Positions 1 through 64,000 of a DNA stretch of 64,000 nt are shown piece after piece. The DNA lies in the IMG/VR virus record IMGVR_UViG_3300037258_000590, positions 1-64,000 of that record; one strand, 5' to 3'. Numbering within the stretch: the stretch's first letter is position 1; every line of letters starts with the position of its first letter. Under the pieces are notes generated by a model. The model was given only the letters and a program-made list of their open reading frames with translations, made no database searches and was not told the DNA's origin. The translations under genes were made by a program, and so were the position numbers.

Positions 1-256
1 GAGGACCGTAGCCCTGCCCCTGGGGAGGACCGTAGCCCTGCCCCTGGGGAGGACCGTAGCCCTGCCCCTGGGGAGGACCGTAGCCCTGCCCCTGGGGAGG
101 ACCGTAGCCCTGCCCCTGGGGAGGACCCGGGGGCGGCGCGTATCCCTGCCCCTGGGGAGGACCGTAGCCCTGCCCCTGGGGAGGACCGTAGCCCTGCCCC
201 TGGGGAGGACCGTAGCCCTGCCCCTGGGGAGGACCCGGGGGCGGCGCGTATCCCTG
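1..256 (+). repeat. Coding tandem repeat: eight 24-bp units (GAGGACCGTAGCCCTGCCCCTGGG) interrupted by two 36-bp variant units
   Basis: Perfect units at 1-120 (x5) and 157-228 (x3); variants start at 121 and 229 (second one partial); reads PQGQGYGP on the minus strand. Confidence 0.95.
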
Positions 257-337
257 CGCTGGCGGTCCGTAACCGGGCTGGGCAGGCGCGTAACTCTGGC
301 CGGGCGGCGGGCCGTAGCCCTGCTGCGGGTAGTTCAC
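1..337 (-). CDS. Partial CDS (runs off window) with long Pro/Gln/Gly/Tyr low-complexity N-terminus
   Basis: GTG at 337 with AGGAGGAG at 343-350; open to the window edge: MNYPQQGYGPPPGQSYAPAQPGYGPPAQGYAPPPGP(PQGQGYGP)n; absent from the ORF track because no stop lies in the window. Confidence 0.85.
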   Translation of the reverse strand, partial: MNYPQQGYGPPPGQSYAPAQPGYGPPAQGYAPPPGPPQGQGYGPPQGQGYGPPQGQGYGPPQGQGYAPPPGPPQGQGYGPPQGQGYGPPQGQGYGPPQGQGYGPPQGQGYGP

Positions 338-354
338 GTGTACTCCTCCTGAGA

Positions 355-456
355 ACTGAGACTGAGACTGAGACTGAGACTGAGACTGAGACTGAGACTG
401 AGACTGAGACTGAGACTGAGACTGAGACTGAGACTGAGACTGAGACTGAGACTGAG
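355..456 (+). repeat. Perfect hexanucleotide microsatellite (ACTGAG)17
   Basis: 17 identical units counted, ending 5 nt from the SD of the 337 gene on the minus strand. Confidence 0.95.
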
Positions 457-568
457 ACTAAGAAATGACCTCTCCGCGCTCCGGGGTCGCCCGCGGTGCA
501 CGTAGGACCCTAACGATACATCACCGCTGTGTTATTTCAGACTGCGTGGTACAGCGTAGGACTTGACG

Positions 569-3451
569 TCAGCGCTGGACCGGTGAGTGACCAGGGCAGC
601 CCGGGTTGTAGTCCCGGGCAGATTCAGGCCGGAAAAACGGGCAGAAGTAACAAATGTCATCTCCCGGGGCAATCGGGACATTCCCGATGTTGATCTGGCC
701 GGCCAGCACCCGCCGGGCGACCTCGCGCCGGAACGCCGTCTGGTCCAGTACGTCCGCGATCAGCGCGTCATCGCCGGGGCCGCAGTCGTGCGTCCACAGG
801 TACATCGAGTCCAGTGAGGATGCTGTCCGCGGCAGGGCGGCCAGGACGACGCGCCGGACCGGAAACCCGAGGTTGCGGTACCCGGCCGCGTACAGCAGCA
901 GCTGGACCTGGTAATGCCTCGGCGGCCCGGCGGCCGACATGACCTTGGCCATCGATGTCGGGCCGAGGCAGTTGTGCACCGGGATCAGCTGCTCGCCGGC
1001 CAGGTACAGATGGTCCGGGCTGTCGACGTCGATGCACCGGGTCGGCACGGACAGAACTGGCTTGATGTTCCGGACGATCCGGAACCTGGACCGTGCTGAG
1101 CCTTCCGCCCGGACCTGGGCCGCCTTGCGCTGGAGCCGGAACGGGTTCGCTCCGTGCGGCGTGAACTCTACGTAATACCCGGTCACGGGCAGGCCGGATT
1201 CCGTGGACTGGTGCGGGGCGATGTGCGCCTTCCAGCCGAGCGTGGCTGCTAGTTCAGCGACCGAGACGGCCAGGTGCTTGCTCGTTGTGCTGAATACTGC
1301 ACGCTTCCGCGGCTTGTTCCAGTTCCCGTCTGTATCCATCAGCCCTTGCAGCAGGGCCAGCCGTTGCTCGTAAGATCCGCGCAGGTATTCCGGCGGTACC
1401 TGCTTGACCCCGGTCAGGCGTCCGTGGCTGCCAGGCCATGCAGGATCACGCCACTGCAAGCCGGTTACGCGGAGTTGCCCGCTGAGCCCGTAGATGGTGC
1501 GCACGGATTTCCGCTTGCCATGGGGAGGGCTGACTGTGTAGCCGCAGGCCCGGATCTGGCCGGACAGGTCTTCTGCGTCTTTGATGCCGGCACCGATCGT
1601 GCCGCTGTGCACGCTGCCGTCTCCGAGCCAGCAGCCCAGGACGTACGGGTGCACGATCAGGTCCCGGGGAGCCAGCTCAAGCGCGCTGCCGTTGCGGAGC
1701 CGGAGCTGTCGTTGCGGTCTAGCCGTGGCGGACCATACGCGATCAGCCGCGTGTGCCGTGGGCAGCAGCATGACCGGCCATTGCGGCTTCCCGGCGGCCT
1801 CATACGGGATTTCCTGCACGTCATCGGTGATCAGCTCGCTGCCGTCATCGAACGTGATCCGGTAGCAGTCCCGGTACTGGGCGGGGTACGTCCGGGTGAC
1901 CTGGCACGGGCGCCCGTCCGTGCCGAACACGGTGTCCCCGGGCTGGAGCTGCCCCATGGTCGTCCAGCCGTCCGGCGTGGCGACCGGAGTGGAGACGAAA
2001 ATTCCTTTCCAGTCACATACTAGTTCTTCCACCCCGTCGTACAGGTCAGCCGTTCCCGGGTAGAGCGGATGGGGGGAGACGCGCTTCTCGGTGATCCACC
2101 GGTCGTAGCCGTTGAGGCCGTTCTCCAGGGAGAAGTGCTCGGCCAGCCACGCGTGCACCGCGGTCCCGACGATCGACGGCCACGGGTCTGCCACGTGATT
2201 CGTGACCGGCTCGCCCGCGAACTTTCCGACGACCTGGCGATCGCAATTTCCTGTCATCAGGTCGTCGGCCAGAGCGAAGGCTCCGGCTTCTCCGGTTATC
2301 GCGCAATACACGGATTCCGTGCGTCCTGTAGCCCGGACAGACTCCACGATCCAGAAAGGGTCACGTTCAGGGGCGAGCGAGGCGGTCTGGGCACGCTGAG
2401 CGTGCCGCGTTGTCAGGAAGAACCAGTCTGGCAGGTCGCGGCGGCGCAGGCTCAGCTTGTATAGCGGGGTTTCGGCTGTCGCCGGCCTGGTTCCGGAGAT
2501 GCCGAGCCTCATGTTTTCCTGTATCAGGCCGTACCCGATCCCGCAGACCGCCGCCGCCTCCCGGACGAACTCCAGGTGTCCCCGGTACGCTGAGGAGATT
2601 GAGCAGTGCCCGTCGTCGGTGACACACCCGTCCGCGGCAAAGTAGCCTGCGAGCCAGCTCATGAGGAACGATGCGGATTCATCAATGGGCGGAAGCCTCT
2701 TCCAGAAACGCGGCAGCCTCTCCACCATGGAATGTGCATGAGCGTGAGAAGGATCGTGACGCACCTTGTGCTCACCTGGGAAGAATCGCAGCATCGCCTC
2801 ATCCTTACCGTTGTGGTAGAGGATGAGCCTCGCGGCGCGATGCGTGCTGCCATTACTGCCTTTCGTGCCATCTCCGAACACGAAGCCCTGGGCTACGGCG
2901 AAAGACATCATCGTGGCGCTCTTAGGCTTGGCCTGACGTAGCTGCGCCAGGCGGTGACCAGGGCGCAGATCGCGAGTCTCCAGTTTCTGCTGCTTGCGGT
3001 TTTTCTGGCCCTGACCTGACCAGTACGAGCGGTACCAGTGGTGCTCAGCTGTAGCGAACACGATTTTGCTGTCCCTGTTCCGGCGCAGGGTGATCTCGTA
3101 AAGTTCCTGCTCGCCGAAATACTCGACTGGCACTTGGCAGAATTTGCCCCATCGTTTACGGATGTCGCTGCCCTTGTAGCGCAGGGGAACGAGGAGTTCG
3201 GCGCTGCCATTTTTAGCCAGTTCACGGATTGCCCGGATGCCCTGGCGGGTAACTACTTCCGTCTCCCCGCTGAGGCACGCGCTCCCGATCTCGGACGGCC
3301 CGAGGGTGCGCTGCACGCTGCGGGGCATCCGGTGCGCCTGGCGGATGATGATCTCGCGCAGCTCACGGGCGTACCGGGCCCCGAACGCGGTATTGCTGCC
3401 CGCGATGGCCGGAGTGGTACCCATGAACTGCCCTGGTGTCATGGTGGTCAT
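569..3451 (-). CDS. Cas4/RecB-like PD-(D/E)XK exonuclease with 4Fe-4S cysteines, interrupted by two inteins (spliced product about 271 aa)
   Basis: Exteins rejoin as GPSEIGSA-CDRQ, GTAVH, GTADL..D, DWK-CLG, YQVQLLLYAAG and C-terminal CYFCPF..C. Confidence 0.88.
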   Translation of the reverse strand: MTTMTPGQFMGTTPAIAGSNTAFGARYARELREIIIRQAHRMPRSVQRTLGPSEIGSACLSGETEVVTRQGIRAIRELAKNGSAELLVPLRYKGSDIRKRWGKFCQVPVEYFGEQELYEITLRRNRDSKIVFATAEHHWYRSYWSGQGQKNRKQQKLETRDLRPGHRLAQLRQAKPKSATMMSFAVAQGFVFGDGTKGSNGSTHRAARLILYHNGKDEAMLRFFPGEHKVRHDPSHAHAHSMVERLPRFWKRLPPIDESASFLMSWLAGYFAADGCVTDDGHCSISSAYRGHLEFVREAAAVCGIGYGLIQENMRLGISGTRPATAETPLYKLSLRRRDLPDWFFLTTRHAQRAQTASLAPERDPFWIVESVRATGRTESVYCAITGEAGAFALADDLMTGNCDRQVVGKFAGEPVTNHVADPWPSIVGTAVHAWLAEHFSLENGLNGYDRWITEKRVSPHPLYPGTADLYDGVEELVCDWKGIFVSTPVATPDGWTTMGQLQPGDTVFGTDGRPCQVTRTYPAQYRDCYRITFDDGSELITDDVQEIPYEAAGKPQWPVMLLPTAHAADRVWSATARPQRQLRLRNGSALELAPRDLIVHPYVLGCWLGDGSVHSGTIGAGIKDAEDLSGQIRACGYTVSPPHGKRKSVRTIYGLSGQLRVTGLQWRDPAWPGSHGRLTGVKQVPPEYLRGSYEQRLALLQGLMDTDGNWNKPRKRAVFSTTSKHLAVSVAELAATLGWKAHIAPHQSTESGLPVTGYYVEFTPHGANPFRLQRKAAQVRAEGSARSRFRIVRNIKPVLSVPTRCIDVDSPDHLYLAGEQLIPVHNCLGPTSMAKVMSAAGPPRHYQVQLLLYAAGYRNLGFPVRRVVLAALPRTASSLDSMYLWTHDCGPGDDALIADVLDQTAFRREVARRVLAGQINIGNVPIAPGDDICYFCPFFRPESARDYNPGCPGHSPVQR
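971..2005 (-). mobile_element. Intein 2 (345 aa), class-3-like, Gly at position 1, with LAGLIDADG endonuclease
   Basis: GIFVSTPVATPDGWTTMG aligns with block A; LGCWLGDG and QGLMDTDG motifs; block F TRCIDVDSPDHLYLAG; ends IPVHN followed by Cys+1. Confidence 0.88.
2246..3277 (-). mobile_element. Intein 1 (344 aa) with LAGLIDADG homing endonuclease
   Basis: Starts CLSGETEVVT; block B TAEHHW; GFVFGDG and AGYFAADG motifs; ends TGN followed by Cys+1. Confidence 0.9.
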
Positions 3452-3675
3452 GAGCTGATCCTGTCATCGGGCAGTGACATTTTCCGGCGGGACCGCCGCA
3501 GCCGCCACGCTCGCGGCCAGTCTTGCGGCCACGCTCGCGGCCAGAGCAGGAGCGGGTGGCGGCGCAGCCCGGCCGCGAAAGCCGGCCAGCCGTGCACGCC
3601 TGGCCACGCGGCCAGGGCGGTGCGTACCGCGACGGGTACCGCGATGACAGCCAGGAGACGCCGCCGGGCCTTCAT
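3448..3675 (-). CDS. Hypothetical protein, Trp/Arg-rich with hydrophobic N-terminus
   Basis: ATGA overlaps at both ends (3672-3675, 3448-3451). Confidence 0.6.
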   Translation of the reverse strand: MKARRRLLAVIAVPVAVRTALAAWPGVHGWPAFAAGLRRHPLLLWPRAWPQDWPRAWRLRRSRRKMSLPDDRISS

Positions 3676-3878
3676 GCGGCTGCCGCCAGGGAGCGCGGCC
3701 TGGCGCGGCACCTGCGCCGGTTGCGTTCTTGCAGCTTGCGGATGGCGTACTCCGACAGGTGCCTGCCCCCCGGGTGCCCGGCTGGGCGCCAGCACACCGG
3801 GAACACGTCCGTGCGTGACTGGCCAGCCAGTTCGCGGTACCTGACCGGATGGCGGCAGCGGGTGTCCGGGTCGATCAT
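3672..3878 (-). CDS. Hypothetical protein (MIDPDTRC...)
   Basis: ATGA overlaps with both neighbours. Confidence 0.6.
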   Translation of the reverse strand: MIDPDTRCRHPVRYRELAGQSRTDVFPVCWRPAGHPGGRHLSEYAIRKLQERNRRRCRARPRSLAAAA

Positions 3879-4243
3879 CCCAGGCCTCCCCGGACCGGGC
3901 TGAGTACCCAGTGACCGCCGAATCTCGCGTATTTCACGTACAGCACCGGGTCCTCGCGTCTCATCAGCCTGGTATCCAGCCGGGCGGTCTCCACCCAGGT
4001 CAGGTGCATCGCGGGCCGGTGCTGGCTGCCCGCGATGTCGAATGCGGCAACGCCCGGATGCGCCTGGGTCAGTTCGGCTTTGATCCGGTCGCCGATGGAT
4101 TTCACCCGTTCTTCGGCTTCGTCGGCGGCGGCCTTGGCTGCTCGCTGCTGGTCCAGCAGCTGTTCGAGCAGCCCTCCCGGCGCCGGCGTGATGGCCATCC
4201 GGATAGGTGCGGGCGCGGTGGCGGTGGCGGGCTGAGCGTCCAT
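3875..4243 (-). CDS. Hypothetical phage protein with N-terminal coiled coil
   Basis: AGGAGA SD before ATG 4243; helical LLEQLLDQQRAAKAAADEAEERVK segment. Confidence 0.8.
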   Translation of the reverse strand: MDAQPATATAPAPIRMAITPAPGGLLEQLLDQQRAAKAAADEAEERVKSIGDRIKAELTQAHPGVAAFDIAGSQHRPAMHLTWVETARLDTRLMRREDPVLYVKYARFGGHWVLSPVRGGLG

Positions 4244-4350
4244 GCGTGTCTCCTGATCGTCGGTCTTGCCCCTCCTCCGGTGAGGATAACTCCTCTGCCG
4301 GTACGCTGTCAGATGCGGGACCAAGACCAGGAGAGACGGAGAGAGACGAC

Positions 4351-4905
4351 GTGCTGATGCGCATCGAAGACGATTCCGTGGTGTACGAGTTCAGTGGCGT
4401 GAGTATCGCGGGGCCGGTCAGCACCCGGCTGGACCCGAAGCAGCGTCAGCGCGCCCGCTGGATGGAAGCCGAGCTGTACCGGCGGGCGGACGGCGACGGG
4501 TACATGTTTTACCAGGCCAGCATCAGCACGGTATGGCATTTGCCGGCTGGCGCGGCACACGTGCACAAACCGCTGGAGGTGACCCCGGACGGGCTGCCGG
4601 AACGGCCTGTGTACTGCGGGGTACTGCCCGTGCGGCCCGGCCGGGAGCACTGCCCGCTCATGACCCTGGCTGAGGCCCGGGAGATGAAGCTGCCCGCGGT
4701 TATGATCGCCGAGGCGCCGCAGCGCCGGGTCTGGCATTTCCCGGACCGGGATGCGGTCGTGCGGCAGGTTACCGTCGCTACGCACCGCGGCGGTGACCGC
4801 GTGTCCAGTGCGGCGGTCTCCAGCCCGATGCACGAGCTGCTGGCCCAGGCGGCGCGCAACGACCCGGCGTTCCGCGACGGGCCCAAGCCTGTGGTGGCGA
4901 TGTAG
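4351..4905 (+). CDS. Hypothetical protein
   Basis: GGAGAG-type SD before GTG 4351; GC3-rich codons; first gene of the rightward block. Confidence 0.8.
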   Translation: MLMRIEDDSVVYEFSGVSIAGPVSTRLDPKQRQRARWMEAELYRRADGDGYMFYQASISTVWHLPAGAAHVHKPLEVTPDGLPERPVYCGVLPVRPGREHCPLMTLAEAREMKLPAVMIAEAPQRRVWHFPDRDAVVRQVTVATHRGGDRVSSAAVSSPMHELLAQAARNDPAFRDGPKPVVAM

Positions 4906-5121
4906 GTGGCCCCGGCGCAAGCTGCCCCGGCCGGGACAGGCCGAGCGGAGCGTTCCCTTCCACCGGAACGCCCCGCCAGCACGACCACGGCAAGCAGAGG
5001 TGCTGCCCGCAGGCTACCGGATCCGTGCCCGCAATGCGGCCAGGCGGACCTGCATCCGTACGGCGGCAAGCACCGCTGCCCGGCTTGCGGGTATCTCGCG
5101 CCGTGCTGCGACCCGTGCTGA
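4906..5121 (+). CDS. Small zinc-ribbon protein
   Basis: CPQC...CPACG...CCDPC. Confidence 0.6.
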   Translation: MAPAQAAPAGTGRAERSLPPERPASTTTASRGAARRLPDPCPQCGQADLHPYGGKHRCPACGYLAPCCDPC

Positions 5122-5139
5122 GGAATAACGCCTGCCAGT

Positions 5140-5166
5140 CATGCGTCTTGTATACTCCATAGGACA
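5140..5166 (+). promoter_or_regulatory. Phage-specific intergenic motif, copy 1 (CATGC-NN-CTTGTATAC-NN-CATAGGACA)
   Basis: 23 of 27 positions identical to 17146-17172; both are intergenic and precede rightward gene runs. Confidence 0.65.
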
Positions 5167-5195
5167 CGATCAGCTGAAGATCAGGAGCCAGGGAT

Positions 5196-5381
5196 ATGCC
5201 CGACCGAATCGTCAGCCCGCAACTCACGCTGGATGAGGCCAACCTGATCCGCGAGGGGCTGAGTTTGCTGCAGGCCCGCCTGCAGGCACCTGAAGGCGAG
5301 GCGCCGGAGAACGAGCGTGCGCATGCCACCCGGCTGGGTAAGTACAGGCAGGTCCTGCGCTTGCGGGAGGAGCAGTTCTGA
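5196..5381 (+). CDS. Hypothetical protein
   Basis: AGGAG upstream; TGATG coupling to next gene. Confidence 0.75.
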   Translation: MPDRIVSPQLTLDEANLIREGLSLLQARLQAPEGEAPENERAHATRLGKYRQVLRLREEQF

Positions 5382-5917
5382 TGACACAGGCCACCAGGAC
5401 CGGGCACGCCCGGATCAGGAACGTAGCCGCGGAGGCGGGGCGGGTCACCGAGCCCGCGGTTACGCCTGCCAGGAGCCACGTGCCCACCCGCAGGATGCTG
5501 ACCGCACGCCTCGGCGCCGCTGTCGTCGCGTACCTGGACGGGCTCTCCCTCGCCCAGCTGGTCTGCCTGGCCTACGGGCATACCTGGCCCGTTCTCATCC
5601 CCGGCCGCGGCAGGCCGGCAGGCTGGCGGGCCAATCTGGCCCCCGAACGGGAAGGCGCGTTCCTGATCACCGAGGAGTGCACCCGTGACGCCGCCGGGTT
5701 CGGCTGCGAGACCCTGCGCACCACGTACACCGCCGAGCATGGCATCTTCATGGATCGCGGCCGGCACCGCCAGTACCGTTACGACAAGAACGCGTGGGAG
5801 GTCCGGCCGGAAGGCGCGCGGATCACCCGGCTGGACGTCACCGATTACATCATGGCCCGGATGGGCGACGAGCTGTTCGCTGAGCCCGCGGCGGCCGAAG
5901 GAGCGCTGCCGGGATGA
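5381..5917 (+). CDS. Hypothetical protein, possible metal-binding (C..GH.W; C.R....C)
   Basis: Coupled ORF; CLAYGHTWP and ECTRDAAGFGCET motifs. Confidence 0.75.
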   Translation: MTQATRTGHARIRNVAAEAGRVTEPAVTPARSHVPTRRMLTARLGAAVVAYLDGLSLAQLVCLAYGHTWPVLIPGRGRPAGWRANLAPEREGAFLITEECTRDAAGFGCETLRTTYTAEHGIFMDRGRHRQYRYDKNAWEVRPEGARITRLDVTDYIMARMGDELFAEPAAAEGALPG

Positions 5918-6189
5918 CCGCCGCTGAAGACCTGGCTGCCGTGCTGGACGTGCTCGTGCAGGGAATAGCTGCCGCTGACGGGGAAACCAGCCGTTTGCTG
6001 GCCAGCTGCCAGCGCTGCCGTAACCGCCTGCTGTACCTGCTGGACCATCCGGCCGCCGCAGCCGGCTACCGGATGCTCGTCCAGGCGATCGCCGCGCTGC
6101 GCCTGAACCACGACGTCTGCCGTCGCGGCAGCCAGCACGTCACCGGGCAGGACCGGAACCGCCCGCGGATCAGGAGGGTCATGCCGTGA
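5914..6189 (+). CDS. Hypothetical protein
   Basis: ATGA/GTGA coupling. Confidence 0.7.
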   Translation: MTAAEDLAAVLDVLVQGIAAADGETSRLLASCQRCRNRLLYLLDHPAAAAGYRMLVQAIAALRLNHDVCRRGSQHVTGQDRNRPRIRRVMP

Positions 6190-6518
6190 ACACTCTCGCC
6201 GAGCTGGAAGCACGTGTCGCGAAGCTGCTGCGCTCGATCATCCCCCGGCCTGAATTCCGCGTCCCGGAAGCCCGGCTGGTAATCACCGAAGCCTGGCAAG
6301 GCGGCCGGGAGGAACTGGCCCGGGAATTCCTGCCATTGCTCAGGAAGGCCCGGGACGGCGATCGCGCGGCCTTGCTTGACGCGACGAGCCTGGCGTATTC
6401 AGTCCTGCCCTCGCCTGTCGGCGGCCCGGCAGCACGCCACGCCGCTAAGCGGGCCCGGTTCGCCGAGCTGCGGGGCGGACCTGCCGCGAATTCAGCGCAG
6501 CCGGACGGGCACCTGTGA
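6186..6518 (+). CDS. Hypothetical protein
   Basis: GTGA coupling. Confidence 0.7.
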   Translation: MNTLAELEARVAKLLRSIIPRPEFRVPEARLVITEAWQGGREELAREFLPLLRKARDGDRAALLDATSLAYSVLPSPVGGPAARHAAKRARFAELRGGPAANSAQPDGHL

Positions 6519-6967
6519 CCCCGCCTCCCGTTCCGCTGCCCGCCGACCTGCAGCGCAGGCTGGACACCCTCACCGCCAAGCCGCTGCTGCGCCGTGCCCC
6601 GCTGCTCGTCCAGGCGATCGCCACGCTCATCCGGGATGCCGCGGGCCGCCGCGGGCCGGTCATCCAGGCGGCGCTGTCCCTGGCCGAACGGCACCGCCCG
6701 GTGAACCTGGACGGTATCCAGGAGTGCGTGCGGTGCGCCCAGGACCGCCCGCACTGGCCGTGCCGCGAAGCGGTGATCGCCGCGGAGATCCTGCACGCGC
6801 TCGGGCACAAGCCGCCGTACAAGCTGCCGTGGGCGGGCGGCCCGGCGTACAGCCCGGAGCCGTCCGCCGAAGGTGAAGGCGCGGGCGGCCCGGCGAACTC
6901 GTACAACCAGGCACCGGACTGGGTGAGCGGTCCGCGCGCTCAGGTCAGCGGGAGAGGTGCGCCGTGA
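6515..6967 (+). CDS. Hypothetical protein with H..V....C..C....WPC motif
   Basis: RHRPVNLDGIQECVRCAQDRPHWPC; GTGA coupling. Confidence 0.75.
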   Translation: MTPPPVPLPADLQRRLDTLTAKPLLRRAPLLVQAIATLIRDAAGRRGPVIQAALSLAERHRPVNLDGIQECVRCAQDRPHWPCREAVIAAEILHALGHKPPYKLPWAGGPAYSPEPSAEGEGAGGPANSYNQAPDWVSGPRAQVSGRGAP

Positions 6968-7128
6968 GCATCACTGAGTACCTGGATGAGCACCCGGGCG
7001 AAACGCTCACCGAGCAGCAGATCGCGGACGGGACAGGCCAGGGCAGCCAGTTCGTCGGCGCGTTCATGCGCGCGGCGGCTGACCGGGACTGGGCTGAGCG
7101 CGTGCCCGGCGGCTGGCGGCTGCCGTGA
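6964..7128 (+). CDS. Small winged-helix-like protein
   Basis: MSITEYLDEHPGETLTEQQIADGTG...WRLP; GTGA overlaps both sides; below the ORF-track cutoff. Confidence 0.65.
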   Translation: MSITEYLDEHPGETLTEQQIADGTGQGSQFVGAFMRAAADRDWAERVPGGWRLP

Positions 7129-7280
7129 ATGCTGGCCGGGGCCACCGCCTCTTTTCCTGCTCCGCCTGGATCCGGTGCCGGCGTGACGGCAGCCTGCGGG
7201 TGCATCACGGGTACTGGCCGCGGTCAGGCATCGCGGCCTGTACCCGGGTCAGGAAAGTGATTGCGGAGACCGCGCCGTGA
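7125..7280 (+). CDS. Small hypothetical Cys/His protein
   Basis: GTGA overlaps both sides; 51 aa. Confidence 0.5.
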   Translation: MNAGRGHRLFSCSAWIRCRRDGSLRVHHGYWPRSGIAACTRVRKVIAETAP

Positions 7281-7777
7281 CCCTGCGCATGCGGCTCATG
7301 ATCACCGATGACCTGGACGAGCGCGAGAAGGACCAGTTCAACGAGGCTACGGTGACCACGGTGGTCTCGCTGGACGGGATCATCCGGGAGCTGCACCTGA
7401 CCCAGGCGCATTACGACGAGCTGGCCCGGCTCATGGGCCGGTACGTCCAGGCAGGCCACGAGCCCGGTGCCGGGCCGGTAACCGATCCGGCACCGGAGTC
7501 TCCGCGCGGCGGCCAGGGCTCCCGGCGGGAGATCCCCGGCACCCGGGAGTTCCTGGCCCGGGTCCGCGCGTACGCCGCGGCGCACGGTATCGAGGTGCCC
7601 ACAGCCGGCGGCAGGCGCGCGACGTACAAATATTCCGCGGAGTTGCAGGTGAGCATCGCTCAGGACCTGAGGCGCCGGGCGGAAGGCGGGGACCCGCAGG
7701 CTGCCGCGGACCTGGTGATGGCGCGCCGGATCAGCTTCTTGCCCGCTGAGCCCGGCGGGGCGCCTCCGGATGCGTGA
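7277..7777 (+). CDS. lsr2: Lsr2-like nucleoid-associated/xenogeneic-silencer protein
   Basis: N-terminal LMITDDLD...VSLDG..RELHLTQAHYDELARLMGRYVQAG matches the Lsr2 dimerisation domain; C-terminal RAYAAAHGIEV matches helix 1 of the Lsr2 DNA-binding domain. Confidence 0.8.
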   Translation: MTLRMRLMITDDLDEREKDQFNEATVTTVVSLDGIIRELHLTQAHYDELARLMGRYVQAGHEPGAGPVTDPAPESPRGGQGSRREIPGTREFLARVRAYAAAHGIEVPTAGGRRATYKYSAELQVSIAQDLRRRAEGGDPQAAADLVMARRISFLPAEPGGAPPDA

Positions 7778-7898
7778 TCTTGTCTCTGCGCGCCCGGTTC
7801 AGAATACTGGGACCAGGATGGTTGTTGATACGCTTGGAGACTAGAGAAGACGCAGGAGCAGTGCCCTCGGGTGCCGTCTCCGGATAACGGAGCGAGAT

Positions 7899-8807
7899 GT
7901 GGCGGAGGAAAGGCAGGAACGGCCCGCGCAGGCGGCTATCAGGCGCCCTGCGTCGGGCATCTCCATCGATCCTGGCCGGCTGGCCTGGTGGCGGGAAAGC
8001 CGTGGATGGTCTCGCCAGGACCTCTCTGATGCGGTCACCGCGCTCAGCCTCACCGATGAAGACGACGCCCCGCTGACCGTGACACGCGATGCGATCGCCA
8101 AGATCGAGAACGGCGAGCGCAAACCCAAGGCGCGCACTGTCCGGGCGCTGTGCGCTGCGCTGAGCAGGGTCCTGGCGCCGCAGTATGATGCTGCCGGCAC
8201 GTACACCGGGGACACCTGGGAACCGGCGCAAGCGCCCGTCAGCCCGCTGGATCTCATGCCGAGCACGACTCCGCTGACCCCGCATGAGGACGCGATGGCC
8301 CGTCGTCTCCGGCTTTCGCACAATCGTGACCTGCGCGCTTTCGCCCGCGAATACGGAATTCAGTACAAGAACCCGGTGTCGCAGCGCGTGTACTACTCCC
8401 GTCCGCTTCGCATCGCGTATAACCTGCTCATCGCCGGGGCGTCAGCAGAAGCGCTGGCCGCTGCCGTAGCGGGCGCTGTGGCGGCCAGCGCGGGCGGCCC
8501 TGCAGCCGGAGACAGCCTGGACCTGGATGACCTGGACGAACGAGACAGCATTACTGAACTGGACCTGTCTGCCCGTACGCATAACGCGCTCATCCGCGGC
8601 GAGCTGCCCGGCGGTCACTGGCAGCCCGTCCGCACGATCGGAGAGCTGACCGTCTGTACCGCCGCCGAGCTGTCCGCCATCCGGAATTTCGGCCTCACCT
8701 CGCTAGCGGAAGTCCGGGAAAACCTGGCCGCCGCCGGGTTCGCGCTCAAAGGCGAGGAACCGGCTAGCCGCGGGACGTCACCGGACCCTGCGCTGCTGGC
8801 CTCGTAA
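7899..8807 (+). CDS. XRE-family HTH regulator fused to an Lsr2-like domain and an RNA polymerase alpha C-terminal domain
   Basis: LAWWRESRGWSRQDL...IAKIENGERKP (XRE); SITELDLSARTHNALIR...TIGEL....AAELSAIRNFGLTSLAEVRENLAAAG (alpha-CTD). Confidence 0.88.
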   Translation: MAEERQERPAQAAIRRPASGISIDPGRLAWWRESRGWSRQDLSDAVTALSLTDEDDAPLTVTRDAIAKIENGERKPKARTVRALCAALSRVLAPQYDAAGTYTGDTWEPAQAPVSPLDLMPSTTPLTPHEDAMARRLRLSHNRDLRAFAREYGIQYKNPVSQRVYYSRPLRIAYNLLIAGASAEALAAAVAGAVAASAGGPAAGDSLDLDDLDERDSITELDLSARTHNALIRGELPGGHWQPVRTIGELTVCTAAELSAIRNFGLTSLAEVRENLAAAGFALKGEEPASRGTSPDPALLAS

Positions 8808-8819
8808 GAGCGGCTTGCG

Positions 8820-10340
8820 ATGGCGGCTGTCATCACCGGAACGCGGTGGCTCATCGCAGGTGCACTCATCGTCATGCTCGTGCTCCGGCTGGCCGGAGGC
8901 CGCGTCAGCGCGATGGCTGGCTGGGCACTGATAATCGCGGCTGCGGCGTGCGCAGCTGCCGGAGAAATCAGGAGGACCTATGGGATTCATCGGAGAGCGT
9001 ACGATCCGGCGTGTGTACGAGCCGCTGCCGGACGAGCGGGATGTGCCAGCGGAGGAGCCGGTTTCTGTTCCTGCGCCATCTGTGCCGGCAGTTCCTGTCT
9101 CAGCTTGACCTACGGGCTCTGGCAGCTGATGCCCAGAACTTTGCTCCAGCCGTCCGCTCCGGTAACAGGCCAGTTTCCGCTGCGTTTCGTGCCTGCGCGC
9201 ATCATGCGCTCTGGTGGCAGCGGGTTCGTCGCAGGAGCTGCCGGCCGTCTGCCGCCCGCCCTCAACCTGGCTGCCGGCGGGGGTTCTGGTGCTGGCAGTT
9301 ACTCCGCAGGGGCTGCTGGCGGGGGTTCTGGTGCCGGCGGCAGTTACTCCGCAGGGGCTGCTGGCGGGGGTTCTGGTGCCGGCGGGTCCGTCGCAGGGGC
9401 TGCCGGCGGCTCAGGAAGCGGGTATGCGTACGGGGGTCTCGTCAACGCCGGCGGGTCAGCGGGTGGCGGCCGTTATCCCGCGGGCAGCGTGAAACAAGGC
9501 CTGAACGACTTCGACGGCGCGGAGTTCGTGGCCGGAACCGTGCGCGGCTACCGGTGGTGGTCGCTGGTTGCCCCGCCGCTGCACCTGAGCCCGGCCAAAG
9601 CGGCGGATAGCTGGTATCCGGGGTTGCTGAACGGCATGCGCGGGCCGTGGCAGCCGGGCCTCAATCACGCGAGGTGCAACAGCGCCCGCCAGCACCAGCC
9701 CGCGGAGATCCCTGCCTCCGGCTGCGGCTGCGGGTGGTGGGCGTACTGGCAGATCCAGCACCACGACCTGAGCCTGTCCGGCGTCCAGATCCCGGTTGTC
9801 GGCGTGATCGAAGGCCGCGGCCAGGTCCTGATCGGGGAGCGGGGCTTCCGCGCGCAGCAAGCCACGGTCGTCGCCCTGCACCTGCCGTTCCGGATCGTCC
9901 CCGACCTGCCCGCGGACTGCGAGCCCGCACGGGACGCAGTACTGCTGAACTTCCGGGAGCAGCCGGAATACGGGCGGCACAATCCGTGGTGGAATCACCC
10001 GCTGTTTACCGGCGCCGTGCATAACCTCAGCACGGGCCGGCCATCAGGGCCCCCCGGCCGGGTGCAGCCACCAGAAGCCGGCCCTCGCAGGCAGCCTACC
10101 GCGGCTGAGGTCATCGGAGCGCAGGACCAGGCTGAAGCATGGATGGCGGTTATCGGGGATTACCTGGACCAGGCGTACCCGGACGCCCGGATGTTCGAGA
10201 CCCTGGACGCCATGCTGGCCGTATTCCCGCCCGCCCCGCAGAGCGTGCCCCGGGAAACGCAATGTTACATGTGCCAGGAATGGTTCCCCGACATACACGA
10301 TCACTACATGTCGTGCGGTAAGTTCCGTTTCGGCGCCTGA
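8820..10340 (+). CDS. Hypothetical protein: possible N-terminal TM helices, Gly-rich repeats, conserved RGYRWW...C.CG.WAY...G.RA domain, C-terminal Zn finger; true start may be 9129
   Basis: Open frame of 506 codons; a nested ORF with a strong SD at 8980 argues that the start is ambiguous. Confidence 0.75.
   Translation: MAAVITGTRWLIAGALIVMLVLRLAGGRVSAMAGWALIIAAAACAAAGEIRRTYGIHRRAYDPACVRAAAGRAGCASGGAGFCSCAICAGSSCLSLTYGLWQLMPRTLLQPSAPVTGQFPLRFVPARIMRSGGSGFVAGAAGRLPPALNLAAGGGSGAGSYSAGAAGGGSGAGGSYSAGAAGGGSGAGGSVAGAAGGSGSGYAYGGLVNAGGSAGGGRYPAGSVKQGLNDFDGAEFVAGTVRGYRWWSLVAPPLHLSPAKAADSWYPGLLNGMRGPWQPGLNHARCNSARQHQPAEIPASGCGCGWWAYWQIQHHDLSLSGVQIPVVGVIEGRGQVLIGERGFRAQQATVVALHLPFRIVPDLPADCEPARDAVLLNFREQPEYGRHNPWWNHPLFTGAVHNLSTGRPSGPPGRVQPPEAGPRRQPTAAEVIGAQDQAEAWMAVIGDYLDQAYPDARMFETLDAMLAVFPPAPQSVPRETQCYMCQEWFPDIHDHYMSCGKFRFGA
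8980..9108 (+). CDS. 42-aa acidic Pro-rich peptide (MGFIGERTIRRVYEPLPDERDVPAEEPVSVPAPSVPAVPVSA)
   Basis: AGGAGG directly upstream of ATG 8980; lies in the +1 frame inside the 8820 ORF. Confidence 0.6.
   Translation: MGFIGERTIRRVYEPLPDERDVPAEEPVSVPAPSVPAVPVSA
9276..9420 (+). repeat. Three imperfect 42-45-bp coding repeats (GGGSGAG(G)SYSAGAA)
   Basis: Direct repeats visible in both DNA and translation. Confidence 0.8.
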
Positions 10341-10343
10341 GCC

Positions 10344-10402
10344 AGCCCGGCCCGCGTCAGCTAGTCTCCGCCCTTAGCCTGACCTGGGCCGGGCTCCTTT
10401 TT
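10344..10402 (+). terminator. Intrinsic terminator
   Basis: AGCCCGGCCC/GGGCCGGGCT outer stem, inner GTCAG/CTGAC pairing, followed by CCTTTTT. Confidence 0.75.
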
Positions 10403-10433
10403 ACCTATATAAAATGTAGCTGCACAGCCAGTT

Positions 10434-10463
10434 TTGACAAATCCTTCAACGTCATTGTAGACT
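10434..10463 (+). promoter_or_regulatory. SigA/HrdB-type promoter
   Basis: TTGACA-N18-TAGACT, 47 nt upstream of ATG 10511. Confidence 0.8.
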
Positions 10464-10510
10464 GGTAAGGACGGCAGAGATACACGCGGCACCCACCCGG
10501 AAGGACCTCC

Positions 10511-11833
10511 ATGGGAACCATCACCACCCAGGCTAGGAACGCCGAGCTTCCCGACATCCTCACCATCTTGCAGGAGCAGCGAGCCCGGCGGCTGGATGTC
10601 GTGGTGCGTCACGGCATGATCGATGCTTACGGCGGCCACCTGCTCGTCCGCGAGGGCGACTCCACGCAGTGGATGAGCGACGAAGAAGGCGTCACCTCGG
10701 CAGCCGGGCTCTACGTGCCCACCGCGGTCGGCGACGAAGGACTGGCAGGTCTCCTCGGCGTTGACGGCGGTTTCCTCAAGAAACTGCGCCGGCTCGATCC
10801 CGCACGCACCGACCTGTGGGATGCCCTGATCAACGGGTTCCTGCACGGCGGCAGCGAGACCATCGACGGCGAGACGCTGAACTACCCGCCCTACGACGGC
10901 GCTATCCTGCTGCGCCTGCTCAAGGGCGATGACACCACGGACGGCGTGCTGCGCGCGGCGCTGTCGCCCCGGTACAAGATCATCGACAACCTCGATGTCT
11001 TGCTCGCGGTCATGGACGGGCTCCGCAAGGCCGGCGTCAGCGCCATCCCTGACGTGTCCGACCTGACCGACCGCCGGATGCATGTCCGGTTCTCCGTCCC
11101 TGAGATCGCAGCGCTCGCGCCCGTGCTGCTGGACAGCTACCGGTCCCCGTTCGACGGGCCTGGCGGCGTGCAGCGGGCCGGCCAGGACGGCAGTCCTGGA
11201 ATGCGGCTCGACGTCGGCCGTTTCGGCCAGGGCGCTGAGGGCCTGCAGCGTGTCCTGGCGCTAGCCCGGCGCGAAGGCCAGGAGTACCCGCCTGGCCAGG
11301 AACCGGTGGTCTTCGCGGGCATCAAGGTCACCAACTCTGACGTGGGCGAGGGCGCCCGTTCTATCGCACCAGAGATCGTGGTGCAGATCTGCGGTAACCG
11401 GTTCACGCTCACCGCCGCCGCCGACCGGGCCGTGCATCTCGGCTCTCAGAAGGACGAAGGTGTCATCAAGTGGTCCGCGGAGACCGCGGAGCGCGAACTG
11501 GCACTGATTACCTCTCAGGCCGCCGATGCGGTACGGACTTTCCTCACTCCTGAGTGGTTCACCGGCAAGGTGGCCGAGATCGAGGCCCTGGCCGGCGTAC
11601 CGGTGAGCAAGCCCGAAGCCGTCATCAAGGACGTTTCCAAGGCTGCCGGGTTCACCCAGGGCGAGACTGCTGACATCCTGGCGCACTTCTTCCGGGGGGG
11701 CGCGTTTACCTCTGGTGGCGTGGCCAGCGCAGTCACCTCGGTCAGCCAGACCCTGGACAGCGCCGACCGCGCGGCCGAGCTGGACGCCAAGGCGGTTGAC
11801 GTCATGGCTCACGCGGCACATCTCGCTCGCTGA
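10511..11833 (+). CDS. DUF932-family phage/plasmid protein
   Basis: RAALSPRYKIIDNLDVL, LTDRRMHVRF and GIKVTNSDVG.GA..I...I...ICGN motifs; GGAAGGA SD. Confidence 0.75.
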   Translation: MGTITTQARNAELPDILTILQEQRARRLDVVVRHGMIDAYGGHLLVREGDSTQWMSDEEGVTSAAGLYVPTAVGDEGLAGLLGVDGGFLKKLRRLDPARTDLWDALINGFLHGGSETIDGETLNYPPYDGAILLRLLKGDDTTDGVLRAALSPRYKIIDNLDVLLAVMDGLRKAGVSAIPDVSDLTDRRMHVRFSVPEIAALAPVLLDSYRSPFDGPGGVQRAGQDGSPGMRLDVGRFGQGAEGLQRVLALARREGQEYPPGQEPVVFAGIKVTNSDVGEGARSIAPEIVVQICGNRFTLTAAADRAVHLGSQKDEGVIKWSAETAERELALITSQAADAVRTFLTPEWFTGKVAEIEALAGVPVSKPEAVIKDVSKAAGFTQGETADILAHFFRGGAFTSGGVASAVTSVSQTLDSADRAAELDAKAVDVMAHAAHLAR

Positions 11834-11840
11834 AACGGCC

Positions 11841-11873
11841 CGCCCGGCCCCTGCCTGAACCAGGGGCCGGGCG
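11841..11873 (+). terminator. GC-rich hairpin after DUF932 gene
   Basis: Perfect 13-bp stem CGCCCGGCCCCTG/CAGGGGCCGGGCG, 7-nt loop, no U tract. Confidence 0.7.
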
Positions 11874-11910
11874 GCGCTCCACATGCCCTGTAGCGATGAA
11901 AGGAATGCCC

Positions 11911-12165
11911 GTGAATGACAAAGGGCTGCTGACCGGCTGGACCGCGCTCCTGGTCGTGGCCGGGTTCGGGCTGGTTGTAGCAGGCGGAGCGCTGGCCCCG
12001 GATGGCAAGCTGTACGTCTGGCTGCTCATCGGAGCGTGGTGCCTGACGCTGACCGCGTTCAGCAACGTCTACCGGAAGGTCCGGGACAAGGTAACGGAGC
12101 GCGCGATCCGCGACGACGAGCGGCGCCGGCTGAGCGGCCTGCCTGCCCAGGACAAGAGCCCGTGA
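11911..12165 (+). CDS. Small two-TM membrane protein
   Basis: AAAGGA SD; two hydrophobic segments. Confidence 0.7.
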   Translation: MNDKGLLTGWTALLVVAGFGLVVAGGALAPDGKLYVWLLIGAWCLTLTAFSNVYRKVRDKVTERAIRDDERRRLSGLPAQDKSP

Positions 12166-12449
12166 GCCGGGGCAGACTCCGGGACCTGGCTGACATCGCG
12201 CATGAGGTGCGCTGGGCCGCCCTGGTCGTCGGCGCCGCCATCCCGCTGGCTGCTCCCGCTGGGCCAGGGCCGTCCGGACACGCGGCTGCTGACCGGACGG
12301 CCCTGCGCGCGGGCGCGTTCAAGCTGGTTCTCGCTGAGCTGATGGACTGCGAGATCATCTGCAGCGCGGCCAGCATGGACGAGTTGCTGGCGGGCCGCCT
12401 GCCTTCCGGGATGAACGAAGCTGACGAGCCCGCCGGACCGGTGACCTGA
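12162..12449 (+). CDS. Hypothetical protein
   Basis: GTGA coupling. Confidence 0.6.
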   Translation: MSRGRLRDLADIAHEVRWAALVVGAAIPLAAPAGPGPSGHAAADRTALRAGAFKLVLAELMDCEIICSAASMDELLAGRLPSGMNEADEPAGPVT

Positions 12450-12450
12450 C

Positions 12451-12846
12451 GTGACCGCGCCGAAGGTCGTCAGCACTGCGGCTAAGGCTTACCTGGTGTG
12501 CTCGCTGGACGTGCACGTTGAGCCGGGCAGCGTACCGGACAGGCCTGTGCCGTATGACGTGCACGCCACGTTCCGGCCGGACCGGCTCCGGCTTTCGTTC
12601 CAGGTCAGTGCTGAGCATGACCAGCTGGGCATGCTCAGTGCTGCCGCAGTCAGGCCTGATTTTGCCGCCCGCGGGGAGGCTGCCGCATCCGGGGTCGTCC
12701 TGTACGGCCTGCGGCTGCACGATGACGGGCACCCGGGTGACCGCAAGGTGACCGAGCATTTCCGCGTCCCTGCGGAGCGTGCTCCAGGATGGGTGCAGGA
12801 GATTATCGCGAGCACGCTGGCCGGCCTGACCGGAGGGCCGTCATGA
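12451..12846 (+). CDS. Hypothetical protein
   Basis: Abuts previous stop; ATGA coupling downstream. Confidence 0.7.
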   Translation: MTAPKVVSTAAKAYLVCSLDVHVEPGSVPDRPVPYDVHATFRPDRLRLSFQVSAEHDQLGMLSAAAVRPDFAARGEAAASGVVLYGLRLHDDGHPGDRKVTEHFRVPAERAPGWVQEIIASTLAGLTGGPS

Positions 12847-13229
12847 GCATCCCGGTCATGGTGACCATGAAGGACGGCACGAAGATCACGCTTTACCGCC
12901 GGGATGGTACGGGAACCATGGAAGGCTTGCGGGAGCCGCTGTTCTTCCGGGCCTGGCAAGCCACCGCGGAGGGCGCCAGCGCATTCGGCACGACCGAAGA
13001 CGCCGCGATCGCCGCCCTGCTGGACAAGCTGTACCTGCTGCGCCCCGCCCTGGCCCCGGAACCGCGGCGTTTCCTGCAGCCGGAGGAGGAAGTCCTGGAG
13101 TGCCCGCAGTGCCCGGCCACGCCCGGCGAGCCATGCGAGAACGTAACCGCGGGCGGGCACAAGCCGCTTGTCCGCCCGCACAAGAGCCGCACCGCTGCCT
13201 GGCAGGCACGAGGGAGCGCTGACCAATGA
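12843..13229 (+). CDS. Protein with C-terminal phage zinc finger (CPQC.A.PGEPC...H..R)
   Basis: GGAGGG SD; zinc-finger motif. Confidence 0.75.
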   Translation: MSIPVMVTMKDGTKITLYRRDGTGTMEGLREPLFFRAWQATAEGASAFGTTEDAAIAALLDKLYLLRPALAPEPRRFLQPEEEVLECPQCPATPGEPCENVTAGGHKPLVRPHKSRTAAWQARGSADQ

Positions 13230-13453
13230 CGGCTGATGAGGGGTACTGGTACCTGGTAACCGCTGATAACTCCGCGGACTCGCAGGTCCGGAAGGTGTAC
13301 GACGGCATTGACGGGGCTGACGCCATGGGCGCGCTGAGCCACGCGATCGCTGGCCGGGCCGAGCACGTCATGCTGGAAGCGATGCTCCTGATCCAGCCGG
13401 TGCCCGCACCCGAGCGAGCTGGGCTAGCTGAGACCGAGAGGCAGCAGGCATGA
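13226..13453 (+). CDS. Hypothetical protein
   Basis: ATGA coupling. Confidence 0.7.
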   Translation: MTADEGYWYLVTADNSADSQVRKVYDGIDGADAMGALSHAIAGRAEHVMLEAMLLIQPVPAPERAGLAETERQQA

Positions 13454-13644
13454 CTGCCAGCATCGGGCACCTGCAGGACATCCACTCTGGTGACCGGGGG
13501 CTTTTCGATGGAGGCGATTGCCGCAGCACCCACGAGCGTTCCGCGTGGGTGCTGCGGGACGTCATGACCGGCGAGCGCAAGGACCGTGAGTACCCGGGCC
13601 GCCGCCAGTCCCGGTTGATCCGGCCGGGGGCAGGCCAGCTGTGA
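13450..13644 (+). CDS. Hypothetical protein
   Basis: ATGA/GTGA coupling. Confidence 0.65.
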   Translation: MTASIGHLQDIHSGDRGLFDGGDCRSTHERSAWVLRDVMTGERKDREYPGRRQSRLIRPGAGQL

Positions 13645-14117
13645 ACACTCCGGGCGGGGTCGCGTCAGCTCGTAAGAACCCGTGCGCGAGCTGCCCGTAC
13701 CGGCGTGACTGCCCGTCCGGGGTCTGGCATGCCGATGAGTACGCGATCCTGCTTCATTTCGACGGCCCGGTCGCGCAGCAAGCCCTGTCCGCGCACGGGT
13801 GCGGGATTTTCTACTGCCATCAGTCAGACGGCATGCTCTGCGCGGGCTGGGCCGGGCACCGCGAGCCGTACGACATCCTGGCTATCCGTCTCGGTGTCGC
13901 CAGCGGCCGGGTCAGCCCGTCCGTCCTGGGCTACCGCACCAGCGTGCCGCTGTTCGCCACCGGGGCGCAGGCGGCTGCGCACGGCATGCGCGATTACGTG
14001 CAGCCTCCCCTGGAGACAGTGCGCGCCGTTGCCAAGATCATCCGGGTCCGGGCGCTGTGCGGGAGCCCGGTAGACAGCGACAACCTGGAGGGAGGCGCTC
14101 ATGAGCAGGAGACGTAA
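13641..14117 (+). CDS. DUF6283-like Cys-rich protein
   Basis: PCASCPYRRD.PSG.W..DEY..L; FYCHQ...LCAGW; LAIRL. Confidence 0.75.
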   Translation: MNTPGGVASARKNPCASCPYRRDCPSGVWHADEYAILLHFDGPVAQQALSAHGCGIFYCHQSDGMLCAGWAGHREPYDILAIRLGVASGRVSPSVLGYRTSVPLFATGAQAAAHGMRDYVQPPLETVRAVAKIIRVRALCGSPVDSDNLEGGAHEQET

Positions 14118-16443
14118 GGTCCCGCCTAAGAACCCCGGGCAGCAGCCAGCCCGCGGAGAGCTGCGCACGCCCGCGAGTTTCCCGCTGACGCCTGGCCAGC
14201 AGTCAGCGGTCAATGACGCGCTTTCCCGCCAGGGCGGCCCTGCCTCTGAGTTCAGCGTGCCCGGATTGCCGGGAAAACTGCGTGAACGCGTGCTTGATTC
14301 TGTGGCTCCGCGCCCTGGGCGTCCGCCTGGTAGCCGGGAAGGTTCCTGGCGGTTTCCGCAGCAAGGGAGACCGGGCGATCCTGATGATACCCTCGGAGCC
14401 CGCCTGGAGGCGATCTCCCCGGGACTGGCCGCCAGGCTGCGCGACGGGCTCGGGCCGGAAGAACTGCGCGAGCTGAGCCCGGCGATAGCCAAGGCGATGC
14501 GTGATGCGGGCGCTGCTGCCGGCGCGTACTCATTCAGCCATGGCGATCCGGGATACGGGACGAAGATTCACGTCACGGAGCCTGGTGTGCTGGCGACGGC
14601 GCAAGCCTGTCCAGAAGATTCGCGTTCAGGCCGGGTCACGCCTTCCGGCCAGGTGCCGGCTGCGTTCCGCCGCCCGGGAGGCACAGTGCTGGCTAAGGCT
14701 GTCATCGGAGGTAAGCGCACGGACGGAGGCGAAGGCCTTCCTTACGGCATCCAGCCAGGTGACATCATCGCTGTTGAGCAACCTCTGGACTACGCGGATA
14801 CCGGGATCGCCCTGCCTCCCGAAGACGGCCATGAGCCTGGCTCGAAGGTCTGGCGCCCGGCCGGAGAACAGCTGGAAGGCCTGGATGAGCTGCTGCGCCG
14901 GGGGCGCGCGATGCTGGACAGCGGGATGTCCTCGGAAGATGTCGCCGCGGAGCTGGCCACCGGATATGCGGAGTCAGCTGGCGCAGGTTCCGGCAACGCT
15001 GGAGAAGCGCGCCTGGTAGCCGCCGTCCAGGTCCGGGCAGGCGCGCCGCTTGACGAGACGCGGCTGCACCCGGAACTGCGCGGCACGGATCCCGACACGA
15101 TGATCCCGGTGATCATCAGCAACGCGGAAGACAAGCCGGAAGGCGCCGGCGCGTTTTTTGGCCGCCTGACCCGGGACGTGCATACCGAATCAGGCGCGGT
15201 CTGGCCCGCTGGGGCGCTGGTCTGGCGGGATACCAGCCTGGACGCCGGAGAAATGCCGGCTGACCGGCTCATGTACGACGAGGATAGCGGCCCGGTCATT
15301 GCCCGCGGACGGCCTGCGCGGACGTCGTGGACCGCCGGGGACGTCCTGAACCAGCACGTGCGGCTGGCTGCGCGCTTCGCTGCCGCAGGGCCGGAGATCG
15401 CCAGTTACCTCGCGCACCTGATGAACGCGTCGCTGAAGGATGACGCGGATCAGGCTGGCCGGGGGCACTGGCCGGTGCAAGCCGAGCGCGAGCGCAGCGC
15501 TGAGGACGGGCTGAAAATGACGCGCTTGATCGGCCGCCAGCTGCGTGACGCGCTGACCTACCAGGTGACCGCGCCGATGCTGGAGCGCATGCGCCAGTCT
15601 GAGGAACTGCTGCCTGGCGTCCAGCGGCTCAGCGCCTCAGATCTTCCGGCCGCGACCGGGTTCGCGTGGCTGGAAGACCCGTGGCTGATCCCGGTCGCTG
15701 ACGGGCTGCTGCCGGTACGCGCGCTCGGCTGGGAGAAGATCGCGGTGCCGGCCACGGTATTCATGCCCGGTACCCGGCACGCGACCGCCGACGCGGTGCG
15801 GTTCGTCTTCTGGGTGTACCTGCCCGATATCGTTGCGGCCGGGTACTTCAACGATAAAGACCTGCAATTGCGCAGCATCACCGAAGACCTCGGCGAACTG
15901 ATCGCGCATCACGTGACCGTCTTGCCGTTCCAGTACGCGTTCACCCTCAGGAACACGCACCGGGCCGAGTCGATGTCGATGATCGCGCTCATCCACAGCC
16001 TGTGGACGTACCTGGGGATGGAGCTGTCGGTCTCGCGGAAGGTGCGCCCGGCCAGCGCCGGCCACAGCAAGCGCGTCCTGCGTTCCCTGCGGCACGACGC
16101 GGTGCACGTGGTCACCCTGCGGCACGTCAGCTACATCGGCGACGGCCCCGGCGGCCACCGCGTGGTCAACCGGACCTGCAAATGGTGGGTGGATGACTTC
16201 TACCGGCACCTTGACTCTTACCGGGACGAGGATGAGAACGGCCGCCCGCGCCGCCATTCGGCTGTTCCGTCCGGGCAGGAACGCACTGACCCCGAGCCGG
16301 GGGACTTCGACGTCTGCGGCGTCTGCCTGGCCCGCGGGCAGACGGTCCGCATTACTCAGGTTCACGGCCATCGTCGCGGCCCCGCGCACCTGCCCTGGAG
16401 AGCCCCGGCCAAGGGCCGTACCGTTTACCGGCTAGCCAGGTAG
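14101..16443 (+). CDS. Large uncharacterised protein (780 aa)
   Basis: GGAGG SD; long GC3-rich frame; C-terminal VHVVTLRH...W.V...RH...HGHRRGP..LP motif. Confidence 0.85.
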   Translation: MSRRRKVPPKNPGQQPARGELRTPASFPLTPGQQSAVNDALSRQGGPASEFSVPGLPGKLRERVLDSVAPRPGRPPGSREGSWRFPQQGRPGDPDDTLGARLEAISPGLAARLRDGLGPEELRELSPAIAKAMRDAGAAAGAYSFSHGDPGYGTKIHVTEPGVLATAQACPEDSRSGRVTPSGQVPAAFRRPGGTVLAKAVIGGKRTDGGEGLPYGIQPGDIIAVEQPLDYADTGIALPPEDGHEPGSKVWRPAGEQLEGLDELLRRGRAMLDSGMSSEDVAAELATGYAESAGAGSGNAGEARLVAAVQVRAGAPLDETRLHPELRGTDPDTMIPVIISNAEDKPEGAGAFFGRLTRDVHTESGAVWPAGALVWRDTSLDAGEMPADRLMYDEDSGPVIARGRPARTSWTAGDVLNQHVRLAARFAAAGPEIASYLAHLMNASLKDDADQAGRGHWPVQAERERSAEDGLKMTRLIGRQLRDALTYQVTAPMLERMRQSEELLPGVQRLSASDLPAATGFAWLEDPWLIPVADGLLPVRALGWEKIAVPATVFMPGTRHATADAVRFVFWVYLPDIVAAGYFNDKDLQLRSITEDLGELIAHHVTVLPFQYAFTLRNTHRAESMSMIALIHSLWTYLGMELSVSRKVRPASAGHSKRVLRSLRHDAVHVVTLRHVSYIGDGPGGHRVVNRTCKWWVDDFYRHLDSYRDEDENGRPRRHSAVPSGQERTDPEPGDFDVCGVCLARGQTVRITQVHGHRRGPAHLPWRAPAKGRTVYRLAR

Positions 16444-16452
16444 GAGCAGATC

Positions 16453-16707
16453 ATGAGCCGCTGCGATCACGCCATATCCGGTAACCAGCCTGACCATTAT
16501 GACCGCGTGATGAGTTTCCTCGCTGCGCACTCCCCGGCGACGGCTACCGATATCGGCGTTGCTCTCGGGCTCACGCAGGCGCGCGTTTTCCTTGTCCTGC
16601 ACGCCGCCGAGCGGAATGGTGCTGTGCAGCACCAGGACCGGGGCCCGCACACTGTCTATCCGCTGCTGTGGTCGATGACCCCGGCGTACCAACCAGGAGG
16701 TAAATGA
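16453..16707 (+). CDS. Winged-HTH protein
   Basis: AGGAG SD; VMSFLAAHSPATATDIGVALGLTQARVFLVL..AE..G.V. Confidence 0.75.
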   Translation: MSRCDHAISGNQPDHYDRVMSFLAAHSPATATDIGVALGLTQARVFLVLHAAERNGAVQHQDRGPHTVYPLLWSMTPAYQPGGK

Positions 16708-17120
16708 TGCCCGCAACCCCGGCCGCCAAGGCCCGGACCAAGAACGTAGCCGCCGCGAAGCGGTTGCTCAAGCTGATCGAGACGGAAGCTGCCCGCCACG
16801 GGGCCCTGCTCGCCGAGGGCCAGGTACCCGAAGGCAGTTTCCTGGCCAGCGTCATCAAGTACGACCAGGCCCTGTCCGCAGCAGCCCTGCTTGATTCGCT
16901 CAATGGCGAGCCCGCAGCAGACGGCGCGGTACTGGCCGACGATGTACGGCTGGATGACCTGGCCGCTCTTGTCCTGCTCGTCCAGGACATCACAGGTACG
17001 CCGCCGCCAGGTCAGGATATGCCGCTCACCCGGCTGATGGCTTCCGCGTTCCCGGACAGGCTGCCCGCGCCTGTGGCTGCCACTGCTGCCACGCCTGCCG
17101 CCGCCCAGAACGGGGCGTGA
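16704..17120 (+). CDS. Hypothetical protein
   Basis: AGGAGG SD; ATGA coupling. Confidence 0.8.
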   Translation: MMPATPAAKARTKNVAAAKRLLKLIETEAARHGALLAEGQVPEGSFLASVIKYDQALSAAALLDSLNGEPAADGAVLADDVRLDDLAALVLLVQDITGTPPPGQDMPLTRLMASAFPDRLPAPVAATAATPAAAQNGA

Positions 17121-17145
17121 CAGCGCCCGGGAATGCCAGGGCAGC

Positions 17146-17172
17146 CATGCAGCTTGTATACCGCATAGGACA
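17146..17172 (+). promoter_or_regulatory. Phage-specific intergenic motif, copy 2
   Basis: CATGCAGCTTGTATACCGCATAGGACA versus CATGCGTCTTGTATACTCCATAGGACA at 5140. Confidence 0.65.
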
Positions 17173-17463
17173 ATGAAGGGCAGGGGCGGGAAACGCATGA
17201 ACGTCCAGCCGGTGGAGCACACAGGCGACAGCGCGAACCTCGCCTTCTACACCGAGCGCGGCCAGCCAGCCGGGTACCTGTGGGCTGAGGTGGTCCGCGA
17301 CGATTACCAGCGTGCCGTGCCGCGATTCAGCGTCCGCGTGTACCGGCACCGGGCCGGCATCATCGGCAGGTTTACCTGTGCGCCGCTCTCCTGCTCAGTG
17401 CCCGGCCCGCTGGCCGCGGACACGGTGGCGCAGCTCATCTGGGATCAGGCGGGACTGACGTGA
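17173..17463 (+). CDS. Hypothetical protein (alternative start 17197)
   Basis: GTGA coupling downstream. Confidence 0.65.
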   Translation: MKGRGGKRMNVQPVEHTGDSANLAFYTERGQPAGYLWAEVVRDDYQRAVPRFSVRVYRHRAGIIGRFTCAPLSCSVPGPLAADTVAQLIWDQAGLT

Positions 17464-18116
17464 ATACCACCGAGATCCGGGTACGCCAGCGGGTACGCAT
17501 CCTTGCGCCGCCTGGGCACCCGCTGCACCAGGCAGCCGGCGTCGTCATAGGCGTCACGACTGCTGGGCAGTTGTGGTCCAGGCAGCCGCAGCGCATGATG
17601 ACCGAACCGCTGGCGTGGTTGACCGGCCAGGTAGAAGTCCGGCTAGACGAGTGCCCGGCACGAAATGGCCGCGCAGCTTCAGGCTCGTGGCCTCTTGCTG
17701 TCACCGTGCAACCGGGACAGCTGGAAAACGAGCCGGTCATGAGCACGACAAGCCCAGCAGGCCTGGCTCCCCGGAAGCTGGCCAAGCTGGCCGCCCGGCT
17801 GCCCTGGGTGATCCGGCTGGAGGAGACACAGGGCTGCGACGCGCACCGGTACGGGCACATGCCGGGTAAGGCACTGCGTGACCCGGTGCTGTTCGCGACG
17901 TACGCGTGCAAGAACAGCGCTCGCTGGCAGTTCACTGCGTTGCTCGCGAGCGACGGGCTCCGCGGCCCGGGGCTGGCAGCTACATCCGGCGTGTACTGCT
18001 GGACGCACCTGTTCTGCCAGATCCGGGGCTATCCGGCCGAAGAGGAACGATACCGCCGTGAGCTAGCCCGGCTCCGCGAGCCGGACGGGCAGATCCTGGA
18101 GGCGCATGATGGCTGA
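17460..18116 (+). CDS. Hypothetical protein
   Basis: Coupled ORF in a gene run. Confidence 0.7.
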   Translation: MNTTEIRVRQRVRILAPPGHPLHQAAGVVIGVTTAGQLWSRQPQRMMTEPLAWLTGQVEVRLDECPARNGRAASGSWPLAVTVQPGQLENEPVMSTTSPAGLAPRKLAKLAARLPWVIRLEETQGCDAHRYGHMPGKALRDPVLFATYACKNSARWQFTALLASDGLRGPGLAATSGVYCWTHLFCQIRGYPAEEERYRRELARLREPDGQILEAHDG

Positions 18117-18456
18117 CCTGCTGACCGAGGCGCAGCTGACAGCGGTCGCGCTCATCCGCGGTGCCGCGCACCTGAGAGGTAACCCGGGCGGGGAAGCCGG
18201 CACGATCGTGACAGAGTACCTGACCCGGGTGACCGCCCCCGGCGGCCCGTCTGAAGACGCTGACTACGCACTGCCCCTGGGTGCGCTATGCGCGGCGCTG
18301 AGTAACCTGGCCGGCGGCATGGTGCGCGTCTGGCTCGCTCAGCTGCTGGACATAGACGCGGAGGACGTACCTGCCGAGGCTATCGACACGCGGCTGGATT
18401 CACTGGAATTCGGGTTCATGGATACCGGGGAACAGGCAGGAGGCAGCCCGGCATGA
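18106..18456 (+). CDS. Hypothetical protein
   Basis: GGAGG SD; ATGA coupling. Confidence 0.75.
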   Translation: MMADLLTEAQLTAVALIRGAAHLRGNPGGEAGTIVTEYLTRVTAPGGPSEDADYALPLGALCAALSNLAGGMVRVWLAQLLDIDAEDVPAEAIDTRLDSLEFGFMDTGEQAGGSPA

Positions 18457-19079
18457 TGGAAGCACAACCGCGGTACGTAGCCGGGTTCGGTATCCGGCGC
18501 GGCAAGCTCCGCGGGGTGGCCCGGGAGTTCGCACCGGGCGGCGGCCTGGAGCTGTGGTACTGCGATCACGACCACGCCCCTGGCGTTCGTCGCTGCCCGG
18601 ACCTGACGCCAGCTCAGCGCGCCGGGGCCCAGCAGTGCGCACTGAGCTGGCTGGTCACGCAGATCCAGGACGGCTGGCTGCAGTCGCTGCCGGCACGCAC
18701 CGAAGACGAGGACGAGGCACAGCAGGCTGCTGCAGCTATCGTGCTTCCGCAGCCTGCTGTGCCGCAGGTTGCCGGGGATCCGCCCGCCTGTGCTGCGGTA
18801 ACCGATCAGGACAAGGCCGTTCTTCGCAGGTACAGCGATTCTCACTGGCGGGCGCTCATGGCAGACCTGGTTGCCCTTGACGCGGCCGGCACGCTCGGCG
18901 GGATCCGCGCCGTGGTAGCTGAGCGGCTGCGCCAGGTACGGAGCGGCAAGACAACCCGGGAGCTGACCGAGACCGTGTGGAGCGATCGGCCGCACCCGGC
19001 CGTGGCTCATGCGCGGTCTGCCGCTTTGCTGGCAGCGGAGATCGACTGGTGGAAAGCAAGCGAGGTACCCGGTGACTGA
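18453..19079 (+). CDS. Hypothetical protein
   Basis: AGGAGG SD; coupled. Confidence 0.75.
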   Translation: MMEAQPRYVAGFGIRRGKLRGVAREFAPGGGLELWYCDHDHAPGVRRCPDLTPAQRAGAQQCALSWLVTQIQDGWLQSLPARTEDEDEAQQAAAAIVLPQPAVPQVAGDPPACAAVTDQDKAVLRRYSDSHWRALMADLVALDAAGTLGGIRAVVAERLRQVRSGKTTRELTETVWSDRPHPAVAHARSAALLAAEIDWWKASEVPGD

Positions 19080-19779
19080 CCAGGACACAGCTGCTCTCCG
19101 CGCGGAAGCGGAGCGCTTGTTCGACCAGAAGTTCCGCGCAGCCGGCTGGACTGACGCGGATTTCCGCTCGTACAGCGGGTGGTCCATCCGGCAGGCGGTT
19201 ACCGGTATCGCGGCCGGCGGGGAAGTAGCCGCTGTGCAGCAGGTCCTTGGCGCATGGCGGCTGCCTCACCGCCCGCCCGGTGCCCTGTTCGACGGGTGCA
19301 TGGCCGTTATCCAGGAAGCCCGGCACGCTCAGTTCCCGGGTAATTCCGGCTGGACCTGGGATGAGAAAAGCAGCCGGTGGACAGCCCGCCGGGGCACTGT
19401 CCTGGTTACCGCCGCGTGGCCGCGCGATCAGATGCCGCCGGTCCGGGCTGATCAGTTCGCTGTTCAGCTGACCGGTACGGACTGGCACGGGGCTGTCACG
19501 CGGGCCATGGAGAATCCTGGCCTCGCGAATCTGCCGTGGGGCAAGCCGGTGCTCGCCGCGATCCCTGAGAGGTTCTGGACCCAGGACTGGTGCTGGGGTG
19601 TCAGGTACAAGATCGTCCTCGGCGGCCTGTGCTCGCACAGCGACCTGTCGCAAAGCCCGGCCTGCATCCAGCCGCGCCGGGAAAGCCAGGCTGAAGGCAT
19701 GGAACCGCCATGCGTCCCGTTTGACCCGGATAACGTGCGGCTCATGCTCCTGGACGGGAAGCTGAGCGATTATGCGTAA
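19072..19779 (+). CDS. Hypothetical protein
   Basis: GAGG SD before GTG 19072; 8-nt overlap with previous gene. Confidence 0.7.
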   Translation: MTDQDTAALRAEAERLFDQKFRAAGWTDADFRSYSGWSIRQAVTGIAAGGEVAAVQQVLGAWRLPHRPPGALFDGCMAVIQEARHAQFPGNSGWTWDEKSSRWTARRGTVLVTAAWPRDQMPPVRADQFAVQLTGTDWHGAVTRAMENPGLANLPWGKPVLAAIPERFWTQDWCWGVRYKIVLGGLCSHSDLSQSPACIQPRRESQAEGMEPPCVPFDPDNVRLMLLDGKLSDYA

Positions 19780-19824
19780 ATCCTGGTCGCTACCTCCGGA
19801 AACCAGCTGGCAGGATGGTATCAC

Positions 19825-20112
19825 GTGACAACTAGCGCGCAGCTGGCCGACCAGGCCGGGATCACCTACCGGCAGCTGGATCACTGGGCCAGGACCGGGT
19901 GGCTGCACCCGGCCGGCGGAACGGGCAGCGGCCGGGAACGCGACTGGCCCCCGGCGGAGCAAGCCGTGGCCCGCGCCATGGGAGCCTTGTGCCAGTACGG
20001 CATCAGCCCCGCCCTGGCCCATTCGCTGGCCCGGAACCAGCTGGCCAGCGATGTACTGGCTGTGCTGGCCAAGCTGCCGGAAATCCCGAAATCCGCTAAG
20101 GCCGCACCATGA
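19825..20112 (+). CDS. MerR-family HTH DNA-binding protein
   Basis: TSAQLADQAGITYRQLDHWARTGWL.P...GSG..R.W. Confidence 0.85.
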   Translation: MTTSAQLADQAGITYRQLDHWARTGWLHPAGGTGSGRERDWPPAEQAVARAMGALCQYGISPALAHSLARNQLASDVLAVLAKLPEIPKSAKAAP

Positions 20113-20294
20113 CCCGCGATGGCTGGCTGGAGCGCTGGCTGGCTGGCTGGACCGGCTTGAGCAGCATCCTGGCCACCGGAGTGCTAGTCGGCGTCATCAC
20201 CTGGCTCATCGCCAGCTCAGCTGCAGCACCGCAGCCGTGCCACCTGGTGCTGGCTCCGGTCGGCCGCGCGCACTACATCAGAATCTGCCCCTGA
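20109..20294 (+). CDS. Small membrane protein
   Basis: One TM segment; ATGA coupling. Confidence 0.6.
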   Translation: MTRDGWLERWLAGWTGLSSILATGVLVGVITWLIASSAAAPQPCHLVLAPVGRAHYIRICP

Positions 20295-20320
20295 CCATCC
20301 GGTTCGCATACAGGAGACCC

Positions 20321-20857
20321 ATGATGAGGAAAATCCCCGCCGCCGTGGCCGCGGGCGCAGTACTCGTGCTCATGCTCGTACTCGGCGCGTGCGGCTCCGC
20401 CAGCTCCGGTCACGCCGCCGCTGCGGCTAGCTCAGCCGAGGCCAATCCGGCTGTCAGCGCTGACATCACCCAGGCCAAGGCCGACGTCGCCCGGTGCGTC
20501 ACCGGCACGCCGCTGCAGCAGATCCATACCCTCCGCGTGCTATTCCTGGAGTCCGCGACAGGCAAGAACGGCCTGGAAGTCGCCGCCACCCGGGCCCGCG
20601 TATTCAGCTGCATGGGTGTCGCGCCTGCTCAGCAGACCGCATTCAAGAACGACGCGCTGACCGCTGCCGAGCGCGGCAAGGTCTACACCAAGGCAGGCGC
20701 CCGGACATACCTGGAAGGAACGCTCCCCGCCCTGCTGGCTAAGTACCAGGCTGCTGGCGGCATGTCACCCACGGGAACACCGGGCACCGCCGCCACCGCC
20801 ACCGCTCCGGCGGGCTCTCCTGCGCCGAGCCCGGGCAAGACCGGGACTAACTCATGA
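20321..20857 (+). CDS. Lipoprotein
   Basis: AGGAG SD; basic N-terminus, hydrophobic stretch and lipobox LGAC. Confidence 0.8.
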   Translation: MMRKIPAAVAAGAVLVLMLVLGACGSASSGHAAAAASSAEANPAVSADITQAKADVARCVTGTPLQQIHTLRVLFLESATGKNGLEVAATRARVFSCMGVAPAQQTAFKNDALTAAERGKVYTKAGARTYLEGTLPALLAKYQAAGGMSPTGTPGTAATATAPAGSPAPSPGKTGTNS

Positions 20858-21516
20858 CCGCCGCTCAGACCATGCGTGCCCGGTTCCTGGCCGCCGCGGA
20901 AGAAATCGCCGCCGTCTACCGGGACGCCTCCGGTCCGATCTGGTATGACGGCCGCCACCGCATCCGCGACGCGTACAAGGCTCTGCTGGAACTAGCCGCC
21001 TGGATCCCGGACACTGAGCCCGGCTGGCTGCCCTATGGTGATATGCCAGCAGCCGGCATCGCTGCAGCTCGCCGTAACGCGGAGAAGGGACTGGCTTCGC
21101 CGGAAGTCACCTTGCAGCTGATCCGCCAGGTGCAGGCGCTGCGCGAGCAGCTGACCGCGATCGGCGGCGCGCACGGGGTCACCGACTCTGACATCGGGTC
21201 CATGATCGCTGAGGGCTTCGCCACTGCCTGGCGCAAAGCTGTCGACAGCCCCGAATCGGTCGTCATCTGGAAGCTGATCAAGGACATGGACCGTAAAGAG
21301 TGGGGCTCGGTCATCGACTTCGTGGCCGATCCGCTTATCGCCATGCTGCGCGAAGCTGAGCGCCGCCCGGCGGCAGAAGCAGAGGGCCGCCACCACCTGA
21401 CACCAGGTGAGCTGGAGCGCCTGCTCGCCGACCCGGCGGTGCAGGCCCGGCTCCGGGAGCTGTCCGGGCAGCCCGCCGGACTGCCGGCTGAGGCTGGAGA
21501 GGATGTAACGCTATGA
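20854..21516 (+). CDS. Hypothetical protein
   Basis: ATGA coupling both sides. Confidence 0.75.
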   Translation: MTAAQTMRARFLAAAEEIAAVYRDASGPIWYDGRHRIRDAYKALLELAAWIPDTEPGWLPYGDMPAAGIAAARRNAEKGLASPEVTLQLIRQVQALREQLTAIGGAHGVTDSDIGSMIAEGFATAWRKAVDSPESVVIWKLIKDMDRKEWGSVIDFVADPLIAMLREAERRPAAEAEGRHHLTPGELERLLADPAVQARLRELSGQPAGLPAEAGEDVTL

Positions 21517-22415
21517 CCACCGTAGAACGCGCACCGAGGCATGCCAGCCCGGACATCCCCAAGATCGCCCTGATCTCCTGGCTCGGCCTGGAATCTGTCC
21601 TCTGGTCGGTAGGCATCGGTCACCTGGCCAAATGGGCTGGCAACTTCGCTTACTTCGCTAGCGTCCAGGTTCGCTACGCGGTCGGTTACGGTAACGGGCT
21701 GTGGACAGTCTGGTATCTCAAAGACGCCTGGGACCGGCTGCCCGTGCATATCGGGAACCTGCTCGGCGAGCACTGGTTCGCCAGCCAGGCCGCGCCGGAG
21801 TGGTGGTTCACCTGGCGCCACGATATTCGTGACGTCGGCATCGCGCTGGCTGCCACCATCGCCGTCCAGTTCCTGTTCACCAAGCCGCGGCACCCAGCTG
21901 ATGACCGGCTGACCGTCCGCCAGTACGTCACGGCTGTCCCGGTAGCTCTTGGTGCTGCCCTGATCCCGATCGCGATCATCGGCGTGCTGGCCTGGAAGCT
22001 GCCGTGGCTGCAGCAGCATGGCTGGCAGGTTCCGGCCAGCTTCGGCGCACTTGCGTCTGAGGTTAACGGCTTCATCGCCGCCGGTACCTGGATCACCGCG
22101 GTCATGGGCATCGCGGGTGGTATCGCGGCTAAGCCGTTCATCCGGCGTGTCGCCGACGACATCCAGTGGTTCTTCGCCGAGCGGTCGGCAGGCCGGATCC
22201 GCAGCAGCTCCGCGCTGGGTAAGCTGCGCGGCACGCGGGTGATCGGCACGCCTGCTCACCGGCGCCGGGTGCGCTGGCTGCTCGATAACCGCCCCGGCCT
22301 GCCTGCCCGTAATCCGTGGCTGGTCCGCGGATTGCTTGCCGCCGGGTTCATCGTGCTGGCGTTCGCCGCGGCGGGCGCGTGGCTGACCCTGGCCGGCCCG
22401 GCGGCGGTGCACTGA
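21513..22415 (+). CDS. Multi-pass membrane protein
   Basis: About five hydrophobic segments; GGAGAGG SD. Confidence 0.8.
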   Translation: MTTVERAPRHASPDIPKIALISWLGLESVLWSVGIGHLAKWAGNFAYFASVQVRYAVGYGNGLWTVWYLKDAWDRLPVHIGNLLGEHWFASQAAPEWWFTWRHDIRDVGIALAATIAVQFLFTKPRHPADDRLTVRQYVTAVPVALGAALIPIAIIGVLAWKLPWLQQHGWQVPASFGALASEVNGFIAAGTWITAVMGIAGGIAAKPFIRRVADDIQWFFAERSAGRIRSSSALGKLRGTRVIGTPAHRRRVRWLLDNRPGLPARNPWLVRGLLAAGFIVLAFAAAGAWLTLAGPAAVH

Positions 22416-22717
22416 TGACCGGCTTGAACTGGCGGCAGATTCCCGGCGGCGAGCAGGCGCACGGCACCGACTGGACGTACCTCATCACGCATGACGACTG
22501 GATCGCGGTGCTGACCCGGTTCCAGCAGGGGCCTGACTACTGGGAAATCGCCCGGCAGGCCGCGCTGAACGCCATCCAGCTCGGCGGTGGGTACAGAGCG
22601 GTTCCGGAGGTTGCCGCCGATGTTGTCACCCACCTCAAGCAGACCGCGCAGCTGTACGAGGCCGGGACCGGCATCACCGGCTACCCGGCCTGGTGGCCTG
22701 CGGCGGTGCCCAGATGA
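22415..22717 (+). CDS. Hypothetical protein
   Basis: TGATG coupling; MTGLNWRQ... Confidence 0.7.
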   Translation: MTGLNWRQIPGGEQAHGTDWTYLITHDDWIAVLTRFQQGPDYWEIARQAALNAIQLGGGYRAVPEVAADVVTHLKQTAQLYEAGTGITGYPAWWPAAVPR

Positions 22718-23178
22718 GCATCGAGCATCGCCGTGGCGACCTGTTCGCTTCCGGACTGCCCGCGCTCGCGCACGGCGTCAACTGCCGCGGGGCGATGGGC
22801 GCCGGTATTGCCCGCGGCTTCCGCGACCGGTGGCCGGACATGTACATGACGTACCGCGAAGCGTGCGCCAAGGGCGCCCTTCAGCCTGGGCAGGTCCTGA
22901 CCTGGGAGGACGAGCGCACCGGAACTGTCATATTCAATCTCGCGACCCAGCGGCTCACCGGCCCGGACGTGCAGCCCTGGGCTATCGTCACGGCTACCGG
23001 CCAGATGATCCTGGCCGCCCGGAACCGGGGCATCAAGCAGGTCGGCATGCCCATGATCGGCTGCGGGATCGGCGGCCTGAGGCCCGGCGTGCTCTGGGCC
23101 TGCCTGGAGCCGTTTTATGGCGCTCCCGTGGACCTGATCGTCTGCGAGTACGTACCCGCGGAGGGGGCCCGGCCATGA
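22714..23178 (+). CDS. Macrodomain (ADP-ribose glycohydrolase, ALC1/TARG1/DarG-like class)
   Basis: GDLF...ALAHGVNC.GAMGAGIA..F...WP.MY; IFNLATQ; MPMIGCGIGGL. Confidence 0.9.
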   Translation: MSIEHRRGDLFASGLPALAHGVNCRGAMGAGIARGFRDRWPDMYMTYREACAKGALQPGQVLTWEDERTGTVIFNLATQRLTGPDVQPWAIVTATGQMILAARNRGIKQVGMPMIGCGIGGLRPGVLWACLEPFYGAPVDLIVCEYVPAEGARP

Positions 23179-23513
23179 CCGGCAGCCGCAGTGCTGGCTC
23201 CCTGCTCGTGATCATCGCCGCCATCGTGATCTTCGCGGTCTTGTGGGCCAGCGGCGCGTTCAAAGCGGCGGCCGGCAATATCACCTGCAAGAAACAGGCC
23301 GGCCAGCAGTACGAGCTGTGCATCACCGGGCAGCAGTACCCGGTTTACGTGCCGTACAGCACCTGGCGGGCCGCCCGGGTCGGCGGCTACTACGACGAAA
23401 GTACGCATCACGTGTTCGGCAGCGTCGATGATGACCCGCATGCGCCGCGCGGTGTCTTCGGCGGCGGCGATGACCCGCACGGATTCAGCGGTGGCGGAGA
23501 TGGCGGCCGGTGA
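23175..23513 (+). CDS. Single-pass membrane protein
   Basis: N-terminal TM helix; ATGA/GTGA coupling. Confidence 0.7.
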   Translation: MTGSRSAGSLLVIIAAIVIFAVLWASGAFKAAAGNITCKKQAGQQYELCITGQQYPVYVPYSTWRAARVGGYYDESTHHVFGSVDDDPHAPRGVFGGGDDPHGFSGGGDGGR

Positions 23514-23722
23514 GCAGCAAAGCTCTCACTGACGAGGAACGCCGGGCCATCGCATCCCTGGAGCGGCTGGCAAAGCGCTGGCCGAAATCGCTCAAGCTGT
23601 TCAGCTGGTCCGGGACGCTGTGCGTTGTGCAGTCGGAGGCAGATCTCCTGGACGGGCCTGATCCGGACGCCGCCGTGATCACGACGATCCAAGGCATCCC
23701 GAACGGCGGAGGAGACCCGTGA
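23510..23722 (+). CDS. Hypothetical protein
   Basis: GTGA coupling. Confidence 0.7.
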   Translation: MSSKALTDEERRAIASLERLAKRWPKSLKLFSWSGTLCVVQSEADLLDGPDPDAAVITTIQGIPNGGGDP

Positions 23723-24030
23723 GCAGTGAAGCCGCCTGGTACCAGCCTGTCGCCTCCGCGGTGCAGGCCCGGCAGTGGGACGACCGGACTGATCTTACGG
23801 AAGAACTGGCCGACTGGTGTGATGGCTGGGCGTACACCGGGGACCGCCACGGCCATACCCGGCCGCCCTGGCAGCACCACACGTGCATCACGCCGGGTAC
23901 CCAGGCTGACGGCGGCAAAGGTCATGCTGACCCGGGGGACTGGATTATCCGGATCGCGCCCGGCGTCTACGAGATCCTGGAGCCGCCGGAATTCCAGGCC
24001 CGGTACCGCCGGATCCCGGCACCGTCATGA
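23719..24030 (+). CDS. Hypothetical phage protein with PGDWII motif
   Basis: ADPGDWIIR...YEIL.P.EF.ARY. Confidence 0.75.
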   Translation: MSSEAAWYQPVASAVQARQWDDRTDLTEELADWCDGWAYTGDRHGHTRPPWQHHTCITPGTQADGGKGHADPGDWIIRIAPGVYEILEPPEFQARYRRIPAPS

Positions 24031-24350
24031 TCACCATCGAACGGCACTGGAAACGGCTGCGGCGTCCGGAGAACGGCGACGACGGATTCGAGGCCTGCGT
24101 GGCAATAACCGTACCGGGCCGGCGGCTGCGGCTCGGCGCGTTCTACGGCGAGGCGCCCGGCTCGCACATGGCCGGGAAACACGTTGCTGCCTGGCGTACC
24201 CGGATGGGCAGCTTCCGCGGTATCAATATCCGGTTCGGCTGGTGGCCGCGGCCGTGCGTCACGCTGCTGGCCCATACACGGCCGGAACGCTTCTACGACC
24301 GGCAGGACCCGCGCCTGGTCTGGGCGGAAGCTGTTACTGAGGAGGCATGA
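24027..24350 (+). CDS. Hypothetical protein
   Basis: ATGA coupling. Confidence 0.65.
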   Translation: MITIERHWKRLRRPENGDDGFEACVAITVPGRRLRLGAFYGEAPGSHMAGKHVAAWRTRMGSFRGINIRFGWWPRPCVTLLAHTRPERFYDRQDPRLVWAEAVTEEA

Positions 24351-24643
24351 TGGCCCAGGAAGACGGAGATGTGCTCAGCGTGCCGTACAGTCCTGGTACG
24401 CGCCGCGCCGCTTCTGGCCTGGGCTACCTGACGTGCGGGCCCTGTGCTGCCGCAGGCGACAGTAACCCGAAAGGGCCGGTGCACCGGCAGAGCCGCGAGC
24501 TGTGGGTACGGCGGCGAGACCGGGCCCTGCACCATAACGGCGTAGATCCGGTGTCCGGGGCTTCGGCGGCCCTGGCCATGTGGCACCTGGACTTGCTCGG
24601 AACACCTGTCGCTGGGCTCAGCCCCGCACCCAGCACGTCATAG
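24347..24643 (+). CDS. Hypothetical protein
   Basis: GAGGAGG SD; ATGA coupling. Confidence 0.65.
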   Translation: MMAQEDGDVLSVPYSPGTRRAASGLGYLTCGPCAAAGDSNPKGPVHRQSRELWVRRRDRALHHNGVDPVSGASAALAMWHLDLLGTPVAGLSPAPSTS

Positions 24644-24747
24644 TCAGTCCGGCCGCACGCTCTGCAGAGGACATCATGAACCCTGTTACCAGAGACCTGA
24701 TCGTCCGCGCGGCCGAGGTGACCGCGACGAGCCCGAAGGGGACGTAA

Positions 24748-25104
24748 GTGATGAAGGCCTTCCCCTGCAAGCCCTGCGGCGGCAGCCATGAGACCGACGT
24801 GCCCAAGTCGGCCGCCGACTGGCCCGTTGACGACTGGGGTGCGTTCATGGACGCTCAGTCTGAGCATGTCGCCGCACACGGTCGCACGGCTGACGCAGGC
24901 TCGCACATCAGGAAGCAGATGGCGCCGAGCAAGCGCGGTGATGGCTTCTACAAGGTCAAGTACGGCAGCAGCGAGAACGGCTCGCAGACCTTGTGCGGCG
25001 CGGCGGCGACCGACCGTGACATGGGCTGGGGCGACGCGAGGTTCGCCAAGAACCGCCAGTACGTGACGTGTGAGCGGTGCCTGGAACTGAGGCCGGCGCA
25101 GTGA
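24748..25104 (+). CDS. Hypothetical Cys-containing protein
   Basis: CKPC..H, TLCG, VTCERC. Confidence 0.7.
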   Translation: MMKAFPCKPCGGSHETDVPKSAADWPVDDWGAFMDAQSEHVAAHGRTADAGSHIRKQMAPSKRGDGFYKVKYGSSENGSQTLCGAAATDRDMGWGDARFAKNRQYVTCERCLELRPAQ

Positions 25105-25499
25105 GCGCGGCCCGGCTGACTCAGCGCGAACTGAGAGCCATCAGCGAAGCTCTTGCCGCTCGTCTCGCTGCCGAGATTGAGGACGTCGGCGACCTCACCT
25201 GCGAGGACTACGAGTCGGCCCAGCGGAAGATCGGCGGCCGGGTCAAGTGGCGCGCAGACGAGTTGGAGGACTGGCCCATGACCCCCAAGACCCCCTCAAG
25301 GCGCTGGCGCATCGCCACCGCCGTCAGCGCGGTCGATCTCCGCAGCGAGCGAGAGGCTTACGACGCCCTGAACGATCTCGCCGCGGACAAGACCATCGCC
25401 GGCCCCGGCACGCGCGTCACCGTCCACCACTGGGAAAACGGCCGCTGGGTGCTGTACGAGCGCGTCGTGATCACTGAGAACAGATGGGAACCGGCATGA
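25101..25499 (+). CDS. Hypothetical protein
   Basis: GTGA coupling. Confidence 0.7.
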   Translation: MSAARLTQRELRAISEALAARLAAEIEDVGDLTCEDYESAQRKIGGRVKWRADELEDWPMTPKTPSRRWRIATAVSAVDLRSEREAYDALNDLAADKTIAGPGTRVTVHHWENGRWVLYERVVITENRWEPA

Positions 25500-25690
25500 C
25501 CCCCAAGCCCAAGACCCCCGCCCCGACGACCATCAAGTGCGCTTGGTGGGAGAACGCGGAGAGCCGCCGCCTGCGAGCCGGGCGATGGGAGTTCTACCGC
25601 GACCGCCGCGACTGGTGGATCGGCGTGTTCTTCGCGGGCGAGCGAGGGACATACTTCTGCTTCTTGACGCTAGTGGCAAAACGAGGCTGA
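25496..25690 (+). CDS. Hypothetical Trp-rich protein
   Basis: ATGA coupling. Confidence 0.65.
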   Translation: MTPKPKTPAPTTIKCAWWENAESRRLRAGRWEFYRDRRDWWIGVFFAGERGTYFCFLTLVAKRG

Positions 25691-25729
25691 CCCATGACCC
25701 CCACCCCTGCTACCGGAGAGGTGTAAGCG

Positions 25730-26047
25730 ATGAGCCCCACCGGAAACTGCGAAGCCTGCTGGCACCTGTGGTCCGTGCACGGCCCGGACGGATGCACGGG
25801 GAAGGTCTACCCGTCGTACTCGCTGACGGGCGAGCCGTGCACGTGCGAGCACACCGGGGCCGCCGTGGTGACTGGTACCTGCACCGGGTGCGACGGCACC
25901 GGCATGGTCTGGGTCGAGACCTGCACCTGCGGATCGGGCATGGACTTCCCGCACGAGCGCTACTGCGGTGCAGAGCAGTGCCCGAACGGCTGCCCGTTCA
26001 ACCCGCCGTCCCTCCTCGCTGCCAAGAACGGTGACGACGACCGATGA
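25730..26047 (+). CDS. Cys-rich multi-zinc-finger protein
   Basis: CEACWH..H..DGC, CTCEH, CTGCDGTG, CTCG, C..EQCPNGC; GGAGAGG SD. Confidence 0.75.
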   Translation: MSPTGNCEACWHLWSVHGPDGCTGKVYPSYSLTGEPCTCEHTGAAVVTGTCTGCDGTGMVWVETCTCGSGMDFPHERYCGAEQCPNGCPFNPPSLLAAKNGDDDR

Positions 26048-26172
26048 CCCCCCTAGACGGCCCCTTCATGACCGCAACCCAGCTCACCGACTACAGCGAC
26101 GAGCCGGGATACGCCATCCCCCCGGCCCCGGTTGCTGACGTTGAGCACGCCGACTACGAAGGAGAGGTGTGA
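26044..26172 (+). CDS. Small acidic protein
   Basis: ATGA coupling; 42 aa. Confidence 0.5.
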   Translation: MTPLDGPFMTATQLTDYSDEPGYAIPPAPVADVEHADYEGEV

Positions 26173-26175
26173 CCG

Positions 26176-26481
26176 GTGCCGATTGACCCGAACCACCCGG
26201 CCGACCCGAACCTGGTTGTTCCGCCCGGCCAGATCAACGAGACCGTCCTCACCTTCAACGAAGGCGGCCAGGACTTCGACATTGACCACCTGGGCATCGG
26301 CTACCCCGACTCGCAGTGGGGCAACTTTGCCGTCTATCGCGGCGCGGAGATGGTGGCCGAGTTCTGCCTGCCCGAGCACGGCCTCAATCCCGAATACCAG
26401 GACCGGTCCCGGTTCTCCGTCACCGATGACGAGTTGGCCGAGCTTGCCCGCGAAGCGGTCGCGGACATGGAACGCGAGTGA
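26176..26481 (+). CDS. Hypothetical acidic protein
   Basis: GGAGAGG SD; a paralogous fragment lies at 27569. Confidence 0.75.
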   Translation: MPIDPNHPADPNLVVPPGQINETVLTFNEGGQDFDIDHLGIGYPDSQWGNFAVYRGAEMVAEFCLPEHGLNPEYQDRSRFSVTDDELAELAREAVADMERE

Positions 26482-26530
26482 GCGCAATGCCCACCCTGGA
26501 GCGCGCAGACTACGAGGAAGGCCCGAACCG

Positions 26531-26857
26531 ATGACCATCCGCATGATCCGCGACCGCCGCGACAATGACGGCCAGATCCGCTACGTCGTCGCCGGGCCCT
26601 GCGGCGCGGTCGAGTACCACGCGCTCCGCAGCGGCGGCCCGCTGGGTATCGAGTATCACTCCCCGCGCCCCCTGCATGATGAGGACCAGGAGCCGTCCCG
26701 GTGCGACATCCTCGAAGGCCCCTGCTACCCGGGCGGGACCAGCACAGGCGCGTCGGTCCTGCACCGCGAGTTCGAGGCGGCCGGAGGCGACGATGAGGTG
26801 ATCTGGCGCGAGCTGGAAGCCCGCTGCCGGGCCTGGGCGCAGAAGGCAGGACAGTGA
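26531..26857 (+). CDS. Hypothetical protein (G.EYHSP.P....C..L..PCY..G)
   Basis: GAGGAAGG SD; GTGA coupling. Confidence 0.75.
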   Translation: MTIRMIRDRRDNDGQIRYVVAGPCGAVEYHALRSGGPLGIEYHSPRPLHDEDQEPSRCDILEGPCYPGGTSTGASVLHREFEAAGGDDEVIWRELEARCRAWAQKAGQ

Positions 26858-27012
26858 CCGGCAGCGGCGGATTCGTCAGGGTGTCACAGCGCGAAGCCGC
26901 CGCGAGCAGCGTGGCGTGGCTAAGTGACGGCCAGCTCAACCACCTGATCTTCGCCTGCCACCAGCTAGCCGACGCGGCATCTGCCGAACTGAACGGGAGA
27001 CAGCCGCGATGA
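26854..27012 (+). CDS. Small hypothetical protein
   Basis: Coupled on both sides. Confidence 0.55.
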   Translation: MTGSGGFVRVSQREAAASSVAWLSDGQLNHLIFACHQLADAASAELNGRQPR

Positions 27013-27443
27013 CTGAGCGCATCCGCTGGGCCGACGAGATCGTAAACGGCCACCCCGTCACCGCTGGCTACGTCGGCACTCTCACCGAGGCGGCGTTCCG
27101 GCTCTACGGGCCCGAGGGCGCTGACCGTCAGTGGCTCCTCGCGACCCGGCTCATCGCGGGCACTGAATTCCTCCCCGCCGACAAACCGGACGAGCTAAAG
27201 GCCGAGGCCGAACGCTTGCTGGCCGCGCTCGTCTCTTCCCTCGGTGCGATCTTCCCGACCGAGCCCGATGAGTCGACGGCATTCCAGGTGAGCGAGGCTC
27301 GCGACGTGCTGGCCCACTGGGACGCGATGCGCCACGACGACGACGGCAGGATCTACGACCGGGAGCGGGTGCTCGCGGATCAGGTACGCGGACTGCTCGC
27401 CATCATCGACCAGGCCGGCCCGCTCAAGGAGACTGACCGATGA
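27009..27443 (+). CDS. Hypothetical protein
   Basis: GGGAG SD; ATGA coupling. Confidence 0.75.
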   Translation: MTERIRWADEIVNGHPVTAGYVGTLTEAAFRLYGPEGADRQWLLATRLIAGTEFLPADKPDELKAEAERLLAALVSSLGAIFPTEPDESTAFQVSEARDVLAHWDAMRHDDDGRIYDRERVLADQVRGLLAIIDQAGPLKETDR

Positions 27444-27565
27444 CCGGAACCCGCTTCACCCAGCACCAGGACGTGCGCGAGACGGGGCACCCGGTGGAAG
27501 TCAAGACCATCTCAGCGACGGTGTACGCCTTGGAGCCCGCCCCCACGGCGGCTGGAGAGGAATAG
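27440..27565 (+). CDS. Small hypothetical protein
   Basis: AAGGAG SD; ATGA coupling; 41 aa. Confidence 0.45.
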   Translation: MTGTRFTQHQDVRETGHPVEVKTISATVYALEPAPTAAGEE

Positions 27566-27568
27566 AGC

Positions 27569-27682
27569 ATGCCTGACGAGACGATCGCCACCTACACCAA
27601 CGGCGGCCAGGCCTTCGAGATCGACCACCAAGGTCCGCGAGGCCATCACCCGCATCCTGACCGGAAAGGGTGGCGACGATGA
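27569..27682 (+). pseudogene. Truncated paralogue of the 26176 gene fused to an out-of-frame 3' end
   Basis: ETIATYTNGGQAFEIDH versus ETVLTFNEGGQDFDIDH; similarity stops abruptly. Confidence 0.55.
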
Positions 27683-27969
27683 GCACTGACGAACCTGCCG
27701 CCATCTTGGCCGGGATCAAGGAACGCTACGCCAAGACCGGGGGCGGCTACTCGTCCAACCCCGGCGATTACATCCGCAGCGCCGAAGACGTGCCGTATCT
27801 CCTCGCTGCCGTTAAGGCCGCGCTGGCTCACCACGTCGAAGCCGTGATCGACGTCGCCCGGCCCAGGTTCCATTACTGCCAGACCTGCTCCGGCCATCCC
27901 GCGTGGCCGTGTCCTGAAGTCCGGGACATCCGGGCGGCACTAGCCGGGGAGGAGGCTGGCGATGCCTAG
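27679..27969 (+). CDS. Hypothetical protein with C..C....WPC motif
   Basis: ATGA coupling; YCQTCSGHPAWPCPE. Confidence 0.75.
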   Translation: MSTDEPAAILAGIKERYAKTGGGYSSNPGDYIRSAEDVPYLLAAVKAALAHHVEAVIDVARPRFHYCQTCSGHPAWPCPEVRDIRAALAGEEAGDA

Positions 27970-28252
27970 ATGGCGCGACAAATTCACCACTGAGGGGATC
28001 CACCTGCGCACCCTCAGCGAGGTGAAGGGCGGCGATCCCGTGATCGTCCGCGATGCAGGGGGCGAGTTCCTTCCCCGTGTCGCCACGACCGGCGTCATCA
28101 GGGGCGGCAGCTTCCTTGTGGTCTGGGTAGCCCGCAGCGAGGAGATAGCCGGGGCGCTGCGCGAGGGGGATGTGCCCGAGCAGGTCCCGTGGCCTGCCAC
28201 TGACGTCTGGGTGCCGGGCGAGGAGCCGAAGAAGGACAGTAGCGATGAGTAA
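27962..28252 (+). CDS. Hypothetical protein
   Basis: GGAGGAGG SD. Confidence 0.7.
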   Translation: MPRWRDKFTTEGIHLRTLSEVKGGDPVIVRDAGGEFLPRVATTGVIRGGSFLVVWVARSEEIAGALREGDVPEQVPWPATDVWVPGEEPKKDSSDE

Positions 28253-28302
28253 GACCGAGGAGGCTGGGGACGGGTGAGCTTCGTCCGGCTCAACGCCCTG
28301 GT

Positions 28303-28890
28303 TCACCAGTTGACGTGCAGGTAGAAACTGGGCGCGGACCAGGCGTCATCATGCCACCCGACCCGCGTACCCGTGTGCTGGGCGCCGAATGTGGTTGCCC
28401 GCCATTTCGTCACGATCTCCACGTGGTAGGGCGCGGATACCGGGCCCCACAACGCCAGGTCGCCGCGCCGCGGGTGATAGGTGATGGTGAACCGGGTGCC
28501 GATCTCGGCTGCGATGTCATAGGTGTCCCGCGGCCAGTTCTTCAGCCCGATCGACGTGGCCGACCAGGCGACCAGGCCCGAGCAGTCAAAATACGACGGG
28601 CCGGCCGCGCCGTAGACGTACCAGTCCCCGGTCCGGGTCTCGGCCCGGTCCAGGATCCGCTGGCCCACCGAGATCGCAGTGGCTTTCGAGTCCGCGGTGG
28701 CCATGGTTTTCGCGCTCATGGCGGCTATGGCCTGCGTACTCGTGGCGGCTATGATCTGCGTACTCGTGGCGGCTATGGTCTGCGTACTCGTAGCGGCCAG
28801 GGCCGGCAGAGCAGACAGCGCTGAGCCAGCGGCGAGCAGTGCGGCCAGGATCACGATGAATGCGCCGAGACGGCGCAAGGCGGCGGCCAT
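28303..28890 (-). CDS. Secreted NlpC/P60 (C40) cell-wall peptidase
   Basis: Signal peptide; YVYGAAGPSYFDCSGLV, PRDT, RRGDL, HVEI; TGATG coupling. Confidence 0.9.
   Translation of the reverse strand: MAAALRRLGAFIVILAALLAAGSALSALPALAATSTQTIAATSTQIIAATSTQAIAAMSAKTMATADSKATAISVGQRILDRAETRTGDWYVYGAAGPSYFDCSGLVAWSATSIGLKNWPRDTYDIAAEIGTRFTITYHPRRGDLALWGPVSAPYHVEIVTKWRATTFGAQHTGTRVGWHDDAWSAPSFYLHVNW
28721..28797 (-). repeat. Three 24-bp coding repeats (AATSTQxI) in the NlpC/P60 linker
   Basis: Direct repeat GCGGCTATGxxCTGCGTACTCGTR. Confidence 0.85.
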
Positions 28891-29765
28891 CACACGCAGT
28901 CGTACTTGGTGGACCACGGATTCCAGTTGGTGCCGTCGCTGCTCATCGCGACTGCGCGGCGCACGTTGGCGTACGGGTTGAGCATCGCGTAGCCGCCCGC
29001 GTGGATCTGCCACAGTCCCCAGTCATCGGTGGGGGAGATCGCCGCCGGGTTCCCGCCCGACTCGTGCTCGGCGATGCAGGCAGCGACCGCTGCGGTTGAC
29101 CGCGAACCGCCCGCGCTCTCCCACAAGGCTTCCAGGCCCGTGTAGGAGAAGACGCCACCGTGGTACGCGGCCGGATTCTCCGACCGGTGGGAAGAACGAG
29201 CAGCGGCGCTCACGTGCGCAGCGAGCTGGACGGCTGGCGCCCGTTTCGGCAGCGGAGCCCGGTCCAGCATCCCGGGCACGTACGCGCACGCGAGGTACAG
29301 ATGCTGTCCGGCGGTCAGGTCGTTCGCGTTCCAGGCCGTCCACCCGCGGGCCCGGCTGGCGGCGTAGATGCCGGTCCAGTCCCGGGATGCCCCGCAGTAG
29401 CGTGCAGCGATCGCGCTGGCCGAATCGCCGGCTCGCACGGTGTAGACCCTGGCCGCGGCAGCTTCCCGGGCCTTCATGACGGTCAGGGCCGTGCGCGCGA
29501 GGACGCTCTTGTCCTGGCTGGCTCCTCCGGTGGCCGCCGAGGCGCCCGCAGCCGCGACCGCGGCGTCCTGGCTGGTCAGCGCAAATGTGAGCGGCTGCGC
29601 TGATGCTGAGGTAAACGCCCCCAGCAATCCCGCCAGCGCGATGGCGACAGCGGCAAGTGCGGTACCCGCGATGACGTAGGACACCCGGCGGGGCCCGGTC
29701 AGGGGCTGTATGTGACGGCCGTGACGGAGGGCGTGCAGAGGGCGTCTAGGAGCGCGATGGCGCAT
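28890..29765 (-). CDS. Exported LysM plus lysozyme-like (SLT/Rpf-type) transglycosylase
   Basis: TM/signal segment; YTVRAGDSASAIA...L..GQ.L (LysM); IAEHESGGNPAA..P...GLWQI (catalytic Glu). Confidence 0.88.
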   Translation of the reverse strand: MRHRAPRRPLHALRHGRHIQPLTGPRRVSYVIAGTALAAVAIALAGLLGAFTSASAQPLTFALTSQDAAVAAAGASAATGGASQDKSVLARTALTVMKAREAAAARVYTVRAGDSASAIAARYCGASRDWTGIYAASRARGWTAWNANDLTAGQHLYLACAYVPGMLDRAPLPKRAPAVQLAAHVSAAARSSHRSENPAAYHGGVFSYTGLEALWESAGGSRSTAAVAACIAEHESGGNPAAISPTDDWGLWQIHAGGYAMLNPYANVRRAVAMSSDGTNWNPWSTKYDCV

Positions 29766-29871
29766 GTGATCTCCCGGCAGTGGCGGCGGACCAGGGAATC
29801 CTGGCATCGCCGGGGATCACCGGACAATAACTGGGGCGCGCCAGTTCCGCTCATGAGCGCGTCACGGCGCG

Positions 29872-30150
29872 TCACCCGCCCCAGGCTTGCGTTGCCATGG
29901 CAGCGGCAATAACGACGGCCGACGCCGTGAGCAGGGTAAACATGACGGCTGTGCTGATGCGGCGCCACCGCGCCGAGATCTCCGCTTCGCTGGCCTCCCG
30001 GAGCCGCCGGAGCACGGTTGACTTGCTCAGACTCAGGAGCTTGGCGATCTCGCCTGTCGCGAAGCCAGCCCTTTTGAGGTAGAGGACGCGCAGCGGCTCG
30101 GTAACCGCTTCAGCGGAAGGGTCGGTACGAGGGTCCGTGGCAGTGGTCAT
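29872..30150 (-). CDS. HTH protein with C-terminal TM helix
   Basis: GFATGEIAKLLSLSKSTVLRRL followed by a hydrophobic helix. Confidence 0.7.
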   Translation of the reverse strand: MTTATDPRTDPSAEAVTEPLRVLYLKRAGFATGEIAKLLSLSKSTVLRRLREASEAEISARWRRISTAVMFTLLTASAVVIAAAMATQAWGG

Positions 30151-30220
30151 GCAGACAGTATTGCCGTACCGCCCGTGAATCTTCCAGCTGTCCGGATTCA
30201 GCCGGGGATGCGCACCGAGG

Positions 30221-30784
30221 TCAGGGCGCCCACAGGTGCTGGTCGTTCCAGGCCCACCAGTCAGCGGGCGTACTGGCCCGTTCGGTGCCTGGGTCAGGGT
30301 GCGGCCAGCCGGCGTTCTCGTACTGCCAGGCGGCCAGCGAACTGCACACCATCTCACCGGGCATCTGCCCGTGAGCAGCAGGCCACGCGTAGATGAGGTT
30401 CAGCGCGTCAGACAGATCGCGCAGGTGAAGGGTGCTGGCGGCGTCTTCGGCGATGCCTGCCCAGTCATAGCCGACGCCGATTGACTTCGCGCAGCTGGCC
30501 AGGAAAGTACTCATGGCCAGCTGGCCGCCTGGCCGCGGCTGAGCGTAATTCCCGCGGGTCCACGGGTTCGCCAGGTACGGGGTGCAGTCCGCGAGACCGA
30601 CGCCGCCAGGCTGCCCCTGGATGCCGGTCCACCGCCCGCGGCTGTCCTGGTGCGTGATGATGATCACATGGTTGGCGACCGCTTCCTGGCCTTCCAGCGC
30701 TTCTCCGGCCCGGATCAGGTTCCCTATCCAGGCTGGCCCGGCCCGGACCGCCAGCACGACTCCAGGTGCGGCTTGCACGATCAT
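30221..30784 (-). CDS. Permuted papain-like amidase (YiiX/YaeF-type NlpC/P60)
   Basis: His before Cys: NHVII...G.GYDW...VCSSLAAW.Y..AG...TPADW. Confidence 0.8.
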   Translation of the reverse strand: MIVQAAPGVVLAVRAGPAWIGNLIRAGEALEGQEAVANHVIIITHQDSRGRWTGIQGQPGGVGLADCTPYLANPWTRGNYAQPRPGGQLAMSTFLASCAKSIGVGYDWAGIAEDAASTLHLRDLSDALNLIYAWPAAHGQMPGEMVCSSLAAWQYENAGWPHPDPGTERASTPADWWAWNDQHLWAP

Positions 30785-31327
30785 GACGCCTCTGCTTCCA
30801 GGATCAGCGCGACAGGCAATACTGCCATCCGGGCCAGGTTGCCTGCCTCGTTCAGCGCGCCGTTATCCGTGTTCCGCAGCGGCCCGGCAGGATCCTCGCA
30901 GGGATCGCACGACGCCCGCTGGGCCCGGGTTCTTGCGCGTGATGAACGCCTGGCCGCCCTGCGGTCACCGGCCACGCTCCTGCCATCAGTGCCGGGCCAG
31001 GCCAGCGCCGCCCCCGCCGCCGCGAGCCATTGGGAGAGCTGGGGCAGCGGGGGCGGGCGCCGCCGCCGGGCGAGGGGACACCCGTGCGGCAGTCAGGCGG
31101 CCCGGCCAGCGGAAGGCGCCCGGGAGATGACGGGCTGGCTGCGGAGCACCGCTGCGGCGCGCTGTCACGCATGCGGTCACCGTGATTCCCTCCCCTGGAA
31201 CTCCAGGCTCTCACCTGGTTCCCGATCATACGCCAGGTCCCCGCGGTTATGCTGGAACTACGGAGCGCCCTGGTTTCCCGGAGCGGGGAGACGTGCGGCC
31301 GGCCACCCAGGTCTCGTACCAGAGGCG

Positions 31328-31627
31328 GTGAAGGTGGGGCGGTGGCGTTGGACCGGCGTCGCGGCGTTCCTCGATCAGTGGATCATAATCAAGGACATCA
31401 TCCTCACCGCGGGCGGCCTGACCCTGATCATGGTCGAGGTTTTCGCGATTCAGGAACCATCGGACGCGGTTATTATCACCGGGCTCGCTATGAGCGGAAT
31501 TGGCGCAAGCTTTCACGTGGGCGCAATTCTTGGCGGGTTTATTGGGAAATCTTCTGGATCTTCTCCGCCACATGGATCTGGGGCATCGCAGCCTTCTACT
31601 TCGCAGGAGCATTCCGGTGACAGATGA
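31328..31627 (+). CDS. Two-TM membrane protein, holin-like
   Basis: Two hydrophobic helices and a polar Ser-rich tail; the upstream part of the 30650 ORF looks like shadow frame. Confidence 0.65.
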   Translation: MKVGRWRWTGVAAFLDQWIIIKDIILTAGGLTLIMVEVFAIQEPSDAVIITGLAMSGIGASFHVGAILGGFIGKSSGSSPPHGSGASQPSTSQEHSGDR

Positions 31628-32084
31628 GGTGGAGAGCAGCGATGCGGCACCACAGGATACCAGAAGTGCTGCGCCCAGGCCTGCGGTTACGGATGGTGCG
31701 CGCCAGGCTATCCGCCGGGTTCTCGGGGCTCTTGTCGTGCTGTTCGTCGTCAGTTTCGCGATTGGCGCCGGCAACGTGCTGTTCACGACGAGCCAGGTCC
31801 ACCAGGCCGGGCAGAACACCCTGGGCGTTCAGCGAGCTAATGCCCGGCTGCAGATGATCATCGCCCGGCAGGAGCAGCAGATCCGCGCGGACTGCGATTT
31901 CTACGGGGACCTGGCTGGCCTGCCGCTGGCTGACGCCGCGAACGGGTATCCGTCAGAACTCGGGGTCAAGATCATCTCTGACACCCGGGCGGCCTGGCAC
32001 GGTCATGGCTGCGCGGGAAAACTGGCGCCGCCCGATCCGACCTTCGTTGCCGGAGCGCACCATTACCGCTTGCCGGTGAACTGA
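31617..32084 (+). CDS. Single-TM protein with coiled coil and Cys pair
   Basis: AGGAG SD before GTG 31617; TM then QRANARLQMIIARQEQQ; C...C. Confidence 0.7.
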   Translation: MTDEVESSDAAPQDTRSAAPRPAVTDGARQAIRRVLGALVVLFVVSFAIGAGNVLFTTSQVHQAGQNTLGVQRANARLQMIIARQEQQIRADCDFYGDLAGLPLADAANGYPSELGVKIISDTRAAWHGHGCAGKLAPPDPTFVAGAHHYRLPVN

Positions 32085-32134
32085 GCTGCCCGCTGGGCTT
32101 ATACCGTGAATTCTAACGGCAACACACAGCTTAG

Positions 32135-32593
32135 CTACCAACTAGAAGCGTTTACTCCGACCGAGCCCGTAGCGAACTGTACCGTGTCGCCGTTAGCCAC
32201 CCCGGTGATGCTGGACGTGAGCGCGCCCTGCAGGCGGCGCAGCGGGGTCCCGGCGGTGTCCCAGATCTCGATTGCGGTGATGGTGGCCCAGTTTCCGGTG
32301 GCGCTCCAGCTGACCGCGTTGGTATTGGTCTGCTGACCGCCAGACGGGGCGCCGCAGAACTGCGAGCCGAGCGAGGAGCCGCCCGCGGTGTACCCGGGGC
32401 AGTTCCCGGACGTCGCCTCGGTGCCATTGGAGGTATTACTGCCCTGGCTGGTCATCAGCCGCAGGTGATACGGCGGCGTGAACGCGAACGCCGAGCCGCC
32501 GGAAGTCCCCGGCGTGACGGTGAATGTGGTGGTAGAGGAGAACATGGCCTGCAGCAGCGCGTTAACCAGGTTCTGGTCCGTCATGTTCGCCAT
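32135..32593 (-). CDS. Small beta-rich virion structural protein (paralogue of 62716)
   Basis: HLRLMT...GTE...GYTAGG...N.NA.SW...TI.AIEIWD...LRR..GAL...I..V.NGDT.QF. Confidence 0.8.
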   Translation of the reverse strand: MANMTDQNLVNALLQAMFSSTTTFTVTPGTSGGSAFAFTPPYHLRLMTSQGSNTSNGTEATSGNCPGYTAGGSSLGSQFCGAPSGGQQTNTNAVSWSATGNWATITAIEIWDTAGTPLRRLQGALTSSITGVANGDTVQFATGSVGVNASSW

Positions 32594-32594
32594 G

Positions 32595-32855
32595 TCAGTT
32601 CAGCCCTGACAGCGCGGCCGGGATGACGAAAGTGATGTTGCCGAGGAAGGTAACCGGCCGGCAGACCGTGCAGCCCGGCGGTTTCGGCCGCGGCGGCCCG
32701 GTCCAGCAGGGCTCGTCGTGCTCGCGCAGGCACGTGTTGGCGTTCTCGCCGTGGTGATGGTCCCCGTCGCAGCACCGGCACCGCAGGGCGGAGTGCGGGT
32801 CCTGGCCTTCCGGGACGTCCAGCATGAGCTGGCACTGGTTGCACCTGACGACCAT
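32595..32855 (-). CDS. Cys/His-rich metal-binding protein (paralogue of 63159)
   Basis: V.C..C...CRCCDGDHHH...AN.C..EH.EPC...CTVCRP. Confidence 0.8.
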   Translation of the reverse strand: MVVRCNQCQLMLDVPEGQDPHSALRCRCCDGDHHHGENANTCLREHDEPCWTGPPRPKPPGCTVCRPVTFLGNITFVIPAALSGLN

Positions 32856-32863
32856 CAGCGCGA

Positions 32864-32899
32864 GGCCTTCCGGGAGAATTCCTCCCGGCTCATCCGCTC
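32864..32899 (-). promoter_or_regulatory. Conserved leader hairpin, copy 1
   Basis: GAGCGGATGAGCCGGGAG-GAATT-CTCCCGGAAGGCC; same element at 63613-63651. Confidence 0.7.
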
Positions 32900-32950
32900 A
32901 GCTCGCGCGCCTGGATGCCTCGGCTACGGTCAAGATTACCCTGCACCCGG

Positions 32951-33442
32951 TCACAAGATGCTGGCTGAGACCAGTGCGGCGTGCATGGTGTTGCACTGAC
33001 TGGCCAGGCTGTTGAACTGGGCGACGAAGTTGTTGTAGTCGCCGGACACCTGGCTGAAATGGAAGTGCGCCTGCAGGTTGTGCTGGTGGTTGTTCAGGCC
33101 GTGCGTGTGCGCGGTGCCGGCACTGGCGGGCCCGGTCGTGTTGTTGTTCGGGTCCCCGGTTGAGTCAGGCTGCGGGCTGCCGGTCTGGGTCTGGGACAAG
33201 TTGCTCGCGGACTGGGAGAAGGGGGCTGTCGTGCCCTGCTGGCTTTGCATCTTGCCGGCCCGGGTCTCCAGGTTGGCGGTGCGCTTCTCGGTGGAGTACG
33301 CCTTGGATGTATTCGCCGCGCTGACCGCGAGGGCCTGGAGCAGCGTGGTGAACAGCTCCAGCGTGCGGGCTTCGCGGCGTAGTGCCCGGGGCAGCAGCCG
33401 GATGGCGGCCAGCGCGATGAGGACCAGGATTACCCTGCGCAT
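32951..33442 (-). CDS. Minor tail-region protein with coiled-coil C-terminus
   Basis: AGGAG SD; in the tail operon. Confidence 0.75.
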   Translation of the reverse strand: MRRVILVLIALAAIRLLPRALRREARTLELFTTLLQALAVSAANTSKAYSTEKRTANLETRAGKMQSQQGTTAPFSQSASNLSQTQTGSPQPDSTGDPNNNTTGPASAGTAHTHGLNNHQHNLQAHFHFSQVSGDYNNFVAQFNSLASQCNTMHAALVSASIL

Positions 33443-33454
33443 GTCAGTGGCTCC

Positions 33455-35608
33455 TTACTGCTGCGTGGTGATGGGGGTGAGCAGCGTGCTTTCCAGGCTG
33501 AGCAAGCCCGACAGGCTCTGGTTCAGGGTCTGGTACGGGGTGATGGATGCCTTCTGGGCGAAGTCGTCCCAGGAGTACGCCCCGGCAATGAAGGTCAGCG
33601 GGAACTGCGGGGTGACCTCGCCGCCGTAGCCGTAGTCGGTCAGGATCGGCCGGATGACGGTGCCGGCCTGGTCCGTGCCCGGGTCGATGGGCACGCCGCC
33701 GGCGTTGAGCAGCTGCCCGTACGCGGCGGATAGCGCGCCGGTGAATGACGCCCGCTGGTAGATGGCCAGGATGTAGTTCCCGACCGCCTGCGCCTGTGCC
33801 AGGCTCATCACGTCGGCGCTGGTCAGGTCGATGTAGGTTTCCAGTGGCCCGTGCAGTGCCACTGAGGCCGCGTCGGTGACGCTGGTGGTGCCGTAGGTTG
33901 CGGGCGCTCCGCTGCCGCTGCTGCTGGCGTCGGTGATCTGGTAGCGGATCCAGATGATGTTGAGGTCGCCGCCGAGCGTGCGGGCTACCGGGTCGGTGAC
34001 GATCAGCAGCCGGTTCACCGCGGTCGGCAGCGGGGCGACGGACAGGTCGGTGCCTAGTGAGCCGCCGGGCTGGCTGTTGGCGTACCAGCCTAGGCCGCCG
34101 CGGGTGCAGGCCAGGTTGAGCAGGTCGGAGATGGCCAGGCTGCCGGAGTCCTGCGGCTGGCCGAGCCAGATCCCCGAGGGCGTGCCTATACCCGGATTCG
34201 TCCAGGGCAGCCCGCGGGCAATGGCGGCATTGACGGACTCGTCGGGTTCCCCGGCGGGCCAGGTGCTGGTGTAGATAGCGCGGAAGTCCTGGCCGCGGTT
34301 ACCGTCGCCGACCGCGGTGACCTGGTAACCCGCGGAGGACGGGACCGGCTCGTCCATTTTCCCGGACCAGCACACGTGGCCGCCGCGGATCACCCGGACC
34401 TGCCACCCGGGGTTGAGAACCTGCGTCCGGTACGTCGCCGGGATCATCACGGTGGCCGTCAGCTGGTCCGCGCCGCCGGGATAGATGAAACTGTAGGTCA
34501 GGGCGGTGACGATTCCGAGCGTGCCAAGATACTGCCAGGACTTCGACCCCGGGGGTGCGGTCTGCACCTGGCTGCTGCCCGGATACGCGTACGGGCTGCC
34601 TATGCCGGCCGACCCCTGGACGGTGCCCCCGGTTCCGATGATCGACAAGGTGCCGGATCCGGACAGCGCCGCAGGCACCTTGAGGATGTAACCGGGGATG
34701 ATGAGGCTGCCCGTGCCTGACAGCGCTACTGACCTGAACCGCGTCGTAGTCCTGGCGCCGGTCAGGGTGCCCTCGCCGTCCAGGGTGGCGGATTCGCTGA
34801 TCGTGCCGATGACGCTGCCGGTCAGGATGCCGGTGCCCGACAGGACCGTAGCCTTGATGATCCGCGAGCCGGACCAGATCAGTGATCCGGATCCGGACAG
34901 GATGACGGCGCCGGCGAACGCCCCGGTTGCGGTGAGCGAGCCAGTTCCGCTCAGGGTCGCGGTACCGCTGTGCGTGGTGCTCGCCGTATACGTGAGGATG
35001 ATCTGGCCGGGGCCGCCGTTGCCCCCGATGTGGTTGACGGAACCGCCGGAGCCGCCGCCGCCGCCGCCGGAACCCGGTGAGCTGCCGTTGCTGCCCGAGG
35101 CCAGGCTGGTGCCGCCTGCTGCGCCAGTCGCTCCGTCCGGTGACCCGGCGGTGCCCCCCGTCGCGCCGCTGCCCGCGCCGCCCGCTCCCCCGCTGCCCGC
35201 TGACCCGCCGCCGCCGCCGCCCGCGACAGACGAACCGCCGCTGCCCGATGCGCCGGCGCCCCCGTTGAAATGCACGGCATTCGAGCTGCCCGTGCCGCCA
35301 GTCCCGCCGCTCTGGCCGGCGACGTCCTGGCCCGCATGCGCAGTGACAGACTGCGTGTCCCCGGTGAAGATCGATGCTGTACCCGTACCGCCGGCGCCGA
35401 TGCTGAATACGTAGTTGCTGCCGCCGGTCACCCCGACCGCTGTTTCCTGGGCGAACTCACCGCCCCCGCCGCCGCCGCCAGAATGCGAACCATGCTGGGA
35501 AGACCCGCCGCCGCCGCCTTCACCCCAGCATTGCACCTGAACGGAGGTGACGCCGGCTGGCGCGGTCCACGGGCTGGTGCTGGCCGGAGTGAGGGTGACG
35601 GTAGTCAT
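33455..35608 (-). CDS. Minor tail protein: Gly-rich N-terminal domain plus baseplate-hub-like C-terminal domain
   Basis: WTAPAGVTSVQVQCWGEGGGGG; LTYSF.YPGG..QL...; W.V...RG...W.G.MDEP. Confidence 0.8.
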   Translation of the reverse strand: MTTVTLTPASTSPWTAPAGVTSVQVQCWGEGGGGGSSQHGSHSGGGGGGGEFAQETAVGVTGGSNYVFSIGAGGTGTASIFTGDTQSVTAHAGQDVAGQSGGTGGTGSSNAVHFNGGAGASGSGGSSVAGGGGGGSAGSGGAGGAGSGATGGTAGSPDGATGAAGGTSLASGSNGSSPGSGGGGGGSGGSVNHIGGNGGPGQIILTYTASTTHSGTATLSGTGSLTATGAFAGAVILSGSGSLIWSGSRIIKATVLSGTGILTGSVIGTISESATLDGEGTLTGARTTTRFRSVALSGTGSLIIPGYILKVPAALSGSGTLSIIGTGGTVQGSAGIGSPYAYPGSSQVQTAPPGSKSWQYLGTLGIVTALTYSFIYPGGADQLTATVMIPATYRTQVLNPGWQVRVIRGGHVCWSGKMDEPVPSSAGYQVTAVGDGNRGQDFRAIYTSTWPAGEPDESVNAAIARGLPWTNPGIGTPSGIWLGQPQDSGSLAISDLLNLACTRGGLGWYANSQPGGSLGTDLSVAPLPTAVNRLLIVTDPVARTLGGDLNIIWIRYQITDASSSGSGAPATYGTTSVTDAASVALHGPLETYIDLTSADVMSLAQAQAVGNYILAIYQRASFTGALSAAYGQLLNAGGVPIDPGTDQAGTVIRPILTDYGYGGEVTPQFPLTFIAGAYSWDDFAQKASITPYQTLNQSLSGLLSLESTLLTPITTQQ

Positions 35609-35655
35609 CAGGGGCGCCCTGCAGGCAGTTCATGATCGTCTTCTAGGCTCTGGGC

Positions 35656-35901
35656 ATGAATGACCTGGACCGGCTGGAGGCGCTGCTTGAACGCCGGGGT
35701 GTCTTGCTCGGGGCGGCCACCGGGTTGCTGCGGGCGGCGATACGAGATGGCCGGCCGTTCACCCGCCGTGAGCAGGAAGCCTGGGATTACGCTTGCGGCA
35801 AGATTGACGAGCTGGGGCGCCAGTTCAGCGTGCTGGCGGCCGGTCTTGCTGCACGCAGGTACTGCCCGCGTCCTTCGTTCACTGAGCGCGCGCCCCGGTG
35901 A
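35656..35901 (+). CDS. Small hypothetical protein, antisense within the tail operon
   Basis: 81 aa helical ORF filling the gap between two minus-strand tail genes. Confidence 0.55.
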   Translation: MNDLDRLEALLERRGVLLGAATGLLRAAIRDGRPFTRREQEAWDYACGKIDELGRQFSVLAAGLAARRYCPRPSFTERAPR

Positions 35902-35905
35902 CCTG

Positions 35906-35945
35906 CTAGGCGAAGCGATCATAGAACCGCAGTCGGCGAGTACGC
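35906..35945 (-). other. Relic duplicate of the 3' end of the 35991 gene (..FYDRFA*)
   Basis: TTC TAT GAT CGC TTC GCC TAG versus functional TTT TAT GAT AGA TTC CAG TAG. Confidence 0.55.
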
Positions 35946-35990
35946 GTATCTGGGCGTAGACCTAGTTCAAGCTTTCGAATTATGGGCTGC

Positions 35991-38900
35991 CTACTGGAAT
36001 CTATCATAAAACCATCTTGGATAGTAGCTGACGGCGATGACCGGGGCGCTGCCGTCCGCCGAGTAAGCGAACAGCTGGTTGTCGCCGTCCGCAGGCTCGA
36101 CCGCCAACGGGCCGCCAGAGACCAGCGAGTTGTCCAGCACGCTGATCGCGTCCGGACGGCCGCCGTTGCTGCCGAGGATGTAACCCAGGGACAGGTTGGG
36201 CTGCGGCTCGTCAATGAAGTAATTGATGTAGCCGGTCGTCGGTTCGTTCACCACGACCGTCTGACCCTGCGTGTCCAGGAAAACACAATCGGAAAATCGG
36301 TCTGACGTGCTGGTATCTAGTGGAGTAACTGTATAGTAGCTACCGGTGTTATCGGGAGCGACGGCCTTGACCGGGAGCGTGAGGACGCCCGCGGTGATCA
36401 CGCCGTTGGTGATCTGGGCTGGCGTGACCGTGACCGGGAGCGTGCTGACGCTGTATTTCGGGCCGCCGCTGTACTCGTACTGGTTGACGGTGAGGGTGAT
36501 CGTCCGCGTTCCGCTGCCTGAAAGCGAGGACGCGATCAGGTAGATGGTGTAGGTGCCGCCGAAGTCGGCGTTGAGCCCCGTCACCGGCTGCGGCATCCGG
36601 TACTCGTGCGTGCCGTCCGGAGCGTCGCTGCCGCCGCCGACACTGACCAGCGGCTGGAAGGTCTTGACCGCGCCGAGCGGCGGCCGGTGCGCGATGAGGT
36701 TCTTGAACGGCGCGGACGCGAACGGGGTGATGATGATCTGCCCGGCGCCGCCCGCCCCGCCCGCCTGGGAGACGGTGCTCATGTCCGCGCCGCCGCCGCC
36801 GCCGCCCGGCTGCGAGCCGGCTGAACCGGTCGTGTTCCCCGATGCGCCGCCCGCGCCGCCCGCGCCGCCTCCTGCTACCGCCGCCGCGCCGTTGTTGGTC
36901 GGCGACCCGCCCGGGTAGGTCAGGCGTACCCGGCCGGCTGCCCCCGCGCCGCTGTCGACCGAGGAGAACGTGCCGCCGCCGCCGCCGCCCGGGGCCTGCC
37001 CGGCGGTGCCGGCCGAGCTGCTGACCCCTGATCCGGCGCCGCCGCCGCCGCCGTCTGCCGGGGGTGAGCCGGGCGACCCGTAACCGTTGCCGGCGTTACC
37101 GCGGGTGGCTGACCCGGCCGACGAGCCGCCGCCGCCGCTGTACGGGTAGGCTGAGCCGCCTTGGCCGCCATCGAAGTGCGTGCTCGATGAGCTGCCTGTA
37201 CCGCCGGCGCCGTTGCCGCCGGAGAACGCGGCGTGCCCGGCCTGGCCGCCGTGCGCGGTGACCGTTACGCTGTCCCCGGCGAACACGGAGCTGGCGCCCG
37301 CGTTCCCGCTGGAGTTTCCCGATGACGTGCCCGCCCCGCCGGCGCCGACGACCGGTGCGTAGGTGTTCCCGGGCGTGACCGCGACGAGCGCCGCCGCGTA
37401 CTCGCCGCCGCCGCCGCCCGCGCCGTTGGTGGAGACCCCGCCGGATCCTCCTGAGCCGCCTGCGCCCCAGCATTCGGCGAGGACCTGGGTGACCCCGGCC
37501 GGGCACACCCAGCTATCGGTGCCAGCCGCGGTGAACAGGACCGCCGCGGTGCCCATGGGTGACTGGCCAGGGCTGCCCGTGCCGCCGGAGGAGCCGCCCC
37601 CGCCGCCGACCGAGCCTGAGGCAGTCCGCCCGGCACCGCCCGGATTGGACACGCTGTTCACGCTTCCGCCGCCGGCGGCGCCGCCCGTGATGCTGTTCTG
37701 GGCCGCCGACTTGCCGCCGTTGGCCTGCACCACCAGGGAGCCGGCCGGACCCGGGCCGAAGGTAGTGCCGCCGCCGTCTGCGGGTGCCGCCCCGGGCGTG
37801 CCGCCAGGCCCGACGTTGTACGGGACGACCTGGCCGGCCTGCGCCGGGAAGATGTCCTCACGGGCGTACTCGCCGCCGCCCCCGCCCCCGCCGTCGCCCG
37901 CGGTGGTCCGGGACGCTCCGGCCCCCCCTGCGCCCCAGGTCTCTACCTTGAGCCACGCGGTGGCGGCCGGGACGGTGTAGTTCCCGGCTCCGGTCGCGGT
38001 GATCGTGGTCGGCGTGCCAGGGCTGGGCGGCTGCTGGAAGGACATGCTGACCGGGGCCCGCGCGGTACCGAGCAGCCCGTACAAGGTGTACAGGTTCCCC
38101 CGGGTAACCGGCGTGACGGTCTGGGTGGACGGCTGTGCGGTCAGCGAGTCGAGGTAGGCCGTCACCCAGGACAGCCGCGAGATCCCGCGGTCCTGCCGGT
38201 TGGTGATGGTCAGCGTGTAGCTGGCGACCGCGTTGTATGAGAACAGCGGGTTGAACGCCGGGAACGGGACGCTGATCCGGCTGAATACCGGGGCTTGCGC
38301 GACCGGGGTGACCGACATGCGCAGGTAATCCCGCGACAGTGAGAGCGTGGCGCCGCTGGTGTCGGTCAGGGTGATCGCGATGCCGGTGCCGTGGATCCGG
38401 CCGGGGTATTCCAGCTGCGGGTAATACCGGCTGCCGAGGCCGAACCAGAATTGCAGCGAGGCCATCGAGGCCAGGTTCAGCGGGGTGGTGAACTTGGCGG
38501 TGTAGCTCAGCGGGGTGACCTGGCCGCCGGGATCCCCGAAGCTGTCCGGGTCCCACAAGGCGGTGAACGGCCCGACGACGCACTGCGTAGACTGGCTGAA
38601 CTGCGGCCCGGAGATGGTGGCGTAGGTGTCCAGGGTGACCGGTGCGGGCGGCGGCGGCGGGGTCGGAGTCTGCGGTACGGCCCCGGTGAACGCGGGCGTG
38701 AACTGGGTGTCGCTGCGCCCGTAGGGCAGCGCGGGGATCGTCAGCGTGATGCGCATGACGCCGCCGTGCTGCTCGCTGAGCGGGTCATAGACCGGCTTGC
38801 TCGGCTGGGCCCGGAAGCAGTCCAGCAGCAGCGGCAGCCGGGTTCCCGCACCCGGGTCGCGAGTCCAGGTCAGTGTCCACACGTCCTGGTCGATGACCTG

Positions 38901-39194
38901 GGCGAGAACTTCTCGCGCCGCGGCCAGCAGCTGACGCTGAGCGGTCCCCGCCACGCCTGGCGTGGTAATCTGCACGGGTAGAACTACAGTTCGATTTGAG
39001 GCCCTGCGCCCGAAAGGCCTCTCTCCGTCCAACAGTAGTGACGCTACGTAATCAGAGGTGGGCTGCCCGGCTCCCAGGTCCATCCCGGGGGCGTAGTCGA
39101 TCTTGAACATCGCCCCGGCGCACGCGGGGATCTGCGAGATGACACCGCCGCCCATCAGTTCAATGAGGTTGCCGAGTACGAGAGAATCGGCCAT
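35991..39194 (-). CDS. Distal-tail-like minor tail protein with inserted Gly-rich domains (1067 aa)
   Basis: Directly after TMP; SNRTVVLPVQI, LLLDCFRAQP, L..PALPYGRS; two copies of the W..PA..T.L..E.WGAGG.G Gly-rich domain. Confidence 0.8.
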   Translation of the reverse strand: MADSLVLGNLIELMGGGVISQIPACAGAMFKIDYAPGMDLGAGQPTSDYVASLLLDGERPFGRRASNRTVVLPVQITTPGVAGTAQRQLLAAAREVLAQVIDQDVWTLTWTRDPGAGTRLPLLLDCFRAQPSKPVYDPLSEQHGGVMRITLTIPALPYGRSDTQFTPAFTGAVPQTPTPPPPPAPVTLDTYATISGPQFSQSTQCVVGPFTALWDPDSFGDPGGQVTPLSYTAKFTTPLNLASMASLQFWFGLGSRYYPQLEYPGRIHGTGIAITLTDTSGATLSLSRDYLRMSVTPVAQAPVFSRISVPFPAFNPLFSYNAVASYTLTITNRQDRGISRLSWVTAYLDSLTAQPSTQTVTPVTRGNLYTLYGLLGTARAPVSMSFQQPPSPGTPTTITATGAGNYTVPAATAWLKVETWGAGGAGASRTTAGDGGGGGGGEYAREDIFPAQAGQVVPYNVGPGGTPGAAPADGGGTTFGPGPAGSLVVQANGGKSAAQNSITGGAAGGGSVNSVSNPGGAGRTASGSVGGGGGSSGGTGSPGQSPMGTAAVLFTAAGTDSWVCPAGVTQVLAECWGAGGSGGSGGVSTNGAGGGGGEYAAALVAVTPGNTYAPVVGAGGAGTSSGNSSGNAGASSVFAGDSVTVTAHGGQAGHAAFSGGNGAGGTGSSSSTHFDGGQGGSAYPYSGGGGSSAGSATRGNAGNGYGSPGSPPADGGGGGAGSGVSSSAGTAGQAPGGGGGGTFSSVDSGAGAAGRVRLTYPGGSPTNNGAAAVAGGGAGGAGGASGNTTGSAGSQPGGGGGGADMSTVSQAGGAGGAGQIIITPFASAPFKNLIAHRPPLGAVKTFQPLVSVGGGSDAPDGTHEYRMPQPVTGLNADFGGTYTIYLIASSLSGSGTRTITLTVNQYEYSGGPKYSVSTLPVTVTPAQITNGVITAGVLTLPVKAVAPDNTGSYYTVTPLDTSTSDRFSDCVFLDTQGQTVVVNEPTTGYINYFIDEPQPNLSLGYILGSNGGRPDAISVLDNSLVSGGPLAVEPADGDNQLFAYSADGSAPVIAVSYYPRWFYDRFQ

Positions 39195-42100
39195 CAGAAG
39201 CCGCCTCGCGGGTAGCGCGCCCGGAACGACGCGCCGGCGGCAGCCCCGTTTACCGCTTCGGCGACGTGCGCCCCGGTCCGGGCCGGGCCCGCGGCAGTGA
39301 CGTTGGTCAGGTTGCTCAGCTGGCTGCGCAGGGCGCGCAGCTCGGCCACGATGTCCGCGGAACCTGCGGCGGTGCTGTCCTTGATAGCAGGGCCGACCGG
39401 CTCAGGGCGCCCGGTGCCGTTCCAGATCGGCGGGTTCCAGCCGGGCGCCAGGTATCCGCCCCGGTCCATGACCAGGCCGCCTTGAGCCTTTGACAGGCTG
39501 GCCAGCGTGTTGAGCTTGCTTACCAGCGTGCTGACCGGGACGGGTTCGCCCTTGGTCAGCGCCTGATCGTGGGCGGTCACCAGCTCCTGGCGGACCTTCG
39601 TATTCAGCTTGGACTTGTTCGCGCTGGTCAGGCTGCCTGCGGCCACGTGATACGAAGCCACTTCAGCCGCCTGGCGCGCCGCGAGCGTGCTCAGTTCACC
39701 GGTGATCGACGTCTTGTCGTTGGCCAGGAAGCTGCCTTTGGCCGGATTGGCCAGTGCTGACTTGTAGATCCTGGTCAGCGTGCTGTACGCGTTCACCATG
39801 CTGGCTTGTGCGGCAGCCAGGGTGCGCGCGCTGCCGGACCCCGCTCCTGATCCGGCTCCTGATCCGGATCCGCCGGAGCTGCCGCTGCCCGACGTGGCGC
39901 CCGCGAGATCTGCTGCGGTGATCGAGAAGTTCCGGACGCCGAGCTGCTTGAGCAGGGTCTCGGTAGCCGCGATGTCGGTGGTGTCCTTGGCCTTCTGGTA
40001 CGTCAGCAGCAGCTGGTCCAGGTGCGTGATCGTGCCTAGCCGGGAGGTCCAGGAGTTGTCACCCCAGTGCGTGAGCAGTGAGTTCGCCTGAGTAGCTGTC
40101 GCCATGCTGTTCTTGGTGACATAGGTCTTCATCAGCTGCTCGACCTTGGTGCGGGCCGCGGCGCGGGCAGAATCGCCCTTGGCCGCGGTCTGGACCTTCC
40201 ATTCTTTGACCCCGTAGTGCGACAGCAGTTTCTCGGCCGCCTTCTCGCCCGGCTTGTCCTTTTTCTTCTGTGCCGTGACCAGCAGGTTGTCCAGGAACAT
40301 GATCTGGCTCAGCGTGCTGTCGTATGATTTGTCGCCGAGGTAGTCCAAGGTGGTGACGGCCTGCCCCATCTGCACCAGGTCGTTGTGCGCGATGTAGCTG
40401 CGCATCAGCCGTTCCACGACAGCCGCCGCGGCCTTCTGCACGACATTCGGCCCGGCTGGCTTGGCGGGCGCCGTCGTGCCGGTCCCGGTACCCGTGCCGG
40501 ACCCGGCACCGGAAGTGCCCGTGTCTGAGGTGCCCGCGCTCGTGCCGGATGTGTCGATGGTGGCGGGCAGCCCCAGGTCGGACCGGGTGAGCCCGAAACC
40601 TCCGCCGGATGGCTGCAGGCTGCCTGTGCTGCCGGTGCCGCCTGCGCCAGCGGTTCCCAGGAGCTGGGTGAGCAGCTGCTGGAGCCAGCCTGTTCCGCCC
40701 AGCAGGAGGAAGGACAGCAGGTTCTCCCATGAGAAACCCCCGGCGCCCGGGAAGCTGCTGGCAGGACCTTGCGTGTTGCCGCCTCCGTGGTCTGACGGCG
40801 GCCCTGGTACCGGGCCGGAACCAGGAGGGCCCGGCACCGGTCCGCCGTACGGCTGCATCATTCCGGCCGGGAAGCCCAGCCCTCGGGTGACCGGCCCGAT
40901 CAGGCCGCCGTCGCGGTACCAGCCGTAAGCCTGCTCGTGCTGCTCAGCAGCGATCGGATCCCCGTATCTCGCGGCGATGTAGTTGCACATGGCCGTGGCC
41001 TGGCCGGCGTAGGTATCAGCGCTGCCGCCCCATTGCGCGTACTCGCTCGCCCCTTGGATGAATTGCGCCATGCCATAGGCCCCTGAACTGGGGTTTGTCG
41101 CCGTCAGGCTGTAACCGGCCTCACGTAGTTCGACAGCGTTCAGCGCGTTCCACTCCGCGGTGCTGGTCCAGCCGTGCTTCGCCGCCGCCGCCTTCAGCGC
41201 TGCCACGCCGCTGGCGTTCGACACTCCGGCGGCTGTTGCCGCTGCTGCGGACGCCGCTGCGGAGGATTCCGCTGATTTCAGCGCTGACTTCATGGCTGTG
41301 GTCATGGCTGTGGTCATGGCGGACTGGAACTGGTTATAGGAACTGACGGCGTACTGGCCGGACAGCACCGAGGTGTCCCCGGCCTGGACCAGGCCCCCGC
41401 TTGCGAACCCGGGCATCCCGCCCGCGGCGAACGCGCCGGCGTTGATCCGGTCCAGGACCGGCTTGCCGTACTTGGCCACCGAACTGGCTTTGACGATGTA
41501 CTCGCCTCGGGAGACCATCACCGGCACATCGTCAGCAGTCCCGGACGTCCCGCTGGATATCATGCCGCCGGCCGCGTTGCCGGGCCGGCCGCCGGTCGGG
41601 GTGCCGCCCGCATGCCCGGAAGTCCCCTGGGTGATGGTGAACGACCCGGTGCCCTCCATCACGATTTCCAGGGCGGCCTTGGCCGGGATGCCCGCGACCT
41701 TGGCGATCATCGCGGCGATCTGGCTGGTGGTGTCCCCGGCGGCCCGGCCGGTCTGGATCAGGTCGTTGATAAGCGTCGTCCGGGCAGCCTGGGCGTTATC
41801 AGAATCACGGCCGGACTGAGCGATGGCGTTACCGTAATTGGTAGCCGCGGTCTGGACGTTGCTGTATTTCAGGATGGCCTGGTTGATGTCACCGATCAGG
41901 GTGCTGGAAATGTAATCGCCCTGAGCGTGCATCGCCCCGGTCAGCAGCGCTTCCTGGGTGGTGGCGTCGTTGGTGACGTTCTTGACCCCCTGGATGGCGT
42001 TCTTGGTGTTACCCAGCCAGCCGACCAGGGCCTTCATCGAGACCGGCCCCTGGTAGCCGGCCTGCTCAGCGAGCGCGACCAGCTGGGCGGTGGCCTCCTG

Positions 42101-45100
42101 GGACCCGGCGGCGTACTTGGTCAGCGGCGCGATCGAGTCCTTGACCCCTTGCGTGAACTCGTTTCCGGCGATGCCCGCGGTGCGCCAGGTCTCGTACAGC
42201 GCGCTGGTGTTGGAGACCTGCTGCGTGAAGGCCTGGTTCAGGTTGAGCCCGCTCACGGACAGGGAGTCGATCGCGGCCTTGACCTGAGTGCCCTTGACGG
42301 ACAGGTCACCCAGCCGCAGGGTAAATTTGGCGCCGTCCGTGCCCAGGGTCTGCAGTCCCTGATCGAAGGTGTCGAAAGCGCCCTGGCTGCCCGTGACGTC
42401 GGAGATGAACTGGCTCCACGCCGTGTTCAGTTTCTGCGTCGCGGAGTACTGCGCTGTCTCGGTGCGGCCGAGCGCGTCCAGGTCATTGCCGAGCGTCCCG
42501 GTCTGGCTGCCCAGCAGCCTGTAAGCCTGGGTCGTGGCGCTGACCTGGATCAGGGTCGTCGCCCAGTGCTGGCTGTTCGTGTCCAGCAGCTGGGCGGTCG
42601 TGATCCCGGCTGCGTTGAGGGCACCCAGCGCCGCGGTGTTGCTGCCGTAAGTCTGAGCGAGCCCGGCGATCCGGTCACTGACCATCTGGGCCTGAGTATT
42701 GAGCTTCTGCTGTCCGGTCGTGTACTGCGCGACATTACTGGTGGCGGACTGCAGAGCCTGGCTGGTAACCGCGATACCTCGCTGGTAAGTCACGGTCATC
42801 GACGTGCCCTGGTTCGTCACCTGATTGAGCTTCGCCTGCGCTGTAGCCAGCTGAGCAGCGGTAGCGGCCTGGGACTTCTGGATAGTGGTGGCGACATTGG
42901 ACAGCTGAGCATTAGCAATGGTTTGCTGCATGCTCGCGTTGAACTGCTGCGCCGCACTCCTGGAAGAATTAAGCCAGTACACGAGAGCGCCGAGAGCAAT
43001 CGCGGCAGCTCCGACCCATACAAGCGGGTCAATAGCCGCCAGCGGGGCTACCGCCGCCCCGAAGGTCGCCGCGGCTCCGTCCGCAGCCAGCATTGATTCC
43101 GCCCACGCAGCGATAGCCAGCCCGATGTCAGCCAGCTTGGACCCGAATTTGGATAGCGCGCCCAAAGCGCCGACCAGAGAGCTGGTGCCGAACGTGATAA
43201 AAGCCTTGCCGAGATTGATGACCCCGGCGGCTAGCCCGATCATGGCCGACACGGCCAGCCCGGAATACAGGATGGCACCGTGCAGTTTCAGGCCGAAGTT
43301 GATGATCGGCTCTGCGGCCTGAGTGAACACTTCGATAACGTGCAGGATGCTGTCACCGACAGACAGCAGGATCTGCGCGTACCCGGGGACGGCCTTGAGC
43401 AGGTTACCGAGAATGCCGAAGAAATTGCCGACTGAATCACCCAGCTTGGCGAAATCAGGGGCCAGTCCCTGGGCGAACTTTGAGATTCCCTGACCCTGGG
43501 TGGTGGCGTAGACGAACCGCGCGCCGAGCTGGTCCAGCGCGGCACCGGTTGCCTTTGCTACGACCTGGAAAGCTCCGGTGTTGTGTTCCATTTCCACCAG
43601 GCCCTCACCGAACAGCTGGAATACCTCCGGCTTGACGGCGGCTTCCAGCTGCTGGAAATCGTTAGTCAGCGGGGCAATGGACTGCCCGGTGGCGTGGCTG
43701 ACGATCTCGATATTCTGGAATTGCGTGGCGATCTGCTTGGCCGTGACCGCCGCCGCCAGCCCGAAAGCACTCAGCGCGATGGCTGCCGGGATCCAGACCG
43801 CAGCGATCTCGATGCCCGCATCGGCCAGGACGTGCAGCGCGCCGACCTCAGCCAGGGCTTTGGGCAAGATACCGTCCAGCGCGCCGCCGAACAGCCGGAT
43901 GTTACCGGTCAGCAGCCCGTATACGCCGGCGTAGTTCCGCTCGCCCCGGGCGAACAGGCTGAAAGCATCGTCAGCGTTCCTGGCGGCGGGGACCAGGTTT
44001 TTCGTTGCGGCTTCCAGGCCCAGCAGTTGCGCTTCGGCGGTCGCAACCCCGGCGGTGCTGACGTTGACCCGCAGCCGGCTCAGGGACGCGTTCAGCCTGG
44101 CCGCGCTGGCCTGCAGGGCCGCTATTTTCGCTACTGCGTCAGCGGTGTCCGCGTTAGCCCGCATGGAACTGAGCCGCCCGGCCAGCGCGGCGACCTGATC
44201 TCGCAGGTAGGCCAGCTGCAGCAGTGCCTCGCGGTCATCCGCGGAAACCGGGATCGTAACGGGGGTCCTGGTCAGTTTCTCCGTTGCGGCCGCTACCCCG
44301 AGAAACTGTGCCTCGGCACGTGCAACGCCAGAGGAATCTATGTTGACCTGAAGATTGGCCATCATCTTGGCCAGCGCGGCCATCCGGGCTTGCAGTGCGG
44401 CTACGCTTGCCTGCGCGGCTGTGGTATTCGCATTCGCGCGCAAGTTTCTCAGCGTCGCGGACAAGGCACCTGCGCTTACCTGCAGCCTGGCCAGATCGGC
44501 TAGTGCCGCCTGGTCCCCCGCGGAAACCGGAACCTTGACCTGGGCAGCGTTCAGCCTCTCGGTCACTGCTTCCAGGCCGAGCAGCTGCGCGTCAGCAGCG
44601 GCCAGTTTCGCCAGGTCGACACCAGAACCGAGCTTGATGTCGGAAGCCTGCTGTTTCAAGGCGGCCAGTCTTGCGATAGACGCATCGATCGCGGCATTGA
44701 ACGCCTTAGAATCAGCGGCCAGCTTGACCGCCTGCGCATTGCTGCCCAGGACTTTGAGCTGTGCCTCGATTGCGTAAATCTTGGTCAGGGCGGCCGTTAT
44801 ATCGACATCCGCGTCAAGCGTGTCCAGCCGGACGTACAGATCTGCCGCTTGCTTCTGCAGGCCGGCGATCCTGGCAGCGGCGGCCGTGGTGTCAGCGTCG
44901 GCCTGCAGGCTGGACATGCGCTGCCGCAACGTAGTCAGCTTGGCGTTCTCGGCGGCGATCGCCGCGTCCAGCTGGCTGGTATCCGCGTTCATCCGCACCG
45001 ATGCGCTGCTGCGGGCCAGCGCAGTCAGCTTGGCCTGCAGCCGGGCAACAGCCGCTTCAGCAGCTTTGTCGTCAGCCCCGAACCGCAGCTTCGACAGGGT

Positions 45101-45289
45101 GTCAGACAGGATCTTCATCCGGGCCTGGAATGCAGAAACAGCTGCGTCCGCGTCTTTGGTGTCCGCACCGACGCGTACTTTGGGATTCAGGCCGCTGATT
45201 GCCTTGCGGACCTGGACATCAGTCAGCGGGCCGAACCCGCTGGTCTCCGGGCTGATGACGATGAACGCGTCGCCGAGCATGCGGGGCAT
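39194..45289 (-). CDS. Tape measure protein (2031 aa) with SLT-like transglycosylase domain
   Basis: Long Ala-rich helical protein after TAC genes; AGG.I...SG..D.VP.M.S.GEYIV; E.G....A.NPSSGAYG..QF...YI..RYG.P; terminal D.GG.L..G...NGTGRPE. Confidence 0.92.
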   Translation of the reverse strand: MPRMLGDAFIVISPETSGFGPLTDVQVRKAISGLNPKVRVGADTKDADAAVSAFQARMKILSDTLSKLRFGADDKAAEAAVARLQAKLTALARSSASVRMNADTSQLDAAIAAENAKLTTLRQRMSSLQADADTTAAAARIAGLQKQAADLYVRLDTLDADVDITAALTKIYAIEAQLKVLGSNAQAVKLAADSKAFNAAIDASIARLAALKQQASDIKLGSGVDLAKLAAADAQLLGLEAVTERLNAAQVKVPVSAGDQAALADLARLQVSAGALSATLRNLRANANTTAAQASVAALQARMAALAKMMANLQVNIDSSGVARAEAQFLGVAAATEKLTRTPVTIPVSADDREALLQLAYLRDQVAALAGRLSSMRANADTADAVAKIAALQASAARLNASLSRLRVNVSTAGVATAEAQLLGLEAATKNLVPAARNADDAFSLFARGERNYAGVYGLLTGNIRLFGGALDGILPKALAEVGALHVLADAGIEIAAVWIPAAIALSAFGLAAAVTAKQIATQFQNIEIVSHATGQSIAPLTNDFQQLEAAVKPEVFQLFGEGLVEMEHNTGAFQVVAKATGAALDQLGARFVYATTQGQGISKFAQGLAPDFAKLGDSVGNFFGILGNLLKAVPGYAQILLSVGDSILHVIEVFTQAAEPIINFGLKLHGAILYSGLAVSAMIGLAAGVINLGKAFITFGTSSLVGALGALSKFGSKLADIGLAIAAWAESMLAADGAAATFGAAVAPLAAIDPLVWVGAAAIALGALVYWLNSSRSAAQQFNASMQQTIANAQLSNVATTIQKSQAATAAQLATAQAKLNQVTNQGTSMTVTYQRGIAVTSQALQSATSNVAQYTTGQQKLNTQAQMVSDRIAGLAQTYGSNTAALGALNAAGITTAQLLDTNSQHWATTLIQVSATTQAYRLLGSQTGTLGNDLDALGRTETAQYSATQKLNTAWSQFISDVTGSQGAFDTFDQGLQTLGTDGAKFTLRLGDLSVKGTQVKAAIDSLSVSGLNLNQAFTQQVSNTSALYETWRTAGIAGNEFTQGVKDSIAPLTKYAAGSQEATAQLVALAEQAGYQGPVSMKALVGWLGNTKNAIQGVKNVTNDATTQEALLTGAMHAQGDYISSTLIGDINQAILKYSNVQTAATNYGNAIAQSGRDSDNAQAARTTLINDLIQTGRAAGDTTSQIAAMIAKVAGIPAKAALEIVMEGTGSFTITQGTSGHAGGTPTGGRPGNAAGGMISSGTSGTADDVPVMVSRGEYIVKASSVAKYGKPVLDRINAGAFAAGGMPGFASGGLVQAGDTSVLSGQYAVSSYNQFQSAMTTAMTTAMKSALKSAESSAAASAAAATAAGVSNASGVAALKAAAAKHGWTSTAEWNALNAVELREAGYSLTATNPSSGAYGMAQFIQGASEYAQWGGSADTYAGQATAMCNYIAARYGDPIAAEQHEQAYGWYRDGGLIGPVTRGLGFPAGMMQPYGGPVPGPPGSGPVPGPPSDHGGGNTQGPASSFPGAGGFSWENLLSFLLLGGTGWLQQLLTQLLGTAGAGGTGSTGSLQPSGGGFGLTRSDLGLPATIDTSGTSAGTSDTGTSGAGSGTGTGTGTTAPAKPAGPNVVQKAAAAVVERLMRSYIAHNDLVQMGQAVTTLDYLGDKSYDSTLSQIMFLDNLLVTAQKKKDKPGEKAAEKLLSHYGVKEWKVQTAAKGDSARAAARTKVEQLMKTYVTKNSMATATQANSLLTHWGDNSWTSRLGTITHLDQLLLTYQKAKDTTDIAATETLLKQLGVRNFSITAADLAGATSGSGSSGGSGSGAGSGAGSGSARTLAAAQASMVNAYSTLTRIYKSALANPAKGSFLANDKTSITGELSTLAARQAAEVASYHVAAGSLTSANKSKLNTKVRQELVTAHDQALTKGEPVPVSTLVSKLNTLASLSKAQGGLVMDRGGYLAPGWNPPIWNGTGRPEPVGPAIKDSTAAGSADIVAELRALRSQLSNLTNVTAAGPARTGAHVAEAVNGAAAGASFRARYPRGGF

Positions 45290-45315
45290 CTACGTCTCGC
45301 CCTCGACCAGTGACG

Positions 45316-45693
45316 TCATAACAGCTCACCTGCCAGCGACTCCAGGCCGGTGGTCAGGAACGGGTACGAGCGGTCCATCTGCTCGGCCGGGTACTCCAGG
45401 AAGACCGTGGGGTCGGCAGCCGCGTTGACGCCGCCGTACACACCGCCGAGCGATCCGCGCAACGGTCCGTGCACGTGAATGCTGGCCTTGGTGAACCCGG
45501 GCGGCCGGGCGTTGCTAGTGCGTCCGGCCCGGCGCCTGCGATCCCGCACTGATCCGTCGCGTACCGGCACCACCGTGCGGGCCACGGCCGCCGCCTGGGC
45601 GCTCAGTTCGGCGACCATCTGCCCGACCGGGCCGTCGACCGAGTTCAGCAGGTCATCGATCGCTGCGTGGTCCCAGTCGATGTGCGTGCTCAC
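45316..45693 (-). CDS. HK97 gp10-like tail completion protein
   Basis: AR...PVR.G..PG.TKASI...FLEY....YPFL..GL. Confidence 0.75.
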   Translation of the reverse strand: MSTHIDWDHAAIDDLLNSVDGPVGQMVAELSAQAAAVARTVVPVRDGSVRDRRRRAGRTSNARPPGFTKASIHVHGPLRGSLGGVYGGVNAAADPTVFLEYPAEQMDRSYPFLTTGLESLAGELL

Positions 45694-46021
45694 CGGAACT
45701 CCTCGTCCGGGCCGTAACCGGGCATCGCGGGTACGGGAGCGCCGGGCTGCTCGAATGTCATCCCCAGCTCCTCCTGGTGCTTGCGCAGCGCGGTCAGCGC
45801 GATCTCCTGCGGGTCATCGATCATGCCGATCTGGATGTCCAGCTCCTCCAGGTCTTCGTCGGTCTTGCAGTGCTCGGCCAAGAACGCGTACGCGACGTTG
45901 CAGCACTGCCGCGGGGTCAGTGCCTCGATCCCCTGGCCCGCCGTGCGGAGGAGCGTGCCATCGACCCGTCCCGCGTAGCGCGCCGTCCAGCGGAGGAGGT
46001 AGGAGGCGGCTCGGTAGGGCG
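45690..46021 (-). CDS. Probable -1 frameshift extension of the tail assembly chaperone (gpGT-like)
   Basis: The -1 frame is open from 46073 to 45690 with no start codon before TTG 45881; natural-looking PYRAASYLLRW...CNVAYAFL; GTGA coupling to the gp10-like gene. Confidence 0.7.
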
Positions 46022-46558
46022 TGCTGAGATCAGCTCGATCGTCTTGGAGAGCACATCCATCAGGTCGTCGGCGTCAGCCTTGGTGTCGATGGCGTGGTCT
46101 TCGAAGGCCTGCCAGTCACCGCGGTCGTACTGCGCGCACCGGGTCTCGTCGGCCGGATTCACCTGGCAGGACGGTTTGAGGTCATCGTCCTCGGTAATCG
46201 CTGCGCGTTCGCAGGCCCGGCAGTCGCCGCACCGCCCTGGAGCGCAGTGCTCGCACTCCCCGCAACCCGGCTGCCCGGGATGGATGCAGTCGCGGAGCAT
46301 GGCGTACATGGCGCCGAGTGCCCGCGGGTCCTGCACGTCAAGGTTGGCGAATGCGGAGAACTTGAGCAGGGGCATCAAGCCGATCCGGTCGGCGATCCGG
46401 AACCGGGCCCCCAGGAACTCCACCGTGCGCGAGCTGGTGATCACCTTCCCGGCCACCACGAGCTGCGCAGGTTCAGGTGCGGGCAGGCCGGCGGCCGTGC
46501 CCTGGATCGAGGCCAGCTCCTGGTCGAAATCGATGTCGATCCCTGCGTCGTCGGGCAT
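45917..46558 (-). CDS. Tail assembly chaperone (gpG-like) with Cys-rich insertion
   Basis: AAGGAG SD; between tail tube and TMP; ends RPTEPPPTSS... Confidence 0.8.
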   Translation of the reverse strand: MPDDAGIDIDFDQELASIQGTAAGLPAPEPAQLVVAGKVITSSRTVEFLGARFRIADRIGLMPLLKFSAFANLDVQDPRALGAMYAMLRDCIHPGQPGCGECEHCAPGRCGDCRACERAAITEDDDLKPSCQVNPADETRCAQYDRGDWQAFEDHAIDTKADADDLMDVLSKTIELISARPTEPPPTSSAGRRATRDGSMARSSARRARGSRH

Positions 46559-46619
46559 GGCTGACTCCTTCTGGAGAATCGGAGGCAGCTCCCGTGACGG
46601 CGGGCCGTGCGCAGCGGGC

Positions 46620-46659
46620 AAAACCCGGGACGCCGGTGGTTTTCGTCAGGCGTCCCGGG
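46620..46659 (-). terminator. Intrinsic terminator after tail tube gene
   Basis: 11-bp stem CCCGGGACGCC/GGCGTCCCGGG followed by TTTT. Confidence 0.8.
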
Positions 46660-46665
46660 CCCGGA

Positions 46666-47112
46666 TCAGGTACCCGGCAGCCCGTACGTCGGGTACCTGG
46701 AGATGCGGCTGGCCGCGTTCCAGGTGCTCTTGAGCGATACCGCCGCGGTAACGCCGCCGGTCAGGGCGTAGTCAGGCAGGATCGTACCGAAGAAGTACTG
46801 CGGGATCGGCGTGATCTGCGCGCCCAGGTTGGACGGGTACAGGTAGAAGTTCCGGGCCAGCCCGTCTGTGGCGGCAACGTACGTCTGCGCCGTGGCAGTG
46901 TCATAGAAACCGGTGAAGTCTCCTGATGCATCTGGGAGACCTGCGACGTAGATGAGGTTAGTATCACCCATGGCGGTCACGTCAACTTTGGCCACCGTGA
47001 AGTTGATGGACCAGTCTGACAGGAAGGCCATGGGGGAGGCGGCCGGGTTGGCGCCGCCCACGCCGTCGACCGCGACATAGGCGACACCGTTGCGGCCATG
47101 AATTCGTGACAC
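46666..47112 (-). CDS. Major tail (tube) protein
   Basis: RIHGRNG..Y...WSIN...KVDVT.MGD....V.GL.DASG.F.GFYD. Confidence 0.85.
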   Translation of the reverse strand: MSRIHGRNGVAYVAVDGVGGANPAASPMAFLSDWSINFTVAKVDVTAMGDTNLIYVAGLPDASGDFTGFYDTATAQTYVAATDGLARNFYLYPSNLGAQITPIPQYFFGTILPDYALTGGVTAAVSLKSTWNAASRISRYPTYGLPGT

Positions 47113-47205
47113 TGCGTAACCACATCCTTACAATTTTAGTGGCCGTCGCATGCCAGGATGCATGGTTTCGGTCCGTGTATATAGGTTTTGGTGTACACTA
47201 GAAAT

Positions 47206-48117
47206 ATGACAGTCGTGCGCGCCATATGCCCAGTCGGGGACCACCCGTTTGAGTTCACGGTCAAGCAAGGTAAACGGCCGATGTACTGCACTCCGGAACA
47301 CGCGTGGAAGGCTGGCGCTGAGCGAGCGAAGATCCGTAACACAGCATTGGACCGGAGAACATGCTCGCGATGCGGAGTGGAGAAGCCGAGTAGTGAGTTC
47401 GGCAGCCCCACAGCGCCTTACTGCCGTCCGTGCCATACCGAATATGAACGAGAGCGCAGGTGCACCCGGGGCAAGCAGGACCCGGCCTACACCAGGATGC
47501 TCAACCTGCGCCGGTACGGCCTGACCCCGGAACAGTTCGCCGACCTGCTGACAGCTCAAGGCAGTCAGTGCGCGATCTGCCGGACACAGACGCCTGGGGG
47601 TCAGGGCTGGCATGTCGATCACGATCATTCGTGCTGCAACACCAGGAAGCAGAGCTGCGGAAAGTGCTTTCGAGGAATCCTGTGCTCGCGGTGCGATATC
47701 GCGATCTGGAATCTGCGCGATGACCCGGTGATCATCCAGGCTGCGCTCAGGTACGTGCTGACGCACCTGAAAAAGCAGTCGGGTACCGAGGGGCTCCTGG
47801 CTTACTTCGGAATGCCGGATAACCGGGGCGAAGGCAGCTCCAGTGCGAAGATGACTGCTGAGATCGTCGCAAGCTGCCGGCGCCGTTTCGTAACGGGGGA
47901 GACTCAGGCTGCCCTCGCCGCTGAGTGCGGGGTGACTACCGGCGCGATGAGTAACGCGATCCGCGGCAAGACCTGGCCAGGGGAGGTAAACGGGGTAGCG
48001 CCCGTCTCGCGGAACCTGAAGCCCAGCCAGGGAACGAACGAGTTCCGGGCGCAGATGGTTGCGGCTGGCCGCAAAGGTGCTGCCGCGCGCTGGCATCCGG
48101 AGTCCTCGCAGATTTAG
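47206..48117 (+). CDS. Endonuclease VII-family nuclease with N-terminal Zn fingers and C-terminal HTH; possibly inactive
   Basis: YGLT..QF...Q...CAIC...WHVDHDH.CC...C.KC.RG.LC..C; CD instead of CN; probably leaderless (TACACT 6 nt before ATG). Confidence 0.85.
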   Translation: MTVVRAICPVGDHPFEFTVKQGKRPMYCTPEHAWKAGAERAKIRNTALDRRTCSRCGVEKPSSEFGSPTAPYCRPCHTEYERERRCTRGKQDPAYTRMLNLRRYGLTPEQFADLLTAQGSQCAICRTQTPGGQGWHVDHDHSCCNTRKQSCGKCFRGILCSRCDIAIWNLRDDPVIIQAALRYVLTHLKKQSGTEGLLAYFGMPDNRGEGSSSAKMTAEIVASCRRRFVTGETQAALAAECGVTTGAMSNAIRGKTWPGEVNGVAPVSRNLKPSQGTNEFRAQMVAAGRKGAAARWHPESSQI

Positions 48118-48280
48118 CGGGAGCCGGCTCCATCCGTGCGCCCGGTCAGGCGGCTACGGCCACGGCAACGTCAAGGACCAGGTTACAGCGTTAGCGTATG
48201 AACTAGGGCTATCCTGGAAGTCACAGGCCCGGCCCGTGCTGGAGCGGCGACACTCAATTCGCAGCCGCACGGTACGGGCT

Positions 48281-48580
48281 TTGTGCACGGATGAGGAACG
48301 CTGGCTTCCGGTACCCGGGTATGCCGGGTTCTATGAGGTGTCCTGCTGCGGGAACGTGTACTCGCTGCCGCGGGCGGCCACAGCCGGGGGCCTGCTGGCG
48401 CCGCAGCTGAACTCCCGCGGGTACCGCGTCGTGATCCTGAGCAAGTACGGGCGCCGCTGGACCGTCCCGGTAGCCCGGCTCGTGCTAGGCGCGTTCCGCG
48501 GCCCGGCAGCTGGCCGGAGAGCCAGGCACGGACCTGGCGGCAAGCGTGATGACCGCCTGGTGAACCTATGCTGGAAATGA
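48281..48580 (+). pseudogene. NUMOD4-HNH endonuclease, truncated
   Basis: ERWLPVPGYAG.YEVS..G.V.S (NUMOD4); V.RLV..AF.GP...RH....DD...NL.W followed by K and stop; start uncertain. Confidence 0.7.
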
Positions 48581-48626
48581 GCGCGGGGGAGGCGATCAGC
48601 ATGGCCGTTACGCGAAAGCAGGACAC

Positions 48627-48911
48627 GTGGACCTAGACCCCGGTGGCCGGGTCCCGCTGCGGGTCGTCCTGGACCCGATCGCACTGCCGCCTGATCCTGG
48701 CCAGGAGCGGGTAATGCTGCAGCTGGGTACCACGCGCTTGATCATGACAGCAGCGGCTGCGCACGAACTGGGGCGGCTTTTCAGCGAGCTGACTGCGCCG
48801 ATGGGCACGCTCAGCACCTACCTCGACGCCGACGATATCAGCACCTTGTGCCTGCAGGCCGGGAATACGCTCCAGATAGCCGGCGGCACGATCCAGGTGT
48901 CAGCCTGGTGA
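48627..48911 (+). CDS. Hypothetical protein
   Basis: AGGA SD; shares VPLRVVLDPIALPP with next gene. Confidence 0.65.
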   Translation: MDLDPGGRVPLRVVLDPIALPPDPGQERVMLQLGTTRLIMTAAAAHELGRLFSELTAPMGTLSTYLDADDISTLCLQAGNTLQIAGGTIQVSAW

Positions 48912-49093
48912 CTGCGGTACCGCTGCGAGTTGTCCTGGACCCGATCGCGCTGCCGCCGGAACCGGTCATGCCCGTGATGGTCACGTGCAGCCGCAGAACC
49001 GGGCGCCGCCGCCAGCAGGAGCTGTGGCTGCCAGGCCAGTTGCGGACGGGAATCCCGGTACGGCTGGCCGTGCCGTCATTGACCGCACCCTAG
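48908..49093 (+). CDS. Hypothetical protein, partial paralogue of previous gene
   Basis: GTGA coupling; 42-bp near-identical 5' segment. Confidence 0.6.
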   Translation: MTAVPLRVVLDPIALPPEPVMPVMVTCSRRTGRRRQQELWLPGQLRTGIPVRLAVPSLTAP

Positions 49094-49178
49094 CTGTCAG
49101 GTACCGGACATCCGGGCGTCATGTTTTTGCCGGATCTTCCTGGCCCGGACCCGGCTGCACGCGGTATACGCTTGCCCC

Positions 49179-49703
49179 GTGGATAACGCCACTGCCAGGT
49201 CCGTCTCGCTGCTCGCGGCTGTCATCGCCCGGATAGGCACCGGTACTGCCCCGGCGCAGCTGATGGCTGAAGCCGCACAGTACGTCCCGTGGATCACGCG
49301 GCCCCCGGCGCACATGTCTCTCGCCATCAAAGGAGATCTTCCCATGCCCCTCAACGTCGACTCTCTCAACGCTGTCGCCGTCCTGTCGTTCACCGATGAC
49401 CACGAGGATGCTGTCGCCCCCCCGGACGGCACGCTCTCCACGGCTGTCTCCGACAACACTGACGTCCTCATGGTCGGCCCCGCCACGGCAGGCACGGACG
49501 CGAATGGCGTGCCGGTCATCACGTTCGCGCTGACTGAGGGCATCGCCGGTGCGGCCAATCTTTCGGTGACGTCGACTGACGCCAACGGCAACGCGCTGCT
49601 CGGCCCGGACGGGGTTACCCCGATCCCGGATCCGTCGCCGGTTGCCGTCACCGTCAATCCTGGTGCGGCGGCAGCCGAGAAGTTCACCGTCGCGGGTAAC
49701 TGA
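49179..49703 (+). CDS. Ig-like beta-sandwich protein with second in-frame start at 49344
   Basis: AAAGGAG SD before internal ATG 49344; beta-strand-rich Thr/Val/Gly/Pro sequence. Confidence 0.75.
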   Translation: MDNATARSVSLLAAVIARIGTGTAPAQLMAEAAQYVPWITRPPAHMSLAIKGDLPMPLNVDSLNAVAVLSFTDDHEDAVAPPDGTLSTAVSDNTDVLMVGPATAGTDANGVPVITFALTEGIAGAANLSVTSTDANGNALLGPDGVTPIPDPSPVAVTVNPGAAAAEKFTVAGN

Positions 49704-49716
49704 CCCGCGGCAGCGG

Positions 49717-49763
49717 GAGAACCCGCCAGCAACGTTGGTCCTTGCTGGCGGGTTCTCTGTTTT
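49717..49763. terminator. Terminator between convergent genes
   Basis: 16-bp perfect stem GAGAACCCGCCAGCAA/TTGCTGGCGGGTTCTC plus T-run on the + strand. Confidence 0.85.
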
Positions 49764-49773
49764 CCCCCGGCGG

Positions 49774-50836
49774 CTAAATCCGTTCCAGCAGTTTAAGGAA
49801 CCGCTTGGCGTTGTTCTCGAAGGTCCGGTCTGCTACAGCTAGCCGTGCCTTCTCGGCGGCAGCCTCACGTTCCTGATCATGCTTGAGCCACCACCGCAGC
49901 TTCTCGCTGGCGTCTCCGGGCCCGGCAAATGCTGGCAGCATCGGGAACAGCTCGTCCCCTTCGGGCCGGGGATCACGCAGGAAGAACAGCCCGCAGGCGG
50001 CCATCTCCACTTCGCGCGGGCCAAGGGCCGAACCGTGCCAGGAGCCCCCGTCCTCGGTCTCGCGCCGGTAGAAATTCAGGCCCGCCCGAGCGTTCCGGTA
50101 GACCTCGGCGGCTTCGTCGTTGTTCACGCAGTCGGGGTTGCCGAGCCCGGTCCCGACGAACCCGGCCAGCGGTGAGCCCGGCGGTACCGAGCCCCAGTCG
50201 TTGCCGCCGAGCAGCACGTCAAGCCCGTGCAGGTCCATCGCCTCGAAGAACTCGACCCTGCTCTTGAACGCGGTGCCGATGAACGCCAGGTCGGCGGCTA
50301 GCTCCTGGTTCAGCGGCCCGGTCCGCGGGTGGTGGACGGCTGGCCGGTAGGCGTGCGGCATGTACTCACTGACCGCGTACTGCCGGAACCGGTCCAGGTT
50401 GGCCGGATCGTTGAGCAGGTTCAGGTGCGCGAGCTGGCCGCGGGTCAGCTGCTCCTCGTCTTGGTAGGGCGATTCCGTGTGCAAGATGACGATCGTGTGC
50501 CGCCGGTCGCGCAGCAGCTGCATGGTCCCGGCGTTAAGGAAGAACCCCGAGATGAACAAGATGACGTCCGGCCAGAACGTGTAGCACGCATGGCTCAGCC
50601 CTTGCATGGCCGCCGCGAACGCCTGCTGCGGGGTCATCGCCGCCCGGCAGATCGGGTGCCCGGCTTCGTCCTTTTCACCGGTATCAATCATGGCCATGTT
50701 ATAGAAAATAAGCCGGTCGTAAATTCAGGTTGTACACGGCAACTTCACAGCCCAGATCGTTCAGTGCCTCCGTCCAACCCGCGTATACGTCATGTACGGA
50801 AAAGTCCGGGCCAGGGTGCACGACTAGAATACGCAT
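49774..50836 (-). CDS. CgeB-type (GT-B) glycosyltransferase, split by a frameshift near 50700-50725
   Basis: 5' piece MRILVVHPGPDFSVHDVYAGW..AL..LG.EV..YNLN (stop at 50699) continues in the +1 frame as DRLIFYNMAM...; ADLAFIGT, Y....GLN, REVEMAACG. Confidence 0.8.
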
Positions 50837-51037
50837 TCAAGCATCACCCCCTCCGCGGTCAGCCAGATAGATTCGTGCTTGTACTTTACCGTTGCAGCTG
50901 AGTGCTCGTTGACGTCCCCGCCCGGGCAGAACGCGACGCGCCAACAGCTGCCCGTCCCTTCTGGTGCCGCAATGCTGCGGGATCTGGCCGGTAAAGCCGT
51001 CGATCAGCGGAGTAGAACCGCAGCTCTACCATAGGTT

Positions 51038-52906
51038 TCACGTGAAACCCTTGGCGCTTTGCCACGCAGCCAGCGCCCTGGCCACGCGCTCGTTCGCGCC
51101 GACGTGACCTCGTTCCGGCCAGTCTCCTATCACGGCGTTGAGCGCCTGGTCCGCAGGGTCCGCTACCGGGCCCGGGGGTGCCGGCACTGGTGCTGGTGGT
51201 ACCGGAACCGGCACCGGAGCGGGTGCCGGTGCTGGCGGTACCGGAACCGGGAACGGCTTTCCGGTGATCGCCTGGAACTCCGCGGCGAACGCGGTCAGGT
51301 CGACGCCCGCCTGGAATTCGGCGGTATTAAGCTGCTCCTCCCAGACCGGGAACCACAGTTCCTCCGCCTCGTGCGCCCAGAATGCGTCGGTGAAGCTGGT
51401 CTCCTCCGAATTGTGGGAGGCAAGACCCTCAGCAAAGAATGTCCTTGTGTCGGTCTGCAAGGCAATTACTTCCTGCTCGCCAACGAAAACTTTGCTAGTC
51501 AGCTGTACAGTGCGACTAATGTTGAGTCGTCCGAGAAGTTCTGGGTGGAACTTGTCGAGCAGCCGGGCGGGCCGCACAGAACCGAGGAATCGCAGAATCT
51601 CTGGCTTACGATAGATGTGCAGGCGGTGGATGTCCTTCCGCCCGGGGTGGCGGACCCCCTTAGAGGCTGCCCGTGAATCAACGTAATGTTTCGGGTTGAA
51701 TTCAAGTTCTTTCAGGCAGCGCTCTGTCTCGGCGAGCATGGCATTATTCGCCTGCGTAAATCCCAGCGTGGACGCAACAATGCCCTTTGCCTTGCCGCTG
51801 AGGTCCTGCTGCCGGAAATCCCCTTTACCGTCGAACGCGGCAGCGAGATAACCAGCTTCCCGGGATGTTCCGGTATCCCACACGTCAAGCGGCTTAATGA
51901 TCCGGGAAGCCCGCTTGCCAGTAAGCCGCAGATCCTCAGTTGCTAGCCAGTAGACTCTGTTTCCGAGGGTATGAACCAGCCATTTGTGCTCAGCCGAGCA
52001 TCGCACTTTCGTACCGTCGTTAAACTCCAGGTCATAGCAGGGCCTGACGATTTTCTGTGCAGATTCCACGCATGCTCGCCGGTAAAGCCGGCCACCCGAT
52101 CTGCCCCTGTAATTTTCTTCATCAAAGGCAAGAAGCCCGTCGCCTTCCTGAAGATCCCCCGCTGGAATCCAGTGCAAGTTAGATGTGAGTATGCGCATAC
52201 TTGAGTCTACGCACCAGGTGACGAACTTCTCATCACCGGCCATGGCCGGAGAGCCGCCCGCCACCTCGGCACCGTAGCCGCCGCACACGATCGAATGGCC
52301 GCCTTCGACCGGGCTGCCTTTCACGTAGTCCCACGGCCGCCCGGCGTCGAACTGGCTCTCCTGGACTTCCTGCACGTTGATGCCGAGCCACAGCACGCCG
52401 CCAGCAGCGATCGCCGCCTGAACCTCCCTGGCGTTCGCATGGTCGACCGCGGCGAACCCGACGAGCTTGCTGCCATCCGGGCCCGGGTTCTTGACCAGGT
52501 ATTCCAGCAGCGTCTGAATATCCATGCCGTTGTCCGCAGGCGACCCGGGTCCGGTTGTACCGGGGTCCCCAGAGGGATCGAATTGCGGGTTCTGTGTCCG
52601 GTATATTGCTAGTACGTCCGCCCAGCCCGGATAGACCTCATGCCCGCCGATCGCCTTAGAAATGACCCGGCGGATGTTCGCGAAAGTCACGGCAACACAA
52701 TCGCCGCATCCCGGAAAGCCTGGGTGAACACTATCATCGGGGCCGTTTCCGAGCATGAGCCAGCCGCCGTTCATGGCAGTAAGATAATCGACAGCCGCCG
52801 GGACAGCGAGAGCTGAGTGGCGGATGGCCGAGAACCGGATAGCCGGAGCACGCTTGGGCGGACGGCGGCCGTACGTGCCAGCGATGCGGGGAGCGGGCAT
52901 GGTCAT
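51038..52906 (-). CDS. Papain-like (C1/C39-related) cysteine peptidase with an intein and Pro-rich C-terminal extension
   Basis: AGGAG SD, TGATG coupling; LGN...GDCV.V..AN, DNG, GGHSI..GGY, FVTW|. Confidence 0.8.
   Translation of the reverse strand: MTMPAPRIAGTYGRRPPKRAPAIRFSAIRHSALAVPAAVDYLTAMNGGWLMLGNGPDDSVHPGFPGCGDCVAVTFANIRRVISKAIGGHEVYPGWADVLAIYRTQNPQFDPSGDPGTTGPGSPADNGMDIQTLLEYLVKNPGPDGSKLVGFAAVDHANAREVQAAIAAGGVLWLGINVQEVQESQFDAGRPWDYVKGSPVEGGHSIVCGGYGAEVAGGSPAMAGDEKFVTWCVDSSMRILTSNLHWIPAGDLQEGDGLLAFDEENYRGRSGGRLYRRACVESAQKIVRPCYDLEFNDGTKVRCSAEHKWLVHTLGNRVYWLATEDLRLTGKRASRIIKPLDVWDTGTSREAGYLAAAFDGKGDFRQQDLSGKAKGIVASTLGFTQANNAMLAETERCLKELEFNPKHYVDSRAASKGVRHPGRKDIHRLHIYRKPEILRFLGSVRPARLLDKFHPELLGRLNISRTVQLTSKVFVGEQEVIALQTDTRTFFAEGLASHNSEETSFTDAFWAHEAEELWFPVWEEQLNTAEFQAGVDLTAFAAEFQAITGKPFPVPVPPAPAPAPVPVPVPPAPVPAPPGPVADPADQALNAVIGDWPERGHVGANERVARALAAWQSAKGFT
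51410..52213 (-). mobile_element. Intein 3 (268 aa), degenerate LAGLIDADG
   Basis: CVDSSMRILT; block B SAEHKW; GYLAAAFDGKG; ends ASHN followed by Ser+1. Confidence 0.9.
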
Positions 52907-53325
52907 CAGGTAGCTCCTACCGTGAGGTTCAGCCGGGCACCGAAGTACGTGACGCCCGCGTATTCGATCCGGCTGTAGTTTCCTGCCGAGACCGGTTCGC
53001 AGAAATCTACTGCGCCGCCGAGCGTGGGGTCGATCATGATGCCGCCCGGGACAGACTGCCCCTCGCCATCGCCGACGCCGAGATACGTATCCAGGGCGCG
53101 CTGGGTTTTCTCGGCCGGAGCCGCGTCGGAGATGATGATCAAGACGATCAAGCTCAGGTTCACCGCGCCGTCCATGGTGACCCCGTAGGTGATGAGCGGC
53201 TGGCCGGGCAGCACGACCGAGCACGGCGGTGACACCTGGTCCCGGGCCTGAGCGTCGCAGCGCAGCCCGGTCTGCGCGGTGATCTGCGTGGCCAGCGCGT
53301 TGCGGATCGCGGTCAGGTTAGCCAT
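52906..53325 (-). CDS. Tail terminator protein
   Basis: LTAIRNALA..I.......V.PPC.VV.P...LD.Y...G..S....I..D.TLGG. Confidence 0.8.
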   Translation of the reverse strand: MANLTAIRNALATQITAQTGLRCDAQARDQVSPPCSVVLPGQPLITYGVTMDGAVNLSLIVLIIISDAAPAEKTQRALDTYLGVGDGEGQSVPGGIMIDPTLGGAVDFCEPVSAGNYSRIEYAGVTYFGARLNLTVGAT

Positions 53326-53329
53326 GAAG

Positions 53330-53488
53330 TCACCACATCCCGCATATTTTCCACAACCAGACAGCCGCCGTACAGTGATCATGGCAGACGAGCGCGTACG
53401 CCGCGTCATCTACGCAGCTGGTGAACCATAGCCGCAAGCGGGTCCGGCGGGGCAGCGCAGTGCGCAGGCGTACGAGATGGTCAGCCAT
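53330..53488 (-). CDS. Small hypothetical protein
   Basis: Overlaps previous stop; 52 aa. Confidence 0.55.
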   Translation of the reverse strand: MADHLVRLRTALPRRTRLRLWFTSCVDDAAYALVCHDHCTAAVWLWKICGMW

Positions 53489-53708
53489 GCGCATCATCCA
53501 GGCGGACCTTGACCCGCAGCTGCCTTGCGATACCGGTGAGCACCCGTTCCCGGTCCTCGTTCCGGACAGCGTGATCGCAGCCTTCACCGTCGAATCCGGC
53601 GCAAGTCCACGTATCACAGGCGAAGTTCTCATGCATCTGGCCGTGCACCGGGCAGTGCGGTTCCGGGAAGATCCCGGCTGGCCCTGAGCCGAGCAGCAGG
53701 TCAGCCAC
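53481..53708 (-). CDS. Small Cys/His protein
   Basis: HCPVHG.M....CDTWTC.GFDGEGC.H. Confidence 0.7.
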   Translation of the reverse strand: MADLLLGSGPAGIFPEPHCPVHGQMHENFACDTWTCAGFDGEGCDHAVRNEDRERVLTGIARQLRVKVRLDDAHG

Positions 53709-54096
53709 GGGTGTTCCCGGCAGCCTGCCATCCGGCTGCGATCTCCTGAGCACGCGCCAGGCTGACCGGTTCGCCGTTGAACGTGCATACGGTCAGCCCG
53801 GGAATGTACTTGACACCAGGTCCGGTGCTGCCCGGGACGACCTGCTCCGCGCACTGGCGGCATGCCAGGTGGGCCTCTTCGTGTTCATCGTTACAGCTCC
53901 CGCACCAGTACGCCTCATCGGTGACCCGGATCAGGGTGGGGTAGTGGTCAGCGGCCTCGTATTCGCAATGGTGCCGGTGCCCGGCCGCGTCAGTGTACGT
54001 CCAGTGCGCGTCGATATCGCTCAGGTAGTGCACCGCGATCATCTCGCGCTCGATCTCCAGCACGCCGCGCGACCCGGACAGTACAGTCTTAGCCAT
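53701..54096 (-). CDS. Hypothetical Zn-binding protein
   Basis: AAGGA SD; YWCGSCNDEH...CRQC. Confidence 0.75.
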   Translation of the reverse strand: MAKTVLSGSRGVLEIEREMIAVHYLSDIDAHWTYTDAAGHRHHCEYEAADHYPTLIRVTDEAYWCGSCNDEHEEAHLACRQCAEQVVPGSTGPGVKYIPGLTVCTFNGEPVSLARAQEIAAGWQAAGNTRG

Positions 54097-54099
54097 CGG

Positions 54100-54288
54100 T
54101 CAGTCCTTCCACCTGCGCGCTGGCCGCTGGACGTGCGGCGGGGGCGCGCTTACCCACTGGCCCTGCGGCTTGCCGGCATTCGGGCAGAACCCGCCATGGC
54201 CGCCGCCGCCGCGAGCGTAACAGCACGGGCATTCCGGGATCGAGGAGTCCCAGCCGTCACCGCCATGGCCCATGAAGATGCTAGCCAC
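54100..54288 (-). CDS. Small Cys protein (CPCC..GGGGHG..CPN)
   Basis: GGAGG SD. Confidence 0.65.
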   Translation of the reverse strand: MASIFMGHGGDGWDSSIPECPCCYARGGGGHGGFCPNAGKPQGQWVSAPPPHVQRPARRWKD

Positions 54289-54745
54289 CTGACGCCTCCG
54301 GATTGTTCTTCGCCTGAACCTGCTCCAGTGGTATTTCAGGCGGCAGCTGCATTCCCGAAGCCGCCATTGCTGAACTCATGGCGCCATAGTCCGTGCTGAA
54401 GTTCGCGTATATGCTGTAGATAAGCGTGATGAAAATTCCCAGCTTGAGCCACAGCGCCGGCTCGGTGAAGAACAGCAGCGTGATCAGCGGGAAGTTGACC
54501 AGCCAGTAAACAGCGCCGTACAGGTGCACTTTGTACTGGGTCTTCGGGTTCGTTTCCAGGTCCTTGACGACATACTTGAGCCAGCCATGCCGGACTGGGA
54601 GCGAGGTCATCCGCCGCAGGTGCAGGTGCACAAGCTGGGTCTGCAGCCGGGAGTCTGTGACCAGCTGTTTCAGTGCTTGGATCTCGGCGCGGAGCTGGCG
54701 CAGCTCGGCATCAGTCCGGGACGGAGGTGACGTGGGCACGGGCAC
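54281..54745 (-). CDS. Membrane protein with coiled coil and two TM helices
   Basis: HLYGAVYWLVNFPLI...ITLIYSIYANF. Confidence 0.7.
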   Translation of the reverse strand: MPVPTSPPSRTDAELRQLRAEIQALKQLVTDSRLQTQLVHLHLRRMTSLPVRHGWLKYVVKDLETNPKTQYKVHLYGAVYWLVNFPLITLLFFTEPALWLKLGIFITLIYSIYANFSTDYGAMSSAMAASGMQLPPEIPLEQVQAKNNPEASGG

Positions 54746-55187
54746 GCGAGAACTCCGCTATCTCGCGCCCTGGGGCCGGGCCGTCCGTCCCGCTGCCTAG
54801 CCAGGATAACTCCAGTGCGTGCAAGCCGCCGCTCGATACGGCAACCAGGATGCGGACCAGCTCGAAGCACTGGCTGTCGGTGAACTCACCGGTCTCGCGC
54901 CAGGCCCGGTGCCAGCGTGCATGGATCTCCGCCATGGTGCCGACCAGCTCCTCGCCGGCGGCATCGATACCCTGAACCTGGCTGAGCAGCTGTTCCAGGT
55001 CTGGCAGCCCGGAATCCGGCGGCTCGGCATCCGGCCGCGGAGTGTCTGGGCCTGCCTGCGCATCCGGCCGCGGAGTGCCTGGGCCTGCCTGTGCATCCGG
55101 CCGCGGAGTGCCTGGGCCTGCCTGCGCATCCGGCGGGCGCCATGAGCGCGGCTCAGGCTCATACTCAGGCTCAGGGGCGCCATTCAC
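54711..55187 (-). CDS. Hypothetical protein with PDAQAGPGTPR repeats
   Basis: GGAGG SD, GTGA coupling; three 33-bp repeats at 55027-55134. Confidence 0.6.
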   Translation of the reverse strand: MNGAPEPEYEPEPRSWRPPDAQAGPGTPRPDAQAGPGTPRPDAQAGPDTPRPDAEPPDSGLPDLEQLLSQVQGIDAAGEELVGTMAEIHARWHRAWRETGEFTDSQCFELVRILVAVSSGGLHALELSWLGSGTDGPAPGREIAEFSRARAHVTSVPD

Positions 55188-55846
55188 CTCAGGTCCTCCC
55201 ATTCCAGGTGCCACGCTTCGGCTGGCGCGCCCGGCCAGGGCATGACCATGCCCCACGTGAGCACCCCGGCTGGATGCGCCAGGACCGCATGGTATCCCGC
55301 GGGCGTCTGCAGTCCGCACAGCATCCCCGGCAACGCCCGTTCCGGGTCACACCGCTGGAAGATCTTCAGCCGGTGCCCGGAAAACCCTTCCACGGCAGCG
55401 TATTCCAGCAGATCGCCAATAGGGCCACGCTGGACTAGCTTGTACCAGGCCGCGACGTCCTCGTCTGGCAGCCAGAGCCCGGTGAACGCGTGCAGGTGGG
55501 CCGCCAGCGCAACCGGGACGCAGGCGGGCAGAAAGTGCAATGGAATAGCCGTTTTACCTGGTAGTTCACCCGTAACGCTCAAGTTCGCTTGAGGGATCCC
55601 AGCCGTGGCCGCCTTGGGCTTGACCGGGGTCTTGCCTGCGCGCGTAGCGGCCTGGGCGGCCCGGCCGGCCGCAGCCCACGCTTTTGACGCGGCGGCCTGT
55701 TTCTTGGACCGCGGCGGCGGCTTGCCCGTCTTGGCAATCGCCGCGGCCCGGGTTGCCTTCTGCACCGCGCGGCCTTTCGCGGCTGAAGCCTGATCGGCCT
55801 TGAGCTGCTTGGCGGTAACCCTCGGGTGTTTCGGCGCAGCGGCCAT
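55184..55846 (-). CDS. Lys/Ala-rich basic N-terminus fused to a minimal papain-like domain
   Basis: AKQLKA..AAK..AAIAKTGK.. then ACVPVALAAHL...YHAVL...VLTWG. Confidence 0.75.
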   Translation of the reverse strand: MAAAPKHPRVTAKQLKADQASAAKGRAVQKATRAAAIAKTGKPPPRSKKQAAASKAWAAAGRAAQAATRAGKTPVKPKAATAGIPQANLSVTGELPGKTAIPLHFLPACVPVALAAHLHAFTGLWLPDEDVAAWYKLVQRGPIGDLLEYAAVEGFSGHRLKIFQRCDPERALPGMLCGLQTPAGYHAVLAHPAGVLTWGMVMPWPGAPAEAWHLEWEDLR

Positions 55847-55848
55847 CG

Positions 55849-56064
55849 TCAGCCGCCGTCGCGTGCCTTGATCACCGGGGCGAAGCCGAACGGGTGGTGC
55901 ACGCCATCATCGGCTTGCGTGATGTGCGCCGCGGTGGTCGAATGCGTGTCGTAAGCCGGCGGCGGTGGCGGTGACGCTGGTGCCGCCGGGCTGCTGGTAT
56001 GCAGCGGGACCAGCAGCTCCAGGTCCATGAGCTTGCGGCCCCAGCCCTCGATGACGACCCTCAC
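55849..56064 (-). CDS. Small hypothetical protein
   Basis: Fills gap in operon. Confidence 0.55.
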   Translation of the reverse strand: MRVVIEGWGRKLMDLELLVPLHTSSPAAPASPPPPPAYDTHSTTAAHITQADDGVHHPFGFAPVIKARDGG

Positions 56065-56176
56065 CGGCCACGGCTTCCGTGACCTGTACCGCCGCGAGCG
56101 CCGGCACCCGCTTTGGGGATGACGGCCGGTACCAGGCTGCTGCAGTTAACTGTCGTGAGCACGTTTCTTACGGTCA

Positions 56177-56320
56177 TCAGACTTCCCCTTTCAACCGGAT
56201 GACCACGCCGGGCAGGTGCAGCCATGCACTGTGGTCTTTGACCCAGAACAAGCCGAAGCGCAAGTCATGAGAATCGACCAGGATCCGGCGCGTGCGTGAG
56301 TGTTTCCGGATATGCCTCAT
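56177..56320 (-). CDS. Small hypothetical protein
   Basis: ATGA coupling to head-tail adaptor stop. Confidence 0.55.
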   Translation of the reverse strand: MRHIRKHSRTRRILVDSHDLRFGLFWVKDHSAWLHLPGVVIRLKGEV

Positions 56321-57258
56321 ACGCCTACCTTTTTCCGCCCGCGGATAAACGGCCGCAGCAATTCTACCAGCCACGGGTTACTTTGTATTCTTGCGATGCC
56401 GATATCGGAAACCCCGGCCACGCCGAACGGGGCATCCTTGGATTTGAACACGTCGGCGGACAGGATCCGGCAGGCTTCGGGTACCTGCCAGGGCACCGCG
56501 GGCCAGCCCCATGTAGCGGCTATCTGCACCCTGTTAACCGGTGCGAGCGGCCACAGGTACGGGAACGTGACCCCGGAGTTGATGACCCGGACGTGCTCAT
56601 ACGGCCGGGGCTGCCCGGTAGACCCGGTGTTGAACGTGTCTTTTCCCAGGTAAAGCTGATAGTCAGTGTTCTGCACCCAGGGCTGCTCATAAGTTCCGTC
56701 ACCGTCGAAGTCGACCTTGAACGTGCTGACCGACACGACGTCATCGATCCGCAGTTCGTAGATGTCCTGAGGTACGAAAGTCCGGGTTTCGGTGATCCGG
56801 TTGAAATGGCGTCCGCAATATGAGTTCAGCCACCCGCTGGATGCCGCAATGGCGAACTGCATGTTGCTGTTGTCCGTGGCGTCAGTAATCCCGAGCCGGT
56901 CGTTCATCTCCTCCAGGCCGACGTACCACAGCTGGGAAGCGGCTGCCGGGAGAACCCGCCAGGTACCCGGCTGGACGTCGGAGACGGCTCCGGTGCCGAC
57001 CCACGCGAAACCCCACAGCCCGTCCGCTCCTGGTACGGACGGGGAGCACGCCACGGACAGCGTGTACTTGCCGGTGCCTACCTTGATGACATCAGCCGGA
57101 GAGAGCCCGGCGTAAGTGTGCGTAACCGCGACGTTAGCCGGGTCGGTGATGATGCATGAAACCGCTGTGGGGTCAGCAGGAACGCCGCCGGCATCGGTGA
57201 ACGTATTGGAGATCAGCGCGATTTCGTTTACGTCATCGTAGAAAACCGTGGCCGTCAT
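56317..57258 (-). CDS. Head-to-tail adaptor (gp6/gp15-like) with N-terminal Ig-like domain
   Basis: GAGGAG SD; F.D..G.P.DP...G.Y.......G.W...W.GTG (Ig-like); Y....E...LGI.D......AI.A.S..L..YCGR.F...W..VP..V..A..I. Confidence 0.82.
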   Translation of the reverse strand: MTATVFYDDVNEIALISNTFTDAGGVPADPTAVSCIITDPANVAVTHTYAGLSPADVIKVGTGKYTLSVACSPSVPGADGLWGFAWVGTGAVSDVQPGTWRVLPAAASQLWYVGLEEMNDRLGITDATDNSNMQFAIAASSGWLNSYCGRHFNRITETRTFVPQDIYELRIDDVVSVSTFKVDFDGDGTYEQPWVQNTDYQLYLGKDTFNTGSTGQPRPYEHVRVINSGVTFPYLWPLAPVNRVQIAATWGWPAVPWQVPEACRILSADVFKSKDAPFGVAGVSDIGIARIQSNPWLVELLRPFIRGRKKVGV

Positions 57259-57309
57259 CCGGGGCTCCTCACGTCGGAGACCCCGCACGCCCGGTGGCTG
57301 GCCTGGTCT

Positions 57310-60300
57310 TCAGGATACGCCGGGGAAGGTCTGGAACGGCTGGGTCACGCCAGCTACCGCGGTGCCGCGTGCGGTAACTGAAGCCGCTGACACAGAAATC
57401 TTCGTGACACCGTAAGCGGTGCTGAAGCCCTTCACCTGCGGCGGATGAGTCAGGCCCGTCGCGGTCAGCCTCGCGGTGCCGGCCAGTGCTCCGGCGCCTT
57501 GCTGCGCAGCCAGCGTAATCAGGGCTGCGATCCCGCCCAGAGCTGCCGCAGATCGCAGTACAGTGCCGGAGCCGAGTGACCCGGCAGCCCCGAGCACGGC
57601 TCCGGCACCGCCGGCGGCAGCCCCGGCCGCGGTCAGCGCTCCGGCTGCACCGAGCAGGCCGGCGCCCGCGATGCCGCCTCCGGATGCGAGCGAAGCTGTC
57701 GCGCTCAACGAGGTAACCGCCCCGGGCACGGCAGCGCTCGCGAGCGATCCCGCGGCAGCAAGCGCCGACCCGCTGGACGGGATCGCCCCGAGCGATCCTG
57801 CGGCGCCGATCGTCGTAACGACGCCGAGGGCGGCTGCGCTCGCGAGCGATCCCGCACTGCTGAGGATTCCACCCGGGCCCTGAACGGAAACGCTGCCAAG
57901 CGATCCGGCCGCGGCCAAGGCCGCCGGAGCTGCGATCGCGGATACCGCTGCCAGCGAGCCAGCGGCAGCCAGGCCGGAACCGCTGGCCGGATTGGCGCTG
58001 AGCGACCCGGCTGCAGTCAGTGTCGTGATAGCACTGAGCACCGCCGCCGCGGTCAGCGAGCCCGCTGCGGCTAGAGCAGCCGGGGCCGCCACGGCTGAGG
58101 AAGCAGCCAGGAGCCCGGCCGCGGCCAGCACAGCGGGTACCCCGGCGATTACCGCGGGCGCGGCCAGCGAGCCAGCCCCGCTGAGCACCGCGCCGCCCGC
58201 CGGGGTTCCGGTCAGTGACCCGGCCGCGGCCAGGGCGGTAATCGCGCCGAGGACACCGGCGGCCGACAGCGCTCCCGCACCCCCGAGCGAACCAGCTGCG
58301 CCCTGTGTCGCGACGTCACCCAGAGAACCTGTCGCGCTCAGCGTGACAAGCGCTGCCTGGACCGCCATGACGCCCAGTGATGCCGCACCGCCGAGCGTGA
58401 CACCAGCGCTCAGGATAACCGCGGTACTCAGTGATCCGGCTGCCGCCAAGGCTGCAGGCGCGGCCAGAGCCGCTGCGGTACCCAGCGAACCCCCGCCGCT
58501 GAGCACGGAACCCATGACCGAAGCTGCCGCCAGCGATCCCGCGGCCCCGGTCGTTGCCCCCGCGCCCTGGCCGGCGCCGTTGCCCGCAGACCCTGCCGCC
58601 ATCAGGACCGCAGGCGCGCTGAGGACGCCCGCTGTAGCCAGCATCCCCGCCGCGCCGAGCGTGCCGCCCGCACCCTGGATCGTGACCGTACCGAGCGACC
58701 CAGCCGCGCCGAGCGTGCCGCCCGCACCCTGGATCGTGACCGTACCGAGCGACCCAGCCGCGCCGAGCGTAACGCCTGCACCCTGGATCGTGACAGCATT
58801 CAGCGATCCCGTCGCGCTGAGCGTGACAATTGCGTTCTGGGCTGCCGTGGCTGCCAGTGAGCCAGCCGCGCCAAGCGTGACGCCCGCACTCTGGGCTGCT
58901 GCGGCGGCCAGTGATCCGGCAGCCGCCAGTCCTGCGGGCGCGCCGAGCATTTCTGCGCTGGCTAGTGACCCGGCCGCGCCCAGGGCAGTGATCGCGCCGA
59001 GCATTTCTGTGCTGGCTAGTGACCCGGCCGCGGCCAGGGCGGTAACGGCGCCCTGCAGGGCAGCCGGGGCTAGCGATCCAGCGCCGCCGAGCAGGCCTCC
59101 GGCATCCTGGACGGCGGCATTACCAAGCGAAGCTGCCGCACCGAAGGCCGTGCCCGCACCCTGGGTGGCGGCTGTGGCAGCCGATCCGGCGGCGCTGAGA
59201 GCCGCGCCCGCGCTCTGAGTGGCTGCCGTGGCAACCGACCCCCGGGCGGGCAGCGTGGCGATGCCCTGCAGGGCAGTCGGGGCAGCGAGGATGAGCACCC
59301 AGTCCGGGTCGCCCTGGCTGTTGTTTCCCCAGGTGCTGGAGTTGTACGACGAACCGGCCGTGACTGAGGTTTTCGCCCCGGTGATCGGGTCCCCCCGGTA
59401 CGCCTGGTATCCGGAGACCATCTTGGCCTGGTCAATGCCGATGGTCGTGGCGTGCGACAGGTAGATCAGTGCCAGGCTGGAACCCGAGCCGCTGTCCGGG
59501 GTCCGGCTCGCGGTGACGAACGAATCGGTCGTCGCGGCTTCGTACTGGCCGGAACCGCCGCCCGAGACGAACGTGGCCGCCCGCGAGCCCCGGCCGCTGG
59601 TGACCAGCGCCGATGCGGTGTCCGGCATCAGGGCCTGCCAGCCGGGCAGCGATTCGACCAGCGTGCGGATGTTCGCGGCGTTGTTGGCGTAGAACCAGTC
59701 GGTAGAGGAAGCAGCCAGCGCGGTAGCGGCCCATTGCCAGGTTGACTCAGAACCTTGCACGACACCGCGGGCGCCCGACGTGATCGCGTGCCAGGCGTCC
59801 TGCCTGAAAGCCCGGTCAAAAGCTGTAGAACCAGTGCCGCCTGCGTAAAGCGGGCCGCCCTGGTAAAAATACCCGTCGAGCTGGATAACCGGAATAGGAT
59901 CAGGCTCGCCCCAGGCGTCCTCTATACCTAGGTACGTGAGGTTATATGTGTAATTCCCGTTAAAGGCGGCATGGTTATTCCCCCAGTACTGGACCGTGCC
60001 GGTGGTACCCGTACCGAGGTCTTCACGGGAATCAGATTCCGCGTAATTGTGGATGCTGATGATGTGCGTATCGCCGCCGCCGCGCAGCCCGGTCAGCAGC
60101 GATTCATATAGCGTGTCCGTTGCTCCGGGGCTTCCGCCCCCGCTTCCGAGCGTGCCGCCAGAATTGCCGAAATAGTCATTCCCGACCATCCAGATTATGT
60201 TCTTGGTGGTCGCGTACCGGGCAGCGAGAGCGGCGCCGTACTGGCCGAACTGGGTTGCGGTCAGTGAGGTTAGCGCTCCGCCCGTGGCGAAATCTCCGGG

Positions 60301-62640
60301 GCCGTTGTAGCCGATATTGAGCATGGCCGTCATGCCGTTACGTGCGCATGCGGTCAGGAAGTAATCGACCCTGGCCCAGAATGTGCTGTTCAGCCCGATC
60401 GCCGCCGAGCCCGCTACCCCGGCGGTCGTGGCTGCAGTGCCGTTGACCGTGAACGGGAACACGCCGTCCCAGGTGCGGCCGTCCGCGAAAGCGCCGCCGT
60501 TTTCTGAGTTGCCGAGCGGGTCAAGGTAGATGGCGGTGAAACCCTGACCGCCGCGGGCGTTGCAGTACGTGTCGATGTCGGTCTGGTACGTGCCCGCCCA
60601 CCGGCCCGCGTTGGGGATCAGCCCCCACGGGTTGTCGCCCAGCAAGAACCGCGGGCTGCCGTTCTGGTCAGCGAAATACCCGGTGCCGCCGCCAGCGAGG
60701 CCGGTGATGACCAGCGGGCCTTGCGTGGCGGTCAGTGACCCGGCCGCGGTCAGGGTCGCGCCCGCTGCTTGAGCCGCGGCGGTACTCAGCGATGCGGTTC
60801 CGGCGATAGCCGCGCCTGCGCCGGTCACTGCCACGCCCTGGATGGCGATGATGAGGCCCGCGCCTAGAGCGGTGCCCTGCGTTGACCAGTGCCCGGCATC
60901 GGCAAGCGCGGCGGGCCCGGCTGAGGCCTGGCTGTTGGACTGGGTGAACAGGACAGCTGCTCCGGAGGCGGGCAGCTTGCCCTGGCTTGTCCATCCAGAG
61001 CCGGTCTCAGTCCAGGTGAGCGTGGCGCTAGCGCGTTCCTGGGCGAAGACGGAAACCGCGAACTCGCCGTAGGCACCCAGGATTCCGGTGGTGATAGAGA
61101 ACGCGACGGTTCCCGTGCCGCTGCCGGTCTGCTGAACGGCAGAGACGTCAAGCGGAGACGTCAGGTTCGCGCCGGCCAGTTCATACATGAAGCAGGTCAG
61201 TACCGGGGTACCGGAGAGCGTCTGGGTGAACGTGGGCGCGGCATCGCTCCCTGCGGCGGTCTTGACCCAGGCGTCAACTACAGCCTTGGACGTGCCGGAC
61301 GGATTGTTCCCGACGCTGCCTGAAATGAGCCGGGACCAGCCTGTAGCGCTGGTGGAGATATTCGGCGTCTCCGCAGTCGTTGACCCGGCTGAGACGATAG
61401 CCAGCAGCAAGCTGCCTGCGGTCGGGGCCTGGCCGTAGACGGCGGTAAGCGGGCTCGACGTACCGCTGGCTTTGCCGGCACTGCCGACCAGTGTCACCGG
61501 CAGGTGCACAGCCAGGGTAAGCGGCTGGGTAGCCGTGGCCGCCACGCTGTCGGTCACTTCGACGGTGAACGCAGAGCCGCCTTGGCCGGAGGACGGGGTG
61601 CCGGTGACGGCTCCAGTCGATGAGTTTAGCGATGCCCAGGACGGCAGTGCCCCGGACGATACCGACCAGGTGTACGGGGGGGCCCCGCCGGAAGCGGCCA
61701 GCGTCTGGGAGTAGGTGATGCTCGTGGCTGCCGCGGGGAGCGCCGTAGTGGCTACGGCCAGCGCTGACGGAGCCTGGACTTCGAAAGCGATAGCGCCGTA
61801 GAAGTCGTTGGCCTGGGTCCAGACCAGGCTGGTGGTGCCAGCCGAGGAAGGGTTGGTGCCGGCGGCGGTGTTGCCGGCGGCGGAGTTCGTGCCGGCGTCC
61901 TTTTCGTACCGTTTGGTGCCGGTGGTGAACGCGACGCCGCCCGCTCCGCATGTCATGAACGCCAGGCACAGGTTCCCTGACGTAGTGCTGGGCACGGTGA
62001 TCGTCGCGCCGGCGACGAACTGAGCGAAGCCGGTGACGGTGGCGCTTTCTCCGCCAGACCCGGTGACGGACACCGACCCGCCGGTGATCACGTCAAACGT
62101 GGCGCCGGTCACGGTGATCGTGACGGTCTGCGCACCGGCCGCCGGGGCGTCGATCCTGAAGACTTCAACGAACCCGGCGGTGCCGGTCAGCCCGGTGAAC
62201 CCGCTGGACTGCTTGCCCATCGAGGTCATCGCCGTGCCGCCGTACGTGGCGGCTGTGGCATAGGCGGTGTCGGCAGCGCCTCCGTTGTTGCTGACGGCGA
62301 GGCCCGCGTATACCGCTGACGGCGTTCCGGCGGGGGTATGGGTCCACGTCAGCGGACTGGTGGCGCTGGAGGTGCCCGCTGAGGACGGCCCGGCGGCGTC
62401 GAACGCGACGCCTGCGCCGCCGGCGATAAGCCGGACCGGGCGCCCGGAGCGCAAATATCCGATGATCATGCCAGGGTGGCGTTCGCCGCGCCCCCAGGTC
62501 TTCAGGTAACGCCGGGTCAGCACCCAGGGAAGGACAGCAGGCGGCGGTGGCGGCCGGAACCGCCGCGGGCACGCCAAAGCCAGCATGAGGGCCAGCGAGA
62601 AGCGAAGGAGAACCCAGGCGGCTCGCGCCGGAGCAGCCAT
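57310..62640 (-). CDS. 1776-aa fibre-like protein: beta-sandwich domains, He_PIG Ig repeat, DUF4038/GH140 apiosidase-like hydrolase with C-terminal beta domain, long Ala/Gly repeat stalk
   Basis: GGAGG SD; YF....G.P.FLLGD.PW, G..GF.AI, FW.RVD......G, Y...LA.RY....IIW..GND, P.PV......Y, R...W..I.SGA.G...G, W..L.PD, DP.TG, DWVL.L; TTALP......YSQTL.ASGG.PPYTW. Confidence 0.85.
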   Translation of the reverse strand: MAAPARAAWVLLRFSLALMLALACPRRFRPPPPPAVLPWVLTRRYLKTWGRGERHPGMIIGYLRSGRPVRLIAGGAGVAFDAAGPSSAGTSSATSPLTWTHTPAGTPSAVYAGLAVSNNGGAADTAYATAATYGGTAMTSMGKQSSGFTGLTGTAGFVEVFRIDAPAAGAQTVTITVTGATFDVITGGSVSVTGSGGESATVTGFAQFVAGATITVPSTTSGNLCLAFMTCGAGGVAFTTGTKRYEKDAGTNSAAGNTAAGTNPSSAGTTSLVWTQANDFYGAIAFEVQAPSALAVATTALPAAATSITYSQTLAASGGAPPYTWSVSSGALPSWASLNSSTGAVTGTPSSGQGGSAFTVEVTDSVAATATQPLTLAVHLPVTLVGSAGKASGTSSPLTAVYGQAPTAGSLLLAIVSAGSTTAETPNISTSATGWSRLISGSVGNNPSGTSKAVVDAWVKTAAGSDAAPTFTQTLSGTPVLTCFMYELAGANLTSPLDVSAVQQTGSGTGTVAFSITTGILGAYGEFAVSVFAQERASATLTWTETGSGWTSQGKLPASGAAVLFTQSNSQASAGPAALADAGHWSTQGTALGAGLIIAIQGVAVTGAGAAIAGTASLSTAAAQAAGATLTAAGSLTATQGPLVITGLAGGGTGYFADQNGSPRFLLGDNPWGLIPNAGRWAGTYQTDIDTYCNARGGQGFTAIYLDPLGNSENGGAFADGRTWDGVFPFTVNGTAATTAGVAGSAAIGLNSTFWARVDYFLTACARNGMTAMLNIGYNGPGDFATGGALTSLTATQFGQYGAALAARYATTKNIIWMVGNDYFGNSGGTLGSGGGSPGATDTLYESLLTGLRGGGDTHIISIHNYAESDSREDLGTGTTGTVQYWGNNHAAFNGNYTYNLTYLGIEDAWGEPDPIPVIQLDGYFYQGGPLYAGGTGSTAFDRAFRQDAWHAITSGARGVVQGSESTWQWAATALAASSTDWFYANNAANIRTLVESLPGWQALMPDTASALVTSGRGSRAATFVSGGGSGQYEAATTDSFVTASRTPDSGSGSSLALIYLSHATTIGIDQAKMVSGYQAYRGDPITGAKTSVTAGSSYNSSTWGNNSQGDPDWVLILAAPTALQGIATLPARGSVATAATQSAGAALSAAGSAATAATQGAGTAFGAAASLGNAAVQDAGGLLGGAGSLAPAALQGAVTALAAAGSLASTEMLGAITALGAAGSLASAEMLGAPAGLAAAGSLAAAAAQSAGVTLGAAGSLAATAAQNAIVTLSATGSLNAVTIQGAGVTLGAAGSLGTVTIQGAGGTLGAAGSLGTVTIQGAGGTLGAAGMLATAGVLSAPAVLMAAGSAGNGAGQGAGATTGAAGSLAAASVMGSVLSGGGSLGTAAALAAPAALAAAGSLSTAVILSAGVTLGGAASLGVMAVQAALVTLSATGSLGDVATQGAAGSLGGAGALSAAGVLGAITALAAAGSLTGTPAGGAVLSGAGSLAAPAVIAGVPAVLAAAGLLAASSAVAAPAALAAAGSLTAAAVLSAITTLTAAGSLSANPASGSGLAAAGSLAAVSAIAAPAALAAAGSLGSVSVQGPGGILSSAGSLASAAALGVVTTIGAAGSLGAIPSSGSALAAAGSLASAAVPGAVTSLSATASLASGGGIAGAGLLGAAGALTAAGAAAGGAGAVLGAAGSLGSGTVLRSAAALGGIAALITLAAQQGAGALAGTARLTATGLTHPPQVKGFSTAYGVTKISVSAASVTARGTAVAGVTQPFQTFPGVS
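58649..58800 (-). repeat. Near-perfect 54-bp coding repeats (TIQGAGGTLGAAGSLGTV) within a longer degenerate 18-aa repeat region
   Basis: Direct repeats seen in DNA; degenerate copies span about 57470-59280. Confidence 0.8.
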
Positions 62641-62715
62641 TGACTTACCTCCGGTCCCGGGCAGCCTCCTGGCTAATCAAGGTCGGCGCCATCAGCCAGC
62701 TAGCCACTGCCCCGG

Positions 62716-63153
62716 TCACATACCGCCAGCAGAAATCGCCTCAGCCGCCACCTGGAATGTGTTGCCGTTGGCCACGGTGATCGGCTGTCCGTTCCAGGCG
62801 CCGAACCAGACCCGCAGCGGGGTGGAGTCCACGATCTCCAGTGACACGATGGTCCACGAGGACCCGGAGCCGTTGGTCCAGGAGATGGCGGTGGTGTGCG
62901 GGCACGTGACGTTCGACCCGGCTGAGCTGGCTGCCGACTGGGTGGAGAAGGCGGTGCCGCCTGTGGTGTACCCGGTGCCGGTCAGCTCGGTGCCTGCCGA
63001 GGAGCCGGTACTGGCCGTGGAGAACAGCTTCAGCTTCATCGCCGAGCCGCCGAGAGCGGCGAATGAGGTGCCAGGCACGCCCGAGGCGCCGGTCGGCAGG
63101 GTGGCGTTGAGGATCTTGGTCGACATGGCCGCATCCCAGGCTGTCTGCGCCAT
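62716..63153 (-). CDS. Small beta-rich virion structural protein (paralogue of 32135)
   Basis: KLKLF...GTEL...GYT.GG...AISW...TIV.LEI.D...LR.W.GA....I.V.NG.T.Q. Confidence 0.8.
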   Translation of the reverse strand: MAQTAWDAAMSTKILNATLPTGASGVPGTSFAALGGSAMKLKLFSTASTGSSAGTELTGTGYTTGGTAFSTQSAASSAGSNVTCPHTTAISWTNGSGSSWTIVSLEIVDSTPLRVWFGAWNGQPITVANGNTFQVAAEAISAGGM

Positions 63154-63158
63154 CTAGA

Positions 63159-63605
63159 TCACGCCCCCGCCGGCTGGATCACGGTACTGCCGCGCATGAC
63201 GGTGATGATCAGCGGCCTGCAGACGGTGCAGTTCCTGACGCCCTTGGCGCAGTGCGCACCTGGGCAGTCCGGCACCGTCGCGCCGGAGAACAGCGGGTGG
63301 GTGCCGGGTTCGAACAGCGGGTGATGCGCGTCGGCGGTGGCGCCCTGCCAGGTCCGGCAGCTGCCCGGTTCCGGGCACGGCTCGTCATCATGCGCGCCGG
63401 AGCAGGCGTTCGCCGCCGCGGCGTGATCATGGTCCTGGTGGCAGCAGCCGGGGTTCGTGCTGGCCGGATTGCAGGTGATGGCGGCGTCGATGCCAGCATG
63501 CGAGCAGCCGTCTTGGTGCTGGCCCGCGACGGCGAGGTAATCCGGCGGGCATGTGCACTCCAGGAATGCCTGGGTCATGCAGCCGGCACACTGAACGTGA
63601 AGCAC
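63159..63605 (-). CDS. Cys/His-rich metal-binding protein (paralogue of 32595)
   Basis: VQC..C...CCHQDHDH...ANAC...H.EPC...CTVCRP. Confidence 0.8.
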   Translation of the reverse strand: MLHVQCAGCMTQAFLECTCPPDYLAVAGQHQDGCSHAGIDAAITCNPASTNPGCCHQDHDHAAAANACSGAHDDEPCPEPGSCRTWQGATADAHHPLFEPGTHPLFSGATVPDCPGAHCAKGVRNCTVCRPLIITVMRGSTVIQPAGA

Positions 63606-63612
63606 GAGAGCG

Positions 63613-63651
63613 GGCCTTCCGGGGGGTGGATACCTCCCGGCTCACCCGCTC
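63613..63651 (-). promoter_or_regulatory. Conserved leader hairpin, copy 2
   Basis: GAGCGGGTGAGCCGGGAGG-TATCCA-CCCCCCGGAAGGCC. Confidence 0.7.
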
Positions 63652-63806
63652 GACATGCGCCAGGGTGCCTCGGCTAGCACCAGGTTACCGCAGGCCGGGC
63701 ACGGACGTCAGGCCACGCCAGCGATAGATCCCGGGCAGTGGGCGGGACCATCTCCGGTTCCGTCCGTGCCCGGTAAGGCAGCTACGTCCTGGCTGCGGCC
63801 AGGCTA

Positions 63807-64000
63807 TCAGCTGGCGCCGGGCCCGAACGGCTTCTGCCAGATCCCGTGCCGCTCGGAACTCCAGGCGTCCAGGATCGGGTACCACCCCATCGGCGGCCGG
63901 CATTCCAGGTTCGCGCACATGATCACCGCGCCCGGGTCAGCGGTGTTCCAGACCAGGGCCTCCAGCTTCGCCTGCAATGCTGTGTCGCGGAACGCGCGGT
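63807..64000 (-). CDS. 3' end of a hypothetical protein (runs off window)
   Basis: RAFRDTALQAKLEGLVW...WQKPFGPGAS then TGA TAG. Confidence 0.65.
   Translation of the reverse strand, partial: RAFRDTALQAKLEALVWNTADPGAVIMCANLECRPPMGWYPILDAWSSERHGIWQKPFGPGAS

What the first reader, a model, noticed from the sequence alone, without database searches (positions are those of the whole stretch)
355..456. Perfect (ACTGAG)17 microsatellite wedged against a ribosome-binding site
Seen: 102 bp of pure hexamer repeat in a gene-dense phage genome, ending 5 nt from the AGGAGGAG SD of the 337 gene. On the minus strand a GTG near 500 opens a frame (MHRGRPRSAERSF-(LS)n-SQEEYT) running through the repeat, and its TGA overlaps the downstream GTG (GTGA), the coupling pattern used across this genome. 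Hexamer gain or loss keeps that frame. Inference: a slippage-tunable leader or poly-Leu-Ser peptide, an iteron-like protein-binding array, or part of a replication origin.
Basis: partly seen in the sequence, partly recalled or inferred. Interest (0 to 1): 0.6.

Follow-up and report, generated by a model that had tools for sequence, protein, structure and literature searches.

The report
Expanded hexamer repeat in phage leader
A perfect 17-copy six-base repeat sits just in front of the ribosome-binding site of a conserved, probably DNA-binding, gene in a 210-kb soil phage; it is a recent expansion of a short repeat that related phages carry in 3-5 degenerate copies, and is most likely non-coding DNA made by replication slippage that at most tunes expression.

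Summary
(ACTGAG)17 is exact at 355-456. On the transcribed minus strand it reads (CTCAGT)17 and ends 5 nt from AGGAGGAG and the GTG at 337.

The window starts a 210,383-bp, 67% GC virus record from soil metagenomes. The tract lies in a 231-nt spacer between an intein-carrying Cas4/RecB-like exonuclease gene and a gene for a Q/G/Y/P-rich protein with an OB-like core.

Eleven related contigs keep this gene order with spacers of 134-179 nt (one of 76). Most share a promoter-like block, the AGGAGGAG site and, directly before it, three to five degenerate CAGTYN units. The window has expanded that proto-repeat to 17 perfect units.

The poly-Leu-Ser ORF is probably not a gene: its frame relation to the main gene differs among relatives, the peptide is not conserved, and it uses the genome's rarest Ser codon 18 times. 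The origin and iteron readings are not supported.

The genome holds a second perfect hexamer array, (AAGGCG)13, also abutting a ribosome-binding site, and 21 strong tandem arrays.

Best reading: a slippage-made, probably length-unstable leader microsatellite that may grade translation. Copy-number variation and expression could not be tested.

The parts
355..456 (-). Perfect microsatellite: (CTCAGT)17 on the transcribed strand, (ACTGAG)17 on the + strand
349..463 (-). Whole array including degenerate edge units (TAGTCT at the 5' edge, CAGTTCT at the 3' edge); in the CAGTCT register it runs in phase into CAGGAG of the ribosome-binding site
   Evidence: TRF; sequence
342..349 (-). Shine-Dalgarno AGGAGGAG, conserved as AGGAGGA(G/A) in 10 of 11 relatives (the most divergent, L038, has AGAGGAGA)
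2..337 (-). 5' part of the downstream gene (GTG at 337). The product has Q/G/Y/P-rich tails and an OB-like core. The gene runs over the contig junction to G000 209085-210383 (= L002 8703-10001)
334..501 (-). Mechanical ORF MHRGRPRSAERSF(LS)17SQEEYT with a GTGA overlap; judged not to be a conserved coding gene
513..542 (-). Conserved promoter-like block: GTCTGAAATAACACA (542-528), then a -10-like TATCGT (518-513), which is TATAGT in most relatives
   Evidence: no consensus sigma-70 hit
569..3451 (-). Upstream gene: Cas4/RecB-like exonuclease, 960 aa, with two intein-like insertions (aa 60-402 and 483-827)
1..257 (-). 24-bp (108-bp super-unit) tandem array encoding GYGPPQGQ repeats in the N-terminal tail of the downstream gene; it contains the 127-bp terminal overlap of the record

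Best explanation
The tract is a non-coding microsatellite in the 5' leader of a conserved phage gene. That gene encodes an OB-fold, probably single-strand nucleic-acid-binding, protein and lies between an exonuclease gene and an SNF2 helicase gene.

Shown:
- Phages of this clade have, directly 5' of the AGGAGGAG ribosome-binding site, a short run of three to five degenerate CAGTYN hexamers, in phase with CAGGAG.
- In this phage one unit (CAGTCT) has been amplified to 17 perfect copies. This lengthens the segment before the ribosome-binding site from about 18-25 nt to about 109 nt, and the spacer from about 140 nt to 231 nt.

Inferred:
- The amplification arose by replication slippage. This genome also carries a second perfect hexamer array next to another ribosome-binding site and many perfect longer tandem duplications.
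- The array is tolerated here because hexamer steps change neither a reading frame nor the promoter geometry.
- Its purity suggests a young or still-slipping array, so the population is probably heterogeneous in unit number.
- Its effect, if any, is quantitative. It is a G-poor, weakly structured spacer or standby platform that separates the ribosome-binding site and start codon from the structured upstream leader, grading translation rather than switching it.
For: - Exact tract and its position relative to the ribosome-binding site.
- Eleven related contigs keep the order exonuclease, spacer, this gene, SNF2 helicase, with spacers of 134-179 nt (76 in one) against 231 nt here.
- Alignments show the conserved GT(C/A)TGAAATAAC ... 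TATAGT block, the conserved AGTnnCAGT core and the ribosome-binding site. They also show unit-step differences among relatives; for example, L032 has one more CAGTCC unit than L020.
- Second array, (AAGGCG)13, abuts GGGGAGCTGATG, and the same 42-nt junction block occurs unexpanded 200 nt away.
- The genome has 21 TRF arrays with score >= 100, many 100% perfect; three of them lie in or before this one gene.
- Codon usage: AGT is the rarest Ser codon (2.1 per 1000), and every frame through the tract uses a rare Ser codon.
- The tract is weakly structured. The DNA minimum free energy is 0 to -9 kcal/mol, and in the 213-nt leader the centroid structure leaves it unpaired.
- In thermodynamic models of the natural leaders, the start codon is open in the window (about 0.69 unpaired) but nearly fully paired in six of nine relatives.
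- More distant homologues (Micromonospora-type) have a plain 15-18-nt spacer, so the leader is a clade-specific addition.
Against: - No transcription start, no RNA data and no read-level length distribution are available. 'Leader', 'unstable' and 'tunes translation' are therefore inferences.
- The promoter-like block does not reach the sigma-70 consensus scan.
- The conserved AGTnnCAGT core hints at sequence-specific function, which a pure by-product model does not explain.
- The predicted long-range pairing of the leader's 5' end with the start codon has no compensatory changes. RNAalifold finds only a weak consensus structure.
- The difference in start-codon accessibility may come from other substitutions, not from the tract.
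Confidence: 0.6

Rival explanations
1. RNA-protein lattice. The CAGU-periodic, C/U-rich, weakly structured segment before the ribosome-binding site is a binding platform for a single-strand nucleic-acid-binding protein. The binder could be the gene's own OB-fold product (autogenous translational repression, as with T4 gene 32) or a host factor. The 17-unit expansion would change the set-point.
For: - The AGTnnCAGT core is conserved as strongly as the ribosome-binding site across relatives, while the rest of the leader varies.
- The product's core models with pLDDT 86.6 as beta1-3, helix, beta4-5, and its weak structural matches are almost all SSB, RPA, PriB or PrgE OB folds.
- No canonical SSB family hit exists in the 210-kb genome.
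- The motif occurs nowhere else in the genome, as expected for a gene-specific operator.
Against: - The structural matches are weak (Z <= 5.3, Foldseek E >= 0.01), and no sequence family matches.
- There is no binding evidence.
- No TRAP or cold-shock-domain protein is encoded.
- The most divergent jumbo-clade relative (L038) has a different, CA-rich leader, and distant homologues have none.
Confidence: 0.12
2. Translated upstream ORF. Ribosomes start at GTG 501, read (Leu-Ser)17 and terminate at the TGA that overlaps GTG 337. They then re-initiate on, or open up, the downstream start (termination-reinitiation coupling, possibly sensitive to the supply of the rare AGU-decoding tRNA).
For: - The ORF and the GTGA overlap exist.
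- The GTG column is invariant in the four-sequence alignment, and in L003 a 20-codon ORF from that GTG also ends in an ATGA overlap.
- The phage encodes its own tRNA-Ser(GCU) and tRNA-Leu(GAG).
- At the second array, a real upstream gene does read through the repeat and stops on the next start.
Against: - In L020, L023 and their kin, the same GTG is in frame with the main gene and has no stop. The frame relation differs among relatives through 2-nt and 10-nt indels, and the peptides are unrelated.
- There is no credible ribosome-binding site before GTG 501. It lies 11 nt past the -10-like hexamer, too far for a leaderless start (inference).
- The ORF holds 18 AGT codons, at 2.1 per 1000 genome usage.
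- All three frames of this strand are stop-free inside the tract, so an open frame is expected by construction.
Confidence: 0.1
3. DNA-level element: an iteron-like protein-binding array, a replication origin or a packaging signal.
For: It is a tandem array in a non-coding spacer inside a replication/recombination gene cluster (exonuclease, OB-fold protein, SNF2 helicase, primase-like gene nearby).
Against: - The unit is 6 bp, so successive sites fall on different faces of the helix. Known iterons are 17-22 bp (established knowledge).
- The GC-skew extremes are at 76 kb and 153 kb.
- Relatives with the same spacer lack the array.
- The contained pentamers are neither avoided nor enriched genome-wide.
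- No AT-rich unwinding region is adjacent.
Confidence: 0.04
4. Assembly artefact: the tract is absent, or its length is wrong, in the real phage.
For: - It lies 355 nt from the contig end, and the record's 'direct terminal repeat' is itself inside a 24-bp tandem array.
- The independent samples X2-X4 have no contig reaching the tract.
Against: - The tract (102 bp) is shorter than the 127-bp terminal overlap taken as k.
- An independent k=31 contig at 48x runs from unique flank 39 nt on into the tract.
- The flanks align colinearly with relatives that carry the proto-repeat at exactly this point.
Confidence: 0.05

Closest known systems
Moraxella catarrhalis uspA2 AGAT(n) tract upstream of the ORF (PMC7302503, citing Attia and Hansen 2006)
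   Same: A heteropolymeric simple-sequence repeat of about 12-19 units lies upstream of an ORF. It is not in a reading frame, and its unit number grades expression rather than switching it on or off.
   Different: That tract is a tetramer in a bacterial chromosome, 132 bp upstream, and its effect on mRNA level has been measured. Here the unit is a hexamer in a phage, the array abuts the ribosome-binding site, and no expression or heterogeneity data exist.
Intergenic TAACTGA direct repeats of Beggiatoaceae, Cyanobacteria and Bacteroidetes (PMC4679880)
   Same: Short tandem direct repeats lie within a few nucleotides upstream of start codons. [quoted passage not shown] Arrays of up to 43 copies occur in some genomes.
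   Different: Those are heptamers present at up to 169 loci per genome, usually replacing a canonical ribosome-binding site, and sense-oriented with stop codons. Here there is a single locus (plus one unrelated hexamer), a strong ribosome-binding site is retained, and all three frames on the transcribed strand are stop-free.
Phage contingency loci (bioRxiv 10.1101/2025.10.21.683753)
   Same: These are slippage-prone simple repeats in phage genomes that generate population heterogeneity.
   Different: Those are short tracts (6 bases or more) inside coding genes that act by reversible frameshift. A hexamer array in a leader cannot frameshift.
T4 gene 32 translational operator (established knowledge, not tested here)
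   Same: An unstructured leader segment next to the ribosome-binding site of a phage single-strand-binding protein gene.
   Different: The gene 32 operator is A/U-rich with a 5' pseudoknot, and cooperative binding has been demonstrated. Here the product is only tentatively an OB-fold binder, and no binding is known.
TRAP binding sites: 9-11 (G/U)AG triplets with 2-3-nt spacers (established knowledge)
   Same: NAG triplets (here CAG) recur every 6 nt, next to or overlapping a ribosome-binding site.
   Different: The triplet is CAG, the weakest for TRAP. No TRAP homologue is encoded in the phage, and the host lineage is not known to have one.
Plasmid and phage iterons
   Same: Tandem direct repeats in a non-coding spacer near replication genes.
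   Different: The unit is 6 bp against 17-22 bp, there is no adjacent unwinding element, and the array is absent from relatives.

Membership tests
Microsatellite / simple sequence repeat | Head-to-tail copies of a unit of 1-6 bp, far more copies than chance gives | tested here: met
   17 exact ACTGAG units at 355-456
Microsatellite / simple sequence repeat | Unit number differs between related genomes | tested here: met
   Relatives have 3-5 degenerate CAGTYN units at the homologous place and differ among themselves by about one unit
Phase-variable contingency locus (on/off switch) | The repeat lies in an ORF with a unit that is not a multiple of 3, or between the -35 and -10 elements, so that a unit change switches expression | tested here: not met
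   A hexamer keeps every frame. The tract lies downstream of the -10-like hexamer (518-513) and upstream of the ribosome-binding site
Phase-variable contingency locus (on/off switch) | Length heterogeneity within one population | not testable with these tools
   Read laying refuses the tract, only k=31 contigs are held, and no raw reads are available
5'-leader repeat 'rheostat' (uspA2 type) | The repeat lies between the transcription start and the start codon | tested here: inconclusive
   A conserved promoter-like block lies upstream, but there is no consensus hit and no RNA run
5'-leader repeat 'rheostat' (uspA2 type) | Expression level depends on unit number | not testable with these tools
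   Only a thermodynamic comparison of natural leaders was possible
Leader peptide / translationally coupled upstream ORF | Start codon with a ribosome-binding site, and frame and stop-start relation conserved in relatives | tested here: not met
   The frame relation differs (an overlapping stop in the window and L003; in frame and open in L020 and L023). The peptides are unrelated. Rare codons are used
Iterons / replication origin | Repeats of about 17-22 bp, an adjacent AT-rich unwinding element, and a strand-skew switch | tested here: not met
   6-bp unit; skew extremes at 76 and 153 kb; no AT-rich segment next to the tract
Known RNA families (Rfam 15) | A match to a curated covariance model | tested here: not met
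   No match at E <= 1 in 250-700, both strands
SSB-type OB-fold protein (downstream gene product) | OB topology (beta1-3, helix, beta4-5) and structural similarity to SSB/RPA | tested here: inconclusive
   The topology is present at pLDDT 86.6. Matches are nearly all SSB, RPA, PriB or PrgE but weak: Z <= 5.3, E >= 0.01. There is no Pfam, PHROG or PDB sequence hit
TRAP-type NAG-repeat operator | A TRAP (TrpBP) protein is available to bind it | tested here: not met
   No PF02081 match in the phage genome; the host genome is unknown

The most novel reading that the evidence does not exclude
The CAGU-periodic segment before the ribosome-binding site is a cis-acting lattice on the mRNA for cooperative binding by the gene's own OB-fold product, giving gene-32-like autogenous control in a jumbo actinophage. 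Slippage in the array (3-5 units in relatives, 17 here, presumably variable within the population) would then act as a heritable, reversible rheostat for the level of the phage's single-strand-binding protein. That would be a non-frameshift kind of phage contingency locus.
Probability: 0.08. Interest if true: 0.7.

Novelty: new member of a known kind. Interest (0 to 1): 0.4.

Why it matters
- Long perfect microsatellites are rare in phage genomes. This unit reaches 5 or more copies in only 15 of about 2.9 million IMG/VR contigs, and none of those is as long.
- Phage slippage loci described so far are short coding tracts that act by frameshift. A hexamer array that abuts a ribosome-binding site, and that grew from a clade-conserved proto-repeat, would be a natural case for asking whether leader length grades translation in actinophages.
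- It would also serve as a ready-made variable-number marker for tracking this phage in soil.
- For genome curation, the record's 'terminal repeat' and the tract both sit in tandem-repeat DNA, where assembled copy numbers should not be trusted without long reads.
- If it is only a mutational by-product, it still shows that this phage lineage has an unusually high rate of tandem duplication.

Tried and rejected
- **Near-identical phages.** There is no megablast match in INPHARED.
- **Reads.** As the tool advised, I laid 397-2800 instead. Only k=31 contigs are held, so unit-number heterogeneity is untestable. X2-X4 do not reach the tract. No variants were seen.
- **Promoter and terminator consensus scan.** No hits in 1-4000.
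- **Rfam.** No match.
- **Conserved leader structure.** RNAalifold gave a weak consensus (-5.96 kcal/mol) with no real covariation. The hand-specified helix between the 5' CCCAUG and the start-codon region is 80% paired but has no compensatory change. This is inconclusive.
- **Regulon idea.** The CAGTYYCAGT motif occurs only at chance level elsewhere in the genome.
- **Hairpin-driven slippage.** As DNA the tract folds at 0 and -9 kcal/mol, which is not convincing.
- **Restriction-site decoy.** CTCAG, GTCTC and the other pentamers contained in the tract are at expected frequency genome-wide.
- **In-frame N-terminal extension of the main gene through the tract.** It is blocked by a TAG at the 5' edge of the array, and there is no start codon inside.
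- **Identity of the downstream protein.** There were no hits from Pfam, PHROGs or the PDB sequence profile, and no reliable lead from the atlas feature search (best hit Arpin at 0.90, judged chance; Phi29 SSB only at 0.83). The atlas fold search returned only unnamed viral clusters.
- **Artificial unit numbers.** I did not build an in-silico series with artificial unit numbers; only natural leaders were folded.

Full report
**1. Where the window lies**

The window is bases 1-64000 of a single-contig IMG/VR virus record of 210,383 bp and 67% GC. Four soil metagenome runs hold it.

The record's 'direct terminal repeat' is an exact 127-bp overlap that lies wholly inside a 24-bp tandem array. I read this as a circular closure at the assembler's largest k, made at a repeat (inference). 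The gene that starts at 337 on the minus strand continues in frame over the junction into the end of the record (L002 8703-10001). This supports the two ends being adjacent but leaves the number of 24-bp units open.

INPHARED holds no near match. The closest named phage for the neighbouring exonuclease is the 200-kb Streptomyces phage Frankenweenie, at 33% identity. Homologues of the downstream protein at about 50% identity sit in Micromonospora and Micromonosporaceae genomes, so the host is probably an actinomycete of that kind (inference).

**2. The observation**

(ACTGAG)17 is exact at 355-456. TRF extends the array, with degenerate edge units, to 349-463. All neighbouring genes run on the minus strand, where the tract reads (CTCAGT)17 or, in another register, (CAGTCT)n.

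On that strand the order is as follows:
- the stop codon of a 960-aa exonuclease gene, ending at 569;
- a 231-nt spacer containing the tract;
- a degenerate unit, CAGTTCT;
- CAGGAGGAG, then 5 nt;
- the GTG at 337.

Rarity:
- The genome contains only one other long perfect microsatellite.
- Only 15 of about 2.9 million IMG/VR contigs have 5 or more ACTGAG units, with a maximum of 14. These contigs have unrelated GC contents (0.25-0.63; the 14-unit one 0.32), and some are giant-virus bins.

Reality of the tract:
- At 102 bp the tract is shorter than the 127-bp overlap taken as k, so single k-mers spanned it.
- A k=31 contig of the probable source run (48x) continues 39 nt beyond position 469, that is 12 nt of flank plus about 27 nt of repeat.
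The part 397-2800 was laid as the tool advised.
- Runs X2-X4 hold the same phage without differences, but their short contigs stop before the tract. There is therefore no independent confirmation, and no information on length heterogeneity.

**3. The neighbours**

*Upstream gene.* The upstream gene is a Cas4/RecB-like exonuclease (phrog_1674; tblastn hits). It is interrupted by two intein-like insertions, one with a LAGLIDADG domain. Its homologues in all relatives are 261-280 aa.

*Downstream gene.* The product has an N-terminal tail of GYGPPQGQ repeats, a core of about 170 aa, and a C-terminal tail of 16-aa PQYQQQYQAPPPDQGQ-type repeats encoded by a 48-bp unit.
- It has no Pfam, PHROG or PDB sequence match.
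- With 57 homologues as the alignment, the core models at mean pLDDT 86.6 as beta1-beta2-beta3, helix, beta4-beta5.
- Foldseek and VIA-align give only weak matches (E >= 0.013; Z <= 5.3), but these are almost all SSB, RPA, PriB, PrgE and similar OB folds.
- The ESM Atlas fold search returns only unnamed viral clusters.
- The genome has no canonical SSB family hit.
- The order exonuclease, this gene, SNF2 helicase holds from the jumbo clade to Micromonospora-type elements.

I take the product to be a candidate single-strand nucleic-acid-binding or annealing protein, with confidence about 0.5.

**4. Comparative anatomy of the spacer**

One IMG/VR relative (core 73% identical), four further metagenome loci (three distinct sequences) and nine look-ups by protein identity gave eleven homologous spacers. 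They measure 134-179 nt, with one of 76 nt, against 231 nt in the window.

Most relatives share the following (L037 with its 76-nt spacer lacks the first two blocks, and L038 has its own CA-rich leader):
- GT(C/A)TGAAATAAC;
- 10-11 nt further on, GTATAGT (the window has TATCGT at 518-513);
- a leader of about 90-100 nt;
- directly before CAGGAGGAG, three to five degenerate hexamers of the form CAGTYN.

Examples of the hexamer run:
- L020: CAGTCT CAGTTC AAGTCG;
- L032: the same with an extra CAGTCC;
- L036: CAGTCA CAGTCT CAGTCAC CAGTAT;
- L037: CAGTCG CAGTAG CAGTAG.

The columns AGT..CAGT are invariant in nine sequences, as is the ribosome-binding site. The segment between the conserved CATT(T/C)C and CAGGAGG is 18-25 nt in relatives and 109 nt in the window.

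The tract is therefore a lineage-specific amplification of one unit of a clade-conserved proto-repeat, and the relatives themselves differ by roughly one-unit steps. The units are in phase with CAGGAG. L037 and L034 carry CAGTAG next to CAGGAG, which suggests the run began as slipped copies of the ribosome-binding-site hexamer (inference).

The conserved block is unique in the genome and, in IMG/VR, is found only in the one relative. It does not reach the sigma-70 consensus scan. I call it promoter-like on conservation, AT-richness and spacing only.

More distant homologues have a 15-18-nt spacer with a plain ribosome-binding site. The long leader is thus an addition of the jumbo-phage clade.

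**5. Is the poly-Leu-Ser ORF a gene?**

Probably not.
- The GTG at 501 is conserved as nucleotides. From it, L003 has a 20-codon ORF ending in an ATGA overlap, but L020 and L023 have a frame continuous with the main gene and no stop.
- The relation changes through a 10-nt and a 2-nt indel.
- The peptides are unrelated.
- No convincing ribosome-binding site precedes GTG 501. It lies 11 nt after the -10-like hexamer, too far for a leaderless start (inference).
- The ORF uses AGT, the rarest Ser codon of the genome (2.1 per 1000 in 27 long ORFs), 18 times. The other two frames use TCA or TCT, which are also rare.
- All three frames of this strand are free of stops inside the tract, so an open frame is expected by construction.
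- The frame that would extend the main protein is closed by a TAG at the 5' edge of the array.

**6. A second array, and the genome's habit**

(CGCCTT)13 lies at G000 203053-203130. On the minus strand it reads (AAGGCG)13 and runs straight into GGGGAGCTGATG, the ribosome-binding site and start of a small phage zinc-finger gene (PF24623).

Here a real upstream gene, for a small Cys-rich protein with a weak, sub-threshold zinc-ribbon match, reads through the array as a C-terminal (Ala-Lys)13. It uses common codons and stops on the next start. The same 42-nt junction block recurs 200 nt downstream with only one to two units. This is again an expansion of a proto-repeat beside a ribosome-binding site.

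The genome has 21 TRF arrays with score >= 100, many 100% perfect. Three of them are in or before the one gene studied here. The simplest reading is a lineage with frequent slippage or tandem duplication, whose products survive where they do no harm.

**7. Physical properties**

- As DNA the tract is essentially unstructured: 0 and -9.2 kcal/mol, with the centroid unpaired.
- As isolated RNA it can form a long hairpin of 2-bp stacks with single mismatches (-20 kcal/mol). In the 213-nt leader, however, the centroid leaves it open.
- In partition-function models of the natural leaders, starting from an assumed transcription start, the start codon is about 0.69 unpaired in the window and 0.71 in L003. 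It is 0.00-0.12 unpaired in six relatives, where a 5' CCCAUG pairs with CAUGGG at the start. Accessibility of the ribosome-binding site is 0.34 against 0.17-0.26 in the closest relatives.
- That helix is 80% paired across the alignment but has no compensatory change, and RNAalifold finds only a weak consensus. This remains only a lead.

**8. DNA-level readings**

- The cumulative GC skew peaks at 76 kb and bottoms at 153 kb, not near the tract.
- The unit is 6 bp, and no AT-rich segment adjoins it.
- Relatives lack the array.
- The pentamers it contains are at expected frequency genome-wide.

An origin, iteron array or restriction decoy is not supported.

**9. Verdict**

*Shown:*
- The microsatellite is real and exact at the assembly level.
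- It sits in a conserved spacer between a promoter-like block and a strong ribosome-binding site.
- It is derived from a clade-wide run of 3-5 degenerate hexamers.
- Most likely it does not encode a conserved peptide (section 5).

*Inferred:*
- It arose by slippage.
- It is probably unstable in length.
- At most it grades translation of an OB-fold protein by lengthening a G-poor, weakly structured segment before the ribosome-binding site.

*Closest known analogues:*
- the uspA2 AGAT(n) tract (PMC7302503);
- the TAACTGA repeats before start codons (PMC4679880).

It differs from the phage contingency loci reported so far, which are short coding tracts that act by frameshift (bioRxiv 10.1101/2025.10.21.683753).

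*Most novel reading not excluded:* an mRNA lattice for the gene's own product, tuned by unit number. I put that at about 0.08.

Noticed in passing
window 569-3451 (minus strand): The Cas4/RecB-like exonuclease gene is 960 aa, against 261-280 aa in all relatives. Alignment leaves two insertions of about 343 and 345 aa (aa 60-402 and 483-827), the second with a LAGLIDADG domain. These look like two inteins in one small nuclease gene.
   Followed up: partly
window 1-257 and G000 210246-210383: The record's 127-bp 'direct terminal repeat' lies inside a 24-bp tandem array encoding GYGPPQGQ. The circular closure is therefore at a repeat, and the assembled number of units is unreliable.
   Followed up: partly
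G000 203053-203130 (L002 2671-2748): A second perfect hexamer microsatellite, (CGCCTT)13. On the minus strand it encodes a C-terminal (Ala-Lys)13 tail of a small zinc-ribbon protein and runs directly into the ribosome-binding site and start of the next zinc-finger gene. The same 42-nt junction block occurs unexpanded 200 nt downstream.
   Followed up: partly
G000 209085-210383 plus window 2-337: The downstream gene carries three separate tandem expansions in this phage: the leader hexamer x17, an N-terminal 24-bp unit x9 or more, and a C-terminal 48-bp unit x6.7. Its core is an OB-like barrel of a phage-only uncharacterised family, always found between an exonuclease gene and an SNF2 helicase gene.
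   Followed up: partly
whole genome G000; in the window e.g. 9269-9409, 28715-28797, 55027-55134, 58645-59073: There are 21 tandem arrays with TRF score >= 100 in 210 kb, several 100% perfect (35-bp x4.8, 27-bp x2.5, 30-bp x2.3). This suggests an unusually high rate of recent tandem duplication.
   Followed up: no
G000 67540-75285 (just outside the window): A cluster of 39 tRNA genes, including tRNA-Ser(GCU), tRNA-Leu(GAG) and an odd tRNA-Tyr(AUA) call.
   Followed up: no
L020, L023, L028, L032, L034 and L035 leaders (e.g. L020 3693-3796): In most relatives the 5' end of the putative leader (CCCAUG) is complementary to the start-codon region (CAUGGG), and the start codon is predicted to be almost fully paired. 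In the window and L003 it is open. There are no compensatory changes, so the pairing is unproven.
   Followed up: partly
L002 1-2274 (minus strand) and 6153-8036 (minus strand): A large primase/helicase-like ORF (758 aa or more) and an SNF2-family helicase flank the region. The tract therefore sits in the replication/recombination module.
   Followed up: no

Follow-up and report, generated by a model that had tools for sequence, protein, structure and literature searches.

A conserved small gene appears to be overprinted on the gene of its predicted partner in a clade of large phages

We analysed a window of 64,000 nt (positions 1 to 64,000 of IMG/VR record IMGVR_UViG_3300037258_000590), whose source is described as a giant phage with a 210-kb genome, using no alternative genetic code. 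The ORF list, homologues and alignments define a long open reading frame (ORF) of 506 aa at 8820–10340 (+), which encodes, in this order, two transmembrane (TM) helices, a basic patch, a Cys-rich linker, Gly-rich repeats, a conserved domain and a C-terminal CxxC...C tail; the TM/Cys-rich/Gly-rich/domain architecture recurs in other members of the family, some of which contain inteins. The two helices, predicted from hydropathy in an N-terminal extension whose codon usage favours the long frame (8847–8963 (+); approximately 8847–8900 and 8904–8963), correspond to hydrophobic stretches at about aa 10–27 and 29–48, with 17-residue Kyte-Doolittle means of up to 2.24 and 1.99. The Cys-rich stretch (9012–9098 (+); Cys at aa 65, 75, 83, 85, 88 and 93, including a C.C..C) is followed by a tandem repeat with a period of 42–45 nt (9269–9409 (+)), whose GGGSGAGGSYSAGAA units form a Gly-rich linker of a kind also found in homologues.

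The conserved domain (9495–10229 (+), about aa 226–470) was delimited from alignments A1, A2 and A4 by the motifs GFDG, GTVRGYRWW, C...H...CGCGWWAYW, GVIEGxGxxLIGExGFR and AEAWMAVIGD. It defines, through its GYRWW and CGCGxWAYW motifs, a family of domains of about 230 residues with 6464 representative proteins at E ≤ 1e-3. The C-terminal CxxC...H...C tail (10263–10316 (+)), common to several homologues in A1, is possibly a small zinc-binding element. A terminator-like hairpin with a T run (10376–10404 (+)) would end the transcription unit, and a promoter-like site lies downstream of it (10434–10463). Genes for an Lsr2-like protein, an HTH/RpoA-CTD-like regulator and a phrog_1362 protein are found nearby, with the same synteny around the pair in loci L024 and L028.

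The initial annotation had placed a 42-aa gene, preceded by a perfect AGGAGG, inside this long frame, and its coordinates were confirmed. The gene (8980–9108 (+)) consists of 42 codons, from ATG 8980, plus a TGA stop at 9106–9108; it encodes MGFIGERTIRRVYEPLPDERDVPAEEPVSVPAPSVPAVPVSA and lies wholly within the long ORF, offset one base rightward, in the +1 frame. Its Shine-Dalgarno sequence, AGGAGG (8970–8975 (+)), which is also read as Arg-Arg in the long frame, is separated from the ATG by a 4-nt spacer, ACCT, and AGGAGG or GGAGG likewise occurs 4–7 nt ahead of the peptide start in L024, L028, L031 and L063/L064. There are 97 AGGAGG sites in the 210-kb genome, 36 of them upstream of starts that open at least 30 codons, and by itself the hexamer is moderate evidence for a peptide ORF. 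What raises the ORF above chance is conservation, because dozens of related loci have a match to the peptide profile at the equivalent position.

Against this profile, the window peptide scores E values of 3e-17 to 3e-16, similar to those at related loci, and 541 called small proteins match at E ≤ 0.01. Homologues share the consensus MGDIGE....I.[FL]EP.P...EPVP[AG] and are 35–58 residues long among the loci examined; the peptide has no hydrophobic N-terminus, signal sequence, lipobox or Cys. In alignment A3, residues 1–16 (MGFIGERTIRRVYEPL; 8980–9027 (+)) form a conserved segment, and the acidic, proline-rich tail ends in a conserved EPVPA/G. Nucleotide differences at codon positions 1, 2 and 3 of the peptide were 0.31, 0.34 and 0.55, highest at the third, and amino-acid identity over the overlap reached 0.49 for the peptide frame, against 0.34 for the large and 0.28 for the third, a pattern favouring selection on the peptide frame. 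As judged by its conservation, 8980–9108 is a genuine, widely conserved small gene and not a chance ORF. Neither the peptide nor the domain matched any family in Pfam, NCBIfam, PHROGs or PADLOC.

The initial annotation had also suggested that IG..R....EP..P peptides tend to precede proteins with the C.CG..A domain, and a search for small ORFs upstream of homologues of the large protein bore this out. Peptides of the form G.IG......EP.P lie directly upstream of CGCGxWAYW proteins in viral contigs, actinomycete MAGs, metagenome contigs and Frankia-type isolate genomes. Homologues in the +1 frame of the large gene occur in L024, L026 and L028; others were found at L029 (there annotated as a 41-aa gene), L031, L034, L001–L005, L006–L008, L011, L013–L021, L040 and the chromosomal two-gene operons L036–L038. 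The peptide was present at 65 of 80 metagenome loci, and missing in only 4 of the 69 having at least 300 nt upstream. Three layouts were seen among these loci: the peptide gene overlaps its partner by 4 nt in 33, is separate in 24 and is embedded in six. The 4-nt start/stop overlap is also that of L036–L038. The small gene lies upstream of, and often overlaps, the adjacent partner gene, and in most relatives no TM segment precedes it. Distribution is patchy (12 of 301 genomes), with variable chromosomal neighbourhoods.

Megablast of 7000–12500 against cultured phages returned no match, and the sole tblastn match was gp216 of Streptomyces phage BRock (26% identity), which has no upstream peptide. 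Our literature search turned up no account of the pair. At those embedded loci that we looked up, the peptide is missing from the called gene models, and free-standing copies are called in L029 and L040 and not in L031. From these comparisons, peptide and partner constitute a widespread two-gene module of Actinomycetes and their phages, with both families unnamed in the databases searched. The proposal of a dedicated peptide-partner pair is supported by this recurrent adjacency, and by the predicted binding described below.

To determine which frame codes where, we used a codon-usage model trained on the long ORFs of the phage itself and calibrated against windows read in and out of frame. The long frame is coding-like over 8820–8978, where only 0.1% of out-of-frame windows score equally, and again from 9105 onward (1.3%); the peptide frame is coding-like over 8980–9042 (0.2%), and neither frame is over 9043–9105. 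This agrees with the earlier impression that the long frame reads poorly across the peptide while its first 50 aa are TM-like. GC3 and sliding codon likelihood were ambiguous over 9000–9480, where Gly-rich repeats and the frame overlap bias both measures.

Several observations bear on whether the long frame is nevertheless translated across the peptide gene. In the six loci of the clade of large phages to which the window belongs, no stop interrupts the large frame over the peptide gene (chance 0.33–0.43 each, product 0.003), whereas 10 of the 11 loci not belonging to this clade, most of which have the 4-nt overlap, do carry one. Five of the six clade loci have CTG at the former start position. 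A TM-grade hydrophobic stretch was found in 7 of the 8 N-terminal extensions of at least 29 aa, as compared with 0.7–1.7% of random stop-free windows; extensions comparable to that of the window are those of L024, L028, L063, L064, L065 and L095, and TM-anchored relatives without any overlap also exist (L027, L040, P0011 and others). In the window, the large frame has six Cys over the overlap, opposite the Pro/Val/Ser tail of the peptide, against a mean of 1.46 upon synonymous resampling of the peptide (P ~ 0.0009), an enrichment that we had noticed before testing it and that is shared by L024 and not by L026, L028, L029 or L031. Cys-rich linkers also come after the TM helix in non-overlapping relatives, and 11 of the 42 peptide codons end in T. 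The only close embedded pair, L063 and L064, gave a weak dN/dS result, 0.62–0.67 in both coding frames with no separation between them. We discarded an RR.Y..HR similarity between loci as a sign of large-frame conservation, since it follows from the Shine-Dalgarno, ATG and Gly codons conserved in the peptide gene.

Together, the TM extensions, far above chance, and the six Cys over the overlap make genuine dual coding the best reading, with statistical support for constraint on both frames. The initial annotation had left a choice between true overprinting and a peptide gene just upstream of a protein starting at 9129; the open frame, the TM extensions and the Cys residues favour the former, and the start at 9129 gives way to TTG 9105 as the putative ancestral coupled start. 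This TTG forms a TTGA (9105–9108 (+)) with the peptide stop, at the place where most relatives have the partner start (ATGA or GTGA), and a coupled short isoform starting there is possible.

Complex modelling, a check suggested in the initial annotation, predicts that peptide and domain bind each other. The three runs gave ipSAE values of 0.62, 0.61 and 0.63, with a best control of 0.00. The model thereby passes a mark that 58 of the 80 solved complexes attained, as did 2 of the 110 mismatched pairs, counts that hold only roughly here because the alignments were self-made. The runs share at least 84% of their contacts, with a partner pLDDT of at least 53. In the modelled interface, peptide residues 1–16 lie on the conserved face of the domain and add a strand beside its conserved motifs; the score, which expresses model confidence, supports binding at this face.

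Two independent models of the domain (pLDDT 78, with AF2, and 83) gave match lists dominated by proteins of the ADP-ribosyltransferase fold, consistent between the models but with weak Z scores of 5.0–5.5 or lower, which lie below the Z of about 8 that the structure-comparison tool itself calls unremarkable. The best match of both was the RNA 2'-phosphotransferase Tpt1 (7yw4; Z 5.0, rmsd 3.2 over 101 aligned residues, and Z 5.5, rmsd 3.4 over 104), and the lists also included DarT, Scabin, Arr, pertussis toxin, Tne2, MbcT and ParT. Foldseek of the domain model against the PDB found no match, a profile search of PDB sequences only noise, an ESM Atlas structure search only unnamed actinobacterial clusters, and an ESM Atlas feature search no usable match. 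In the domain alignments, no canonical H-Y-E or R-S-E triad is evident, because the Glu of GVIEG varies (E/Q/K/R), and there is no S-T-S motif. Arginines are conserved on the first strand and the hairpin, and the invariant Arg of GYRWW could be the strand-1 Arg. Most likely, the domain is a divergent enzyme of the ADP-ribosyltransferase fold that the peptide would check or tune like a small antitoxin.

We thus consider it fairly probable that 8980–9108 is a real peptide gene paired with the domain protein, overprinted in the clade of the window and specifying an antitoxin-like peptide; conservation, pairing and the three gene layouts are apparent from sequence comparison. In the commonest layout, the peptide stop overlaps the partner start (ATGA), implying that the two are translated in a coupled manner. 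In the large-phage clade, the partner frame extends over the entire peptide gene as far as an ATG further upstream (8820 in the window). Starting there would add two TM helices to the partner and leave the peptide gene embedded in the +1 frame of a linker of its own partner, a true overprinting. The peptide would be translated from its own AGGAGG-ATG and the long protein from 8820, and a shorter soluble form may restart at TTG 9105. In the model, residues 1–16 of the peptide run as a strand along the best-conserved side of the domain, leaving the acidic, proline-rich tail free; the enzyme would be held in check or tuned by the peptide in the manner of a small antitoxin.

The same architecture is compatible with a peptide that is not an inhibitor and serves instead as a substrate, its tail being modified after leader-like docking of residues 1–16, or as an obligatory subunit or a chaperone, which we regard as possible and yet doubtful. 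A conserved N-terminal docking segment with a more variable tail resembles a leader/core organisation, and the predicted strand addition beside conserved motifs would suit it; in addition, intein-bearing members, unusual for a toxin, and the location in the phage early region fit a needed enzyme over a poison, and no canonical catalytic Glu is evident. However, the tail has none of the Cys, Ser or Thr typical of modified peptides and its EPVPA/G end is conserved, the stand-alone operons with 4-nt overlap, the variable neighbourhoods and the patchiness look like those of toxin-antitoxin pairs, and the structural neighbours include several toxins having cognate antitoxins.

It is rather unlikely that the locus contains a peptide gene and a separate downstream gene, with the partner made only from TTG 9105 or ATG 9129 and the upstream open frame meaningless. 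The commonest layout is the 4-nt overlap and the window retains a usable TTG, so that the non-overlapping product is possibly the main one; codon usage and conservation of the large frame are poor over 8979–9104, and a -1 frame would stay open by chance across 42 GC-rich codons in about 33–43% of cases. Yet 8820–8978 is coding-like in the large frame and no stop follows until 10340, implying that translation begun at 8820 always yields the long protein. The recurrence of TM helices in the upstream extensions of independent embedded loci and the Cys enrichment also count against separate genes, and in the five clade loci with CTG in the overlap, conservation at the protein level starts before any canonical start.

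A third alternative is a +1 frameshift near 8935–8979, either programmed and stimulated by the AGGAGG or an assembly error, that would fuse the TM segment to the peptide ahead of a separate enzyme gene. In prfB, an internal Shine-Dalgarno-like sequence stimulates +1 shifting; here the TM segment of the long frame adjoins the peptide in the +1 frame, which is open from 8935. We rejected this explanation as very improbable: the same frame relation recurs in the independent assemblies of L024, L028, L063, L064, L065 and L095, indicating that it is not a sequencing error, there is no shared slippery site, the Shine-Dalgarno is conserved with a mostly ATG or GTG start 4–7 nt on, and most relatives have the peptide without an upstream TM segment. 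Finally, a chance shadow ORF within a real 506-aa gene, conceivable since short ORFs are common in GC-rich shadow frames and AGGAGG is not start-specific, is contradicted by the conservation data and was rejected as scarcely credible, given that profile hits place this peptide next to this partner in dozens of diverged loci, that substitutions favour its frame and that public annotations independently call the gene.

The analysis adds a real small gene, of a kind missed by standard gene callers in its embedded form, and delineates a large protein family without a name (6464 representative clusters), together with its dedicated peptide partner and a testable hypothesis of function. The pair also provides a natural series of layouts of one gene pair, from separated through a 4-nt overlap to fully embedded, in which embedding probably arose via an upstream extension that captured a membrane anchor; the series should be useful for studying the origin of overprinted genes and the constraint shared between two frames. 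Should the enzyme prove to be an ADP-ribosyltransferase-like effector, it and the peptide would form a candidate phage-host conflict system. We put forward, as a speculative extension, a novel conflict module of Actinomycetes and phages, in which a peptide of about 40 residues gates a non-canonical enzyme of the ADP-ribosyltransferase fold built round a Cys cluster, tethered to the membrane in large phages by extension of its gene over that of its regulator, the family recording separated, overlapped and embedded stages.

Among known enzymes, Tpt1/KptA of the ADP-ribosyltransferase superfamily gave the best, if weak, structural match to both domain models, and the conserved arginines on the first strand and hairpin of the domain would fit this comparison. 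Tpt1 has an Arg-His-Arg-Arg tetrad, which was not located in the domain, and the two differ further in the low Z and in sharing only 6–8% identity; to our knowledge, the Cys cluster of the domain (C...C.CG) has no counterpart in Tpt1.

As to gene arrangement, the closest parallel is lambda Rz/Rz1, in which a small proline-rich protein is likewise encoded wholly in the +1 frame of a larger partner with an N-terminal membrane anchor. Spanin pairs occur embedded, overlapped and separated, although in a survey of spanins no family with embedded members shows all three layouts (PMC6139136), unlike the single peptide-partner family described here. We rejected a spanin identity because the peptide has neither a hydrophobic N-terminus nor Cys and its neighbours form no lysis cassette. 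In contrast to Rz1, it lacks both signal sequence and lipobox; nearby genes encode Lsr2-like and HTH regulators, the pair also exists as a plain chromosomal operon without a membrane anchor, and the small gene lies near the 5' end of the large one, embedded through upstream extension of the downstream gene.

Type II toxin-antitoxin systems with toxins of the ADP-ribosyltransferase fold (DarTG, ParST, MbcTA and NatRT) offer the other comparison. The pair matches none of them in sequence, nor any PADLOC model; its peptide, of 35–58 residues, has no DNA-binding domain, no canonical catalytic triad is evident in the large protein, whose toxicity is putative, and some of its members are membrane-anchored or intein-bearing. 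Conversely, the small upstream gene with a 4-nt overlap, the patchy distribution, the variable neighbourhoods and the presence in mobile elements are all features shared with these systems, as are the direct binding predicted at the conserved face and the occurrence of such toxins among the structural neighbours of the modelled domain.

A 42-codon gene on the plus strand opens at ATG 8980, preceded by the Shine-Dalgarno sequence AGGAGG (8970-8975) and ACCT, and ends at TGA 9106-9108; as the initial annotation described, it lies inside ORF 8820-10340 (+; 506 aa), in its +1 frame. By itself, the AGGAGG is modest evidence for a gene, because 36 of its sites in the genome precede a start opening at least 30 codons. 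The motif is under-represented in the whole genome, with 97 sites on both strands as compared with about 150 in mononucleotide shuffles. Codon usage, with the phage's own long ORFs as training set and in-frame and out-of-frame windows for calibration, was coding-like in the long frame over 8820-8978 (equal score in 0.1% of out-of-frame windows), in the peptide frame over 8980-9042 (0.2%), in neither frame over 9043-9105, and again in the long frame over 9105-9230 (1.3%). The earlier impression that the long frame reads like shadow sequence over the peptide held, and its description of the first 50 residues as membrane helices agreed with two transmembrane-grade hydrophobic stretches there and with the coding-like usage. 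Frame plots are misleading over 9269-9409 (+) because of the unusual codon use of a tandem repeat (period 42-45 nt, about three copies, 86-93% identity) encoding a Gly-rich linker.

The large protein had no match in Pfam, PHROG, NCBIfam or PADLOC, and its homologues have in common a C-terminal domain with the motifs GFDG, GTVRGYRWW, C..H..CGCGxWAYW, GVIEGxG..LIGE.GFR and AEAWMAVIGD. The long ORF again has this small ORF in its +1 frame at three homologous loci, L024 (peptide MGDIGKTVHPRRIYEP...LVPA), L028 (MGNIGRTAKRVYEP...) and L026, with AGGAGG 4-7 nt 5' of the peptide ATG in L024 and L028 and no clear Shine-Dalgarno in L026. The peptide is called as a 41-aa gene in the public annotation of L029, is present and uncalled in L031, and in L034 shares the frame of its partner without overlap (TGA GCC ATG). 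The first aligned peptide codon is the non-canonical ATC at L026 348 and L034 1093; a GTG lies three codons 5' of it in L026, and in L034 no canonical start follows GGGAGG, implying that ATC is a rare start there or that the assembly is wrong.

A profile of the peptides at these loci was searched upstream of more distant homologues. It located the peptide directly 5' of the partner in L006-L008, where peptide stop and partner ATG overlap within GCATGA, in L001, L003-L005, L011 and L040, in actinomycete MAG loci L013-L021 (MGDIGEEITEIELEPLPEEMP...EPVPG) and, weakly, in L002 (E 0.006). In chromosomal contigs L036-L038, a 35-40-aa gene overlaps a 233-236-aa gene by 4 nt, the pair sitting among ordinary, variable neighbours. 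Frankia-type genomes contain very distant pairs, with peptide MGDIGKPERIVEDEPI..PDEEPL...EPVPA, annotated just as 'hypothetical protein' (e.g. WP_198535936.1, WP_165615902.1). A scan of metagenome contigs recovered the peptide in 65 of 80 loci, and it was absent from only four loci having at least 300 nt upstream; upstream searches of L009, L010, L012, L027 and phage BRock yielded none. This search for small ORFs had been proposed initially, and its results bear out the suggestion that IG..R....EP..P peptides precede the C.CG..A family. In all, 541 called small proteins, all unnamed, match the profile at E<=0.01, and the domain family comprises 6464 representative clusters at E<=1e-3. Its distribution is patchy: among 301 genomes sampled from the class, 12 have the domain, a count including two unpublished genomes (G032 and G038) used for that count only.

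Across the seven closest loci, codon-aligned nucleotide differences were 0.31, 0.34 and 0.55 at positions 1, 2 and 3 of the peptide frame, and amino-acid identity fell from 0.49 in the peptide frame to 0.34 in the large frame and 0.28 in the third, a substitution pattern indicating purifying selection on the peptide frame. An RR.Y..HR likeness was rejected as large-frame conservation, being a by-product of the conserved AGGAGG-ATG-GGN.

In the window's clade (the window, L024, L026, L028, L029 and L031), the large frame has no stop between an ATG just 3' of the upstream gene and the end of the peptide. Synonymous resampling of each peptide left this frame open with a 33-43% chance, with a product of 0.003 for the six loci that overstates independence, as loci within clades are kin. 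Outside the clade, a stop interrupts the large frame across the peptide in 10 of 11 loci, most of which belong to the 4-nt-overlap type. The codon overlapping the peptide's stop is CTG in five of the six clade loci and is where the partner starts in most relatives; in clade loci, protein-level conservation (GLTG.D.YGN.FPA) starts at that CTG, before any canonical start. The metagenome scan added embedded loci with long (L063, L064, L065, L095) or short (L056, L058) extensions. Among the eight upstream extensions that reach 29 aa or more, seven include a segment whose 19-residue Kyte-Doolittle hydropathy is 1.8 or higher; random stop-free windows drawn from this genome do so in just 0.7-1.7% of cases. 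Pairwise dN/dS for the single pair L063 and L064 did not separate the frames. Anchoring also occurs without overlap: L027 encodes two helices and lacks the peptide, in L040 a free-standing peptide lies 5' of a gene with transmembrane, Cys-rich, Gly-rich and domain segments, and homologous proteins P0011, P0068, P0074, P0075, P0077, P0098 and P0099 are similar.

Over the peptide's tail, the window's large frame reads ...PACVRAAAGRAGCASGGAGFCSCAICAGSSC..., with six Cys, among them a C.C..C spacing resembling the Cys-rich linkers of the non-overlapping anchored relatives. Synonymous resampling of the peptide gave a mean of 1.46 Cys (P(>=6) about 0.0009), although this enrichment was spotted first and tested afterwards; the excess arises because 11 of the 42 peptide codons end in T (GC3 0.60 versus about 0.80 for the training ORFs). 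L024 was likewise enriched (4 Cys, P about 0.005), and the other clade loci were not. The initial annotation had offered either overprinting or a protein starting at 9129; the transmembrane extensions and open frame favour the former, and ATG 9129 has no special support. We thus consider it quite likely that the long membrane-anchored protein is made, in which case dual coding in the window would be partitioned, with the peptide shaping the overlap's first half and the large frame, at least partly, its second. Since a TTG at 9105 overlaps the peptide's TGA (TTGA), a soluble form might also arise by coupled restart.

For the window's domain (pLDDT 78, pTM 0.75) and for a chromosomal short form with about 30% identity (pLDDT 83), the AlphaFold2 models had no Foldseek match in the PDB. 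In exhaustive structural alignment, both lists consisted almost wholly of ADP-ribosyltransferase-fold proteins, headed by Tpt1 7yw4, with Z 5.0 (rmsd 3.2, 101 aligned) and 5.5 (rmsd 3.4, 104 aligned), values low by the tool's own standard, and followed by DarT/DarTG, Scabin, KptA, TreX, Arr, pertussis and cholix toxins, PARPs, Tne2, MbcT and ParT. We take this predicted fold as a lead that is consistent but falls short of a finding. The Arg of GYRWW, a long-hairpin Arg, three Cys and several Gly are invariant, and the Glu of GVIEG varies. Some family members carry a LAGLIDADG intein near the CGCG motif, a position suggesting that this motif may be functionally central; such an intein-like insert, splitting the domain, accounts for the 500-650 aa of P0059, P0077, P0084 and P0111.

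Modelling of the complex, also proposed initially, scored 0.62, 0.61 and 0.63 for domain plus peptide versus 0.00 for the best of three controls, a mark that 58 of 80 solved complexes attained, as did 2 of 110 mismatched pairs, counts only rough here because our own alignments were used. At least 84% of contacts agreed among runs, with partner pLDDT of at least 53. Peptide residues 1-16 are predicted to contact domain residues 15-23, 55, 82-91 and 114-127 (counted from 9474), corresponding to the conserved motifs and hairpin; the model thereby supports, as a prediction, binding of the peptide to the domain. The peptide would be translated from its own AGGAGG-ATG and dock its conserved N-terminal strand on the domain's conserved face, leaving its acidic, proline-rich tail free; in this phage, the putative enzyme would also be membrane-tethered via the 8820 start. 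An antitoxin-like or gating role is tentatively the most likely, because of the operon layout, patchy distribution, phage carriage and structural neighbours, which include toxins with cognate antitoxins. The main rival, that the peptide is instead a substrate or subunit of the domain, is somewhat less likely.

The whole virus record, of which the window is the first 64 kb, has 210,383 bp, direct terminal repeats and 67.6% G+C; it belongs to a large phage with, judged from its relatives, an actinomycete host. Immediately upstream of the long ORF lies a gene (7899-8807, +) fusing an XRE-type helix-turn-helix to an RNA-polymerase alpha C-terminal-domain-like segment (PF03118, E 3e-10), and a gene of this kind is also 5' of the pair in L028 and L034. 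T4 Alt and ModA act on the RNA polymerase alpha CTD, making this neighbour intriguing beside a possible ADP-ribosyltransferase-like enzyme. A gene for an Lsr2-like nucleoid-associated protein (7277-7777, +; PF11774, phrog_1223) has counterparts upstream in L024 and the P0011 contig. Directly after the long ORF, a terminator-like hairpin with a T run (10376-10404) and a strong promoter-like site, TTGACA-18 nt-TAGACT in an AT-rich stretch (10434-10463), would mark a transcription-unit boundary. Beyond it, a gene (10511-11833, +) encodes a 440-aa protein of unknown function (phrog_1362, E 9e-64), and in L024, L029 and L031 a 453-462-aa gene occupies the same position 3' of the pair. An Acb5-family gene (PF26761; L024 444-710), a few genes 5' of the pair in that related phage contig, hints at an early or counter-defence region.

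Among known systems, lambda Rz/Rz1 is the nearest genetic parallel, in which a small proline-rich gene likewise lies in the +1 frame inside the gene of its membrane-anchored partner. A spanin identity was rejected, because the peptide lacks both lipobox and signal sequence, the genes lie outside any lysis cassette, and the pair also occurs on chromosomes as an operon with no anchor. Spanin pairs come embedded, overlapped or separated, and a survey found no family combining the embedded layout with others (PMC6139136); unlike those families, the present pair has all three layouts in one family.

What the first reader, a model, noticed from the sequence alone, without database searches (positions are those of the whole stretch)
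32864..32899. Same hairpin-forming leader upstream of both Cys/His-rich genes: candidate new cis-regulatory RNA
Seen (minus strand): GAGCGGATGAGCCGGGAG-GAATT-CTCCCGG-AAGGCC at 32864-32899 and GAGCGGGTGAGCCGGGAGG-TATCCA-CCCCCCGG-AAGGCC at 63613-63651. Runs of 11 and 12 nt are identical, while the loop differs in length and sequence and the downstream proteins have diverged heavily. The likely SD (GGAAGG, 9-10 nt before the start) begins inside the 3' arm of the stem. Non-coding sequence conserved more than the coding paralogues implies function. Inference: a translational operator or switch, possibly bound by the metal-rich protein itself.
Basis: partly seen in the sequence, partly recalled or inferred. 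Interest (0 to 1): 0.72.

Follow-up and report, generated by a model that had tools for sequence, protein, structure and literature searches.

The report
Structured leader before phage fibre-accessory genes
Two copies of a conserved, hairpin-forming stretch of about 95 bases sit in front of two diverged tail-fibre accessory gene pairs of an uncultured 210-kb soil phage; it most likely acts as an RNA leader that buries the ribosome-binding site and so limits or controls how much of these proteins is made.

Summary
The window is the first 64 kb of a complete 210-kb, 67.6% GC phage with an actinophage-like terminase.

- **Extent and copies.** Both copies lie on the minus strand at the stated coordinates. 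Similarity extends upstream to a -10-like TAAYCT box. These are the only two copies in the genome.
- **Context.** Each copy precedes a Cys/His-rich small gene that abuts a Gp80-like fibre gene.
- **Relatives.** At least 14 further distinct sequence variants occur in soil phage and metagenome contigs. Two of them precede a different gene. Many Cys/His homologues have no leader.
- **Conservation.** The conserved blocks are 92-95% identical, while third codon positions next door are 58% identical.
- **Structure.** An outer helix (P1) with compensatory changes encloses an invariant inner hairpin (P2) with a variable loop. The Shine-Dalgarno sequence GGAAGG lies between them.
- **Cost of opening.** Opening the ribosome site costs 25.1 and 19.8 kcal/mol, against a genome mean of 12.2.
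- **Databases.** There is no Rfam match and no cultured relative.

Best reading: a new RNA leader motif that occludes the ribosome-binding site. Binding by the Cys/His protein is not supported. Caveats: covariation is modest, most folding z-scores are ordinary, and no RNA data exist.

The parts
32933..32938 (-). Copy 1: -10-like hexamer TAATCT, 7 nt upstream of the conserved AGCC
   Evidence: Read. A TANNCT box lies 6-10 nt before AGCC in all 16 full leaders extracted. Its promoter role is inferred. The E. coli-type two-hexamer scan found nothing.
32856..32925 (-). Copy 1: leader from the conserved AGCC to the base before the ATG (70 nt)
   Evidence: The covariance model R1 scores its 3' part (32852-32903) at 39.7 bits, E 1e-6.
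32870..32888 (-). Copy 1: inner hairpin P2, CCGGGAG / loop GAATT / CTCCCGG (7 perfect pairs)
32866..32871 (-). Copy 1: Shine-Dalgarno GGAAGG. Its first two G lie in the P2 3' arm. It ends 10 nt before the ATG at 32853-32855.
   Evidence: The block is conserved in all homologues.
32858..32867 (-). Copy 1: 3' strand of the closing helix (spacer between the Shine-Dalgarno sequence and the start). It can pair either with 32900-32908 or with the 5' end at 32917-32925, a different register from the other family members.
   Evidence: The alternative minimum-energy folds.
32595..32855 (-). Cys/His-rich small gene, short paralogue (86 aa, P0001)
32135..32593 (-). Gp80-like fibre protein gene (152 aa), starting 1 nt after the stop of the Cys/His gene
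   Evidence: Pfam PF23140, E 9e-10. It is a paralogue of 62716-63153.
63682..63687 (-). Copy 2: -10-like hexamer TAACCT preceded by TGCGG, 6 nt upstream of AGCC
   Evidence: The promoter role is inferred (one search found no two-hexamer promoter).
63606..63675 (-). Copy 2: leader from AGCC to the base before the GTG start (70 nt)
   Evidence: minimum free energy -40.5 kcal/mol, z -3.3. R1 scores 48.8 bits, E 7e-9.
63644..63651 (-). Copy 2: outer helix P1, 5' strand GAGCGGGT
63608..63615 (-). Copy 2: outer helix P1, 3' strand GCCCGCTC, which fills the spacer between the Shine-Dalgarno sequence and the start
63619..63640 (-). Copy 2: inner hairpin P2 (core CCGGG/CCCGG, one A.C mismatch, loop ATCC)
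63615..63620 (-). Copy 2: Shine-Dalgarno GGAAGG, ending 9 nt before the GTG at 63603-63605
63159..63605 (-). Cys/His-rich gene, full-length form (148 aa, P0002)
   Evidence: The family has 251 members, none named and none with a Pfam domain. The AlphaFold2 model has pLDDT 88 and no fold match.
62716..63153 (-). Gp80-like fibre protein gene (145 aa), starting 5 nt after the stop of the Cys/His gene
   Evidence: Complex prediction with the Cys/His protein gives weak support: 0.51 against a best control of 0.00.
63695..63785 (-). Copy 2 only: conserved structured region upstream of the -10-like box. It holds the GTAGCTGCC block, a 13-bp long-range helix (63761-63773 with 63695-63707), and an enclosed hairpin (63727-63749) with the conserved loop CCACUGCC.
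   Evidence: 98.1% of cells paired against 19-52% when slid. The whole 207-nt spacer folds with z -4.3.

Best explanation
The element is a cis-acting RNA leader of about 70-76 nt. It heads a small tail-fibre accessory cassette: a Cys/His-rich protein gene followed directly by a Gp80-like fibre gene.

Proposed mechanism, step by step:
1. Transcription probably starts about 7 nt after a conserved TGnGnTAAYCT box, at the conserved AGCC (inferred).
2. The 3' two-thirds of the leader folds into a two-tier hairpin. An outer helix P1 of 7-9 pairs is followed by an internal loop (UGAG opposite AAGG). An inner hairpin P2 has an invariant CCGGG/CCCGG core and a loop free to vary in length and sequence.
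3. The Shine-Dalgarno GGAAGG straddles the P2 3' arm, the internal loop and the P1 3' arm. The P1 3' strand is the spacer up to the start codon. The whole ribosome-binding site is therefore locked in the structure (shown by sequence and by computed folds).
4. This throttles or gates translation initiation of the first gene (inferred).
5. The second gene starts 1-5 nt after the first gene's stop in this phage and its relatives. It is probably translationally coupled, so the leader would set the output of the pair (inferred).
6. UGAG and both P2 arms are invariant although they are unpaired or free to covary. This suggests that an unidentified trans-acting factor reads the structure (inferred).
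For: There are exactly two copies in the 210-kb genome, in the same orientation as the genes. Homologous leaders occur in at least 14 further distinct sequence variants from other contigs. Most of these were recovered independently through the protein, not through the leader sequence.

Among ten loci retrieved by protein, the leader blocks are 95% and 92% identical. The adjacent codons are 82% identical at positions 1+2 and 58% at position 3.

Structure counts on the model-fitted alignment give 83.5% of cells paired, against 38-51% when the partner is slid. Five P1 pairs show changes on both sides, for example G-C to C-G in L013/L035 and G-C to A-U in L059/L111. The covariation score is 0.125 against 0.077 in shuffles, 0 of 500 reaching it.

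The distance between the two conserved blocks varies (25-32 nt span). This fits a hairpin and does not fit a rigid two-half-site DNA operator. Where the usual P1 5' strand does not fit (copy 1, L053), another upstream segment pairs with the same 3' spacer.

The energy to open -18..+6 is 25.1 kcal/mol (rank 3 of 224 genes) for copy 2 and 19.8 (rank 18) for copy 1. The genome mean is 12.2, sd 4.8. The tight junction between the two genes is conserved.
Against: Folding z-scores are unremarkable for most leaders (-1.2 to +0.6). Only copy 2, L013 and L035 stand out, because GC-rich sequence folds well anyway. P2 shows no covariation at all; its core is invariant. The counted alignment was fitted to the structure. 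There are only about 17 sequences of limited depth, and some counted double changes come from poorly aligned rows (L035, L053). Counts of G.U against A.C do not decide the strand (8 against 11). The promoter is inferred from a -10-like box alone, and the two-hexamer scan found none. No RNA sequencing run was listed, so neither the 5' end nor expression could be checked. Cys/His genes in other phages do without the leader, so it is not essential to that gene.
Confidence: 0.5

Rival explanations
1. The element is mainly a transcription-level DNA element. On this view the conserved unit is a promoter with its initial transcribed region, or the binding site of a phage transcription regulator, and the hairpin is incidental.
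For: A TANNCT box preceded by TGnGn lies at a fixed 6-10 nt from the AGCC block in all copies. By my own knowledge this resembles the extended -10 of actinobacterial sigma-A promoters. Copy 1 retains exactly the unit that starts at this box. The P2 arms and UGAG are invariant rather than covarying, as expected for sequence-specific recognition.
Against: The spacing between the two conserved blocks varies by up to 7 nt. P1 shows compensatory changes and register shifts that keep a helix. The conserved 3' block is the Shine-Dalgarno sequence itself. There are only two copies in 210 kb, so it is not a general promoter class. No two-hexamer promoter was detected.
Confidence: 0.15
2. The element is an RNA processing or stability element. 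On this view the two-tier hairpin is an RNase III-type cleavage site or a protective structure that defines and stabilises the cassette's mRNA within a long late transcript.
For: The irregular hairpin of about 16-20 pairs with a near-symmetric internal loop resembles phage T7 RNase III sites (my own knowledge). It lies between genes of a roughly 30-kb same-strand structural cluster. A small 5'-proximal hairpin is predicted in most leaders. Copy 2 is preceded by a second well-supported RNA structure.
Against: Cleavage in the internal loop would cut through the Shine-Dalgarno sequence and separate it from the start codon. No cleavage can be tested here. No RNA data are available.
Confidence: 0.13
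3. One reading: an autoregulatory operator bound by the Cys/His-rich, presumably zinc-binding protein encoded just downstream. The analogue is phage Mu Com, a small zinc protein that opens a hairpin masking the mom ribosome site.
For: A Cys/His-rich small protein is encoded directly behind the leader in most loci. The invariant unpaired bases suggest a trans-acting reader. The Mu precedent is from my own knowledge.
Against: L013 and L035 carry the leader before an unrelated 227-aa gene, and their fragments encode no Cys/His protein. At least eight loci have the Cys/His gene without the leader. Complex prediction gives weak support (0.51 against a best control of 0.00) for the protein's conserved C-terminal strand docking on the Gp80-like fibre protein. 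The DHDH motif resembles the HxH metal sites of phage fibres (my own knowledge). The model has no fold match to known RNA-binding proteins.
Confidence: 0.07
4. The element is a promoter-proximal RNA that modifies RNA polymerase for read-through of terminators, like the put sites of phage HK022 or a nut site.
For: There are two copies per genome, each apparently just downstream of a candidate promoter. Each heads genes that include very long reading frames, such as the 1776-aa protein after copy 2. Like putL and putR (my own knowledge), the copies are stem-loop RNAs conserved in sequence rather than by covariation.
Against: Copy 1 sits near the end of the structural cluster. The conserved 3' block coincides with the ribosome site, which the translational model explains directly.
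Confidence: 0.05
5. The element has no function. On this view the similarity is a remnant of a recent duplication, gene conversion or a recombination joint between fibre cassettes.
For: The leader lies at a mosaic joint. L035 shares the upstream gene with copy 2-type loci but has a different downstream gene. The copy 1 cassette is present only in this phage among the large relatives searched.
Against: The blocks are 92-95% identical across loci whose adjacent third codon positions are 58% identical and whose loops are unrelated. Compensatory changes occur in P1. The leader length from AGCC to the start is constant at about 68-78 nt in 15 of 16 leaders, the exception being L067 at 92 nt.
Confidence: 0.05

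Closest known systems
Start-associated sequences and extended SAS (SAS/ESAS) of Cluster K mycobacteriophages (PMC3203893; PMC12699233)
   Same: Both are conserved non-coding repeats of actinobacteriophages placed at translation starts and containing the ribosome-binding site. [quoted passage not shown] The same holds here: the 5' arm is invariant and the loop is 4-11 nt. Function is unknown in both.
   Different: The sequence is different (SAS is GGGATAGGAGCCC). SAS occur 11-19 times per genome in non-structural genes. Here there are two copies, before tail-fibre accessory genes. Here the Shine-Dalgarno sequence follows the inverted repeat's 3' arm, and a second, covarying outer helix closes over it. 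This phage has a separate SAS-like motif, ACAGGAGA, at other genes.
Hairpins that mask the ribosome site, and translational operators of phages (Mu com-mom translation inhibition structure; T4 gene 32 and regA operators; MS2 replicase operator). Recalled from my own knowledge.
   Same: A stable stem-loop in the 5' leader contains the Shine-Dalgarno sequence and abuts the start codon, so initiation requires opening it. Conserved unpaired bases are candidate recognition points.
   Different: No binding protein has been identified. The leader occurs without the neighbouring Cys/His gene and the gene without the leader. No sequence or Rfam relation exists.
RNase III processing sites of phage T7 (my own knowledge)
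   Same: An intergenic, irregular hairpin of two helices separated by an internal loop, recurring within a long same-strand gene cluster.
   Different: The internal loop here carries the Shine-Dalgarno sequence, so cleavage there would inactivate rather than release the downstream message. No cleavage evidence exists.

Membership tests
Any Rfam 15 family (including riboswitches for metals, RNA thermometers and phage RNAs) | A match to a curated covariance model | tested here: not met
   There is no hit at gathering score in the 64-kb window. No hit with E up to 5 overlaps either leader in L136 or L137.
SAS/ESAS of Cluster K mycobacteriophages | A 13-bp consensus GGGATAGGAGCCC immediately upstream of the start codon | tested here: not met
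   The leader sequence read does not contain it. The conserved block is CCCGGAAGGCC. The definition is from PMC3203893.
SAS/ESAS of Cluster K mycobacteriophages | Many copies (11-19) per genome, in the non-structural arm | tested here: not met
   There are two copies in 210 kb, both in the structural cluster.
SAS/ESAS of Cluster K mycobacteriophages | Imperfect inverted repeats with a variable 4-13 bp spacer just upstream of the start signal | tested here: met
   The P2 arms CCGGGAG / CTCCCGG are separated by loops of 4-11 nt. This is architecture only, not homology.
Translational operator that masks the ribosome site | The Shine-Dalgarno sequence and spacer are base-paired in a conserved leader structure | tested here: met
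   Computed folds place it so in 16 leaders. Opening energy ranks 3 and 18 of 224 genes. This rests on prediction, not probing.
Translational operator that masks the ribosome site | Stem mutations change translation; a trans-acting factor binds | not testable with these tools
   This needs reporter fusions and binding assays.
Intrinsic (rho-independent) terminator | A GC-rich hairpin followed by a run of T | tested here: not met
   No terminator-like site lies at either leader. The bases after the hairpin are the start codon and coding sequence.
Sigma-70-type promoter | -35 and -10 hexamers at 16-18 nt spacing | tested here: inconclusive
   The consensus scan found none. A conserved -10-like TANNCT with TGnGn is present. 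Actinobacterial promoters often lack a -35 (my own knowledge).
Dimeric DNA operator (inverted-repeat binding site) | Fixed spacing between the half-sites | tested here: not met
   The span from TGAGCC to GGAAGG varies from 25 to 32 nt among homologues.

The most novel reading that the evidence does not exclude
The leader is the expression platform of a larger regulated RNA system specific to tail-fibre cassettes of a lineage of uncultured soil jumbo actinophages. On this reading a trans-acting phage factor reads the invariant UGAG/CCGGGAGG face of the hairpin to switch on translation of receptor-binding accessory proteins late in infection. That factor could be the novel-fold Cys/His metal protein acting like Mu Com, or a factor that recognises the conserved CCACUGCC loop of the upstream domain. 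This would be a new protein-RNA translational switch class.
Probability: 0.12. Interest if true: 0.65.

Novelty: new variant of a known kind. Interest (0 to 1): 0.45.

Why it matters
If it is confirmed, this adds a new structured RNA leader family to the few cis-regulatory RNAs known from actinobacteriophages, and it comes from a lineage known only from soil metagenomes. It would show that large phages tune or gate the synthesis of receptor-binding accessory proteins at the level of translation initiation. It would also give a second case to compare with the still unexplained SAS/ESAS repeats of mycobacteriophages. In practice, the motif marks the start of swappable fibre cassettes in metagenomic contigs. 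It is compact enough for direct mutational tests. It is not a surprise in kind, since hairpins that mask ribosome sites are common.

Tried and rejected
- **Rfam:** gathering-score and permissive searches found nothing at the leaders.
- **Cultured relatives:** tblastn of the Cys/His protein and blastn of the spacer against 50,697 phage records gave no match.
- **Prophage or host copies:** the exact-pattern scan of GTDB genomes gave 16 hits, all chance matches inside unrelated sequence.
- **More copies:** weak covariance-model hits in this genome and in five related records proved to be coding sequence or unrelated hairpins.
- **RNA evidence:** only soil DNA runs hold the region, and no RNA run was listed.
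- **Thermodynamic test:** z-scores are not convincing for most leaders.
- **Strand from wobble pairs:** not decisive, 8 G.U against 11 A.C.
- **Alternative anti-P1 hairpin (GCUCA with UGAGC):** present in some leaders only. I inspected this by eye on the sequences and rejected it.
- **Upstream mini-ORF ending at the UGA of GGGUGAGCC:** present in copy 2 and L007 but absent in copy 1. Rejected.
- **K-turn in the internal loop:** the bases do not fit the consensus. Rejected from memory of the motif, not by a tool.
- **Sigma-54 promoter at TGGCAC:** the spacing is off by one and the likely host phylum lacks sigma-54 (my own knowledge). Rejected.
- **Site-specific recombination between the copies:** they are direct repeats 30.7 kb apart that flank essential structural genes. 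Rejected.
- **Fold of the Cys/His protein:** a confident model but no match in PDB or BFVD.
- **Complex of the Cys/His protein with its Gp80-like neighbour:** only weak support, score 0.51 against a best control of 0.00. The mark was reached by 58 of 80 solved complexes and 2 of 110 mismatched pairs, and scores at or under 0.60 are more often wrong than right unless the pairing was likely beforehand.

Full report
**What the window is.** The window is bases 1-64000 of a 210,383-bp virus record with direct terminal repeats, rated complete, at 67.6% GC. A 728-aa protein at 51038-53224 is a terminase large subunit. It is 31-32% identical to those of 155-kb mycobacteriophages and Gordonia phages. 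The host is therefore probably an actinobacterium, which is an inference. The DNA occurs in soil metagenome runs. From about 63.6 kb down to about 32 kb nearly all long reading frames are on the minus strand and are virion genes. They include a head-tail adaptor, glycine-rich fibre proteins of 717 and 1067 aa, a 2031-aa protein with a transglycosylase-like part, and a 1776-aa protein with a glycosidase domain.

**Checking the observation.** On the minus strand both quoted strings are present at exactly the stated coordinates. The identical runs are TGAGCCGGGAGG and CCCGGAAGGCC. The loops differ. GGAAGG ends 10 and 9 nt before the ATG at 32855 and the GTG at 63605. A search of the whole genome with copy 1 finds only copy 2 (63 nt, 77% identity, E 5.9e-8). 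Degenerate patterns and a covariance model find no third copy. The two downstream proteins share only two short patches.

It is also incomplete. The alignment continues upstream through AGCC-GA-GGCA to a TAAYCT box. Each copy precedes not one but two paralogous genes. The first is a Cys/His-rich small protein. The second is a protein of the Pfam family Gp80 (podophage GP4 fibre I), which starts 1 nt and 5 nt after the first gene's stop.

**Relatives.**
- DNA pattern scans of IMG/VR found true homologues among chance hits.
- Searches starting from the Cys/His protein, which are blind to the leader, recovered the same loci and more.
- Besides the two window copies I have 14 further distinct leader sequences: L007, L063, L057, L050, L061, L056, L058, L059, L067, L111, L053, L153, L157 and L159.
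- L013 and L035 carry the same leader before an unrelated 227-aa gene (phrog_23653, function unknown), which in L035 is followed by a minor tail protein gene.
- Cys/His homologues in at least eight other loci lie behind a short ordinary spacer with a GAGG-type ribosome site and no leader. These are L054/55/155, L070-72, L160/161, L164, L060 and L073-77.
- Each of five related records has one copy. Only this phage has the second Cys/His cassette.
- No GTDB genome and no cultured phage carries the element.

**Conservation.** I compared ten loci that are retrievable by protein.

| Region compared | Mean pairwise identity |
|---|---|
| 18-nt 5' block of the leader | 95% |
| 10-nt 3' block of the leader | 92% |
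| First 21 codons after the start codon, positions 1+2 | 82% |
| Same codons, position 3 | 58% |

The hairpin loops between the blocks are unrelated in sequence and length. This is purifying selection, not recent common descent. The length from AGCC to the start codon stays within 68-78 nt in 15 of 16 leaders.

**Structure.** Single-sequence folds give the same topology in nearly all members.
- A small 5'-proximal hairpin comes first.
- An outer helix P1 follows. It is typically GAGCGGG with CCCGCTC and can extend to nine pairs.
- Next is an internal loop, UGAG opposite AAGG.
- An inner hairpin P2 has a CCGGG/CCCGG core.

GGAAGG spans the P2 3' arm, the loop and P1. The P1 3' strand is the spacer before the start codon.

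I built a covariance model from seven consistently aligned members and realigned 17 distinct sequences to it. On that alignment 83.5% of cells are paired, against 38-51% with the partner slid by 1-3 columns. Five P1 pairs show changes on both sides. The covariation score is 0.125 against 0.077 in shuffles, with 0 of 500 shuffles reaching it (similar).

The clear events are:
- G-C to C-G at the outer end of the helix in L013/L035;
- G-C to A-U in L059 and L111, with the same A in L153 pairing to U only across a one-base bulge;
- two G.U pairs in L057.

Copy 1 and L053 do not use the usual 5' strand. In each, a different upstream segment pairs with the same 3' spacer. The helix is kept while its sequence solution differs.

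**Limits of the structural evidence.**
- P2 never covaries.
- The counted alignment was fitted to the structure, and a few rows (L035, L053) are poorly aligned.
- Wobble counts do not decide the strand.
- Folding z-scores are ordinary for most members.

**Functional indicators.** Over 224 crude gene calls of the genome, the free energy needed to keep -18..+6 unpaired averages 12.2 kcal/mol (sd 4.8). It is 25.1 for the copy 2 gene (rank 3) and 19.8 for the copy 1 gene (rank 18). The usual ribosome site in this phage is AGGAG (67 of 224 genes). GGAAGG is a weaker and rarer type. The varying distance between the two conserved blocks argues against a rigid DNA operator. There is no T-run, so this is not an intrinsic terminator.

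A TANNCT box preceded by TGnGn lies 6-10 nt before AGCC in every member. It marks exactly where copy 1 begins to resemble copy 2. I read it as the -10 element of a promoter, so that the leader would be the 5' end of the cassette's mRNA. This is inference only, because no RNA run could be found.

**The Cys/His protein.** The family has 251 members at E up to 0.001. None is named and none has a Pfam domain. Fourteen positions are invariant, ten of them Cys and three His, and there is a DHDH motif. AlphaFold2 gives a confident model (pLDDT 88) with little regular secondary structure. The model has no match in PDB or BFVD.

Complex prediction with the Gp80-like neighbour gives weak support: 0.51 against a best control of 0.00. 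The mark was reached by 58 of 80 solved complexes and 2 of 110 mismatched pairs, and passes at or under 0.60 are weak. The interface is formed by the C-terminal strand, residues 130-147, which is the part best conserved between the two paralogues.

Three things point to a virion or assembly role rather than a regulator of its own leader: the fibre context, the loci with leader but no Cys/His gene, and the loci with the gene but no leader.

**Upstream domain of copy 2.** In copy 2-type loci the spacer is about 200 nt. It carries further conserved blocks. RNAalifold on an unfitted alignment of 13 sequences predicts two features. One is a 13-pair long-range helix, CCGGGCACGGACG with CGTCCGTGCCCGG. 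The other is an enclosed hairpin with the conserved loop CCACUGCC, whose two outer pairs covary. 98.1% of cells are paired against 19-52% when slid, and G.U pairs outnumber A.C. The full 207-nt spacer folds with z -4.3. Copy 1 lacks this domain. In L163 only its first half is present, and there its 3' strand covers an AGGAGG ribosome site. Whether the domain ends the upstream transcript or belongs to the same RNA as the leader is open.

**Comparison with known systems.** The nearest described phenomenon is the SAS/ESAS repeats of Cluster K mycobacteriophages. These are conserved start-associated sequences, half of them preceded by imperfect inverted repeats with a 4-13 bp spacer, and their function is unknown (PMC3203893; PMC12699233). 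The architecture is similar. The sequence, copy number, gene class and the covarying outer helix are not. In mechanism the element looks like the ribosome-site-masking leaders and operators of Mu, T4 and MS2 (my own knowledge). No Rfam family matches.

**Verdict.** This is a real, selected, hairpin-forming leader that defines a new RNA motif of a familiar kind. The translational-occlusion mechanism is the best-supported reading (about 0.5). Binding by the Cys/His protein is unlikely.

Noticed in passing
window 63695-63785 (minus strand); homologues listed: A second conserved structured RNA domain lies upstream of copy 2. It has a 13-bp long-range helix enclosing a hairpin with the invariant loop CCACUGCC and covarying closing pairs, and it is preceded by an invariant GTAGCTGCC block. 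Copy 1 lacks it.
   Followed up: partly
window 63788-63803 (minus strand): A small hairpin, CCTGGC-CGCA-GCCAGG, sits immediately after the stop codon of the upstream 230-aa gene. L007 has a similar hairpin in the same position with a different loop.
   Followed up: no
own genome outside the window, mostly 147-190 kb on the plus strand; one copy in the window at 20310 (+): The 8-mer ACAGGAGA occurs 27 times against roughly 4 expected. About 23 of the copies lie a few bases before a start codon. This is a start-associated motif of another gene class, reminiscent of the SAS of Cluster K mycobacteriophages.
   Followed up: partly
locus L163:1140-1200: In this relative the Cys/His gene is preceded only by the first half of the upstream domain. 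The 3' strand of that half (TGCCCAGGAGGCAG) pairs with the GTAGCTGCC-side strand and covers an AGGAGG ribosome site. It is a different way of masking the same gene's start.
   Followed up: no
window 63159-63605 and 32595-32855 (minus strand): The Cys/His-rich protein family has 251 metagenomic members and no Pfam domain. It has 14 invariant positions, ten Cys and three His among them, and a DHDH motif. Its confident AlphaFold2 model has no fold match in PDB or BFVD, so it may be a new metal-binding fold.
   Followed up: partly
window 32951-33442 (minus strand): The 163-aa protein just upstream of copy 1 ends with several H-x-H motifs (HTH, HQH, HFH), as in the metal-binding tips of phage tail fibres (my own knowledge). 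It has no Pfam or PHROG hit.
   Followed up: no
window 55027-55134: There are three tandem copies of a 33-nt unit, 95-98% identical (family D9).
   Followed up: no
window 57600-59300 (inside the 1776-aa gene at 57310-62640, minus strand): There is a long array of diverged 54-nt (18-residue) repeats in a protein that also has an apiosidase-like/GH5 glycosidase domain and an Ig-like domain. It is probably a tail spike.
   Followed up: no
locus L136:2864-2978 (own genome about 64965-65079, just outside the window): A long hairpin gives weak, sub-threshold matches to microRNA precursor models on both strands. It is probably just a long inverted repeat.
   Followed up: no
locus L013 (whole contig, 13.6 kb): IMG/VR classes this leader-bearing contig as a provirus. 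Its flanks might reveal the host of this phage group.
   Followed up: no
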